Below the pieces are notes generated by a model. That model was not told where the DNA came from, searched no databases, and saw only the letters and a program-made list of their open reading frames with translations. Shown piece after piece: positions 1 to 64,000 of a stretch of 64,000 nucleotides of DNA. Both the position numbers and the translations under genes were made by a program. This stretch comes from Gekko japonicus (lineage: Eukaryota), in contig NW_015163612.1 in the NCBI RefSeq assembly GCF_001447785.1, positions 1,098,430 to 1,162,429 of the forward strand, read 5' to 3'. The stretch's first letter is position 1. The number at the start of each line of letters is the position of its first letter.

Positions 1-517
1 GGTACATTCCCCTCTGTCCCGCTCATGATGTCGATCAGATTCGGGATGATTGGGAAAAGAGGATTCCTAACAAAATGTTGAATCTCCAATGACTCCAAAA
101 TAAATCCACGTTTAAAGGTTAAAGCAAAATTTATTCCAAAGCGTTTGAAAGAAGCAGGAACAAGAGAATTGTTAGGAATGGGCTCATGCCCCAGAGGGTA
201 ACATAATAAAGGAACTTTGAACTAAGTTAGAACCAATAGATCCCTTTCCCGCCGGCGCGAATAAAGAAGACACTGACAGGTAATTACATGGGAATGTAAC
301 GGTTTGCCGTTCTCAAAACAGACCCTTAGTTCACAGGCGAAAGACACTACTAACGAGCAAGCAGATAACAGAGTTTCACTTTCCCCACACCAGCTGGATA
401 ACCTTGAGCTGTTCCAGGCACCTACAATACAAGAATGTGAAAGATACAACAGAGAAGGGCACGGGGGGAAGGGAATACACTCAGGGAACCAGAACCCTTA
501 ATGGCAGCTCGCTGACA
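1..517 (-). mobile_element. 5' LTR (517-76) plus leader and probable gag start of a Gypsy-type LTR retrotransposon (Tf1/Sushi-like, self-priming); element runs off the left edge
   Basis: Minus strand starts TGTCAGCGAGCTGCCAT (517) and ends ...TTCAACA (76). Internal CCAAT (233-237), TATA-like TTTATTAT (210-203), Inr CCATTCC (A at 179), AATAAA (135-130). Clearly homologous to the TSD-bounded solo LTR at 42125-42544. Flanks do not match as a TSD, so 75-1 is internal sequence; ATG at 26 opens MSGTEGNV... Confidence 0.8.
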
Positions 518-1111
518 ACTGGCCCCTAATATTTGAGATCAAACTGAATGGTCATGTGGGAAATAAATGCAGTGTTCCCATTATTACCTCACATTTTCTC
601 TCAATTTCTATGCTCCTGGAGCTTAATGTTAGTTAGTTTACAATGACATTTCCCCCCTGTATATCTGGGGAGCCCCCCAGAGATCCTAGAGACTCCTGCT
701 TTGTCTTTAGGTGGCTTGTTTTTGCTGCTCTATTGATATCAGGGCTAGTAGTTGACAGTGATTGACACTATTTCTCTCACTTTAAATAATCCTTAGAATT
801 CAGATAGTTAATGGTAGTGAGAGCATGGATATCTCCTCACTCTTTCAAATATTCTTGGCCATTTTAGACTCAGAGAATCAGATACGCTTCCCAACTAATT
901 CATTCAGGTAGAAGGATGAGACCCTGTATGTGGGTACAGCTCTAAGAGCTTCTAAATGACCTCCAAATACCTCCCCCCTAAAAAACTTGAAAAGTTCAAA
1001 GTTAGAAGTAAACAATATTTAGCTTTCCATCAATACAGTAGATACATGGTTCGAGTTAATCAGTGTCTCAATGTATTTTAAAGTGTAGTTCAAGTTAATC
1101 AGTGTCTCAAT

Positions 1112-2038
1112 CAGGGCCGGCTCGCCCGCTAGGCAAACTAGACCTTTGCCTAGAGCGCGAGCCAGCCGTTAGGGCGCGAGAGGAGAGGCAGGGGTGGCCG
1201 CCGGCAGCCTCTTCTCGCCGGCAGCCTGGCCGAAGCAAGAAGGGCGGGAGAAGAGGGCCAAGGGTAGCGCTGCGCTGCCCGGGCCTGGCGGGGCCCCTGT
1301 GGCAAGGCAGGAGGCAGGGAGCCAATCCCCGGGCCGCTTCCGGGCCACTGGCCCAATCAGCGCCCCCGAGGGAAATCCCGCGTGTTAAACGCGGGAATCC
1401 CCGGTGGGCAGCAAGGCGCTCCTTGCCGGCTCTGGGAAGGCGCTCCTCCTCCTCCTCTGCAGCTTGCAGGTAGGTGTGTGGGGTAGGGGAGGCCAGCAGC
1501 AGCNNNNNNNNNNNNNNNNNNNNNNNNNNNNNNNNNNNNNNNNNNNNNNNNNNNNNNNNNNNNNNNNNNNGCTGGGAGGAGAAGGAGACAAACAGCAACA
1601 ACCGGGGGGGGGAGGAGTCGGCCAGTGACTGGGAGGGGAGGGGAGCAGCACCAGCAGCCGCGCTGGCCAGGGGGGGAGGCAGTTTCTTAGCAGCTGTTCC
1701 GGCTCCCTTCCCCCCAAAAGCGAGGCTGGCCAAAATTAATCACCCGGCTCTCGCCTCCCTCCTCCATGCCGCCTGTTCCTTTCCCTCCCCAGTGATGCGG
1801 CTGCAGTAGCCGGCAGCAAAGCCTGCTTCCTCCGCCAGCTGTTGCTTGTGGTGTTGGGGGGGGAGAGGTGCGGCCGGGCGGCTGCCTTACCTGCTCCCTG
1901 GCTAGGCTGGTGGCCAGTGGGGCGCAGCTGAGCTGGGGGGGAGGAGGACGGCCCGCCAGCCAGCCAGGTCTCCAGGCCTCGCCGGGAGGTTGGCACCTGC
2001 GCTGGCCTAGAGCGCAGGACCACCTCGGGCCGGCCCTG
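1112..2038. mobile_element. Non-autonomous hAT-type DNA transposon (MITE), GC-rich, contains a gap
   Basis: TIR CAGGGCCGGC...GCCGGCCCTG; exact 8-bp TSD GTCTCAAT (1104-1111 / 2039-2046); subterminal GCCTAG motifs; same ends as 57840-58825. Confidence 0.9.
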
Positions 2039-2162
2039 GTCTCAATATATTTTAAAGTGTAGTTCACTTTATCCTTAGCATAGAGAAGATACCACCCCAC
2101 AACATATACATATACATACGAAGTCATAAACCTGATATTGTTTGCATATACTGGATAAATGA

Positions 2163-2232
2163 TCCTGTCAGGTCTTAGAAGCTAAGGAAGGTTGGCCTTG
2201 GTTAGTATTTGGATGGGAGACCACCAAGGAAT
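2163..2232 (+). mobile_element. 5S rRNA-derived SINE head fragment
   Basis: GAAGCTAAG...GCCTTGGTTAGTATTTGGATGGGAGACC resembles the 5S rRNA internal control region but is diverged and truncated. Confidence 0.75.
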
Positions 2233-2609
2233 TGCACACATGGGACAAATATCAATATAGCATAATGCAAGCCTTTTGGAAGCTTAAAGGAAGCTCAAGG
2301 GTGAAAAGAGACTTTCTACAGGTCATAACCACTGATGATCTTGATTTTCTGTTTATTTCTGCAGCTGTCAGCTTGGGGGTGGGTGGGGCAAGTAAAGCTT
2401 CTGTCACTTCCTCACCAACGTCCAGTAAGATTTCATCAGCTAATATTTTACACATAGATTCTGTTTCTAAAGATGTAGAACCCTTCCAGAAGGAAAGCTG
2501 ACAGCTAAACCGAAGTGCTGAGAATAGTTCTGATGCAATGTAAAAAAATTAATAAAAGTTATTCAGATCAGTAGTATTGCTTAATTCTTACAAGTCATAC
2601 ATTTCTTTA

Positions 2610-2838
2610 AAAGGTAAAGGTAAAGGTTCCCTTGCTCGAAAGCCAGTCGAATCCGACTCTAGGGTTGCGGTGCTCATCTCCATTTCAAAGCCGAAGAGCC
2701 AGCGCTGTCCGAAGACGTTTCCGTGGTCATGTGGCCGGCATGACTAAACACCAAGGCGCACGGAACGCTGTTACCTTCCCACCGAAGTGGTACCTATTTA
2801 TCTACTTGCTATTTCTTGCTTTCGAACTGCTAGGTTGG
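2610..2838 (-). mobile_element. Sauria SINE, 5'-truncated
   Basis: (ACCTTT)n tail on the minus strand; near-identical to the 3' parts of 11796-12143 and 56225-56575; TSD CATTTCTTTA at 2600-2609 / 2839-2848. Confidence 0.9.
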
Positions 2839-3759
2839 CATTTCTTTAGGCAATATGTAACTTTCTGTGCAACAGATGTAGTTTTCTTTGCCATAAAACA
2901 TTCTGAAAGACATTGCAAGTAGCAATATTCCTTGTCCTTTGATGTTCAGGGTTATTGTTTACATTTGAGGAGACAGGTCAGTAGTTTTGTTGGATTGTTG
3001 CTATATGTGAAGTATGTATGTAAAAACAAAAAGGGAGAACATTTTAAGTATGATTGTAATGTGTATAAAAATATCAAATAATAGAAGAGTATGTACTGTC
3101 AAATATTTATTTGTTGATTAATCCCATTATATATGTCACAGTCTATTCCAACCATTTCTTCTCCCTTTCCCACCTTGAAAGCAATTGTCTTTTCCTTCCA
3201 CTTGGTATCACCATAAATCAGTTGCCATGGAAATTAACGCCACTCGAATGATGGCTTTTCCATGGAGATGAAGTTTTTTTAAAAAGTTGTTCTCACATCT
3301 TTGAGAATGGGAGGTCTGGGAAAGGCGGTCATCCACGAACCAGACAGCAGTGATGTGTGCTGTATTAATGGATTACAGACACAATGTGTATTACTATACC
3401 ACAGCCATGAAACATTGCAAGCTCTGTAGAGAAGTATTATGGAGTTACACAAATAGGCTACAGTCTTGCAAACATTCACACACATACATTACACTTCTTC
3501 ATTTGTACCAATGCAGCAGCTTCTGAAAGCAAGTGTTGGCAGGGGTTTCTGCACCACCATTGTGCGTAGTTTCTGGGCACTTAAGTGCTGATCCCCAGGA
3601 ATGCTTTCCCACTGCACCAGCACTACTCCAGCTCCCAGGCCAGATCTTCCTTCAAATATGGCACCGGTTGGGCTGAATTAAGGGAGTAGCTTCAGAAGGC
3701 TTGTAGCAGATCTCTTGTATGTAAAAAGCCTCCCTATAGCACTTCAGAATGATTAAAGT

Positions 3760-3915
3760 GCCTTATCTCAAAAACCTCTACAACTTTGTAAGGTAAGGTC
3801 GGTATTATCCCCACGTTGCAGATGGGGAAGGAGATGAAGCTGGCAAGAAGAGAACAGCCTAAGGCTAAGTTTAGTTCAGAGCTGAGGTGAAATTTGAAGC
3901 TGAACCCTCCTGGCT
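3760..3915 (-). repeat. Old MIR/CORE-like SINE fragment
   Basis: CCTCTACAAC...GTAAGGTAAGG...TATTATCCCCA...CAGATGGGGAA resembles the reverse-strand CORE-SINE motif; boundaries approximate. Confidence 0.45.
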
Positions 3916-3939
3916 GATAGAAGTTAAGTGTAAGCAATC

Positions 3940-4259
3940 TGTTGTGTTCTTACATAGACCATGCACGTGGTCGGGTCCGCACGTGGACACGCGAGTGGCC
4001 CAAGCTTCACTCTCAAGACAATAGACAGCACGGATCCTAAAACCCACCTATCAGGCAGCCAGGATCTGAGAGTTAACCTATGGGATTTGGGGTGCACTGT
4101 AAATAATCTCATCATGGGTGTGGGTGTGTGCTTGGGTGTGGTTTAGAATGGGGATTTAAGTAGACCTCCGGTCCTGCTCTCGTTGTCTGTATCCGAGCTG
4201 AATTACAATAAACTCATGAGCTGATTTCACTGCCTCGTATCCGAACCCAGTACATTATA
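3940..4259 (+). repeat. 5' LTR of Gypsy provirus
   Basis: Begins TGTTGTG, ends CATTATA; AATAAA at 4207-4212; 22 substitutions and no indels versus the 3' LTR by manual alignment (~93% identity). Confidence 0.95.
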
Positions 4260-4260
4260 G

Positions 4261-4278
4261 TGGCAATGAGGATGGGAT
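4261..4278 (+). promoter_or_regulatory. Primer binding site, tRNA-Ser(GCU) type
   Basis: TGGCAATGAGGATGGGAT versus TGGCGACGAGGATGGGAT, the complement of the vertebrate tRNA-Ser(GCU) 3' end; both mismatches are CpG-decay type; 1 nt after the LTR. Confidence 0.85.
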
Positions 4279-4380
4279 ACCGATGAACGATCCAGAAGCC
4301 TCCGACTCGAGCACCGCATCGCATCGCGACGAGACACCACCCCGCTGCTGGCCGCCGCACCACATATTGTTTCCCGAATC

Positions 4381-4981
4381 ATGGCTGCCACTCTGGGAAA
4401 CGTTCCAGGGTTCAATACTGCTCACCCTGAGACATGGGAAATGTGGATTGAGCGACTGGATTACTATGTCACCCTGAGACATGGGAAATGTGGATTGAGC
4501 GACTGGATTACTATGTCACCCTGAGACATGGGAAACGTGGATTGAGCGACTGGATTACTATGTCGACTTTCACAACATCACTGAGGAGGGGAAGAAGAAT
4601 TCCTTGATGTTCAGCTCATGTGGAATTGCTACCCTCTGGCTGTTGAAGAACTTATTGGCCCCTAAGACACCGAAGGAGGCCACCTATGCAGAGATGGTAA
4701 AGGCGCTCACAGACCACTTCGCACCACATCTGACAACAATGGCGAGGCATTTAGTCTTCTTTGCGCGCATCCAAAGCTCCAATGAAATGGCCACCAAATT
4801 CTTCGTTGGAGTGTGCCGAGGTGCCACCCACTGCGGGTTTCCCGAATTAGGGAATATGCTCATGAATCAGTTTGTCGTGGGTCTCAGGGAGCTGAAGCTT
4901 CATCATAAACTCGCCATCCAAGACCAACTGACCCTGGAAAAGGCCCTACAAGATGCCATGGCTTATGAGGATTTGCATTGA
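4381..4981 (+). pseudogene. Gypsy gag (frameshifted, C-terminally deleted)
   Basis: ATG 4381 gives MAATLGNVPGFNTAHPETWEMWIERLDYYV; continues after the triplication as ...KKNSLMFSSCG...CGFPELGNMLMNQFVVGL...LTLEKALQDAMAYE, a typical Gypsy capsid. Confidence 0.85.
4422..4562 (+). repeat. Tandem triplication of a 47-bp unit inside gag
   Basis: TCACCCTGAGACATGGGAAATGTGGATTGAGCGACTGGATTACTATG starts at 4422, 4469 and 4516; one substitution in copy 3. Confidence 0.97.
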
Positions 4982-5655
4982 GAACACCGCACCTTCCAGA
5001 AAAACCGAGTGGCCATCAAGGGGTGGGGCAAATTTAGGGTACAATACAAAGATTTCACAGGACAATTAGACTTGCTGGTGGTGGAACGGCAGCTTACTAG
5101 TTTACTGAGGCTGTCTTGGTTTGCGCCATTGGGGCACGGGGTGACGGGGGTTCATCAGGTATGGACTATGGACTTTAACTCAGTTTGTGATGCATTCCCG
5201 GCCGTCTTTGATGATATGCTCGGGTGCTACACTGGTCCCCTGGTCTCGCTGGACCTTGACCCCGCAGTACGGCCGGTCTGGATGAAGCCCCGGAGCACCC
5301 TGTTTGCCCTCAGGCCAAAAATTGATATTGAACTGGACCGCCTGGGGAGCCAGGGGGTCCTTGAACTTGTTCCACATGCCCGGTGGGAAACCCCCATAGT
5401 AACCCCGGTAAAACTGAATGGGGAAGTCCGCATTTGTGCTGACTACAAATGCGTGATTAACAAAGCCCTGCAGGACCACGCATATCCAATCCTGGTCATC
5501 AGCCATGTGCTGGCATCCCTGGCGGGGGCGAAAATTTTCAGTAAGCTGGACTTGGCCCAGGCTTACCAACAACTCTCAGTGGATGATGCCACCACGGAGG
5601 CACAAATAATAGTGATCCATAGGGGGGCTTTCTGGGTGAGAAGACTGCAGTTTGG

Positions 5656-7308
5656 TTTTTTTTAGGCCCCCCTAACAATAGCTTATATAAATGTTAATCT
5701 TAAATTGCTAGTATTACTTTGAATATAGTCGGTTATGCTAAATTTTTTATCTTTTTATCCAGTGATTTAACTGTTTAAGAGAACCCCCAGAGCATCCCAT
5801 AATAAAACTAAAGTTTTAAGGCACAATTCAGAGTCCTTCAGCCTTCATTTTGTCTTATCTTTTCTAATCCTCAATTTATATGTACGCTTGGGGGCAGCTG
5901 CCATTGGAAAGAGAGTCCTCGTTGGAAGACACCGAGTCCAATTCACCACTGGATTTGTTGTCATCTTCTTCCTTCTTGACCTCGTCTGTCTCTCCCAGCT
6001 GCACTCTCAAGAACTCATGTGCTTTGGAGACAGAGTCAATCTCTTCTTTTTTATCATGTAGTTTGAAAATGACATCTTCTGGAATGAACCATCTGTAGAC
6101 AATGCGGTTTTTTGTAGAAAAAGGATTAAGTCTTTATATTTCTTTCTCTTTTGCCTTATTTCAAATGGAATGTCTTTTAGAATCCTGATGGTATTGTCCC
6201 TGATTTTCAAGGGTGTTCCTGTAGTTGCTTTCAGGATAGAATCCCTCACATGTCATTTTGAGAATCTGGCCACTATTTCCCCAGGCAGATTATTCTTTTT
6301 GATGTACACGGAATAGGACGTATAGACCACATTTATTTCGCTTGCAAGATACTCTGCTTTCAAATCTGTAACTGGGGCTAATGCTTCACTCAGGAGTTGC
6401 TTTAGATTCTCACCTTTTAACCCCTTGAAACTGTAGGACCAGACTTGCTTTCTCCATTTGCAGCTGTAAAAGTTGTGATTCTTCCGAAGCTTGTTTCTTT
6501 TCCAGCTTTTGCACCTTTTTCTTGACTTTTTTAGTGTTGGCGTCCATTTCCTTCACCTTCTCAGCTGTTTGCTTCGTTATTTTTAAAGTCTCAGTCAGTT
6601 GGAGCTACTGAGTTGCAAGATTCTGGTTTAGAGTCGTCAGCTGTTGTTTGATGTTAGTCGCCTGGTCCAGCAGAGGGCGCAAGGAATCTGCCAACATTTT
6701 GGAGAACTCAGTGGCCTCTTTCGGTTGAGGCCTCATGGTCCCGGCTGGTTTCACTTTTGCTGGTTTATCTTTCTCTGCCCTCTTCCCCACCATCTTTATG
6801 GATTGTTTACTTTTATGAAAACTTGCTAAAGTCTCTGAAATACGGCCATATGCTTATCCGTGCTCTGGTAAGTCTCTCAAAATAGATTTCAACGCTTTTT
6901 CTTCTGCTCCCCCTTAGTATTTCGTTGTTTAGTTCATGCGCATGGGAGGGCCCCTCCCCCACTCTCTTTTTTCACCATTCCCAGGGGGTAGCTTTCTTTT
7001 TAAATTCTTGTATTCGCTTTAACCCGACTCACTGTTCATTGTTGGTCATACGACCTCGCTCGGCACACGTTCAAAATCCATACGGACACTCAGCAGCAGA
7101 ACTGTCGGAGTGGAGGAGCATCTCAATTCCCCAGCATCACGCTGGTGAAGAGGTCACCCTTCAAAAGCCCCATGGCTAGGAGCCTTTTGCCAAGGCTCCG
7201 GGGGGGGAGCGACCAGTCGCCCCCCTTCTTTCCACCTGTGCGCAGATCACATCCCCTGGAGGTCCGGGGGATGCATCCACCAGCATGTCGCCATAAACTG
7301 GAAGTCCA
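5656..7308 (-). mobile_element. L1-related non-LTR element with 5' UTR + ORF1 + short 3' region + A-tail and no ORF2 (half-L1/HAL1-like), nested in Gypsy RT
   Basis: Exact 17-bp TSD AGAAGACTGCAGTTTGG (5639-5655 / 7309-7325); T8 at 5656-5663; 5' end GGACTTCCAGTTTATGGCG (ETS/YY1-like L1 start); the host RT reading frame resumes exactly after the second TSD. Confidence 0.88.
5876..6793 (-). pseudogene. L1-type ORF1p (coiled coil + RRM + CTD), disrupted
   Basis: Manual translation across 2 stops and 2 frameshifts: MVGKRAEK...(heptad-rich)...LQMEKASLVLQFQGV/GENLKQLLSEALAP...NNLPGEIVARFSK*HVRDSILK...IRILKDIPFEIRQKRKKYKDL...YRWFIPE...DSVSKAHEFL plus acidic tail; resembles vertebrate L1 ORF1 (Transposase_22 family). 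Confidence 0.82.
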
Positions 7309-7541
7309 AGAAGACTGCAGTTTGGAGTCAGTGTGGCCCCAGGAATCTTTCAAAACCTGATGAATTGTCTCCTCAACGGTATCCCTGGATTCCAGCCCTT
7401 CTTTGATGATGTTTTAATCGCGGCTCCCATGGCTGAGACCTTCACTGAGCATCTGTGCGTTGTCCTCCAGTGCTTCAATGATGCTGGCCTGAAGGTAAAG
7501 TGAGAAAAATGTCTGCTGGGTGTCCCTCGAGTTGAGTTCCT

Positions 7542-7796
7542 AATAATAATAATATACTTTATTGTCATTGTACATAGTACAACGAAATTAAGGTGCAATC
7601 ATTCGGTGATCTACAAGCATACTCATATACACTCACACAACCATACTCATATACACTCACACAACCATTAGGGTTCACATTGCAACTTAACCACCAATGT
7701 CAACAAAACCACCAAATTCCAATTCATACAGCATTTAAAGCAATAATAGCTCTCGAATAAAAACTGTTTTTTAATCTGTTTGTCCTTGTTTTGATT
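7542..7796 (-). mobile_element. Rex1/Babar LINE 3' fragment nested in Gypsy RT
   Basis: Minus strand encodes IKTRTNRLKNSFYSRAIIALNAV* (Rex1-type C-terminal motif), then a 3' UTR ending TTTCGTTGTAC...ATGACAATAAA and (TAT)n; interrupts host ...RVEFL|GFVVD... Confidence 0.8.
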
Positions 7797-9939
7797 GGGA
7801 TTCGTGGTCGACGCACATGGCATTCATTCCACAGATGCGAAGATCTGCACCATTGTCCAAGCACCCACTCCATCATCTAAAGCCGAACTCCAGGCCTTCT
7901 TAGGCCTCTTGAACTTTTATCATTCCTTCCTCCCACGTAAGGCTGCCATGGCAGAACCTCTTCACCACCTCCTGGACAAGAACGCCCTGTGGGTCTGGGG
8001 GCCCTGGCACACCGCCATGTTCAGGGCCGTTTAAGGACTTGCTGGTTTCCAATGATGTCCTGGTGCATTTTGATGAGTCCCTCCCCGTCATCCTCGTCTA
8101 TGATGCCTCCGCATACGGGGTGGGGGTGGTCCTGGGTCACAGATTGCCGGTCAGCCGGGAGGTGCCAGTTGCTTATTATTCCCACACCCTATCTGCGATG
8201 GAGCATAATTACGCCCAGATAGACAAGGAAGCCTTCGCCATTGTGGCGGGGGTTAAAAAATTTCATGATTATTTGTATGGCTGGCCCTTCATGATTGTCA
8301 CAGATCACAAACCCCTCTTAGGTCTCCTGGCCCCAGACTGGCAAACCCCCCAGATGCTGTTGCCCTGGGTGCTCCAGTGGTTCATTTTTCTGGCCAGGTA
8401 CCAGTATGTCCTCCTCCACTGGCCCGGGAAAGCTATGAGCCACACAGACGCCCTGAGCTGCCTGCCATTGCCAGCCTGCAACCCCGATCCGGCCTTCTCG
8501 AGGACCTGCCCAACCAGCCCGTCCAGGTGGTTGAAGCCACCACACTGCTCATGATCGTATCCTCTCCCGGGTCCTGGACTGGGTGGGGAGGGGATGGCCC
8601 GCAGGCAGGTTGGGCCTGGAATTTGCTGCCCTCTCATCCCGCCGGGACAAGCTGTTGGCACACAAGGGGTGCCTGCTCTGGGGTAGCCAGGTGGTGGTAC
8701 CCTCACCCCTGTGCCAGCGTGTGCTCGCAGCTCTGCACGAGACCCACCTGGGAATCGTGCAGATGAAGGCTCTGGCCCTCAGCTACTTCTGGTGGCCAGG
8801 CATGGACAGGGAAATCAAGGATTGAGTGAAGCACTGCCAGACATGCCAGGAATCGCGGCCAGCACCTCCAGCAGCTCCGGTCTGGCCATGGGAATCGACA
8901 CACAAGCCGTGGGCCCAGTTGCTTGTGGACTTCGCGGGGCCCTTCCAAGGTCAAGTATTCTTCATTTTAGTAGACTCTTCCTCGAAATGGCTGGAGGTCA
9001 TTCCGGTGACTACCATGTTGTCCCGCACCACCATTCGTGCCATGTGGAAGATCTTCAGTACACACGGCATTCCGGACATGTTCATGTCCGACAATGGGAC
9101 CGCGTTCATGTCGGCTGAATTCCAAGACTTTGTGCGCTATTATGGAATTCAGCATGTCCGCTCATCCCCGTTCCACCCCGCGACCAACAGCCAGGCAGAA
9201 AGAATGTTGTGGACAACGAAAGAGTCCCTCCACCGGATCGTACAGGGGGAATGGGACCACCGGCTGGCAGCATTCCTTTTCAGCCAAAGGATGCCCCCTA
9301 CCTCTGCCACCAGTTGCAGCCCCGCGGAATTGTTGATGGGTAGGCGTCTCATGACCCAGCTGGACCGGCTGCACCCGGATCGGGCCCTGGAACATGGCCA
9401 GATGCAGGACAGCCAGAAAGCTCCCCAGGGGTTCATTCCAGGAGACTCAGTGTATGCCCAGAACTTCTCGCGTGGGCCAGCATAGATCCCAGAAAGGGTT
9501 GAGTGGGTGGCTGGGCCTCTGTCTTACGAGGTCTCAACGGGTGAGGGCCTAATCCTCCGATGGCACATCAACCAATTGAGATGACGGTTGCCGCCCACGG
9601 ACCAGGCCACAGCAGAGGAGAGCAAGGAAGAAGAGTATTTGGCCCCGGAATCCAGCAAAGCTGGTGAGAACCCTGCCTCCGGTCAAGCACAACCCGGGCC
9701 AAATGAACCCCCGCCTACAGGGGCCACAGGCGACAGCCCTCAGACATCAGAAGCACAAACCCCCAGTGGCACTCTGACACCAATGCAGCCGCCAGAGACT
9801 TCTACGGAATCTACAGAGTCGGCTGCAAGCCTGCCGGCTCCGGCGACTGAATTATGCCGCTCCATGAGGAAGCGGCGAAGGCCAGTTCACCTAAAAGACT
9901 TCGTGTGCTAGGGGGGAATTTGAACTATGGGGGGAGGGT

Positions 9940-10259
9940 TGTTGTGTTCTTACATAGACCACGAACATGGTCGGGTCCACACGTGGACACGTGAGTGGCC
10001 CAAGCTTCGCTTTCAAGACAATAGACAGCACGGATCCTAAAATGCACCTATCGAGCAGCCAGGATCCGAGAGTTAACCTATGGGATGTGGGGTGCACTGT
10101 AAATAATCCTATCACGGGTGTGGGTGTGTGCTTGGGTGTAGTTTAGAATGGGGATTTAAGCAGGCCTCTGGTCCTGCTCTCGTTGTCTGTATCCGAGCTG
10201 AATTACAATAAACTCATGAGCTGATTTCACTACCTCGTGTCCGAACCCAGTACATTATA
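9940..10259 (+). repeat. 3' LTR of Gypsy provirus
   Basis: Direct copy of 3940-4259, preceded by PPT GGGGGGAGGG (9929-9938) and followed by TSD CAATC. Confidence 0.95.
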
Positions 10260-10936
10260 CAATCTGCACAATACAGTTAACTGTGTGTGACACATGATAG
10301 ACCCATTTTATACTCTTGTGAGATTAAACCTATTTAATTGGTGTAGTGGAAAGTGCCGTCAAGTCACAGACAACTTACAGTGAACCCCATAGGGTTTTCA
10401 AGGCACATTCAGAGCTGGTTTGCCATTGCCTTCCTCTGTACAGTCACCCTGGACGTCCTTTAACTGATAGACTAACCAAATGAAGTGCATTAAAATGAGA
10501 AGTGTAGCAAATTTTCCTGAGTTCAAAAATCGGTAAAAAAACTCTATTTTGAAATCTATCCTGAGCTTAACATCCTTGTAAGGGAACCGTGTACTGTCTC
10601 TCCTTTCCTCTCCCCCTTTTCCTTCTACCCACCCTCCTCAGCCACACAATGTAGCAGCAGTAGGTGCTGCTACTGCAGTGCTAAGCTGGCTGTGGCAGCC
10701 AGCCAGTGAGTAAGTTGGTCAACCTCAAAATACATGCAGTGGCCCCTTTGACTTCCTTTATGCATGAGTGTGCATGAAAGCAGCAGAAGGGGCTGCTGCA
10801 TATGTTGAGATCCACGTGCATCTTACAGATCAACAGCTAGATTTCTTTTCTTGTATTGAGATGGAAGGCTGCATGGAGATATGGGAAGTGCGCATAAACC
10901 TCCTTTCCCATCAGTGGACTCCTTTGCCATGTGTAT

Positions 10937-11070
10937 ATGGGCATGATGTCCACCCCCAGAGTATTACCACAGAGTCCTGTTCCACTTGCATAGCCACATA
11001 GGTGTCTATGTGGCTATATAAGTGGAACAGGACTCTGTGGTAATGCGCTGGGGGTGGACATCACGCCCAT
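10937..11070. repeat. Long inverted repeat (65-bp arms, 4-nt loop)
   Basis: 10937-11001 is the reverse complement of 11006-11070 at 60/65 positions. Confidence 0.95.
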
Positions 11071-11795
11071 TACTAGACAGGACTGGGCCCTTAATCTCTA
11101 GAAAACCTATGGCAAAAATTCATTGCCTTGTTAAAAAATAGACTTACTGAAAATTTAAAATCTCAAATTGGTTCATGGCCAGTAACCTCTGTAAGTTATT
11201 ACATGGATCACCTGTGCTTTTCGTAATTGTAGATGCAGTACTGTGTAGCAGATTTTGTTCAGATAATTTAGCAAATATATTTCATTACTGGTTTGTAGTT
11301 CCCTGAATATCTCATGGCTGTTTTATTTCAGCCTTCCAAAACAATCCCTTTGCACAGTTTAGAAAAAAGAATCAGGAAAGACTGAGGAAAGTTTCCTGAT
11401 AGTATTTTTTGTTAATTTTTAGGACTTCTAAATATGTCCAGTAGGTGACCCATGAACAAGCAGAGGCCGAATACCACAAGTTTACAATCAATGAAGGTTC
11501 CACAAAATTTGGCAATCCTACTCATTGTTAATGAATGTGAAGCTACAGAGCAAAGATAAGATTTAAGTCATATTCATGGTTCCAACATTTAATTTTAATA
11601 TGAATCTCATAAAAAGAATTGGTCATAGTCTGTTGTGCATTATCTGTTTGTGGAGTAATTTGATGACTATTCATTGCCTGAGATCCCAATCAGAAATAAT
11701 GATGTCACTTAAGATGTATGATAATAAAATAACAAACTGTAAAATTGGCTATTTATACGTGGTTTGTTGATTTAGGCATCCACTAACAATCAATA

Positions 11796-12143
11796 GGAGA
11801 GCTGCAGTGGCTCAAGTGGTTAAGACGCTGAACTGCAGGCTGTGGAAGGTCAGTAGTTCAGCAGTTCGAGACCTGGGTGCTGCATGATGAAGTGAGCTCC
11901 CGTCTCTAGTTCCAGCTCCTGCCAACCTAGCAGTTTGAAAGCAGGAAATTGCAAGTAGATAAATAGGTACCACTTTGGTGGGAAGGTAACAGCGTTCCGT
12001 GTGCCTTGGTGTTTAGTCATGCCGGCCACATGACCACGGAAACGTCTTCGGACAGCGCTGGCTCTTCGGCTTTGAAATGGAGATGAGCACCGCAACCCTA
12101 GAGTCGGACTCGACTGGCTTTCGAGCAAGGGAACCTTTACCTT
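11796..12143 (+). mobile_element. Sauria SINE, full length
   Basis: tRNA-like head (GTGGCTCAAGTGGTTAAG), body matching the other copies, ACCTTT tail; TSD TAAC(A/C)ATCAATA. Confidence 0.9.
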
Positions 12144-13127
12144 TAACCATCAATATATCTTTAAAAATAGACAGAATAAGGCAGAGGCAGAGTAAGAGAG
12201 GGGTTTTTATCAGTGGTAGGATGACCTACCATTGCAGACACATAGTGGGAGTCAAAATGGTCCCTTGTCTCCCCAAAACTATCATGAGTGAGGATTGTGC
12301 AGGTGCCCTCACGATATCATCAAGGAAGCTCCCCAGCAACAGTATTACATTTATACATTAGTCCTGGACCTGCCAGAAGAAGGAATTGACTGAAGCTTCT
12401 CTTCAGCCAAGACAAAAGGCCCTGCAGATTTCCTTATGATAGGGCTGGCTTAGTGTCTGCGTTCAGCCACTGAGGACAAACTCTGTATCAGTCTATAATC
12501 AGTCGTTTCCCTGGAACAGTCATACAGGAGGACCCTGCAGACACTTTCATCCTGTCCCCAGCACTTTTGGGGTAGGCAACAGCCTATACATGTTTCTTCT
12601 GCCGGATGCTTCCTAGGAGCTACCAAGCATGAAGACTCTAGGGTGGTCACGGACTCCAATGCTTCCGTCAACATAATTGTTGCTGCCACCTGCCAGTCCA
12701 GGGAGTATAAGTATAGGGAGGGGTGAGGAGAAGGGCAGGGTGTGGAGAGAAGGAGATGAAGAAGAAGGGATTGATGTGCATATATGTGTGAGAAAGAGAA
12801 TGTGTGTAGCATGGTGTATGCGAGGCAGGGAGAGTGTGTATGTAATAGTTGCAGGAGTTCATGTGAGAGAATATGTATGCATGGAAGAGATGAATATGAG
12901 CATGAATGTGTCGAGGGGAATAGAGAGGGAGAAGAGCTTATCATGTAGTTAGTCCTTTACTGTGACCACTTATTGAGTATTGAGATAGTCCTATTTGAAC
13001 AATTGGTATTGAACCACAGTACCATTCATATAAACCCAGAATGTTTGAATTTCACTTTGTTTTCGGTTTCATAAAATGTCAACCATTATTGATGGATATT
13101 TAAGCAGACATGGAAGTATTTCAGAGA

Positions 13128-13133
13128 TTTATT
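13128..13133 (-). terminator. FABP7: FABP7 polyadenylation signal
   Basis: AATAAA on the minus strand ~175 nt after the stop codon. Confidence 0.7.
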
Positions 13134-13308
13134 GCAAAGTTTTACTTGTCACAATTTACATAAACACGGGTTTGCCAGTCTGATGGCATAAAACTATCAT
13201 GCTGTTTTCCTTCCATGTAAGCAATGTTCATTTCAGAGATAGTTAACTGCAGACAGCTCTTTACTCCTTCCAGAAGAATTAAAAACCCAGATAGGGTATT
13301 GTCAAATT

Positions 13309-13359
13309 CTATGCCTTTTCATAGTGGCGAACAGCAACAATATCGCCAAAGGTGAGGGT
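13309..13359 (-). CDS. FABP7: FABP7 exon 4 (coding part)
   Basis: AG acceptor 13361-13360; [16 protein letters not shown]. Confidence 0.96.
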   Translation of the reverse strand, partial: TLTFGDIVAVRHYEKA

Positions 13360-16300
13360 CTGCAAGTTCAAGAAGAAATCGAATAATTAGGATACATATG
13401 AGCCATTGGACATGACACAAAGCTCTGTATAGATTAGACAGATTATACAGTGCTTCAACAAGAAACTGCTGCAGAATTTTGCTTCTGTTGCACAATCTGG
13501 CATGGGCTACAGAATTTATGCAGTATCATGTCAGTCGCGGAAGTCTGTCAACACAGCAATGGCTATTAGCAGAGACTGCCCCACTATCTACCATTTTCAG
13601 CTTTCATTGTACATAAAATTGAAATTTTCATATCCAGGAATGACAAGCCCTGAAGCAAGAATAAAGGTGAAGAAAGATATAACAATTTAATTGTCATGAT
13701 ATCAGTTCTTCAGGTTAGTGTGATCCTGGCTTTGCAGTTTGCCTTACTGTATACCAGCAAACTGAGTACTAGTCCAGCCATCAGTCTTGCCCTTTTCTTG
13801 TGTTTTGTAAATATTTTAAAGAGGAATATATAGAATGATGTGCATAAGGAACTTACTTTTTCCTTATGAAATGCAAGGTTTTTTTAAAAAAAATGCTCTG
13901 GGGATTGGGGAAGTCTATTGTTGATATCACAAGTGCTTGCCAATAGGCACACTCTACAGCCAGCTTTTCCTCAGTTTAATCTGAACCACATCACAGTATT
14001 TCCCAGAGTGTGCCTGGGGGCAGAAATAAATACATTCATACTGAATGTATTGAGGGTGTTTTTGCAACACTTCCTAATTTGTGTAATATAATTAACAAAC
14101 AATGTTTCTTTATAGCTTTCTGGTTGTGTAATTTGAAATTTTAGTTCATTATGGATAAGCAACAAAATTCATTGCAAACATATTCTCATTTGCTACTACT
14201 GTAGATTACCCACAGGTATCATAATATTCAGTGTTGGCTGTAACACATTAACAGAATAAGAGTAATATGGAGTTTTGCATATTTTAAGGACAATTGGAAA
14301 TTGGCCTGACCATGTACTATAATGACTGAAAAATGATGTGGACAGGAAAAGCTATCACCTTTAGGCCATTTTTAGTAGTGCATAATATGGCTTGGATCCA
14401 GAAGAGATTTCTATAGGTGAAAGAATTTCCATCTGCAGAACAGAATTTCCCCACCTCCCTTCTCCTGCTGCAGTTCAAAATGCCTTCCCAAATGTCACCT
14501 CTGTGGGAAATGGGATCCCTAGAAACAACACCAGGTGGGGGGTGAGTTGGTGGAAATTGCCTTTTTGTGTTTGTGGAAATCTCTCTGTTGGAACTAGGCC
14601 AATCGGCCTGTATTAAAATGACACTGAAGTATGTGGAAGCTAGGAATGAGAATTTTGTTCATAGTACATTGCATGGTTATTCCATCAGCACAGGGCATGA
14701 TGAACCAATTGTCAAGGTCTAGTGAAAGACATAGAATTCCTTGAACCAAATGAGGTTTAGATTTTGAAAGAAAATGAAAGACAAAATGTAAGCTTCATGG
14801 GAAACCCAAGGGCAGAAGGGGCAAATGAGATAAGAGAAAGACACTTTATAGATTTTTTGGGGATATGTTATGAAATCTCATCTGTTCATTCATCTGAAGT
14901 CTGAAGAAGAAAGGACGACATTGCTGCAAGAGAACCAAGTTAAGATGAAAATGCAATTGCTTTAGAGCATTCCCAAGTAAGGTGAGCCTGGGAATCAGAG
15001 ATTGCGCTTTTCCTGTTTTTCAAATTTTCATGGTTGCTCATCTTAACAGTGGAATGATGCTGTGAAACAGACTCTTTAGACACTTGTCTTTCTTAATATA
15101 GGGGAGAAAATTCTCAAAATATTTGCAACAAATCCCATATATGCATTCTGTTATCCAGCATGGGTGCATATGAAATCAAAATCAAAACAAAAGCTTTCTG
15201 CACGTACCATGACCATTTTGTCATCTTTAATTTCTCTGACAAACTTTGTTTCTTTTCCATCCCATTTCTGTACATGAACTAGTTTATCTCCATCCAGGGT
15301 CACAACAGACTGTGGGCAGAAAAGCAACAATTGAACACAAAGACGGTTTCATCTGAAATCGCAGGAAGTATCAGGAAGATTTCACAAATACCTCTTAGCA
15401 CCATCCAGCCAAATTTAGGCACTTTCAAAACCCCTTTGATTTCAGTTGGACAAGTAACAATACATCCTTGAACTGTTATTATTAAACTTATATGGTCATT
15501 GAGTGAATCTGAGCCATTTTTAATTTCAGATCCATGAACCATCTGATACATTTTAGACTGCTTGTAAACTATATACATAATTATTTTATTCTTGTATGGG
15601 TAGCTGAAATAACAAAGTATGTTTTAAACTGTTTGTATTATTAATCTCATTGTCATACTTGACCTGCTGTAGGGTGTTTCAGTTTCCATAGGGCACGATG
15701 AACTATTTGTCAAGGTCTAGTGAAAGACATAGAATTCCTTGAACCAAATGAGGTTTAGATTTTGAAAGAAAATGAGAGACAAAATGTAAGTTTTAGGGGA
15801 AACTTGGACCTGAGCCAAGGAATTTCTGGAAGGGATCTAGGACATACTATTGTAGAGGAGATTTTGGAACTCTTATGGAAATACAGTGGGCACAGAGGAG
15901 TCCATGTTTCTCCCTGCTGTTGCTGTTTCCACCACCACCTGGAAGCCTCTGGCACACTAAAAGTGCAATCCTAAACAGAATAACACTCTTCTAAATTCAT
16001 TTACTTCAAGGGTCTCAGAAGGCTGTAACTCTGCTTACCTAGATGGCTCAGGCTAGCGACTCGACGATACATTACACACACACAACCCTGCTTATAATGG
16101 CACTGCAAGGGAGCAATCCTAAGGCAAGTCTCCTCAGAAGTAAGTCCCGTGTTAGTTAATGAGGCTTACTCCCAGGGAGAGAGCTCAGTAAGAGAGCAAT
16201 TCTAAGCACTCTGTTCTGAAGTAAGTCCCATATTAATTAATGGGATTTATGCCGGGGATGGCAGGATTATTCCTTGAGCACACCGAATAATCCGAAATCG

Positions 16301-16769
16301 ACCCTTTCCTCTTTTTGTTCTCCCCCCCTTTCCCCTCTGTTTACTTAAAGCCCTCTTCAGTGACAGCAGACAAATTTTTCCCTCACTCATCCACAAACGT
16401 GTTGTCTTTTCAGTAAGACTGCTGCTGCACAGGCTGTTGCTTACTTACTTTGCAGTTTCTGTCATCTGCTGTGGTTTCATCAAATTCTTCACCAAGTTTG
16501 AAGCTGATTTCTGTGTTCTTGAACGTGCTCTGGGTCCTGATCACCACTTTGTTCTCCTCCTGACTGATGATCACCGTTGGTTTGGTAACATTCCCCACTT
16601 GGCGAGTAGCAAAGCCAACTCCTAATATATTTTTTAAAGAACAAATTATTACTGCAAATGGCTGATTTTATTAATTAATTTAGAACTACGTCTAGGCTGC
16701 CTCCCCAGAGTCCTGCTTGAGGTAGCGAACATGTATATATATATGTGTGTGTGTGTGTGTGAACATGTG

Positions 16770-16802
<33 letters not shown>

Positions 16803-18161
16803 CCTTTGACTATAAAACATGAGAAAATGATGTACCTATGCCTATTCAAACTTTGACTATAAAACATAAGAAAATGATGTACCTATGCCTATTCAAACAT
16901 CTTGTTTCATTTACGAAGAAAGATGTCACTTTATTTTATTTACATCCCACCTTTTTATGAACATGCTTAAGGCAACTAAAAGAATCAGCATTCAAAAGAA
17001 AAACGATCACAGTAAAAGTACTGTGCTCACTTTCCTGGGAGAAAATCCAGCTGAACCCAGTGGGACTTGCTTCCAGCTGCATATATAAAGAATCAGGCTG
17101 TGCCCAATTTTGTTCTTCAGTTCAGTCATCCACATGTTAACTATATACTTTTCTGATCACATGGAGATTCCCCTCCCCCATACCCCTTTTCAATACTGCT
17201 GAAGTAACTCACCAAATTGCAAGCAATGAGAGTACAGAGGCACTGGAGACGCATACCATTACTTTGCCTTCTCGGGAGACAGCTACATTTTTGCTCATTG
17301 TTGACAATTTTGTGTTATTCCTCCCACATTTGTACCTGCCTTTGTCATTGTGCCAAATATAATTTCTTTCCCACAAATACCAGGGTACAACCATTCCCAG
17401 GCACTTACAGAATTGAGCAAAGTGCTATTATTCTCTTTCAGACACCTCCTAAACACACAGAGACAGTTCTTTCTATTTTTATTATATTGGAAAACAACCT
17501 GATTTTCAATTCAGCTGAACTCCAATACTTGAATTTAAACTGATGGACGTTTCAGTCCATTTACTTTCTATGGAAAGTCTCAACAGTGCCTATGAATAAA
17601 TGAGGTTAGGATCATATTGCTATAGGCTCTATGATTCCTGGAATTATTTTCTTGGAAGAAACTCTAACTGAAATGCTGCAACCTGACCCTAAAAAACATT
17701 GACAGGTCAGTCCTAAATAGACTTACTCTGTTCTATTGATCTAAATAGAACCCATGTAAGCATTGATTAAGACCTCAGCCTTAGTTCTGAGTTACATTGT
17801 TTTCAATTAAACTTGCTTCCTAGTAAGCACGTTTAGGTTCACAACCTACTTTTGCTTAACTGTAAATGCCTTTATTTAACAGGGTTGTACGTTAGCTTAC
17901 ACAGAATTTAAATGACAAAATCTCCTTTGCAACACATGCGTTACTTAACATATTAAAATTATCCTCTTTTTACTCTCTGTTGCCAATCTGACATCAGTCA
18001 GACTAGTCAAATCGACAGAAAATCTCAAACTCAGTTGGCTAGAACTGCTAAAGAAAAATCAGGATTCTGCGCAGCGCCTTCTACGTACCCAGTGCCTTCA
18101 TGTACTCGTCAAAGTTCTGGCTGTCAGTCAGTTTCCAGGTAGCACAGAATGCCTCAACCAT
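13309..18161 (-). CDS. FABP7: Fatty acid-binding protein 7 (brain FABP/BLBP), complete 4-exon CDS, 132 aa: join(complement 18089-18161, 16449-16621, 15208-15309, 13309-13359)
   Basis: [132 protein letters not shown]; canonical FABP exon sizes 73/173/102/51; all introns GT-AG; synteny with PKIB. Confidence 0.97.
14692..14805 (+). repeat. Intronic duplication, copy 1 (FABP7 intron 3)
   Basis: Direct repeat of 15690-15803 with a 69-bp identical core (14709-14777 = 15707-15775). Confidence 0.92.
15208..15309 (-). CDS. FABP7: FABP7 exon 3
   Basis: AG 15311-15310, GT 15207-15206; [34 protein letters not shown]. Confidence 0.96.
15690..15803 (+). repeat. Intronic duplication, copy 2 (FABP7 intron 2)
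   Basis: Direct repeat of 14692-14805, offset 998 bp. Confidence 0.92.
16449..16621 (-). CDS. FABP7: FABP7 exon 2
   Basis: AG 16623-16622, GTAAG from 16448; [15 protein letters not shown]...DDRNCK. Confidence 0.97.
16727..16897 (+). repeat. Duplicated (TA)n(TG)n microsatellite block followed by a 2 x 47-bp tandem repeat in FABP7 intron 1
   Basis: GAACATG(TA)n(TG)n twice; CTTTGACTATAAAACAT(G/A)AGAAAATGATGTACCTATGCCTATTCAAA at 16804 and 16851. Confidence 0.9.
18089..18161 (-). CDS. FABP7: FABP7 exon 1 (coding part)
   Basis: ATG at 18161 in strong Kozak context (AAGATGG); [24 protein letters not shown]; GT donor 18088-18087. Confidence 0.97.
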
Positions 18162-18199
18162 CTTAGCTGCTGGGTGAACTAGGCAGCTAGAATGAAGCT

Positions 18200-18480
18200 G
18201 GGGAGGGAGAAGTGGATCCTGTTCCTTATATTGGGTTAAAGTCCTGCAGCTTCTCACCAGCACAACCTCTTCTTTAATGAGAGAAGAGGCAGGCAGTCCA
18301 GAAAAAAAATTTAACTGGCAAACTCCACCCTAGCCTTCCCATTCCTCCTTCAAGGCAAAAGTTGGTGTGTGTGTGTGTGTGTGTGAAGATTTTCACTCTG
18401 TTTGATGATTGGATCAGGCCACTGGGTCAACACAGTGGGTTGGACTAGCTACCCTACTCAGCCTGGGAAATTAGGGGAGG
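18200..18480 (-). promoter_or_regulatory. FABP7: Putative FABP7 proximal promoter
   Basis: TATA-like AATATAA (18232-18226), CCAAT (18412-18408), (GT)n tract, TGGGAA RBPJ-like core at 18464-18469; TSS not determined. Confidence 0.5.
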
Positions 18481-19329
18481 GAGAGGAACAGGCTCTTCTG
18501 TGAGTGAGGGGAATGCAAAAATGTGTGAGGGTCTTTTAGGTTCTGTGAAAACTTGGCAAGGAACATAGCAGCCTCTAAAGGATAGCCGAACAATGAGACA
18601 TTCAGATTAGTTTCCGCTGAAATTCTGTGCTGGTGACAATTTCAGAAAGACACTGAAAGTCTTATTATCTGTGTGAAAAAAATTCAAACCCAAGTATTAA
18701 CTCCTTATCTCTTAAACAAGAAAGGTATGAAAGAAAAATATAACATTCACAAATCTACCAAACAAAAGAGACAAATTAATAAAATGATATACATTAAATC
18801 TAGTTTGTGGAGATGTTTCTGGAGATTTAAAATGATTCTTCAGCATCTGACTCATTTCCACTTGCAATTTACCAGTGACATTTTAATCATCTGGACCCAT
18901 GTAAGAAAGTCTTTAAGAAATTCTACCAGGAGTTCAACAGTCCCTACACCACCCTCAGTCTGGATCCCGTCCCAAAATTATGGACTCCAATGCACAAATG
19001 AACTCTTCCAGATACCATCCAGGTCAAACTGCATATTCCATTGCCTACTGCCAAGTCTAGAAATTAAACTTCAGACAGAAACAAGCAACTAAAGAATTTA
19101 CACCAAGCATTCTGAAAATTACAGTAGCCACCTGGAGAACTGAAGAGACCGGCTGGCAAGAGTAGGCAGTTACCCAGTAGTCATCTTGTACAGAGCAGAC
19201 CCAATCAGGGAAATAACAGCATGCCACTGTCTGTCACATACAGCTCCTCGCTAATCTCTCCATCAGGTTATAAGCATTTTGCAGCCTCTTCTGGAAAATG
19301 GTCCTCTACTTACGTAATTCTTCAGGGGT

Positions 19330-19555
19330 CTCTAGCCCTTGCTTGCAAACATCCTCCCCAACCTGAATCAACTACTCACCAGCAATAATGGACCACCCTC
19401 TGAAGATACAAACCAAGAGACCAGACCCACAACAAATCCCAGTACCAACTCTATCTCCTTATCCACTCAAGTGACACTATCACAGGACTCAGCAGCATCA
19501 GCTGTATCATCAGTGGCTCATTCCCCTTGAAATCTTCTAATGTGATACATACAGT
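19330..19555 (+). mobile_element. Penelope-like element fragment (linker / start of GIY-YIG endonuclease)
   Basis: Degenerate translation PNLNQLLTSN...ETRP...HSSDTITG...ISGSF..SSNVI resembles the PLE region leading into the GIY-YIG endonuclease. Confidence 0.6.
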
Positions 19556-22500
19556 TTTATGCCCTTTTGACATTTTTGCCAGCTAAATCAGACAGTGTCT
19601 CTATAAGAGAAGGAACAAACCCAAACCAGACATTACAAAATGGTAGCACTCAGAAATGGGGGGGGGGCATTTCTCTTTAACAGCTGAGTCAGTTGGGTCT
19701 GTGGAAATCCTGATCAGGTGCCTGGAGAAGGAAATGGGATGAATGAGGGCCAAACTGAAGTGCTGTTGGTCTTTGTCCAAGGACTACAGAGTCAGCCAAG
19801 GACCTCTGTCCAAGGACTGCAGAGTCAGCCTGTCTTGGAGGGTGTTCACTCCCCCTGAAGAAGTAGGTTCATAGCTCGGAAGTGCTGCTAGATCCCGGCC
19901 TACAGCTGGAGGCTCAGGTCTCCTCTGTGGCACATCACACTTTTTATCAGCTTCAGCTGATACATCACTTCCGCAAAAAAAACCCCCAAACCTAACAATT
20001 TATCAGAATGGCCCGATTCCTGGACATTGAGATTACCTGCTCAACCCCATGATCAAAGGACCCTGTTTTTAGAGTCATGCAATCAGAGACATCAGGTCTG
20101 GTCACATTGTTCTTGAGGTTACTTTGGAACCATGGCTGAAGCCAGCTTCCATTCCAGCATCTTAGGGGGGCGGGGGGGGCAGAGAATACATATCCCACAA
20201 ATCAGGAAGGGGTGTCCATTCTTATTTTCACACCTAACCTCAAATACAGGCCACTGTGCACAGATTTCTAGATCTCTTAAAAAGGTGTGAAGCGCTCCCC
20301 CCTGCACCATCTTTGTCTGCCATTTTTGAATTAATGCGTAGGGGGAACAAAGCACCTGTCCTCAGTTCTGATATGCTGTTGCGGAGAGCTCATCAAGGTA
20401 GAAAGTGATCTTAATCAGAGAATAACTGAGAGCTCACTGCAGGGCAGGAAGGAGGGATGTATGACTGCACAGAAAACCACTCAATGAACAACAATTACAG
20501 GTTAGTGCAACCATATTTTCATTGTGATGGGCAGCGTGCAGTCCCACGTGGGGGAATAGTGAGCTAACTTACCCTCTTGAGGAAGGTGCGTATGATGCTC
20601 TCAATGAAAGAATGATTGTTAACACCTCGTTTCCAATTTCTTTCGTCACAGCATCAACCTCCATGGTATAATGCTTCACAAAGGTCAGACTTGGAGGATC
20701 ACATGGCTGCACTGCACACTGCTTCAAGGGCTAGACCTGCCTTCACTGCTGCTGAAGAAGCTTGTACCTGGTGGAATGTGCATGCACCTGTATTGGGCAA
20801 GGAACCTTGGACAGCTCATAGCAGAGCTTGCTTAGAGACACAGTCCAAGGAGAAATAGATCAAGAGGGGACTTTGTCCCCTTTGTATTCAGATCTGTTTG
20901 TAAATGACCCACTCCAAATCCTGTTTGCTTAACCATCTGGCCTTGTGCAATTCCTTGAACTCAGAGAAATTCCAGAAGTCTCCACAATATCTTGACACTG
21001 GCTGTGTGTACTCCTGAAATATTGGAAGGGAAAAGCATTTTAATGAAGAGAGAGAAACACAGGTTATTACTCTGATCCAAAGAATGTAATCAATGAATTT
21101 ATGGATTGTTTTAACTGATGGAGCCATTGGGTTTAGAAAGGTGTAACTCTGTTTAGAACTGCACTGTGACCAGAGCTCATCTGGCCAATGCAACCGGGGC
21201 CTTTGTAACATCGAGGCTGAATGACTGCAATGCACACGACATTGGGCTGTCTTTGAAGACAGTTCATAAACCTTGGTTTGCTTATTGCACAGAACGGGCC
21301 CAACCAGATAGGTGACTTCGTTGGGTGCCCAGGGTGCCAGCTTCTGAGGAGTGCCCAAAAGGCTGGGCCCCTGCTGAGATGCTTCTCCTGCTCAGGCTGC
21401 TATGCAGTCAAAGGCTCCAGGCCAAGTCACACTGCCTCCCTCACTCTTTGGCTTTGCCAGTATTCTCTGAGCCTTGTGGCAATACCGATAAGTTGAGCAC
21501 AGGGGCCCATGCAGTCATTCCCTGTTTCTCCCTTGTAGTTTCCGTGAATGGAAGTGCAGGAGTCCAGAATGGACATACACCTCTTTCCTCAGACCAACAA
21601 AAAGCGGCAGCTCTTGGCCAGCGTTGTGTTCCTGGGAGCATTTGGAGTTGCGGCGCCCATGGGTCTAGTCCAGCCTGGCTCTTTATTGGCCCACCCAACC
21701 TTTGCCTGACCCTGTGCTGCCCCTCCCCAAAGGACTGTGCCATGCACAGAGGATGGAGTGTGTGGTTTGTAGGAACATAGTGCTTGGCTGTGCGGAGGGA
21801 GCCTCAAGTGAGCTGGGAGCAGGCCCTTAGCTACAGTGGGGCATCTCGGGGCTCGGCCCCATGACTTACCATCAACTTCCCATTCAGCCCAGGTGCTCCC
21901 TTGGGGGTGGGTGTGTGTGGGGTGCCCCCTGACTTATTTAAAGGCCCCCTGAATTCAAAAAATTCCTGGCTACGGGCCTGGCTGGGAGCATATTGAAGTG
22001 GAAGGGTTGGCTAGAGGCTGCAGGGGAACTGTCAGGGAGGGGAGAAGGGAGAGAGGCAGGCATGGCACGTTGTCAGTAGACCCGGGCATCTAGGCTGGAG
22101 GCACCTGGCACTGGAGCCAGAACCTGGCAGTCCGTGGCACTGAGGCTGCAGCCTGAGTCCTGGTGAGGAAGGCTGGTGGTGAAAGGGACCCAGGGTTGCC
22201 AAGAAGAAAGCTGGGGCACAGAGGCAGAATGCCAGGCAGAGAGTCTGGCGGCATGGAGACTCCTGCTGCTCCCTTCCCTCTCCTGCCACTGAGTGCGAGA
22301 CTGCCTGCCTGCCTCCCTTTGGGGGATTTTTTTTTAATTCTTGCCCTGCACAGCCTTTCATACCACAGGGGTAGCCAGGTTAGTCTGATGCAACCAAAAA
22401 AAAAAGTCCAGTGGCATCTTAAAGACTAACACATTTATTCCCAGATCACTTTTTGTCACTCAGAGTTGCCACCTGATCTGACTCACAACAGCTTAATGCT

Positions 22501-22999
22501 GGAATGCGTTTTGGAATAATTTAATTAATCTTTAGGTATCACTGGACTGTTGTGCCTCTAACAGTAGTCTGAGATGAAGTAAAGAAGAAAGTGAGTGAAA
22601 TTTTTTGTGGTATAGATATAAAGTGACAGGAAAAGCTTTGCTTGGTTATTTTTTTTGTCAAGACAGGTTGCCATAAAAGGCATTAGAGCAGGTCCTTTCC
22701 AGGGAAACGGCTGGATGGCACACGATCCAGCAACCTTCCTGAAGCTCAGCAGATCTGGTCTGGCTGGTGCCTGTTTGGGAGGGTCCCTTATATGTGCAGC
22801 TTTTATTTACTTACTGAATACACTAGGGAAAAGGCCCGTTGTGGAAATAAATACAACAGCCTCTAGAAAGAGGCTCTGGGCGGGTGCCCCGGCCTTGGAC
22901 ACTCAGTATCAATTTGCTGTGGCGACCTCAGCAGGGTATAATGAGCAGCAAATTAGCACCCTTTACCTATACGTATGGACTGTTAACTTCCATTTCAAT

Positions 23000-23085
23000 G
23001 TATCTGAAGAAGTGTGTATGCACATGAAAGCTTATGCCTTGAATAAAACTTTGTTGGTCTTAAAGGTGCCACTGGACTCAAGTTT
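23000..23085 (+). mobile_element. Penelope-like terminal fragment with minimal hammerhead ribozyme motif
   Basis: GTAT CTGAAGA A GTGTG TATG CACAT GAAA GCT T ATGC, then AATAAA and GTTGGTCTTAAAGGTGCCACTGGA. Confidence 0.7.
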
Positions 23086-24364
23086 TATCCTCTGTTATGT
23101 GTAATAAACAAATCAGTTCCAGTTCTTTGCACAGGGAATCACACCTGAAAGACTTATGACAGGATTCACATCAAGTGTCTCTCTGCTAAAACTTCTCCAT
23201 CCCCTTCTCCCTGGGATGTAGCCTACATACCAGCAGTGATCAGGGGGATTATTAACCCAAAGGAGCTCCCCCCTCCCCTTTGCTAGTACAGAAGGTGCAG
23301 ACATTGGAGCCTCCGCCCTCTCAGCCCTTCCCGGTGTGTAGGGTCGCCATAGATCCCCCATCTTCCATAACCCATTCAAACAGAGACAAAACAATGGAAC
23401 AATCCAAACATTTATTGAATGGGATGTTCAGCATTCTGAACAAAGTCTCTCATTCTCTTGTTCTTGAAAGGCTCCTGTGCCTTTGAAAGATGCACTGACA
23501 GGTGGAAGAATTACAGGTAGAACGGTCCCTGTCACTACATGCCCATGCTAAGGACAACTATAGTGCTCAAACTGTTGTCTGTTGAGCAGCTTGCAATGGT
23601 GACGGAGCCAAGCTACAACAATAAAGTTGGTGTCTAAACAAGAAAGCAGCCAGATGTACACTGGTCACTGCAGCTGTTGGTCCTGCTGTAGACTCAGCAG
23701 GTGGTTGGCGCTGTACTGTGAATGGCATCAGTCCTGGCTCTGTTTCTGCTGGAAGGCTGCCTGGAAAGAACCAAAGGAGTTGGTGGTACTGGTGCCAGGC
23801 AGGCAGAATGTAAGTTGAAGGAGGTGAAGATACTATACCCTGCCCCTCCTCTGGAATGCCCCAGCNNNNNNNNNNNNNNNNNNNNNNNNNNNNNNNNNNN
23901 NNNNNNNNACACCAGAGTACTGTTGGCATATCTCCAGTTAAACTAGCATATCTTTGAGTTATGCCAACATATCATCACAGCGAATGTGGGTCTTACTGGC
24001 TATCTTAATCCATTTACATACTGTCCTTACAATTGTAAACAGAGGTGACAGTTATTTTGTCCTCATTGGATATCTGTTGCTGGGATTATTCAATGAGATG
24101 GCAAAGCCAGAAGAAACAGCAACTCTATTAATTGTGCAACTAACTGCACAATTAACACTCCTCCACCCTTCACCAAATCACTAGAATCAGATCCAGCAGG
24201 GCAGCCACTTCATCTGTGGCAGAAAACCATAAAGAAGATTTGTGGTGCCCTATTGGCTAACAGATTTATTGTGGCAATCAGCTTTCTAGACTTTGTTCAC
24301 CTTTTGAGATTGCAGCCTCACTGTTCACATTTTCCCCTCTATAAACATGTTTGCCTTGACCTGG

Positions 24365-24555
24365 GCAGCCCCGGCTAGCTCAGTCTTGTCAGACCTTAGA
24401 AGCTAAGCAGGGTCAGCCCTGGAGAGTATTTGGATGGGAGACCTCCAAGGAATAACAGGGTTGCTATGCGGAGGGCAGGCAATCACAAACCTCTGAATAT
24501 CTCTTGCCTTGGAAACCCTACAGGGTTGCCATAAACTGGGAGCGACTTGATGGCA
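24365..24555 (+). mobile_element. 5S rRNA-derived SINE (5S-Sauria-like)
   Basis: 5S head (GAAGCTAAGCAGGGTC...GTATTTGGATGGGAGACC) plus RTE-like tail (GGGTTGCCATAA...CGACTTGATGGCA). Confidence 0.8.
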
Positions 24556-26544
24556 ATAAACAAATAAACATGTTCATGTCTGTCATTTGAGTATATACCT
24601 GATGAAGTGGGCTCTAGTCGAAGGAAGCCTATGCCACAGTAATCCTTTACTCTTGAGCGATTAGAAGGGCTATGCATAACTCGGGGTATTCTGTGCCACA
24701 TCAGAATTCATCTGTCAAACAAACTCTGATAGAATTGGACCTATGGATCAGTTAGACAACGAAGCATACTTTTAAAAAGAAAAATATAGGGGATAAAATG
24801 TTAGAACCAATTTCTCTACACATCACTGCAAAGGTCAGGGAAGAAGAAATGCATCAGATATGAGAAAGTGTCTTTAGGGAGATTTTCCCTTTCGCGTAAT
24901 ATCTTTGAATGACACATGCATTTTGTGGCAATTTGAGAGCTGGCATGCTGTATACCCAGCAACTATTACAATAGCTTGGATATTGAAGGTTAAAGTGGGA
25001 AAAGATTTAAAACCTTGAGATGTTTCCATGATGCAGAACAGAAATTACTTTACAGCCAGAAGCCCTAACCAAAAGAATCCCTACTGACCCAAAAGGTCTC
25101 GATAAAATAATATTTTCAGTAGAACAAGCATTCCCCTTTTCCCCAAGCCTATTCTGTCTCTGAAATGTTTGGTTATATCAGAAGAAATCCTTAATGGAGT
25201 GAGATGAAACTCATTCATTGACAGAAAACTCCCACGGTCTTCTCTTTCGCTGGCAACTGAGAGTGCAATCCTTTGCAGAATTAGTCCACTCTGAACTCAT
25301 TGGTTTCAATGCACATAGACTGGAGTAAGACTGCATAGGATGGCACTAGCAGTTTCTCAGTGCTGGGCCAGTTTTTAAGAGCTACAGGATCTCTCCCAAG
25401 GTAGGTCATCTGTGCTGCCCAGTTTATTTTCACTGAGACACATTTGTAGGAGGAAAACCTTTGTCATAGGGCAGGGTCACCATAAGGCCAGGCTACTAGT
25501 AGAGACATACTACCAACAGCTGAAAGGCACAGATGGCAGTAGAGGACTAACATAGGGGGCAGTCCCCCACACCACCAACTTCACCAAAGAACATTCTCAC
25601 CTAACTGTTAATGCTGGCCCCAACAGATGCCACAATGTTTGATGACACTTCTTTTATTGAGCAGAAGAAACGGAATAGTGCATCACAGCCACTAGCTTTA
25701 ATTTATATAGAGAGAGCCGCTTTGAGGTTCAATCTGTCTCAAAAGCAAGCAATTGATATAATGTATAGTCAGTGAACTATGACAAACATTTCCCTGTATT
25801 GGTATGTTATATCTTATAGTCAACATACTTCAAAAGGAGGTTTAGGGTTAACATTTATTCTCAGTTCTTCAGTCTTAAATGTGACACCATGCAGTGGCTG
25901 TGCTATGAAACCTTTATTTATTTAGAACATGTTTATGCTGTTATGACAACCTCATCCTCTTAACTTATGAAATGGCACACAAGGTTTTATAACATTCAAA
26001 AATAAACAAAATATTTTATTCACCATAGAGGGGAAAAGGTCAGATGAAATAAGGGGTAAAATGTCTGAGGTAAATCAGTAACTCTGAGGTAATGTAATAT
26101 GTTTGTAAACTACAGTTCATATGTTTCGAGCAACTGAGAGTTTTAAACTTTTCAGAGTCTTAGAATCTTTCAGATGAGAGGTTTTGGTTTCAGTGTCTCC
26201 TAAACACTCCAGTATAGCTTGTTGAGTTTAAACTGACTTTTCAGGTTTCAGAAGGCAGAGATTCACTACCAAGCACCTTCAGTCTCCTTGCTGATACACA
26301 ATGCAAAACTGGGAAGTGTCTTACCATATGTCAGTAAACATACAGTATTGTTATGTTTGTATGAGCCTCTGTGTGGTGCAGAGAGGGAATGTAGCAGCTA
26401 TAGAGTGTTCACACATGTAGCTCCAGTGCAGATTCAGAGTCTCAAAGTTCAGCTGTTGAATTCAGCCCCATTCCTTTCAAGAGCAAGAGCTCTACAGTCT
26501 GCCAGGCCTTGAGGCTCAGAATAATTCACTTCAAATGGGTGCAG

Positions 26545-26563
26545 AGTGCCACCTAGTGGCTGT
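26545..26563 (-). promoter_or_regulatory. CTCF motif
   Basis: Minus strand ACAGCCACTAGGTGGCACT closely matches the CTCF core CCACYAGRKGGC. Confidence 0.65.
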
Positions 26564-27187
26564 AATGAGCAATATATGGTCTCAATTCCCCCCTCCTTCA
26601 ATTAACTGAGTTGATATGACACAAGCATACCGTGGAGACAAGGAAATGATGATTCCAGTTTTTGTCCAATGACTGCTATGAGCTGGCAAGGGTTTGGCTT
26701 GAATTTCTTAGTGTGAAATGTGACCTGTTGTTTGCAGTAGATTTTGGAAAGGATGTTAACAGGGGCAGCCAGGCAAACTGAACGGATACACAGTTTGACC
26801 ACAGCAGTTCTAATGGCACACGGGCACATAGTTTCCATCCCCAGTGGTGGTGCATGTTGGGGGCAGAATCCATTCCTCAAGCATTGCTGGGCAGTGACAG
26901 AGAAGAAAGAAAGGCCCCTTCCCACAGGATAGAGCTGGAGGTAGGCTGGGGTTGCATGGTGCAAACTTGATATCTGGAGAGGCAATGTGCAGCTGGGGAA
27001 CAGACCAGGGCTGTCATAAGGAAAATTCTGCTTCCCTGTCTTCATTTTCAAGCCCACTCATTATAACAGATAATTGCTACAGAACCAGTAAGTAGGTTTG
27101 TGCTAGCAGTGGCTGAACTTGCCTTTTGATCAGCACTGGGCAGAGAAGGATACGATGCACGATGCACCAGCTGCATATACTGCTCAC

Positions 27188-27206
27188 ACACGCCATCTAG
27201 TGGCCT
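27188..27206 (-). promoter_or_regulatory. CTCF motif
   Basis: Minus strand AGGCCACTAGATGGCGTGT; same orientation as the 26545 site. Confidence 0.62.
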
Positions 27207-27382
27207 CCCCTGGTACAGCCTGTCCTATTTACCAGCTTTATAGCTGGGAGTAAAACCACTGGTAAAAATAGTCATTGTGCCCCATCCAATATATTTTGTT
27301 CCTGGTACGGTTGCCTCATGGAATGACTGTATAAAGCAGATGGTGAAAATAATACGTGCAGTGTACTTTAAATAATACAACC

Positions 27383-27388
27383 TTTATT
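27383..27388 (-). terminator. PKIB: Candidate distal PKIB polyadenylation signal (a proximal one lies at 29101-29096)
   Basis: AATAAA on the minus strand ~2 kb past the stop, followed by U/GU-rich sequence; usage not provable from DNA. Confidence 0.4.
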
Positions 27389-29345
27389 ATAAAACACGGA
27401 TCAATCCTTTGGTACAGGCAAAATCTACAACGAAGGAAATGATTTCATTACAATGATTGTAACAGAACCAGTCATGAATCAGTAATTCCACATTCCTAAC
27501 TCAGATGAAAAGCTTGTGTTCTGGGGCCTTGTGAAGAGATGAGTGATGAAAGACACAACTGAGCAAAAGAGATGATAACAGATTTTCATTTTTCATGCCA
27601 AAATAAACCCAATTTAAAATAATTTACAGATGCCACAAGAGTATGTTAAAAACTTATGGACAAACAAAACGCCAAGATCACTTAGGGCTGAATTACACAA
27701 AAGCATTGGTGTTTGGAGGGAGGAGAAGATGATATGTCTAAATCTTCCTCCTTTACCATTTTTTCTAGCAAAATACCCTCTGGCTTTTTTTTTTTTTAAC
27801 CCCAAGGGGGGAAAATAACCCCCTTTATGGTGTAAACAGCATTTGGGGGGCATTTTCATCAATAAAACAGCACAAGGGGGCGGCTAAATTCTGGCTTCCT
27901 CTACTGCATCTCTTCTCCCTCCATCCTGTTTCAACTCAGTAAAAAAACAAAAGTTGGGAGATTAATCATGGCTGTCCTATATAACATACAGTTTGGCCCA
28001 GAAGAGGTCAAATATGAGAGAGGGGCAGTCCAGTCAAAGGGATTCCATACTCCTATGTGATCTCAGTGCATCCTGATATTTTGAAAGGATGAGGAAAGAG
28101 CATTTTTCATTTTTCTCTGTGCCCTTGTGCCTCTCTAGTGAGAGTTCAAGCCTTAGAAGGTCTTCATGAGGTTATAGACAGATGACATTCCATTTCCTTT
28201 AAAGATCAAACAGCCTGGCCTGGCACAAATACAGTGTGCTCCAGATTCTGTGGGAACAACCTTTGAGGTCTGGGGAGGGGGATAGATAAAGAGGTTATTT
28301 TTTTAAAAAAAACAATCAATCAATAAGAAGGGCCTTTCCAGCCAATAGCATAATAAAGGTGCAGTTGCTATGGAGAATCCAGAGGTCTTTCTCCTGTTTC
28401 GGGACATCACATTTTAACAGCTCACAATGTGCAAAATTCTCTTGCTAGGAAGAGATTCCCCCCTCAGCAAGCACATCTGTCACCATTGTGATTTCCGTGT
28501 GGAATGTGGTTAACATGAGAGTCGTGGAAACCCACAAGATTCTGCCTATGACATCCTTCCAGTATCTTCAAATGTTGGGCTCGATCCTAAAAGTCTTCTC
28601 TGCTGGCACATTCCGCTGGTGCAAAGAACGGCCCGCTAGTGCAAGAGTCTCCTCCACTGGTGGAAGAGTCTGTGGTGTTAGCAGAAAGTTCAAGAGGTAA
28701 GCGTCCAGCCACAGCAGAGTGGACCGCTATGATCCAGCGCATTGCATCCTATTCTGGAGTACTGGGAGGTTTACTGATTGGCATTCTCCTGGCCACTGTG
28801 CCACTGAAGCAGAGGAGTTCCCATGAAACTCTACAAGCAAGTGGTGAACAATACCAGACAGTGTCCTACCATTCCGTAACCGTTTGCCCTTCTAAAAATC
28901 TTTACTTCATTCTAGGGTGCCTCTTTAAGACTGGAGTTGATTTCTCCCATGGTTTATGAATACACTATTCAGCTGCAGCACAGTGTACATGCATTTTGGA
29001 TATTGGCTCTGGATTGGGTTTAATAATGTTTTAAATTCCATTTTTAGCTATCGTCTGTAAAGGTCCAAGTAGGTATTTTTGTTGGGTTGTGCTTATTTAT
29101 TTACACCATCAAAAAGAATATGATGGACAGAAAACAATTCTAAAACCTTAACAGATATTCTCCAGATTGTCATGGGCAGCAATTTGCACACAGGTACGTT
29201 GCTATGTGATGGATTGGGTAACATCATAAACCCCTTAAGCAGCTTCTATTATCACCCAGCTAACAATATTGAGTCATTCAGAGTCCAGTACAGATTGAAA
29301 ACAAAATCAGATGGTGATCATCACAAGCCAAGGCATCCTTAGACA

Positions 29346-29431
29346 TCAGGAATCCATGCTTTTTCCTTCTGCTTCTTGATTTTCCATTGCAGTGTCAGAG
29401 CATGACGGTTCTCCACCTTCAGCTCCTTCAT
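29346..29431 (-). CDS. PKIB: PKIB last coding exon
   Basis: Acceptor CTCTTCAG ending at 29432; (D)EGAEGGEPSCSDTAMENQEAEGKSMDS*. Confidence 0.9.
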
Positions 29432-30724
29432 CTGAAGAGATGTGCATATGAGAAAGAACATATTAGATGTGCATGGAATAGCTGGGTCATAATATTCAGA
29501 TCAACAGTATGGGTATATAACTACAGAATTCAGATAATCTGGGAAGACACATAATAAAGTTCAGATAATGTTAGTTTCCCTGCAGGGCCACCTCTCTCGG
29601 TTATGTTCCAGTGCAGGAGTTGTATTCCTCTGACCAAACACTACTTACTGTGCCTTCATGTAGGCTGGTGTGGACTTCCTTGGCCCCTCTGTGGCAGTGC
29701 CCACATTGGTGGGAAAGCCTCCCTGACTTAGCCAGAAAGGCACTCACTTCGTTAACATTCAGGAAATTATGTAAGGATAAACTTTTCAAGAGGTCTTTTT
29801 AATTGATGTATAATTTTATGTGGAGCATCATGACAGACTGCATGACTGTAAAACGTTTGTGTTCTACCGTGTTTCCCCGAAAATAAGACACTGTCTTATA
29901 TTTCTTTTTTCTCAAGAAGACACACTAGGGCTTATACCACAAATGCATAGAAATCCTGCTAGGGCTTATTTTTTGGGTAGGTCTTATTTTCGGGGAAACA
30001 AGGTAGTTTTCAATTATTTAGATTTTTAAATAATTGCTATGGCTTTAACCTTGTGTTAGCTGCTTTGAGACTGCTTGTGGAGGAGAAATGCATCTTAAGT
30101 AAATAATTAAATGTGTAACAGTGCAAATCTAAACAGAGTCACCACTTCGAAGTCCAATGAAGTCTTCTTAGGATGGCACTGTAAATGATACAATACCTTT
30201 TTGGAGATATATGGACTGTAGATATATGATCCCTCCTTCCTCCTCAGTGTTTAAAGCTGTTTTTATCTTTTGTACTTACTTCAAGCTTTGGTTTTAACTT
30301 GTTTTCATGATGCATTTGTGTGTTGGTTTTAATGACTTTAAAGATATTTTCATTTGTATGTTTTATTAGCCACCTTGGTAGTCCCCTGGGGGCAGAAAGG
30401 TGGGGTAAAAATCTTGATGATAAATAACAAAGAAATATGAATTAGGCAGCCATTCCACATAATCATAAATTGGCTCGCAGGCTTCATATCAGTGGCACAG
30501 TCACTAAGAAGGAATAAAATCTCAGCAATCAAGAAGGGTAACTCCCTGCTTCTCAAGAATGGGAAGGCATTACCTTCTGACATGGACAGTTCAGCTAATT
30601 TAAGTGGCAGTTCAGATGTGCCAGCTCCCGCAGCAGAAGAACCCAGGATGTCTGGTAAGGCATTTCGGCGGCCTGCTCTTCCCGATGCTGCAAAATCTGT
30701 GACCACAGGCTCCACATCAGTCAT
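29346..30724 (-). CDS. PKIB: cAMP-dependent protein kinase inhibitor beta, 78 aa: join(complement 30574-30724, 29346-29431)
   Basis: MTDVEPVVTDFAASGRAGRRNALPDILGSSAAGAGTSELPLKLAELSMSEDEGAEGGEPSCSDTAMENQEAEGKSMDS*; PKA pseudosubstrate GRRNA; Leu-rich NES LPLKLAELSM; phase-1 GT-AG intron; upstream of FABP7 as in other vertebrates. Confidence 0.95.
29867..30003. mobile_element. Tc1/mariner-superfamily (Tc2/pogo-like) MITE in PKIB intron
   Basis: 23-bp TIR CCGTGTTTCCCCGAAAATAAGAC / GTCTTATTTTCGGGGAAACAAGG, flanked by TA on both sides. Confidence 0.88.
30574..30724 (-). CDS. PKIB: PKIB first coding exon (exon begins at 30751 after AG acceptor)
   Basis: Acceptor TTTTTGGCAG ending at 30752; donor GTAAT at 30573; pseudosubstrate and NES motifs. 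Confidence 0.95.
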
Positions 30725-32392
30725 TTCTGACTTCTTTCCTCATAGCAACATCTGCCAAAAAGCACACAGGGTTTTTTTTGGTTTTTTTTAAGTTCCTCTG
30801 TTTCTGCAGTCTGGTGTCAGGACATGAAGTAATCCTGTTATTTAACAGAAAAAGGTAGCTTGTCTTTTGTGCACTGAAATGTCAGCTGGCTGTGGAAGTG
30901 ATTAACCAGTTCTTCCTCAGTAAATGTCAGAGGCCTCAATACACCAATGCTGAAACTTTATCCCAAGAATCTATTTCACTTGTCTTTCTTCACTTCCCCT
31001 TTGTATTTTGACCACCAAACATACAAAGCATAATAGAAAAGTCACAACATTAATTAACAGCCCAAAGAAAGTCACTTGTAAATTTCCCATGAGTCTACTT
31101 GGAATGATCTCTCTCTCCCCCCCTCCCTCTGTACTTTGAGAACAGTTTTACCAATCAACAGGGAGGGCATTCAACTGTATTGTCTCATCTCAGAGGAGCA
31201 TTTCATGCACTGTTTTAGGCTAAAACAAAATTTCCCCAAAATTTAAGCTAGCTGCAAAAGAGGGCTTTGTTAAAAAAATATGTGCTACAACTGGGCATTT
31301 AGGTGCTAATAAGAAAAAAAGGAGGTGCAACTTTTCCATGTTATACAAAGAGATCATTTCCTGCCGGAGCGCCCATGCAGGCATGTCTGCCTCTCCCCCT
31401 GAGCCTCTCCGCTTTTGTGGAGAGACTCAGGGAAGAGGAGGGATTTAAACTCATTTGCATATGCCTTAACTAATTTTAAACATGCCTGCTCTTTGTCAGG
31501 GGGTGTGGCATATGCAAATGAGTTATGCAAATGAGCTCCTGCACCTCTTTTTTTAGGAAATGACCCCTGGTTATACATATATAGTTAGTGAGATATGGTA
31601 GCACATCTTTCAGAAGAGATTTTGAAACATTAACATGAGATACCTATTGCCTTACAACCTAGAAATTATATTTAGATCATTCAGGATAGGGGAAGAAATG
31701 AGTATAGTTCTATCATCACATAACTGCAGGAAGGATTCCCCAACCACTTTAGGAGGCTTTCCCGTTATTGCTAGGCTACAAAGGGCTCTTCCACAAAGAA
31801 CCAATAATGCTCAAGTGTAGAAACAGAGCTGTGTCAATCAGATCCCATAATCTGGGGAGAATGCAGCAAAGGATAGAAGAGAGACCCAGTGGAAAACTAG
31901 GCATGTGGATCTGTATGATGGAGGACATGTTGTGAATCATCTCTCCTATATTATAATCCTGTTTTGGGGTGGCAAGATTCGATGAGCACCAAAATCAGTT
32001 GGCTGCCTGAACTGCCACTCAGAAACTGGTCCCTGGCCACTGGCTGAGTTGCCTTGCTGCGTTGGCTCAGTCCCATCCACAGAGCCGGCGGACAGCCTCT
32101 CGCACTCAGTATGTAGGGAGCTGCCAGACTGGATGGACGCTCCAGCGGCTGGAGTCTTAGGAGGCCGAGGCCATTCCTGCCACCACCGTGGCGGTTGTCG
32201 TCGTCCCTAGCTGACTGCAGGTAGCTACCTGTCCTGTGACCGGACGGGGCCCGGTGTGCTGCCAGGGCAGAGGGTGGTGGAGGCGACCCACAGGCCGCCG
32301 CCAACCGCCCGGGCCGGTAGCCAGTGGTGGGGCATTCCCTTGACCCCAGGGTCTGGGGAGGGGAGAGAAAGCGTGGGATGGGGGGGAAGTCT

Positions 32393-32694
32393 CCTGTTTG
32401 GTGTAATGGTTTGGTGTAGTGGTTAAGTGCGCGGACTCTAATCTGGGAGAACCGGATTTGATTCCCCACTCCTCCACTTTCAGCTGCTGGTGTGACCATG
32501 GGCAAGCCATGGTTCTGGCACCGCTGTCCTTGAAAAAGAGCAGTTTCTGTCAGAGCTCTCTCAACCCCACCTACCTCACAGGGTGTCTGTTGTGGGGAGG
32601 GGAAGAGAAAGGAGTTTGTAAGCCGCTCTGAGACTCCCTTGGGTAGTGAAGGGCGGGGTATAAATCCAATCTCTTCTCTTCTTCTTCTTCTTCT
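32393..32694 (+). mobile_element. Squam3-type tRNA-derived SINE (gecko-like subfamily)
   Basis: A box TGGTGTAGTGGTTAAG, B-box-like GGATTTGATTCCC, ACCTCACAGGGTGTCTGTTGTGGGG body, L2-like 3' end, (CTT)n tail. Confidence 0.8.
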
Positions 32695-33826
32695 GTCTTT
32701 CTAGCATTCGTTGTATTGTCCCTACTCCACACACTGCTCCTAGTATATATAATTCCCTTACGTAATTCCCATTTCCAGATCTCTCATTGGCTGTGCAGTG
32801 CGCTCCATCAGCCATTGGCCCATCAACCGCCACTCAAGAATACTTGCATGCCATTTGCTGGGTGCTAGGTCCACTCCTCTCCCCCGCCCACTGCCAGCTT
32901 GGCCACTTTCCTGTTAGAATAAACTGCAAAAACAGCTGTCTCTCCTGCTTGGCTCCACCATGGCTGCTGGCTACTGAGTTGGGCCAGCGGCCGTCAAAAC
33001 ATTCTCTTCAACGCTCTGCTGTGCGGCTGACTTTTTTCTAGAGTTGCCAATCTTTGGGTGGGACCTGGAGATCTCCCGCTGTTACAATTGATCTCCAGAT
33101 GACAGAGATCAGTTCCCCTGGAGAAAATGCCTGCTTTGGAGGGTAGACCCTATGGCAGGGGTGGCCAAAGTTGCTTCATGTAAGAGCCACATAGAATTAA
33201 TTTCAGATGTTTGAGAGCCACAAGACATGAACAAATATTACACACACGTTTTTATTGGAAAATATGCAAATTTGCTTTTTATTAACATTAAATGAGACTG
33301 CCAAAAATAAAAACAAAAGGGGGTAAAAACAGATATTGATAATGATATTTATTTCTCCAATGATATTTATTTGTCTAAGAGAGAGAGAGGTGGAAAGAAT
33401 GAAAGAGATGGAAGGAAAGAGAGAAAAGAGAGAAAAACAAAGAAAGTAAATAGATGGGGAGGGAGAGGAAGGGAGGGAGAGAGAAAGAGAGAAAGAAAGG
33501 AAAGGAAGAAAGAGAGAGAAAGGTGGATAGAAAGAGGTAAGAGAGAGAGAAACAAAGAAAGTAAATAGATGGGGAGGGGGAGGAAGGGGGAGAGAGAGAG
33601 AGAAAGGTGGAAAGAAAGAGGTGGAAAGAAAGCAGATAGATGGGGGGGAGTGTTAAAATGGGGACAGAGGGAGGGTGAAGGAAGAGTAGGGGGAAAAATC
33701 AACTTTAACTTCAAATGTGTTCTCCACACACACACCCATGCCAGCTGGGCTGGCTTGGAGAAGGGATTTAAAGAGACAATCACCTTGTCCAAGCTGACCC
33801 ACGGGGGGGGGGGGGGTAATACACAC

Positions 33827-34399
33827 NNNNNNNNNNNNNNNNNNNNNNNNNNNNNNNNNNNNNNNNNNNNNNNNNNNNNNNNNNNNNNNNNNNNNNNNNN
33901 NNNNNNNNNNNNNNNNNNNNNNNNNNNNNNNNNNNNNNNNNNNNNNNNNNNNNNNNNNNNNNNNNNNNNNNNNNNNNNNNNNNNNNNNNNNNNNNNNNNN
34001 NNNNNNNNNNNNNNNNNNNNNNNNNNNNNNNNNNNNNNNNNNNNNNNNNNNNNNNNNNNNNNNNNNNNNNNNNNNNNNNNNNNNNNNNNNNNNNNNNNNN
34101 NNNNNNNNNNNNNNNNNNNNNNNNNNNNNNNNNNNNNNNNNNNNNNNNNNNNNNNNNNNNNNNNNNNNNNNNNNNNNNNNNNNNNNNNNNNNNNNNNNNN
34201 NNNNNNNNNNNNNNNNNNNNNNNNNNNNNNNNNNNNNNNNNNNNNNNNNNNNNNNNNNNNNNNNNNNNNNNNNNNNNNNNNNNNNNNNNNNNNNNNNNNN
34301 NNNNNNNNNNNNNNNNNNNNNNNNNNNNNNNNNNNNNNNNNNNNNNNNNNNNNNNNNNNNNNNNNNNNNNNNNNNNNNNNNNNNNNNNNNNNNNNNNNN
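33827..34399. other. Assembly gap (others: 1504-1570, 23866-23908, 43424-44129, 62772-63063)
   Basis: N runs. Confidence 1.
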
Positions 34400-35265
34400 A
34401 GGAGAGCGGCCTCAGCTGAACAGAATGCCATAGAGGCCACCCTCCAAAGCAGTTATTTTCTCCAGGAGGAGAGAGAGAGCTGTTGTCTGGAGTTCAGTTG
34501 TGATACCAGGCAATACCACAGCCAGTTAGCACTTCAGAGCAGAGTCTGCCAGACCCAGGTTCTTGCTGTAGAAGCTGAGTGGGTGATTTCGGACCAGTCA
34601 CAGACTTTCAGCCTAACCTACCTCACAGGGTTGTTTTGCAAGTCAAAAGGGGGAGAGAATGACGTAAACTGCTTTGGTCCTATTGCAGGAAAGACTACTT
34701 TTCCTCCTGGAGAACCATTGCTGTCAATCTCCAGGTGAGGGCTGGAGATCACTCAGAATTACAACTACTCTGCAGATGACAGAGATCAGTTCCCCTGGAG
34801 AAAATGGTGGACTCTGTGTCCTTATACTCTGCTGAGATGGCCCCCCTATGACAGCCAGTGTGACATAGCATTCAGGGCTTCAGAGCAGGGTAGAGGCTGC
34901 AGGGAGGAGGGAATGGAAAGCTGAAGTCAGAGGAGCAAATAAAGGAAGGTTGATGACTGGCTGGGAAGGAGATAGGGTTGCCAACTCCAGATTGGAAAAT
35001 TCATGGAGATTTGAGGGATGGAGCTTGGAGAGGGTGAGGTTTGAGGAGGGGTGGGACCTCAGACAGGTACAATGCCTTAGACTCCACCCTCCAAACCAGC
35101 CATTTCCTCCTGGGGAAACATTGTTGCCAATCTCCAGGTGAGGGCTGGAGATCACTCAGAATTACAACTGCTTTCCAGGAAGGAGGGGGGAGGAGATGGA
35201 GAGCTGAAGTCAGAAGGGCAGATAACGGCAGGTTGATATGTGAGGGAACCTTTTAGAAAGAGCCA

Positions 35266-36420
35266 GATAAGAGCATAAGAAGAGACCTGCTGGATCAGAC
35301 CAATAGTCCATCTAGACCAGCATCCTATCTTACACACTGGCCAACTGGTTCTTCTGGATGGCCAACAACAGGGCAAAGAGGCCGAGGCCTTGCCCTGATG
35401 TTGCCTCCTGGCTCTGGGATTCAGAGAATTAGTGCCTCTGAAAGTGGAGGTCCCCCTCAGTCACCATGGATAGTAGCCATTGATAGACGTATCCTCCATG
35501 AATCTATCTAATCCCCTTTTAAAGCTATTTATTCCTGTGGCCATCACTACATTCTCTGGCAGCAAACTCCACATTTTAATCACTCTCTGTGTAAAGAAGC
35601 ATTTCCTGTTGTTCATACTGAACCTACTACCCAACAGCTTCATTGGATGCCCTTGAGTTCTACTATTTTGGGAGAGGGAGAAGAGGTTCTCTTTGTCAAC
35701 TCCCTCCCTCCCCATGCATAATTCTCTATCATGCCCCTTTTAGTCATCTTTTTTTAAAACTGAAAAGTCCCAGACCCTTCAGCCTTTCCTCATAGGGAAG
35801 GTCCTCCAACCCCCTAACCATCTTGGTTGCCCTCCTTGATACTTTTCCCAGCTCTGCAATGTTCTTTTGGAGATAAGGTGACCAGAATTGTCCACAGTAT
35901 TCCAAAAGTGGCTGTGCCATAGATCTATACAGGGGCATTACAATATTGGCCATTTTATTCTCAATCCCTTTCCTAATAATCCCTAACACAGAATTTGCCT
36001 TTTTCACTGCTGCAGCACATTGCGTCGACACCTTCATTGAACTATCCCCTACAACCCCAAGATCGTTTCCCCTCTCAGTCTCATTAGCCTATATGTGAAG
36101 GTGGGATTTTTTGTCCCAATATGCATCACATTACACTTACCAACACTGAACTTCCATTTTCCACATTGTTGCCCACTCACCCAGTTTGTGGAAGTCCTCT
36201 TGGAGCTCTTCACAGTCAGCCTTGGTTTTCACCATCTCAAATAATTTAGTGTAATCTGCAAATTTGGCTGCTACTTAGCCACTATACTACACTACTCACC
36301 CCTAGCTCCAGATCATTAAATAGTACCGGCCCCATTACTTCCCTCCATTGTGAGAACTGTCCACTTATTCCTACTCTTTGCTTCCTGTCATTTAACTGAT
36401 TTAACCGAATCTGTAAATGG
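35266..36420 (-). mobile_element. CR1 LINE 3' fragment (RT C-terminus + 3' UTR)
   Basis: Minus ORFs QCAAAVKKANSVLGIIRKGIENK...LEYCGQFWSPY and RTQGHPMKL...FFTQRVIKMW...FKRGLDRFM are hallmark CR1 ORF2; (TTCTTATG)-like tail. Confidence 0.92.
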
Positions 36421-39400
36421 CACTCTCTGTATGTGCCATGTGATTTCTAATGTTCAGTGTTCTCATGGGAGAAAGGAACTGAGAGGCTGTAAATAGGATC
36501 AGGAAACAGTACAACTTTAATCAGGATTTTCCTTTGCTGTAATGCCGTTAACATTTGTTTCCTTGTGTCATAGTGTCCCCCCCCCCACTTGTCTTCTTGT
36601 GGTCATATTCTGTTCACTTGGATTGTGGTGGAACAATTCTTCTTTCAGTCTTCTTAGTTTTGTCAGGGAGCAGCTTAGTTTCATGTAGTTCAGACAGAAA
36701 ATCTTCCAGATGTTTACTACTGTTTTACAGATGATCTTTGTTTCACACAGCCGCTGTCCAATTATGCTGAAAACACAGTTGCCATCTTTAAATGAATCAT
36801 AAATCAGTCGTCACTAGTAAATTTGGTGCGCACAGAAGTCACACTGATTTTTTTTCCCTCTTGACCACTAGGAGCTTTCTTTTAAAAATGGAAACAAATG
36901 TTTTCACTGCCAAATTGTGAGTCACAAAAAATAGGCTCATTAATTCACCTTCAGTCTTGAAAATGATAAACTTTTCCATGATTTTTAAAAATTATTGTTA
37001 GGAAATTCATCTTTTGCAAAATATCAGGATTGATATAAGCTTGAAAAACAAAGGGATACTGCCAAACTGGGGAAATAATTTTTAAGTCATAGTGTAAGAT
37101 TTGAAAGCTCTCTTCTGATAAATATCAGAAGCTAGCTTTCAAATTCTTTTCCTAGTATGGCAGCTTCCCTTCATTTACATATTGTATCCTCCCTCCCTGC
37201 TCTTAACTATTCTTAGAAGTCATAGGAGATTAACGGAAGCCCTGTTCCATCAATGCAAGTTCAGATTGCAATTTCATTTTGACCCAGCTGTGGCTCAAAT
37301 GCTTAGGTCAAATACTGGCAGGACTACAATAAAGCGGCGTAAGATCACTTGTTCTTTTTTAGAGATATTGGACTATCTGTCAGCAACTTGTCCTGTCAGC
37401 CAGCCTAATTGGGGAAAATGAATCACAGGCACAGAGCTGAGTTCATTTTACGCAAGTAACAAAAGAAACTATGTCTCTTGAGCATCATCATTATGGTCTA
37501 TCTCAGGATCAAAAATTGTTCATAGTAGATTGAAGAGTTCTCTGATGAAAACCGAGATATATCAGTGTGCCAGCTCTCCTCTTCATTTCAGCGTATTTTT
37601 TATGTTTCCTTCCTTCCTTCCTTCCTTCCCTCTACTGGCCAAACTACATGATACATCTGACAGTTGCTGAGTCATGTGTATGCAACTGAACTCACAGACA
37701 GATATGCATCAGAAGAACTCACCTAAAAAGTGCTCATTACTGCAAGGGAGTGCTGCAAGAGGAGAAAAGGGGCTTCCAGTTTCCCCCTCAATCCCCTTTC
37801 ACCAGCAGGAAGGGAAATGGGGAGGGGCTTTAACCCCTTTTCTCTAGCTCTATGTGTCCTTCCTAGATCACATGGAAACAGACAACAGAGGGGGGGGAAG
37901 CCCCCCTCATCTTCATTCCCACAAGCAAAAGCAATGTGGGAAGCAAACTGGAAGCCCCTTGTAGTGCCAAGCAAATGAATGCTTTTTAAGATGAGTTCCT
38001 CTGATGAACGTCTGGATGCAAGTCCTTTTGTGCATCTGTGACTTGGCATGTGTTGGGTGTATCATGTAGGTAATCCCCCAGTTTGAGGTCTACACACACA
38101 AGGATATTCTACTGCCAGGGGGTGGGGAGATTTCTGGAGATGCCCATTAATAGCTCACTTGGAAGAGGAAACAGTTCCTTTGAAAATGTCATGCAGCTCA
38201 ACTGCTTTCCCTTTACACAGGATGTGGAATGGAACAGCATCACTACTTGCCATTTTTAGACTGGTCCTTTCTGAAACTTTGTCTCTTTTTTTGCAAAGAT
38301 GCATTTTTCCATGACGCCTCAAAGATAGGTTTAGTTTACATAAGCCGAAGGTGGCCACACAAGGGCACCATTTCAGCTCTCAATAGCGGTGAGGACAAAG
38401 TCTAAATGCTCATGCTTGGATACATTTGAAATCAAATTGCAACATTTGTTTGGATTGTTTATAGAACAAAATAATATAGTGATATAAGCAATTCAAGTCA
38501 AACAGTTACCTCTCCTTTATTTTTCCTAAGAAAACACATTTGTGATTTTTGGCATGTATAACTAAGCGCAAAATAAGATTACTTGCTTATAACAATAGCA
38601 GCTAGAGCTTAGTATCAGTGATATAACTGTTCTCAAGAAATAATCACATATCAAATATTTTATGTTTCACGTTGTTTTAAAAGCTTTTACTGTTGAATCA
38701 TTTTTATTTTATTAGCCTTGCTTTATATGATTCTAACAACTTAACAGTATTTTAGAATCAGCCGTCCTTTTCTGGGACAAGCTGTTAGTATATATGTATA
38801 GTAATCCACAGGAAACTGGAAACTACAGATTACAAGCCCAAGGCAACTCTCTCAAGTCAGAGTTAGGGAACTACCTCCTTTTCTAACCTGAGCAACTGCA
38901 TTTCCTTAATAGTAGATCAAGGACAATAAATTTACACCTGGATTCCTGTCCTGATCCTATGACCCAGTGGGGCCAATGCTGTTTCCTATCATCTATCCTA
39001 TTCAAAGAAACGTTGCCATGTTGGGGCTACATATGGTGGATAAGTAACGGCATTGGTAACTGCACTGTAGTGTCTCAGTAATTCCTAAGCACTATTGGGC
39101 CATATGGCTCAGAGGAACACATTAATTATGTGCAACATGTTTAGGCATAACCCACCTTCAGAAACCACATCTCATCCTCTGAAAACCACATCCCATTCCT
39201 AAAATCCAGACAAATATACAAATAATCACTGCATGTCTAAAGCTTACCAGACTAGCCAAACATGAATTTGGTGGGCAAAGCAGAGGTTCTTGAGGCGACT
39301 GAGACACTAGATGAGGTCAATCTAACTCTATCCCAATAAGTGAAAAGCTTAAGAGTACTTCTTGGCCTAGACAAACATTAAAACAAACAAACAAACAAAA

Positions 39401-39967
39401 AACAGTTGGTGAAGTTTCTAGAATCCCCTTTTATCATTTTAATCTGATTCAAAAAACTTTCCTCCCTTCTGGACTTTGATGACCTAGCCACACTGATCCA
39501 TGCCTCAAGACCCCCCTCCCCAACTGGAGTACTGCAATGTACTCTATGTGGGGCTACCTTTGAATGTAATCTGCACCATCCTCTATATGCAGTAGCTTAC
39601 CTTCTGACTGGTGCCGGGCAACACTGACATCTTTATATCTAATCCTGAACTGTTTCCTGGAATGTGGATTAAAATACCCATACAGTAGTGTCAGGGAGAG
39701 ATAGGGAGATTTTCCAAGAAAATAGAGGAAAGACCCTGGTTTGCAGGGGGGAAATATAATAATAATAATAACAACAGCAGCAGCAGCAGCAGCAACAAAG
39801 CATCTGTAGCTTTAAAGAATGCCCACTGAGATCTCTTGAGACTATGTTCTGAGATTTCCTAGGCAACCACAATATTGCCTTCCAAGCCTTGGGTGTGTCA
39901 GTCTCAGGTGGAGGGAAGAGATTGAAAAAAGGTTAAAAAATAGAAGGGAGGGAAGGAAACAAGGAAA

Positions 39968-40008
39968 AGAGAGAAGAAGAAGAAGAAGAAGAAGAAGAAG
40001 AAGAAGAA
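39968..40008 (+). repeat. (GAA)n microsatellite
   Basis: Direct reading. Confidence 0.9.
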
Positions 40009-40494
40009 AGGAGAAACAGAGAACAGAGAACATTAGTTAAGTTGGTGAGAGAGAAGAAAAGGGGAGAGGCTGCTGGGGGAGGGGAGGGAGAAAGCTGAAG
40101 ACTGAAGGGGCAGATAAAGGTAGGATGGTTGATGGATGAGACGGAGAGACGGAGAGAAGGAAGCAGAGAGCAATGAGTGGCTATGGGAGCTTTTGGGGGA
40201 GCAAAGGAGGATGTACCCTGTGAGACTTCATGAGTCTCCTGCTTATATAATACCAATTTACAATACTGACATTAGCTGCCTTTTTTCCTATATGTTTCCT
40301 GGCACAGTTCTGACAGCTCCAGTTTCTTTATGTACCAGAAAATATTGCACAGAAATGATCTGAGTCAATTCTTTGATCAATTTTATTAGTACAGCAGGTT
40401 CAAGTTTGTTCATTTGTTTCTCTGATGTATTGGCTCCATAGTAGCTTCAGAACAGAAATCTTATTACAGCAGTTTCTCAAAGACCCTATATATT

Positions 40495-41080
40495 TATAGA
40501 ATCAGATAATCTTAAGGGGCCTCCAGGTCACCTAGTCCAACCTCTGGATCATCTAGTCCAACCCCTTGCACAATGCAATGAATTCACACCCCCAGTGAAT
40601 GACTCCTGCTCTATGCCCAGAAGAGGGGGGGAAACTCCCCTCCAGGATCTCTGGTCAAATTGGCCTTGGGAAAATTGCTGCCTGGCCCCAAAGTGGCGAT
40701 CAGCATTTCCCTAAGCATGTAAGAAAGGCCCACAAGAACTAAGCACTGATGCAACCTTTCCGGCCTTCCTTCTCATGATCTGCCTAAGTTCACAGAATCA
40801 GCATTACTGTCAGATGGCCATCAAGTTTCTGTTTGAAAACCTTCAAAGAAGGCGAGCCCACCACCTCCCAAGGAAGTCTTTTCCACTGAGAAACCACTCT
40901 GTCAGGAAGTCCTTCCTAATGTTTAGCCAAAAACTCTTTTGATTTGATTTCAACCTGTTGGTTCTGGTCTGACCTTCTGGGGCAACAAAAAACAACTCTG
41001 CACCATCCTTTATATGACAGCCCTTCAAGTACTTAAAGATGATTATTATATTACCTCTCAGTTGTCTCATCTCCAGGCTA
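40495..41080 (-). mobile_element. CR1 LINE 3' fragment (second family)
   Basis: LRGNIIIIFKYLKGCHIKDGAELF...RTN motif on the minus strand; ATAGAATC-type tail. Confidence 0.85.
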
Positions 41081-41532
41081 TGGGACTATTTATTTATTTA
41101 TAATTAAAATATTTTATGATGCCTTTCCACTCAAATAGGGTCCCCAAGGTAGCAAACATCAAACATTAAAACATTTCAACATTAAAAACATTTAAAATAA
41201 AGTGTGTGTGTGTGTATTCAGTAAAAACATAAAAATAGACATAACACCAAGTAAGCTCTGTGATAGTGGGTTTCAGTTATTAGAATGTCTGAGATCTGAG
41301 TGAGAAAGTTGCCCTTTAAAGTTATTTTTTAGTCAAGTATGTCACTGTGATGTCTGTTCTGTGGTTTACAGAGAACGCACACTAAAGAGGAAGAAGCAGC
41401 ACGTAGCAACCACAGCAGTAGCACTGTATTTCTAAACACAGCAGTTATTCAAACCTAGAAATATCCAGTGGCCTTGGAACTTTTCAGCTACCCAGATCTT
41501 ATGCTAACAATGAGAGGTCTTGTATCCCTGAC

Positions 41533-41604
41533 CTGGGTCTACAGCATGTAATAATTGGCTAAGGGAAGCTAAGCTTAGCCAATTATTATATGCTGTAGAC
41601 CCAG
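41533..41604. repeat. Near-perfect 72-nt hairpin (31-bp arms, 10-nt loop)
   Basis: 41533-41563 pairs with 41574-41604 at 30/31 positions. Confidence 0.93.
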
Positions 41605-42124
41605 TCACATTAGAGCCTGCTATAGGAGCTCCCCAGTCACCAGAATCTAAGCGCGGTAGCGTTATCAAAAATTGTGTAAGAACTAGCATTTTGAAATATG
41701 GCTTGCAGCACTTCATTCTAATGAAGAAATAATTACAGAATGACAAACCTGATGAAGGACACGCAAACGGATAGTGTACTAGAACTCCATCGTTTGTCTG
41801 TAACTAGTACTGTATTACTTTGTATGTACGGCTAAGCTTTATATCGCATATTGTAGTGTAATTGTTGCAATCTTGTTAATAATTGAATTCTAAACATTGC
41901 ATATAAAAACCAAAAAATACTGTTTAATTGTACACGGTGATCTACTGTTTTACTGGCTATTACACACCATGGTCCTGTTTGTTAGAATACTTTACAGCAG
42001 CAAGGAGGAAGTTCCCAGAAGTTGGATCTCTATGGCCTGTCAACTTCAACCAGGCCAAAATCTCTAGCAGTAATTACTGTACATGTTGGAGTCATGATTA
42101 AAAAAGGGGGGAAACCAACCCAAT

Positions 42125-42544
42125 TGTCAGCAAGCTGCCATGGTGTTCTGTGTGACTTCTGGTTGTACATATGTGATCCCTGTCCCTCCCAGCTGACCTA
42201 TGTGTTTGCCTGCTGTAATGCCAAAGTAAAACAACTGGAGGATGTGAGGGGGAGAGTATGCTTCGCTGCCAGCTTGTTATTTCTCAAGCCTGAGAACTGC
42301 ACCTGTGTTGTGTCTACTGTTTGCCTGGTTCCCATGATCTGAGCAAGGAACCGTTTTCTCCTGCCCGCCGGCGGGAACGTTATCCATTGGTTCTGTATCT
42401 AACTTGAATCCCTTTATCATGTCTGCCCTAACTGCTGGTCCCCAGTTCTAACAAAGAACGTGTTTGAGTGTCTTTCCAATGCTTTGAAATAAACTTTGCT
42501 TTCTTTGAAACGTGGATTTATTCTCGATGCTTGGGGATCCAACA
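42125..42544 (+). mobile_element. Solo LTR (420 bp) related to the LTR at 76-517
   Basis: TGTCAGCAAGCTGCCAT...GATCCAACA; exact 5-bp TSD CCAAT (42120-42124 / 42545-42549); ATTGG, TATA-like TTTATCAT, AATAAA at 42488-42493. Confidence 0.92.
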
Positions 42545-42642
42545 CCAATACAGGAAAGGTAACCAAAAAGGTTGAGGCGAAAACAATGATCAAATATAGT
42601 TAAGCACCCAGTGTTAATATAAAAATATACAATATATTTTTA

Positions 42643-43156
42643 TTATACACAGGAAATATTAAAATCACAATAAAATCCACATATCTATGGGCCATTCATC
42701 CAAGTGTTTTATTTCATCAGCCCATGGATCTGTTTAGGCCTAATCTGCAATATTCAAAATCCAGATAGAGTGCTCAGCTACAATGTTAGCTGTTCGCCAG
42801 GGGCAGCATGAGTGGCCCATGTTGCATTTTAAGAATATTTATTCCTACTTACTCCACGGGTGAACATCTCTGTGTGAGTAAGGTCTACACCGTATTTGGT
42901 AATTGTTGTTTTTTAGGTCCATTCTGTATATGATGAGTTTGAAATATATTGATGTTTAACTTATGGAATGCTCAGCTTGTATTTTACCACTGATGAAGGC
43001 TATTAGTCAAAATACGTTTGGTTCTTGTATTTGAAGAAGTACCTTTTAACTTGTATTTATATGTTCTGATATTTGTCCTGATATTAGGTATAAGTAGTTA
43101 TATACAGAACCATAGATATGTGTTTTTATTGTGATTTTAATATTTCCTATGCATAA
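42643..43156. mobile_element. Probable Penelope-like fragment with inverted terminal segments
   Basis: ~47-bp inverted repeat (42643-42690 / 43110-43156); degenerate CTGATGA hammerhead core near 42990 on the + strand and near 42721 on the - strand. Confidence 0.5.
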
Positions 43157-46100
43157 CTAAAATATCTACGTATATATCTAATTCCCAAGTTGCCCCCTGC
43201 GTGCCGATATCTAAATCCGCACATCTGGGGCACTTGGGGGGCAGGGAGATTTTCCTGCACACTTGGGGCAATCCCCAGGTGTGCAGAAAAATATGAAAAG
43301 TTGGGGAAAATTTTAAATTACCTAAAAAGTAAAAAGTAAAAGAGTGTTCCCTGCGCATGCGCAGAGAACACTCTGGGAATTCTGGTGGGAATGCGGCTGG
43401 AAGGTGCTCAGGCCTCGCCGCCANNNNNNNNNNNNNNNNNNNNNNNNNNNNNNNNNNNNNNNNNNNNNNNNNNNNNNNNNNNNNNNNNNNNNNNNNNNNN
43501 NNNNNNNNNNNNNNNNNNNNNNNNNNNNNNNNNNNNNNNNNNNNNNNNNNNNNNNNNNNNNNNNNNNNNNNNNNNNNNNNNNNNNNNNNNNNNNNNNNNN
43601 NNNNNNNNNNNNNNNNNNNNNNNNNNNNNNNNNNNNNNNNNNNNNNNNNNNNNNNNNNNNNNNNNNNNNNNNNNNNNNNNNNNNNNNNNNNNNNNNNNNN
43701 NNNNNNNNNNNNNNNNNNNNNNNNNNNNNNNNNNNNNNNNNNNNNNNNNNNNNNNNNNNNNNNNNNNNNNNNNNNNNNNNNNNNNNNNNNNNNNNNNNNN
43801 NNNNNNNNNNNNNNNNNNNNNNNNNNNNNNNNNNNNNNNNNNNNNNNNNNNNNNNNNNNNNNNNNNNNNNNNNNNNNNNNNNNNNNNNNNNNNNNNNNNN
43901 NNNNNNNNNNNNNNNNNNNNNNNNNNNNNNNNNNNNNNNNNNNNNNNNNNNNNNNNNNNNNNNNNNNNNNNNNNNNNNNNNNNNNNNNNNNNNNNNNNNN
44001 NNNNNNNNNNNNNNNNNNNNNNNNNNNNNNNNNNNNNNNNNNNNNNNNNNNNNNNNNNNNNNNNNNNNNNNNNNNNNNNNNNNNNNNNNNNNNNNNNNNN
44101 NNNNNNNNNNNNNNNNNNNNNNNNNNNNNAAGAATAGGGAATTGTCTGTTGGGGGGAGAGAAAGAAAAGAATGGGAGATTGTCTGAGGGAGGGGGAGAGG
44201 AAGAGGAAGGGGAAGGGGAGATTGGGGGGTAGAGAAATAGTGGAGAGAAAGAGAGGGGCAGACTGAGAGGGGTGGGTGTAAAGGGCATTGAGAAGGGCTG
44301 GGTTAAGAGGGGGTGAGACATACAAGGGGTGAGAAGAGAAGGGAGTAAGAAAGGATTGCTAGACAATGCTGTGGGGTCTCATGAGAAAAAATTCTACTTT
44401 GTGAGCTCCTGGCATTAAAGTTGTGAGTGAACGATTTGGCTGCTGCATAACTTAGTTTGGCTCTGGAGCCGTCCTTCCTGAGCTAAGACAAAAATGTGTG
44501 AGCCGAAGGCTAAAAAACTGAGCTAGCTCACACTAACTCAGCTTAGAGGGAACACTGGTAGGGAAGAAAGCTGACATAGAAGGGGTGAGAGGAGAAGGGG
44601 AGGGGAGGGAAGATTTGTAGATAAGGGGTGCTTGCAGAAAGAAAGAGGAGGGCACTTTGACAATAAAGGGGGGAGGGGGGGAAAGGTAGGGGAATGCCCC
44701 CTCCCCACAAGTTTCTTGCGAGGACTGCCTGCAACGAAGACTATGGTAGGGCCACAATACATTATGCAACATTTTATTGTGGGTCCCCTCTTGTATTGTA
44801 TATTTCCATACTGGTGTCACTACATTGCAGGTCGTTGTGTCCCCACCAGCAGCCACTGGGTTGCTTTCACATTCACAATTGAGTCTGGAATTATCCATCT
44901 GGATAATATAATTGACAATTTGTTTCATTCTAGTGTTTTCCCTTTCATCCTCCCATTTTTCCGGTCTGATTTGTTTAAAACATGTAAAATACTATTGCAA
45001 CTCCAGGCTGTCTCGTATAGACAGTCGAAAACAGTATTGAAGGTTTTCAAGGCTGTTGCCACTTTAAATGTTCAGAGTAAGTAATTACTTTCTGCTCTCT
45101 TCCACCACCAGCCATGGCATTCACGGATCAACTATTAATTCCAGTTTGGGAGAGCAATTAAGTACTACTTTTGGTATGCACACAAAGTCACTTTCATTTA
45201 CCTAAATTTATCTTTATGATTGTTATAACACCATTACAATAAAAACAAATAAAATAAAAATAATGAATAGCACAAAGGGAGAAGTGGAACTGCTAAATGA
45301 TTTGTGAATGCCATGGCTAGCCTTGGACAGAACAGTAAATAGTTAACTGGAACAAAGGAACAAATGGGAAACTGCAAGGAGAAACCAGACCTGTGCAGAA
45401 GAAAGATTTACTCCTGACTAAATGTATAGCCTTCTCCACAAGGGGGAGCATTGCTGGATTTTTATGGAGAATATGGTGCTACATTAAATGCTTTGTGGAA
45501 CCCCAGTGTCAGTTACACTTGCAGGCCTAGGGTTGCCAATTTCTAGGTGGAACCTGGAGATCTCCCAGTATTCCAATTGATCACCAGACAACTGAGATCA
45601 GTTCTCTCCTGGAGAAAATGGCTGCTTTGGAGGGTGGACTCTATGGCATTGTACCCTGCTGAGATCCCTCCCCTCTCCAAATCCCGCCTCCCCCGGGCTC
45701 CACCCCCAAAATCTCCGGGTATTTCTCTACCCAGAACGGGCAGCCCTACTTGAAGCTGCTTGTGGAAAAGGGATGACTGAATAGCACAAAAGTGTCCTAA
45801 TCATGGAGCGGGGGTGCATGGAGACTCACGATAGTTCCAATCCATGTGTCATATACACGAGGATTTGGGATGATTCACTGTGGAGAGGTGATGTTTCTAG
45901 CACCCCTATAGCAACTATAACACATTCTTCAATTTAGAGATGAAATATGGTAATAGACTCCTCTGTTTTCTTCTATGCTTGGAAGTGAATCATCATCAGC
46001 ATAATATATTACCTGAAAAGATTTTTTGGCAGTAACATTGAATTGTTTGGAATATGTACTTGCAGATCCTTTGTAATATCAGCTTTTTGGAGACTGATAT

Positions 46101-46258
46101 AAAGTGAACAGGATTTGGGGGAATGTGGCATTGAACCATTTAGAATTGATATGTATCTCACACACTGCCTAAATGCATTTCTGTGTTTGAAACAGATCAT
46201 TACCATATTGAATAAATAATATATCTTATTTGTACACTATTGAGAATCTGCAACATAA

Positions 46259-46807
46259 CATGGTCTGGGTCCAGCTTACCTAAGGGACCGCCTTTCCTCA
46301 TATGTTCCCCCTCGAGCACTTCGGTCTGGGACCCAACACCTCCTGGCAATGCCAGGTCCCAAAGAGGCCAGGCTGGCCGCTACCAGGGCCAGGGCTTTCT
46401 CGGTGGCGGCTCCTACCTGGTGGAATGAGCTCCCGGAGGAGATCCGGGCCCTGCGGGACCTTATGCAGTTCTGCAGGGCCTGTAAGACGGAGCTCTTCCA
46501 CCAGGCATATGAGTAGGAGCCGCCACTAACATCATCGCTATTCCATCTCTACCTGGCCCTGGATGAGGTGAACATCAGTCCCTGGAGCAGATGAGGCTGA
46601 ACAGTTATAAAAAATGCCATCTGATATTATGTTGAACATCTAGAGCACTCCAGTCTTTGATTGTTATGAATGCTTTTGTACTGTGGGATTTATAAATGTT
46701 TTTAAAGTTGTTTTATATTGGCATTTGCCACTTGTAAGCCGCCCTGAGCCCACATTGCGGGGAGGGCGGGGTATAAATTGAATTAAATAAATAAATAAAT
46801 AAATAAA
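46259..46807 (+). mobile_element. L2-clade LINE 3' fragment
   Basis: GLGPAYLRDRL...RAFSVAAPTWWNELPEEIR...FCRACKTELF; 3' end GTAAGCCGCCCTGAG...GGGCGGGGTATAAAT(AAAT)n. Confidence 0.85.
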
Positions 46808-48892
46808 CTGTATCAATTTTTCAGTTTCAGTGTAAAATTTTCAACCACAGGAGAAAAGAGGAAGAGGATTGGTCTATTTGTTACTGATGTTGGATTCACT
46901 CTCCACTCATTTTCTTGTTGTAGTTTGGGGGGCTGTCTTCGTTCCCATTTCTCTCAGTTTTCTGACAGTACTTTTCCTGCCTGCACTAGAAAAGCACTTA
47001 AAGAGAAAAATATTTCTTACCCCTCTGTAACATATCTATATCCTTCCTCCTGTCTGGGCAAACATATATGTTTCTCTATTTATTCCCCAGGTAAATCCAA
47101 ATCTATCTTGTGTTTGCCTTTAGAAACTCATGTCTCATATTTACCTTACCAAGAGCTTGCTGAGCTATTTATTGCAGACGTTTGGTGTGCTATTTATGCC
47201 TAATTATTTTAATGATAATATCTTCCTTTCCTGTCATTAAAATAATTTCACCTTTTAATTTTGCTTATTAGGTTTCTTTTGACTTCCATAATTATATTTT
47301 GCCTCTCTGCTCCATCTGTATTTATAGTACTGCTCTCCTCCATTCCTTCTCATTCTTCATTTCCTTCTTGTGGTGCCTTCAGATCATTTGCAGTGATTGT
47401 ACCTCTACTGTTACACACATATTGTTCCTATATTTCTTTCAAATTAACTTGTCAATGTTGTTTGCCTAGCCTTATAACTTCATTTTTTACAAAGCAGATA
47501 AGAACCCTCTTAATTATCCTTACAGACATCCCTAACAGCCTATTTATACCTTCCTCTTTAGAAAATGCCTGTTGTGTAACCCACTGATAAAACAGTATAA
47601 ACTTATACATAGATTATATAAAAATAAAGCCTGGATCATATGCATTGTGATCTTTGAAAGACGTTGGATGAGGAAAATAAATTGCAGAGAAATGTGCACT
47701 CTTAAAAATGAAAATATTTATAATAATCATTGACTTAGTGCTTCGTGCACTATTGTGATTTAAATATAGTTTTATATCTTTAATGTTGTTTGTATTGTTG
47801 ACAGAATTTTAGTCAGAAGGTGCCAAGATGAAAGTTTGTGAGATACCAAGTTATTGATTGCTTGCGGGGAGGGCAGGCTACAAATTGAATTAATAATAAT
47901 AACAATAATAGTAATAGTAATAATAATAGTTGTTGTTGTTTAATAAATATTATTAGTGGGTTATTAAATAAATATTTAATATTAAATAAATTAAATATTA
48001 AATAAAATACTAATAAACATTATTTAATAACAACCATGTGGGCCCAAGGCCATGAAAGGTTCTAAAGGAAAGCACCAGCCCCTTGAATTGGAGCTGGCAA
48101 CAAATAAGCAGCCAGCGAACAGTCAACAGGCATAGCCTGATAACCAAGGGGCTGCCACATTTTGCACCAATTGAAGTTTCTGGTTTATTATGACTGCTGC
48201 CCCATGCACATCGCTTCACAATAATCTAGCCTTAAGGTTATTATAGCAATAGTGTTGCCAGGCTTGTAGCTGGCAATCTTAGGAGCTTCTGGGTGTGGGG
48301 CATGTGCAATGCAATGATATCACTTGGAAGTGACATCACTATGTCAAGTGACACTCTAAAATCCCCCCATCTCTATGGTAAAGACTTTAGAGCAGGGGTG
48401 CCAACTCATTTGTTATGGGGGCTGGATCTGACATAAATGTCACTTTGTTGAGCCGGGCCATGCATGCCATAAAGTGTAACATGAGGTACCAGAGATATAA
48501 ACTTTATAAAGGTGATTTCAGATGCCGAATGGCAATAGCAGGTGAATGACAATAGCAGGCTTGATTGGATTAGGTGTGATATGCAGAGGGATAGTAGGTA
48601 TGGAGATACCAGCATTGGTAATGAGACAGCAATCCTAGGTCTCAATTTGGTCCAGGAGGATTCAGTCCTGGAAGATTCAAAGAATAAATGGACATAAGTC
48701 TGATGTTAGAAACCACAACATTCAAAAAACAGTGGAGGAACATTTAACCTTCCAGGACATTCAGTTGCTGACCTAAGAGTAGTAATTCTCTTAGAATTTT
48801 AAAGGGAGATTAGAAAGAGAGATTGCTGAATTGCAACTGAAAATGAAGCTCAAGACAATGCACCCTCCAGGACTGAACTGAGACCTAGGTTT

Positions 48893-49100
48893 CATAAGAA
48901 CCTAAGAGAAGCCAATGTTGGATCAGGCCAATGGCCCATCCAGTCCAACACTCTGCCACACAGTGGCCAAAAATACCAGGTACCATCAGGAGGTCCACCA
49001 GTGGGGCCAGGACACTAGAAGTCCTCCCGCTGTTGCCCCCACCCTGAGCACCAAGAATACAGTGCATCACTTGCCCCAGACTGAGAGTTCCTATCTAGCA
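48893..49100 (-). mobile_element. Short CR1 3' UTR fragment
   Basis: Near-identical to the start of 50754-51050; TAAGAAC tail repeat. Confidence 0.75.
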
Positions 49101-49211
49101 TCACTTGCCCCAGACTTGCCTGTCTCATTACCAACACCTGCTATTGTCATTTGGCATCTGAAATCACTCTACTCTCCAAGTTATAAGGACCAATGGACTC
49201 ACATTTTAGCT

Positions 49212-49295
49212 GTATCTGATGAAATGAGCAGTGACCTACGAAAGCTCATGCCCTGCCACAATTTTTTTAGTCATTAAGGTGCTACTGGTCTCCTT
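49212..49295 (+). mobile_element. Penelope-like terminal fragment with minimal hammerhead motif
   Basis: GTAT CTGATGA ... C GAAA GCT C ATGC, then TAAGGTGCTACTGG; stem II decayed. Confidence 0.65.
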
Positions 49296-49750
49296 CTCCT
49301 TTCCACTAATAAAGATTGCGAGCTGTGTTGTTACGTTTCTTTTTTTCCCCTTCATCTGTTTAAACTGGAGGGGAGGATCTCTCCAAGTGGAATGATGTGT
49401 TGATTTCAGCCTGGGCAAAATCCACTAAAAAAGCAAAGGAGAGTTAATGTGAAGAAAGACAGGCAGTGAGGTGGGAGTGGAGAAAGGGATATGTGGAACT
49501 GGAACATATGGAACTATAAAAGTATTTGTAAATACTTGGCCATCTACGTCCAGATATTAAACAATGGAATCCAATCCAAGTGTTCAAATTCCTAGTAAGG
49601 GTCTTTTTGAAAGAAAATAAAACCCCAGATAGGCACAGAGAAATCTACTCTAAAGAAACTTTTCAGAATAAGCCAAAATACTTTCCTTTTAATTCTCCTT
49701 TCCCCTTATCCCAATGCATTTTGCCATGCCCTTCCTTTCAACACACGTAC

Positions 49751-49793
<43 letters not shown>

Positions 49794-49886
49794 TGCTCAA
49801 GTCTCAAAGTAAACAACACAACAGGACTATTTCAGTGTAAATTGTGCTTGTCAGAAGAATCCTCCCTCCTTCCCTCCCTCCCTCCC

Positions 49887-49962
49887 TCTGAAGAAGCGTG
49901 CATGCACACAAACGCTTATACTTGAAATAAAACTTTGTTTGTCTTAAAGGTGCCATGGGACT
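49887..49962 (+). mobile_element. Penelope-like terminal fragment, same family as 23000-23085
   Basis: CTGAAGAAGCGTGCATGCACACAAACGCTTATAC...AATAAA...GTCTTAAAGGTGCC; GAAA core mutated. Confidence 0.65.
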
Positions 49963-50753
49963 CTGACTTCATTCTCTCTCTCTCTCTCCCCCTCCCTTTC
50001 TCTTCAAAGGAGTTGGAGGGGGGAAGAGACATCATCCAGTGGAGGGAAGGGAGGTTTGGTTTTGTATCTCTCTTGCACAATTGAGGGAGCCAGGTGAAAG
50101 TAAGCTGCAATGCAGCAGCAGCCCCAGAGAAGGAAGCAGGAGAGAGCCAGTTGCTCACAGGCTGGATACGAGCCCTGCAGGGGATGGTTCCAGTCCGTGG
50201 GCCATATGTTTGATATCCCTGCTTTAGAGGTTAGGGGAATTTCTAGAGAGTTGCTTGGTGCAATGATATCACTTCCAAGTCTTCACGTGAAAGTGACTGC
50301 CACATTGCACAATATTAATACTAATATTTAATTTGTTATGATGTTTTATGAATTATTTTAACTGTATTTGTATCTGTATCATATGTAAGCCGCCATGAGC
50401 CTGCTCGGAGGGGAGGGCGGGGTGTAAAATGAATGAAAAGAAAAATGTTTTCCCTCATGTTCCCCCCCCCACACACACACACTGCTCCATTTAGGGAGTG
50501 TAGCACAAAGTCTGGACAGGAGTTTGCCCACCATCAGCAGGGAACTGATAAGCCAACACAGCACGGATCAGCATGGCCAGTTCATATGTCTCAAAGAATG
50601 GGAACAACTTCCAAGCTAAATGGTGTTGAGAAAAGCATTTTTAAAATACCATATTAATCTGTTTTTAATACCATATTAATCTCAGCTTTTAACTGAGTCT
50701 TTCAATGAAAGTTGCATCCCATCGATCCCTTCAATGCAGACATCCTACCAACA

Positions 50754-51050
50754 TTAAGAACATAAGAGAAGCCAATGGTAGATCAGGCCAATGGCCCATC
50801 CAGTCCAACAATCTGTCACACAGTGGCCAAAAATACCAGGTGCCATCAGGAGGTCCACCAGTGGGGCCAGGACACTAGAGGCCCTCCCACTGTTCCCCCC
50901 CCCCCAACACCAAGAATACAGAGCATCACTTGCCCCAGACCGAGAGTTCCTATCTATACTTTGTGGCTAATAGCCACTGATGGACCTCTGCTCCATATGC
51001 TTATCCAATTCCCTCTTGAAGCCGTCCATGCTTGTAGCCACCACCACTTC
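50754..51050 (-). mobile_element. CR1 3' fragment
   Basis: TAAGAACATAAGA tail on the + strand; TAGCCACTGATGGACCT...TTATCCAATTCCCTCTTGAAGCC corresponds to the CR1 ORF2 end. Confidence 0.8.
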
Positions 51051-52042
51051 CTGTGGCCAGCATCACCTCTTTCAGGTGATCATTGTCTCAGTCACTTGAT
51101 CACTACATCCAGGTTTCAGCTCAATGTAGAGCTGGCAGCACCTGGCAATTTAGTCAAAGTGGTATGGCTGCTGATGACAGAATGGCACTTCCATTGTTGG
51201 TGGATGGGAATCTCCACTGATTCTCCACTCCTACTGCAGAATTCCACTTTGCCCCTTTATGCTATTCATGGAAAAAGTCCATTGACACCCCGCCCCCCAG
51301 CCAGGAATATAATTTCCAGGAGCGCAGACAGAGCAGGAGGCTGGAAAGGCTTGCTCTGCAATTTTTATTCTGCTTGGGGATCTTATACAATACAAATCAA
51401 CAAATCCAACAAATCAATGCCTGCCTGATTAGTCTGTAATGAGAGAATAAAGTGGGAGTTTGCAGAATGCATCAGGAGCTCTACATTAAAAGCATAAAGA
51501 TACCAGCATGTACCTATAAATTCAATTCGTTTAGAAGTATCTCCTTTCAAAAACTAATCTTAGAATTTTCGAAGATTACATTTAATAAGCCAACTGCACC
51601 TCTGGTAACCCAGGGCACAATTACTGCTCAGTGAGTGGATATGAAATTGTTCTCTTTCCCCCCACCTACTACACCTCTGATCTTTAACACCTTCTCTGTA
51701 AACTATGAAGAAGTTCATTTCATAGTGCTGCCCATATAATCATGTTGCATCCTTACGCAATATGGTGTAAATTGATTTCTCATATTATGACTATGTAATT
51801 CTTCCTGGAGGGGCTGGTTTGCATTGAACTGCATGTTAGTAACTAAATACAGAAAGAAAGAAAAAATGAGGCAAAAGCCAGTATAATCCGTGGAAAACCC
51901 CCCCCCCCAATTCCACATTTCTGCTTTGGTATAGAGATTGAGATGTGTGGTGCAAATTTTGAGGACATCCACTGAGAAAATAAGATATGCATCAACCTGC
52001 ACTCTTTTGACATAAACTGTTGGGAGCATTAAAGAACATAAG

Positions 52043-52528
52043 ACTGGTGGCAACCAGGACCAGGGCTTTCTCGGTGGCGGCTCCACTCTGGTGGAATGAG
52101 CTCCCAGAAGAGACTAAGGCCCTGGCGGGACCTTTCACAGTTCCGCAGGGCCTGTAAAATGGAGTTCTTCTGCCAGGCCTTTGGAGCCGCAACCATTAAC
52201 GCCTCCACGGCCAACAGTTAATATCTACTTTGGCGGAGCCCTGGCCCGTAGGTCCCTCAAACACAGCCCATGGTGTGTTTGAGGGACCTGAGATAGCTGC
52301 AGAAGGCCAAAGAGTCAATTGGAATATGAGGAATGTTGCTAGTACTTTATCTTGTTTGAATTTTAATGCTGTATTCATTAATGTATGTGATTTTATTATG
52401 ATTGTATTATGGGAATTTTATCTGTCTGTAAGCCGCCCTGAGCTGGTCTCGGCCGGGAGGGTGGGATAAAAATGTAATAAATAAATAAATAAATAATAAC
52501 AATAACAACAACAACAACAACAACAACA
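52043..52528 (+). mobile_element. L2-clade LINE 3' fragment with (AAAT)/(AAC)n tail
   Basis: Homologous to 46380-46807 (RAFSVAAPLWWNELPEE...). Confidence 0.8.
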
Positions 52529-53063
52529 AGAACAACATAAAAACCAAAAGTACAAAACTATAATTCTAATCTCTTGTGTAGGCCTTATGCTTGTCAGCAT
52601 AGGCTTGTATTTATTTCTTTAAAATATTTATACTTCTGCTTTTTGATCCATGTTTACTAGTGGATAACCATAATTTGGGACAACAGAATAAAAGTCAGTT
52701 ACTCAAAGTTAGCAAATAAATTATAACAGAATTAAACTGAATCACCACAGGCAACTGTGCAGTCAGACCTCCAGTATTACGAGAGAAGAATCAGACAGGG
52801 CTCAAAAACCTACTGTAGGTGTCACATTTTTATTGCTCTTTGAAAAGCTAGCAGTAAAAGGGACAGATTTCTCCAGGGAGGTTGCTCCATTGAAAAAAGC
52901 CCTAACATGTGATCCACTCATCAGCTTCTGGTGATGAAGGAACACCTGAAAGGTGTCAGGCAGGTGCACGGGAGAGAAGGCTGTCCTAACGTTAACTTCA
53001 CTGAAGGCCAAGGTCAGGATTTTGAACTGGATCTAAAGCAGATAAAAAACCAATGGAGTTGGT

Positions 53064-53339
53064 GAGAGCCAGTTTGGTGCAGTGGTTAAGTGTGTGGACT
53101 CTAATCTTGGAGAACCAGGTTTGACTCCCCACTCCTCCACTTGTAGCTGCTGGATGACCTTGGGCAAGCCATGGTTCTGTCAGAGCTGTTCTCTCAAGGA
53201 CAGTTCTGGAAAGAGCTCTCTCCTCAGCCCTGTGTACCTCACGGGGTATCTGTTGGGAGGGGGGGAGGAGTTTGTAAACTGCTCTCAGACTCCAAGTGTA
53301 TGGTGGGGTATAACTCCGATCTCCTCCTCCTCTTCTTCT
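53064..53339 (+). mobile_element. Squam3-type SINE
   Basis: GAGAGCCAGTTTGGTGCAGTGGTTAAG head; same body as 32393-32694; (CCT/CTT)n tail. Confidence 0.8.
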
Positions 53340-56224
53340 GCAATGTTGGAGATGTACTCCATTTTGCAAGCTCTGATCTCTAACCTATCATTAGCCATTA
53401 CAATCTGTGGCAAATAAGGATTGCCTCCAAGCTATTAGGCTGGTTAACTTTTAGTAAATTGAAAGAAGTGATCTTTCCCCCTTCTGTGAGCTTCTAGTGT
53501 GCAAAACAATGCTAATGTAGATATGTGTGGGCAAGCAGGCAGATATGAGCTAGTAACGTTCACAAGCATAACTGCAGGACAGTGCTAATACAGTTAGCTA
53601 CTGAGGAATAAATGTGTAATTAAATGTGTGAAACAGTGGGTTTTTAATTATTGATTTAGGTTATACTGACTCTGATATGGAGTTAGTTTAGTTATTCAGT
53701 AATAGCAGAATGTAAAGAAGTTGGGTGAAGATTTGGGAAGCGAAAACGAGAACAGCTCTTGTGGTATCTATCCATTCTGCTTTGTCAACTGTTTATGCTC
53801 CCCTGGAAGTATTATATAAACAAGAAAAGAGATGTGGGTTTTGTAGTTCCCTTCCCTATCCTAATTTTAAAAACTCTACGTTAAAAGAAAACAGAAAAGA
53901 TAAAGCATGTTGGTCTTCCCTTTGTCTTTTTTCATTGCAGTGGCAGTCTAAAAGCAAAGCAAAGAATTGTAGTGGCATGAGTTTGTCATTCTCAGTCTAA
54001 ATTGTTGAACATAAAATAAATAATATAATATAAATAAAAATAGCTTTTATGTCACCACTGCTCCAGCTCATCCACAGGGACATTTGTTTGGAAACATATT
54101 TGTGGCTTTTGGTATAGAGTTTTGTCATGCTAGGGCACATTGGTAGTCCAGTCAGTCAAATAATCTTTGCCTGTTTTTAGATTCTCCAACAGAAATGCAG
54201 TACTGTTGCAACATTACTATAAATGAAGATTTGCCTTTCATTTCTATATGAGTAATAATGTACTCAAAGAGAACTATGGACAGAACCACCCTAGTTGTTT
54301 CTCTGGATCAATGGATTTCAATTTGTGGGTTACATCCCACAACCAAGTCATGACTTTGTACCAGATGGGTCACTCTGGGCTGCCATACCAATCTTTTTAG
54401 AGAGACAGAAGAGTGGATAAAGTATGACTGATCACCAGACACACAGATAAGAGAAGAAGGACATTGATTTGCCACAGATTTGATTTTTCAAAAGACAAGG
54501 AAGCATAAACTTAATCCTCCAGTCAAATCTAATGGAATCTGGGACTTAAATATCCCTACTAAATGTTATATCTTCTTATATTCTAATAGTGAAGTCAGCA
54601 GAACTTTGGATACTTAAATCCAGTGACTAGAGCTGTGAATAGGCATGACAGATCTTTCTACAAACCTGAAAAAGGCCCCAATTTTGCAGAAAAATGTGAA
54701 ATTTAAACAAAATACATTGGGGAGTTTTAAAAATCCAAAAATGATAAAAGGAGCACCTGGAACTTTAAAAACCAAATCTCTAAGTGACTGTTGCTAGGCA
54801 ACCACAGTATTCCAAGTAGGGTTTTTGTGAGTAAAAAAGGTAGGGGGAGGGGACAAGGCCCTTACCAGGCCTATTTTGGCCTTTTGAGGCACAGATCAAT
54901 AAGATCTTAGAGACCCAATGGCATCAGCTTGAAAATAACGTATATAGTTAAATAGTGCAATCTGTTTTGTGTTTTTTCTATTTTAAATCTATGCTATTTT
55001 AAATTGTTTTTAATTATTCTATAAAATCCTATTTATGTGTTTTAGAATCTTACTGTGATCTACCCTGAGCCTGCTTGCGGGGAGGGTGGAATATGAATGG
55101 AATGGAATTGAATTGAATTAAATAAATAAATAAAATTAATTGGGGCCAGGCCTGACTCAGGTTTCCAGGTCTAGGTTGGGGAATTCCTGAAGATTTTGTG
55201 GAGAAGTCAGAGTAGTCTTGCCAGCTCCCAGGTCCGGGTGGGGGATCCCCCAGTTTCAGGGGGTTCTCCCATGGGCAGAGCAGCTGGCTGCCAGGGGAAA
55301 CCTTGCTGTGCGAGATCCTTGACTTGATGACATCACCCGGAAGTGACAGCATCACATCAGGGACATCATCTTGGGATGCTCTGGTATTTGGGCAAACTCT
55401 ATGGGTTGAGGGCAAAAACCCCATAGAGTTTTGTCCAAATACCAGAGCGTCCCCTACTCATGTGATGTCTCCACCCACCCCCAGAATGCCCCCCAATTCC
55501 TCCCGCCAGAGCAACGAGAGTACCTGGCAACTGTAAGTCAGACGAGTGCAGGGTTTGGGGAGGGGAGAGGCCTCAGCATGGTATAATGCCACTGAGTCCA
55601 CTCTCCAAAGCAGCCTTTTTTTCCAGGGGACCAATCTATGTTGTCTGGAGTTCAGTTATAATTCTGGGAGATCTCCAGGTCCTATCTGGAGGCTGGCAAC
55701 CCTAGGCCTCACAGTGACCTCTCAGTGACTTGATACCACCCGACTTGCACAACTCAACTAGGCCTGGCTGCTTGTTATCGTTCAACAGCAGCTACCATAT
55801 GAAAGCCAGTGTGGTTTAGTACGTAGAGCTTCAGAGTAGGGTCTGCAAGACCCAGTTTCAGATCCTCATCTTGCTGTGAAAACCCACTGGGTGATTTTGG
55901 ACCAGTCATGTACTTTCAGCCTAACCTACCCCACTGGGTATGTGGATAAAAAGGAGAAGAGAAGCTGCTTTGGTCTCCACTGTGGAGAAAGACTAGTTTT
56001 CCTAGGTAGAGGTTGGGGGGGTGGTCAGGGAGGAGACAGAAAGCTGAAGACAGAGGAGCAGATAAAAGTAGGTTGGCTGATGCGTGGGAAGGAGACAGTG
56101 CTGCAGACTCCAGGTTAGGCAATTCCTCATTGCATTATCGCCCATTTCAAAAGGCAAGTCATCATAAATGAGCATAGTCCTGAGCATTTTTTTGCTGCAG
56201 ATTTAGCTGTCTTTAGACTAAGTT

Positions 56225-56575
56225 GGGAGCTGCGGTGGCTCAAGTGGTTAAGACGCTGAACTGCAGGCTGTGGAAGGTCAGTAGTTCAGTGGTTCAAGAC
56301 CCGGGTGCCGCAAGACAGGGTGAGCTCCTGTCTCTAGTTCCAGCTCCTGCCAACCTAGCAGTTCGAAAGCAAGAAATTGCAAGTAGATAAATAGGGACCA
56401 CTTCGGTGGGAAGGTAACAGCGTTCCGTGCGCCTTGGTGTTTAGTCATGCCGGCCACATGACCACGGAAACGTCTTCGGACAGCGCTGGCTCTTCGGCTT
56501 TGAAACGGAGATGAGCACCGCAACCCTAGAGTCGGATTCGACTGGCTTTCGAGCAAGGGAACCTTTACCTTTACC
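56225..56575 (+). mobile_element. Sauria SINE, full length, young
   Basis: Head GGGAGCTGCGGTGGCTCAAGTGG; ACCTTT tail; exact TSD TTAGACTAAGTT(GGGAG). Confidence 0.92.
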
Positions 56576-57839
56576 TTAGACTAAGTTGGGAGACTGGCTT
56601 CATTTATTTTTCATGTGTAATTAAAATGTAAAGTATAAAAGGAACTAGGAAAACCAGTGTCTGGGGGGGGGGGGAGTGAGATCATTTTGTACCCATGAAG
56701 CTTTAAAAATTGTACTGAATTATAGAAAACCTACAAGTCTGCACCCCAGTATCAGCTGGTTGGTTCTACCAGCATGTGACATTCAGCTCTCACCCTTGAC
56801 AAACACACACTCACACACTCCTGGCTGCTTGACCCTCTATCAGGTCAGAGCAGCAGCCAGAATCAACAGCATTAATGTTCTATGCAATCTGTAACAGAAT
56901 AGCGATTCTGTCTTTCTCTAATAGGTAGACCAGCCACCCTATGCCTCTTTGGCTACCGCAGTCGCAGTGCTCTCTTTTTCATTCATTTCCTTCCTTCCAA
57001 GAGTTTACGGCCTTGTTATTCTTAGACTCCCTGAGAGGTTTTATTTATTTGTTTGTTTCTTTATTTAATTCATTGATACCCTTGCCTTTCTACCCTAATG
57101 AGGACTGCTCTTTTTCATTTTATCCTCACAACAACCCTGAAAGTATGTGACTAGTCCATAATCACCCAGCAAACTTCCTTGGCATGAGTGAGGACTGATA
57201 CGTGGGTCTCCCAGATAAGAGTCTGACACTCTTAACCGCTACATCACACTGGCTCTCACACTGGTTTTGCCTCAGCCTACACTCCCTTGGTCTCTACTTT
57301 AGTTCTGTCTCTCAACTTTCCATGATTTCCTTTTCAAGTCAGTTCCTTTAGCCAACCTGTCACTTGCACAGATGCCACAGAACATCTTGTCTCCCTCCTT
57401 GCATAGTATACAGTCCCTCTTGACTTTAAGTTCCATAAGATTTATTCAGGACCCCATCTGGCCTGAGTTTGTTTGTTTTTTGTCTCCTTTGAAAGCATTG
57501 TGTTTGGAACTTTTGTAGATTGCTCTGTTCCTATCAGCTGAGATATCGTGCCAGCACAAAACGAAGGCGATAGGATAGTTTCATTATAACTAAAACAGTT
57601 TCATGATGAAACCTGAAGTGAAAGAAGGTTTAAAGCTAAAATTAGAAAGGAAAGGCAATACTGTCAGAAGCTGAATGATTGCCTTGGTATTAATGTTTTA
57701 GTTCACATATGGAACATCTTCAGTCTTAAAATGCATTATGCAGAATCTTTGCTGCTCATATGGTTTCCATTAACATTGCGCAGAAAGAACAATTCTATTT
57801 CCTGCGACTGTAGCTCCCAAAATGGTGATTCGGTAAGGG

Positions 57840-58825
57840 CAGGGCCGGCTCACACACTAGGCGAACTAGACATTCGCCTAGGGTGCCGGGCCCTGGATGG
57901 GGCACCGAACTGTGCCTCCCCCCACCAAAAGCCCGCATGCGCCATTGCTGCTTTCCCGGCACGCCTCGGAATTTCTCCTTTTAGTTTCCTAGGAATTAGA
58001 TTCCCGCCTCCCAAGAGCGCCCCCTCGCAGTCTTTCCGGCCTGCATTGCAATTGATCCCACAGCTGGCTCTCCTGTGCTCTTCTAGGTGAGGTTAGTTCA
58101 GTTGCTCTCCTGCCCTTCCCCATCACCGCTCTGTCCCTGCAGCCATGGCCTCCTCCTTGAAGCGCACCCCGCTCCTCGGCTCTCTGCTGAAGAGTTGGGG
58201 CAGTGTGCTGGCCGCTCTGCACCAGCAGCAGCTGCCCACCTCGTCGGTGTCGGCCTTGCAGCCCAAGGAAGAGGTGCTCGCCTGCCCTTTCCACTCGCCC
58301 CACATGCTCTCCGCCCTGCCCGGCCTAAGTGGCCCCTGGTGGGCAGCCTCTTCAACATCCTGTGGAAGGGCAGCCTCAAGAAGCAGCACGAGATGCTGGT
58401 AAGTTGCCCCGTGGCCTCCCCCCCCCAGCCCAACTGCACAAGCAGCCTGAGGCAGCCATGGGAGGGTGGCTAAACTGAGAGCCCATCAAGGGCCAACGAA
58501 GTTTGCCGCTCCGCTTTCCCGGCCCGTGTCGAAGTTTCCCCACCACTGCTGCTGCCGCCATGCTGCCCACCCACAATGGGCCCCCCACTGCCGAAGTGCC
58601 TGGCTCCACACTGGCCTGGCGTAATGCGGCGGGGGAGGGGGACACAGGATGGCTGATTCTGAAAGGCGAACGAATTGTGTGTGTGTGTGTGGCGCGTGCT
58701 CAGCAGCTGGACTTCCTTCTCTCCAGACCCCGCCTGGAGGTTAGCAACCCTGTAATTGGTGGGGGCACGGGGAGCAGCAGAAGGTAGCCCCACCTAGGGT
58801 GCAAAAAAACCTCAGGCCGGCCCTG
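57840..58825. mobile_element. Non-autonomous hAT-type DNA transposon
   Basis: TIR CAGGGCCGGC...GCCGGCCCTG; 8-bp TSD GGTAAGGG/AGTAAGGG; termini shared with 1112-2038. Confidence 0.88.
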
Positions 58826-58907
58826 AGTAAGGGTACCTCTTATATTTAAATAATTTACCTTGGGAATCTGTGCCATTAGAGTGGAGGAAAGGTATAAGCA
58901 TAATGAT

Positions 58908-59090
58908 GGTGGAAACTGCCATCAAGACAAAGCAAAAGTATGGTGATCCTGTAGGATTTTCAAGAAACAAACAGAGGTGGTTTGCCATTGACTGCCTCTG
59001 CACAGCAATCCTGGACTTCCTGGCTGGTCTCCAATCCAGGCCGACCCTGCTTAGTTTTGGAGATCTGATGAGATGGGACTAGCCTGGGCT
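58908..59090 (-). mobile_element. 5S rRNA-derived SINE
   Basis: Reverse-strand homolog of 24365-24555. Confidence 0.7.
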
Positions 59091-59272
59091 TTCCAGGACA
59101 GGGCATAAGCATAGTACTATATCCTAAATTGAACTCATCACTAGGTACCATAAGCAAGTAATAATACACCCAAACTCCCTTGTTAGATTGTAAAAGTACA
59201 CATGAGAAACAGCTTGAGTCTTTTCGTAGTGTCTTTAGTTGACACCATTAACTAAAATGTAATTTCATGCTA

Positions 59273-59614
59273 GGGCCACAGTGGCTCAGAGGTTAAGACG
59301 TTGAGCTGCAGACCAGAAGGTCTGTAGCTGAGCAGTTCAGGACCCGAATACCGCATGACGGAGTGAGCTCCCATCTCTGGACCCAGCTCCTACCAACCGA
59401 GCAGTTCAAAAGCAAGAAATTGCAAGAAGATAAATAGGTACCACTTTGGTGGGGAGGTAACAGTGTTCTGTGCAGCTCGGCATTTAGTCATGCTGGCCAC
59501 ATGACCACAGAAATGTCTTTGAACGGCACTGGCTCTTTGGCTTGGAAATGGAGATGAGCACCACCCCCTAGAGTCGGATTCGACTGGCTTTCGAGCAAGG
59601 GAAACCTTTTCCTT
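59273..59614 (+). mobile_element. Sauria SINE, full length, diverged
   Basis: 13-bp TSD TAATTTCATGCTA (59260-59272 / 59615-59627). Confidence 0.9.
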
Positions 59615-62238
59615 TAATTTCATGCTATCATTTATTGACTTTGTTGGTATATACTTGCCCTTTGCAAGCATCATAGAGAATCAGGTCACACACAGTAGTA
59701 GTAAATAGGTCCTATGAATACCTCAAGTGTATTTCTCCCTTGTTGTACAATCAGTGAGCTTGATATCTGGGCCAGATGATGCTCTTTCCAATCTCTTCCC
59801 TATCTGTAACAGATGACAACAAATCACACAAGTATGTCATGCTCAGGGTGCAGCCATTGTTATAATTTTTCTTCTCTTTTCCTGGGGCCCAGTGCTTGTT
59901 TTTCTGTTGGCAAACAACCAGTATGTCATCTGTCTTAATGTGCTGATTCCTGTTCAAGTGACATGTCTGAATGTACACATGCTGGATGTGGTTTGTGTGT
60001 TCCTTTAAGCTTAGTTCAGACACTGAAGTTAAGTCTTCAGTGACTCTATGTGCTATATGTTGGTTTCCCAGCTGCTTCCCCCATCCCATGGGGTTCTGAT
60101 TTTGAAAAGAAAGTGGTGGACAAGGAGAAGGTTGTAAGCCTCCACAGTAGTATTTCACTGCTCTAAATTTCCCCTCCCAAAGCAGTTTTCCCTTTTGATA
60201 ATAAGCACCACTACACACAATGTACTGCTACACATAATGCATAGTTAGTTCCTAGCCCTTTCAAAAAGACAGGTGTTTCATCTGGCTGAGCAGAAACAGC
60301 TAAATAAACTTGTTCTGCCTGCTCAATCAGAGCTCAACCACATGATAAAATGGAGGAGCTACATGCTAATTCATGGCATTCATGATTTAATTAACACACA
60401 CATGTCCTTATGGATAAAATCAAGAACACGGTATCCATGTGTGCATTTGAATGTTCTCTTTTTTCAAAGAAATCTTACTACAAAGTAGGAATCTCCAAAG
60501 TACCTTTATGGTGATTAGAATAACTATTCACTGATTTTTAACATAACTACTGTAAACAATGAAAATCAGTTAAAGAGAATACAATAAAAAATAAAATAAA
60601 AAATATTGGTTCAGAAGTTTACTGCATGGATATAGGCAGTGGGTTTTTTTGGGGGGGGGATTTCAGTTGGTTATGTTGCTGCTCTGAGGAAGATTGTTCT
60701 CCAGAAATAAAAGTGTTATACTGCTTTACTTTTTTCAGAATTGCATTGCTGCAAACTGCCTACCATAAATTTATACAGAAAGGAGTATGAATATTCCAAA
60801 TACATTTATAAATGCTGTTCCTGTAAAAATATTATAGAATCAGCTTTCATCCTTCTATCTAGATAAGTGCATGGAATATTTAAAATAAACTTTTTTCAGA
60901 GTTATTTATTTTAAGGAATGCTATGCCCCCATGTTATGAAAAGGACACATTAATCTAAAAGGCACCGTTCAACTGAACAAATTCCATCATTATGCCTCTA
61001 TTTTATGATGCTGTTTCTAAGATCCAATCACTATTATTGTTTTTAACAGATTTCTATAAAATTCTTCATCAGTAAATACAAATCAGGAAGAAAAATCTTT
61101 GCCAGACTGCATCTGACAAATTTTATTCTACAGGAAATGTGTTAGTCTTTAAGACACTGTAAGACTCTTATTGTTTCCCCCCCAGAAATGAACTGCCATA
61201 AATATACCTACATTAAACACAAAACCAAAAATGAAAGAATATAAAATACATTTAACAGAAGGGGCTTCTTCAGTTTTGTGAAACTTGTCTCTGGTGAAAA
61301 TGTTGGTGTGGATATATCATACCACCAGTTCTAAAATCAGAAGTCCAATTTCTAGGGTCTTCAGTACACAGAATGCAAAGGCCCCTGCCATGGGCGGGGG
61401 GAATTTTAAAAAATGGCCGCTGGGGCTGACAGCATGGTGTCACTTCTGAGAAAAACCCATAAGTGACATCAGTCTTCTCTATGAATCACCAGAAACAGTA
61501 TGGTTTTGCCACCATTTCTGGCAATTCCTAGAGACATGTGACAGAACTTCTGGGTTTTCCCAAAAGTGCTGTCATACTAGTGCTGATGGCTGCCCTCCCA
61601 TGGCCCCACCCCCTGGTCTCCTGCTGGCAACCATATTGGTAGAGGTCTTCCACATCATATACTATCTGATCTTTTAAATATGATATGCCAAGAACTGAAC
61701 CTGGAGCTATCATCAAACAAGACAGTTGCTCTACCACTGCACCACAGCCCCTTCCCTGTGTAGTTACACAGGGTTACTTAGCACACCAAAACAATAACTG
61801 CAAGGGGACCCATGCAAACTGAGCATCTTGGAGGATGGGTGGGGTATTAAACACCATTTGATTGCTTTTAAAGAAGTCACCCATATGCTGCTCCCCCCTG
61901 TGGGGGGCGGGGGGGGCGGGAAGGTACTCTAAGGCTTTTAAAGAAACAGAATGTAATAGTTGCATAGAATTTGGAGGAGGAGGATATGGAGGAATTGTTT
62001 TCTTTCTTGGTATTATCCTGTTTACAGATTTGGGTGCATTTCTAGTACAAATATACTTTGCCATTCTATTTAAGAGGTGTCACCATGACAACCTTTAAAT
62101 CACCTTGCATTTTACACCCGGTATCAATCAGTAAAACATCTCAAAACCCTACCTATATGCACATTATACACTGTGAAGGCTACAATGACTATAAAATTAT
62201 ATAGTGGATTTTTAAAAATCACATTGTGTGTGTGTGTG

Positions 62239-62285
<47 letters not shown>

Positions 62286-63269
62286 AGAAGTTCTGTGTTA
62301 AAATCATGCATCAAAGGAAATTGTGGGAAATGTTAACAGAAATCCATGGTGAAAAGAAAGCACTGCAAATTATATACCCATTTCTCCAGTCCCTGAACTC
62401 CTCCCACTGCAGAGTTGCAGAAATACATTATATTGGATTCAGCAGTACATAACTGGGAGGTGTCAATAGTCAAAAACGTCTCCTTAGTAGTCCTTTCTAG
62501 CCTCATAAACGTTTAGTCACAGGGTTGCAAGCTATGCTAGTTGAAGGTGGGCTGCAATGAGAGCAGCACGGGAGGGAATTGTTCCCTTTCCTGAATCAAG
62601 AGGAACAAGAGGGTGATTTTGTCCCCCTCCCCACATTAGCTATAGCTGTTAGTCTATGTGAGTCCTGAAGCCCTGAGAATGAACTTTTCTGGGGTTAGAA
62701 AGGACTGCTAAGGCAAGGGAAACATAGGAAAAACCTATAACTGGGAAGAAAGTTGATTCCTTTGAAATGTGNNNNNNNNNNNNNNNNNNNNNNNNNNNNN
62801 NNNNNNNNNNNNNNNNNNNNNNNNNNNNNNNNNNNNNNNNNNNNNNNNNNNNNNNNNNNNNNNNNNNNNNNNNNNNNNNNNNNNNNNNNNNNNNNNNNNN
62901 NNNNNNNNNNNNNNNNNNNNNNNNNNNNNNNNNNNNNNNNNNNNNNNNNNNNNNNNNNNNNNNNNNNNNNNNNNNNNNNNNNNNNNNNNNNNNNNNNNNN
63001 NNNNNNNNNNNNNNNNNNNNNNNNNNNNNNNNNNNNNNNNNNNNNNNNNNNNNNNNNNNNNNNTCATGGGGCTCGGCAGTGGAGCTGCAAGGCCGGCGGC
63101 GGCGGCCGGGACCGTTGGGGGCGGGGTGTGTGGCCTTATGACACACTTCTGGTGATGTCAGGGGGTGTGGCCTTATGACACACTTCCAGTGATGTCAGGG
63201 GGTGTGGCATATGCTAATGAGTTATGCTAATGAGTTCCCCTAGCTCTTTTTCTACGAAACGACCCCTGA

Positions 63270-63517
63270 AACTGAAGCTATCATATTTTGATCACATTAT
63301 GAGAAGACAAGAGTCACTGGAAAAGATAATAACACTAGGAAAAGTTGAAGGCAGCAGGAAAAGAGGAAGACCCAACATGAGATAGATTGACTGAATCAAG
63401 AAAACCATGGCCCTCGGTTTGCAAGACCTGAGCAAGGCTGTTAACAACAGGACATTTTGGAGAATGTTAATTCATAGGGTTGCCACAAGTCGGAAGTGAC
63501 TTGATGGGACTTAACAC
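63270..63517 (+). mobile_element. RTE (Bov-B-like) LINE 3' fragment
   Basis: LKLSYFDHIMRRQESLEKIITLGKVEGSRKRGRP motif; GGGTTGCCACAAGTCGGAAGTGACTTGA 3' end. Confidence 0.85.
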
Positions 63518-64000
63518 ATACACCATTAGTGCCTTTTGTTCATGGATCGCTGGATTTCATTGTATCTACACTAGCCTCCAAAGGTTAAGATTCTCCTGCA
63601 GGCATCCAAAATGCCAAGGACTTCAACATGAACATATTACCAGCAAGAAAGTCCTACTAAACTTAATGGACTTCACTGCTGAGTAAACAGATTGAAGATT
63701 GAATTAAGTAAATTGTATATTTAGAATATTACAAAAACATTTGCCAGGCAACACAAGCATCCAGCTGCTGAACATTCACTTCATAGTTAAATTACTGCCA
63801 ACAGATAGATATGGACATTTATTTTAAAGTCCAAAAATAAATGCCAGATTTATTTGCCAGCTAGAAACACTAAACAGCAAGTACAGAGAAAAAGTACCAA
63901 ATGTATAGGCCTCTGAGATAATACACAGGAGGCCCATTTCCCAGAAAAACCACAACTCTTGGCCAAACTACACATCAGTATCCTTGTATCTGACACAGGG

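Follow-up and report, generated by a model that had tools for sequence, protein, structure and literature searches.

An L1-type insertion within a Gypsy retrotransposon

The window, the whole 64-kb stretch of gecko DNA analysed (64,000 nt), holds a decayed Gypsy LTR retrotransposon whose RT gene contains an L1-type insert in antisense orientation (Table 1). The Gypsy LTRs, at 3940 and 9940, are at least 320 bp long and 93% identical. The insert comprises 1653 bases enclosed by an exact 17-bp repeat that occurs twice in the 64-kb window (n = 2); one such pair is expected by chance 0.12 times in 64 kb. Part of the insert is contained in 20 of the 24 sequencing runs listed, all of which bear a single organism code, and four of the 24 (X1, X2, X3, and X21) were aligned to 5250–7500 at 80% likeness. 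Three of these four runs (X1, X2, and X3) contain other Gypsy copies with an empty site, in which 5638 is joined directly to 7309 and the 17 bases are single; the joint was not found in X21. RVT_1 matches flank the insert on both sides (left E 0.048; right E 1.5e-7). Gypsy copies with the 17 bases single, together with RVT_1 on both sides, exclude a chance origin of the repeat pair, and both ends of the insert are fixed because other Gypsy copies carry the 17 bases once. The original prediction of a minus-strand insert of 1653 bp between exact target-site duplications (TSDs) is thus confirmed, and the insert at 5656–7308 is real and well bounded.

The TSD is of the target-primed insertion type that marks the L1 clade. 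As had been noticed from the letters alone, the target is not TT/AAAA: the insertion site reads CT then CCAAAC, TT/AAAA being the mammalian consensus. A search of the 64-kb window by blastn and by motif found no second copy of the insert.

Table 1 Features of the insert and its host element in window coordinates.
Feature	Position	Strand	Basis or remarks
Host Gypsy LTR retrotransposon, decayed	3940..10259	+	LTRs, gag, RT, RNase H, integrase pieces
TSD, element 3' end	5639..5655	.	Exact repeat, 17 bp; empty site in other Gypsy copies
A8 tail	5656..5663	-	Sequence
9-nt G-rich segment (six G, then CCT)	5664..5672	-	Not common to bulk of family; loose ends at 5673 in X1, X2, X21; depth arithmetic
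Non-coding stretch after ORF1: inter-ORF spacer or 3' UTR	5673..5844	-	172 nt, 30% GC, 4–6 stops per frame; common to family (depth)
Decayed L1 ORF1, ~316 codons	5845..6793	-	Coiled coil, RRM, C-terminal domain, acidic then basic tail
5' UTR	6794..7308	-	515 nt, 50% GC, 20 CpG, GC-rich hairpins in first 200 nt
L1 5' terminal motif	7289..7307	-	Anolis clade-1 consensus-like, spacer shorter
TSD, element 5' end	7309..7325	.	Exact repeat, 17 bp

The reading frame and 5' region of the insert

ORF1 of the insert is dead, being broken by stops at 6607–6605 and 6255–6253 and by frameshifts near 6420, 6110, and 5902. It most likely terminates at the TGA at 5847–5845 after about 316 codons, since other copies are five bases longer at 5902. 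The stop at 6607 is private to the window copy (99.7% of X1 depth differs), and relatives also differ from it at the 6110 and 5902 frameshifts. Transposase_22, the domain by which the frame was to be verified, was not matched by any of the three ORF1 pieces scanned singly; the frame was identified through its homologues. A phmmer search with the middle piece returned 122 hits at E ≤ 0.001, two of them low-complexity noise; the best was P0001 (49%), against which the other two pieces reached 44% and 39%. Transposase_22 was matched at E ≤ 0.01 by 15 of the 30 hits scanned, while four fell above the cut-off. An alignment profile (A1; 18 rows, the three window pieces among them) matched human LINE-1 ORF1p 2ykp at E 8.5e-18. 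These homologues identify the frame as an L1 ORF1 of squamate type and point to a squamate host. Twenty hits were looked up, and the seven bearing organism names were all from squamates (Phrynocephalus, Gekko, Eublepharis, Varanus, Pantherophis, Ahaetulla, and Pseudonaja); two further named ORF1 homologues come from Anolis. An L1 ORF1 of about 300 codons, as first proposed, therefore stands as to its identity but not its state, with two stops, three frameshifts, and a slightly greater length.

The window ORF1 piece and P0029 fall within one 60-row clade (support 99) in a quick tree whose inner forks are weak. The tree was built on 102 columns and 102 of the 129 rows, leaving out short matches and two low-complexity proteins, and in it no starred clade of up to half the rows includes the window piece. 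No protein from the insert's own family was found in the protein collections searched, a result of little evidential weight. Three gene models among the homologues carry other names: P0009 (apolipoprotein A-IV-like), P0015 (PRDM9), and P0070 (UBE2E2) are or contain L1 ORF1 sequence, and ORF2 pieces also lie within the latter two.

The insert was said to have an L1-style 5' terminus, and this needs one correction, an extra T at 7308 between the TSD and the start of GGACTTCC. Compared by eye, the terminus resembles the lizard clade-1 L1 consensus with a shorter spacer, as far as the accessible parts of PMC5381506 and its supplement go; Anolis consensuses from the supplement were compared over 400 letters each. 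The proposed 5' UTR of some 515 nt with GC hairpins was recovered at that length, and folding of its first 209 nt gave a z of −2.7.

Abundance and diversity of relatives

Median depth over the insert exceeds that over the Gypsy flanks 24 times in X1 and 20 times in X2, bearing out the expectation that the insert has many relatives, at about 20 times the depth of its host family. Long contigs listed have depths of about 40–165, and depth in the DNA runs holds up toward the 5' end as far as 7226. Nominally these figures amount to a few thousand copies, but depth added up over contigs does not measure copy number and is inflated by overlapping short contigs; hundreds to thousands of copies is a fair estimate for this abundant family. 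Among the 40 sequence differences listed (1095 more were recorded), 28 fall in the insert, and at 27 of these 28 the window copy disagrees with more than 90% of X1 depth. Private mutations amount to at least 1.6%. The copy is old enough to have decayed, in agreement with the divergence of the LTRs.

Nine contigs in X3 have a different 5' UTR upstream of 6913 (median 115 loose letters), and relatives in X2 carry an additional segment of 38–40 nt at 7075–7078; together these variants indicate several subfamilies. In X21, an RNA run, 98 of the 6307 aligned reads are at least 99% alike to the window, and the reads are therefore uninformative on expression of this locus. No RNA run is on record as a carrier of the insert. 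Of the 21 bins between 5706 and 7301, 20 have more minus-strand than plus-strand first mates in X21 (1.27-fold), a bias that in a stranded library would be an antisense excess such as read-through of intronic copies gives. Twenty-four molecules in X21 start at 7028. Loci of relatives were not found in viral contigs, metagenome contigs, or prokaryote genomes, as expected for a reptile element.

The 3' end of the window copy and of its family

Relatives go on past 5673 where the window copy does not. Beyond this position 98 raw reads in X21 (agreement 0.96, median 38 loose letters) and 23 contigs in X2 (agreement 0.96) continue alike; 48 contigs in X1 also continue, with an agreement of just 0.59 that hints at mixed continuations. 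X3 has no continuation row at 5673 among the rows listed, and one X3 contig stops there. The family continuation, a 30-letter consensus, is neither an A-run nor the nine bases of the window. These loose-end results come from the 24 rows listed, with 2453 further rows behind them. Mean depth in the bin 5630–5705, compared with the next bin, is 366k versus 389k in X1 and 272k versus 291k in X2; this fits coverage starting at 5673 but is suggestive only, and X21 and X3 are uninformative in this respect.

Since the relatives share one sequence past 5673 and the window has nine unshared bases, the 3' end of the window copy differs from the main 3' end of the family. The original prediction took this end for that of a family, naming copies that continue beyond it as the first half of what would count against the idea, and relatives do pass 5673 with one shared sequence. 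A minority of the family may end as the window copy does. The roughly 200 nt of 3' sequence proposed earlier proves to be a short non-coding stretch, with 181 nt from the inferred TGA to the A tail, of which the last nine are foreign to the bulk of the family. An A8 tail with no AATAAA before it was described correctly: the last 680 nt contain none, the nearest lying 682 nt from the end. RNA ends in X21 do not accumulate near 5664.

In the excerpt of PMC5381506 all L1 families end in AATAAA then poly-A. The insert does not have this ending, and its nine bases are accordingly unlike a normal L1 terminus. They point to a jump, either an early template switch or a deletion, over plain premature polyadenylation. 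That an intact L1 RNA was simply polyadenylated early, or primed internally, in the spacer is very improbable. Around 25 potential premature signals are described in lizard L1 ORFs, and internal priming is described for the L1 machinery, with tailless copies in the anole (excerpts of PMC5322556). However, the family sequence offers neither an A-run nor the nine-nt segment past 5673, no signal hexamer lies upstream, and polyadenylation would not add nine foreign bases.

Just past the ORF1 stop, the bin 5782–5857 has the greatest depth of all in X1, X2, and X3 and so seems conserved across subfamilies, possibly as a functional RNA signal. A diverged variant leaves the alignment at 5818 (160 reads in X21).

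Does the family carry ORF2?

No endonuclease or RT sequence had been noticed in the copy, and the non-ORF1 frames tested indeed gave no Pfam, NCBIfam, or PDB match. No L1 ORF2 piece was found in the window among matches to 126 proteins, and Rfam returned 0 matches at E ≤ 1. The copy thus lacks the ORF2 with endonuclease and RT that defines an autonomous L1. In gene models P0070, P0121, and P0126, and by eye in P0029, a homologous ORF1 is linked with endonuclease sequence; in P0029 the ORF1 appears to run straight into the endonuclease without a spacer. In the insert's family at least 200 nt past ORF1 contain no recognisable start of ORF2, and the 172–176 nt of this stretch present in the window have four to six stops per frame.

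A decayed ORF2 start within this stretch was considered and is at most a lead. Pfam, NCBIfam, PDB, and P0029 (E 1.4) gave it no support, its spacing fits poorly, and overlaps of ATG and stop are common by chance. The comparison is a weak one, since the endonuclease-like tail of P0029 itself has no match in the same libraries. An ATG at 5848 overlaps the inferred ORF1 stop (5848–5845), its frame being shut after six codons; in some Anolis clade-1 L1s ORF1 and ORF2 likewise overlap briefly. One frame past ORF1 bears a loose likeness to an endonuclease N-terminal motif.

Origin of the copy

The insert is a dead ORF1-only copy from an abundant L1-type family. There is about an even chance that it arose once, by 3' shortening of an ordinary reptile L1 with both genes, and is not the type member of an ORF1-only family. 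On established L1 biology, an L1 ORF2 protein would have nicked the target and reverse-transcribed from an A-rich end. Reverse transcription may have started on that end with the nine adjacent bases and then jumped to 5673, everything between the spacer and the A-rich end being lost from the copy. Alternatively, the intervening segment could have been deleted in the donor or afterwards, which would give the same structure as a jump. Second-strand cleavage 17 bases away would have produced the TSD, and the copy would have decayed afterwards.

This shortened-copy explanation is favoured by the continuation that relatives share at 5673, the depth in X1 and X2, the lack of AATAAA near the tail, and the homologous ORF1s joined to endonuclease in the four gene models. 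The different 5' UTRs found among relatives are in keeping with an L1 lineage of long standing, and TSD-flanked L1 copies truncated at the 3' end are known, the human genome having 90 tailless versus 708 full-length copies in the excerpt of PMC5322556. Other observations weigh against it. ORF2 was not seen in the family, whose printed continuation is 30 letters. The element has a 5' end of lizard clade-1 type, yet at least 200 nt past ORF1, where Anolis clade-1 spacers measure −46 to 110 nt (accessible part of PMC5381506). P0029, apparently without a spacer, sits in the same 60-row clade of the quick tree. The family seems far more numerous than the 170 full-length L1s given for Anolis in all, which would suit a short element that is not autonomous. 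A cut falling just within the spacer of a 6-kb element is rare a priori, the 2453 loose-end rows beyond the 24 listed could include copies ending at 5664, and the lower agreement in X1 again hints at mixed continuations.

Several of these points suit a rival in which the whole family is an ORF2-less half-L1 of HAL1 kind, with its own ORF1, a borrowed ORF2, and a 3' UTR longer than that of the window copy; we regard this as rather unlikely, and equally that the window copy then lost part of that 3' UTR. Such a family would account for the high abundance with intact 5' ends (24 times in X1 and 20 times in X2, without a fall before 7226) and for the long stretch after ORF1 lacking an ORF2 start, where Anolis relatives have little or no spacer. 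The 30% GC of that stretch fits the 22–40% described for lizard clade-1 3' UTRs better than the 40–50% of clade-2 spacers, and a short deletion would be an easier accident than one of 4 kb. Long spacers are, however, described as common in L1s and called ancestral, and AT-rich long ones occur in fish and some mammals. Moreover, neither a 3' end nor a poly-A of the family was observed, contig depths added together do not give copy numbers, and HAL1 is reported from mammals only in the parts of PMC5753468, PMC5786205, and PMC5322556 consulted.

A rearranged master copy with exactly this end might instead have given rise to a small subfamily with ORF1 only, existing alongside a larger autonomous one. 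In that case neither the nine foreign bases nor the tail would call for a new accident, and the loose-end rows beyond those listed, with the X1 agreement of 0.59, leave room for it. We consider it improbable: no read, contig, or loose end among the rows listed carries this end, depth arithmetic in X1 and X2 leaves little room, no polyadenylation signal is present, and RNA ends do not pile up near 5664 in X21.

Taken more broadly, the proposition that a reptile L1 lineage rich in copies (hundreds to thousands) and divided into several subfamilies lost ORF2 and became a half-L1 parasite of autonomous L1s, its true end lying past 5673 or a subfamily ending here, falls somewhat short of an even chance. 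We place the one-off copy slightly ahead of the ORF1-only family as a matter of judgement. The earlier alternative of a one-off copy ending in the spacer has therefore gained ground, apart from its route by plain premature polyadenylation, whereas the retroposed ORF1-only insert first proposed keeps its L1 ORF1 and its lack of ORF2 in the copy and loses the family ending at this 3' end.

Relation to known elements

Anolis L1 clade 1 (L1_AC1-15; Boissinot and Sookdeo 2016, PMC5381506), as excerpted, shares with the insert a GACTTCC...ATGGCG-type 5' end, an ORF1 of some 1 kb that is AT-rich and encodes coiled coil, RRM, and C-terminal domain, and an A-rich sense strand. Its 5' UTRs are 792–1465 nt long compared with 515 nt here, where ORF1 measures about 950 nt, and the window copy differs further in lacking ORF2 and AATAAA. 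Mammalian HAL1 (Smit 1999; Bao and Jurka 2010; cited in the accessible parts of PMC5753468, PMC5786205, and PMC5322556) also has ORF1 only, an A tail, and TSDs, and must likewise obtain ORF2 from elsewhere. HAL1s are, however, mammalian multi-copy families with a common end, whereas the insert has a reptile host, an ORF1 of squamate type, and relatives the bulk of which continue at 5673. Because the bulk of the copies do not share its 3' end, the insert is not classed as a HAL1, although like HAL1 or any other RNA mobilised in trans this copy needed an outside ORF2; nor is it an intact L1. L1 insertions truncated at the 3' end or formed by template switching (excerpts of PMC5322556 and PMC4476161) resemble it in being 5'-complete, TSD-flanked, ended inside the source RNA, and off TT/AAAA. 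Those examples are mostly small RNAs or tailless, in contrast to the A8 tail and nine unexplained bases here. An early switch from a poly-A template has been proposed (PMC4476161), and template switching has been seen in Anolis (PMC5322556 and PMC4476161, same excerpts).

The literature listings and passages searched yielded no reptile ORF1-only L1 or HAL1. Read as a one-off event, the insert is a minor oddity, one element cleanly nested in another with an unusual 3' junction. Should the lineage indeed lack ORF2, the HAL1 way of life would have originated outside mammals as well, and ORF1-only L1 parasites would have arisen in reptiles too. Such a family would allow a test of whether HAL1 depends on the relaxed, poly-A-based selection of RNA known from mammalian L1, and of why retaining ORF1 is advantageous. 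It would add an example to a strategy already known (HAL1, HeT-A, Ag-Sponge; PMC5786205, in part) and not a new kind of element.

Other repeats near the insert

The same Gypsy pol gene contains a second, AT-rich insert of about 255 bp at 7541–7795. One of its ends carries a short repeat of TAA type, 24 bp are duplicated in tandem at 7613–7660, and a long TSD was not seen around it. It may be the 3' portion of a minus-strand LINE of L2 or Rex type. Two short repeats, at 2611–2922 and 11850–12149, have near-identical translations and may be of Sauria SINE type. At the start of the Gypsy gag region, 4422–4564 consists of a 47-bp unit repeated three times in tandem.
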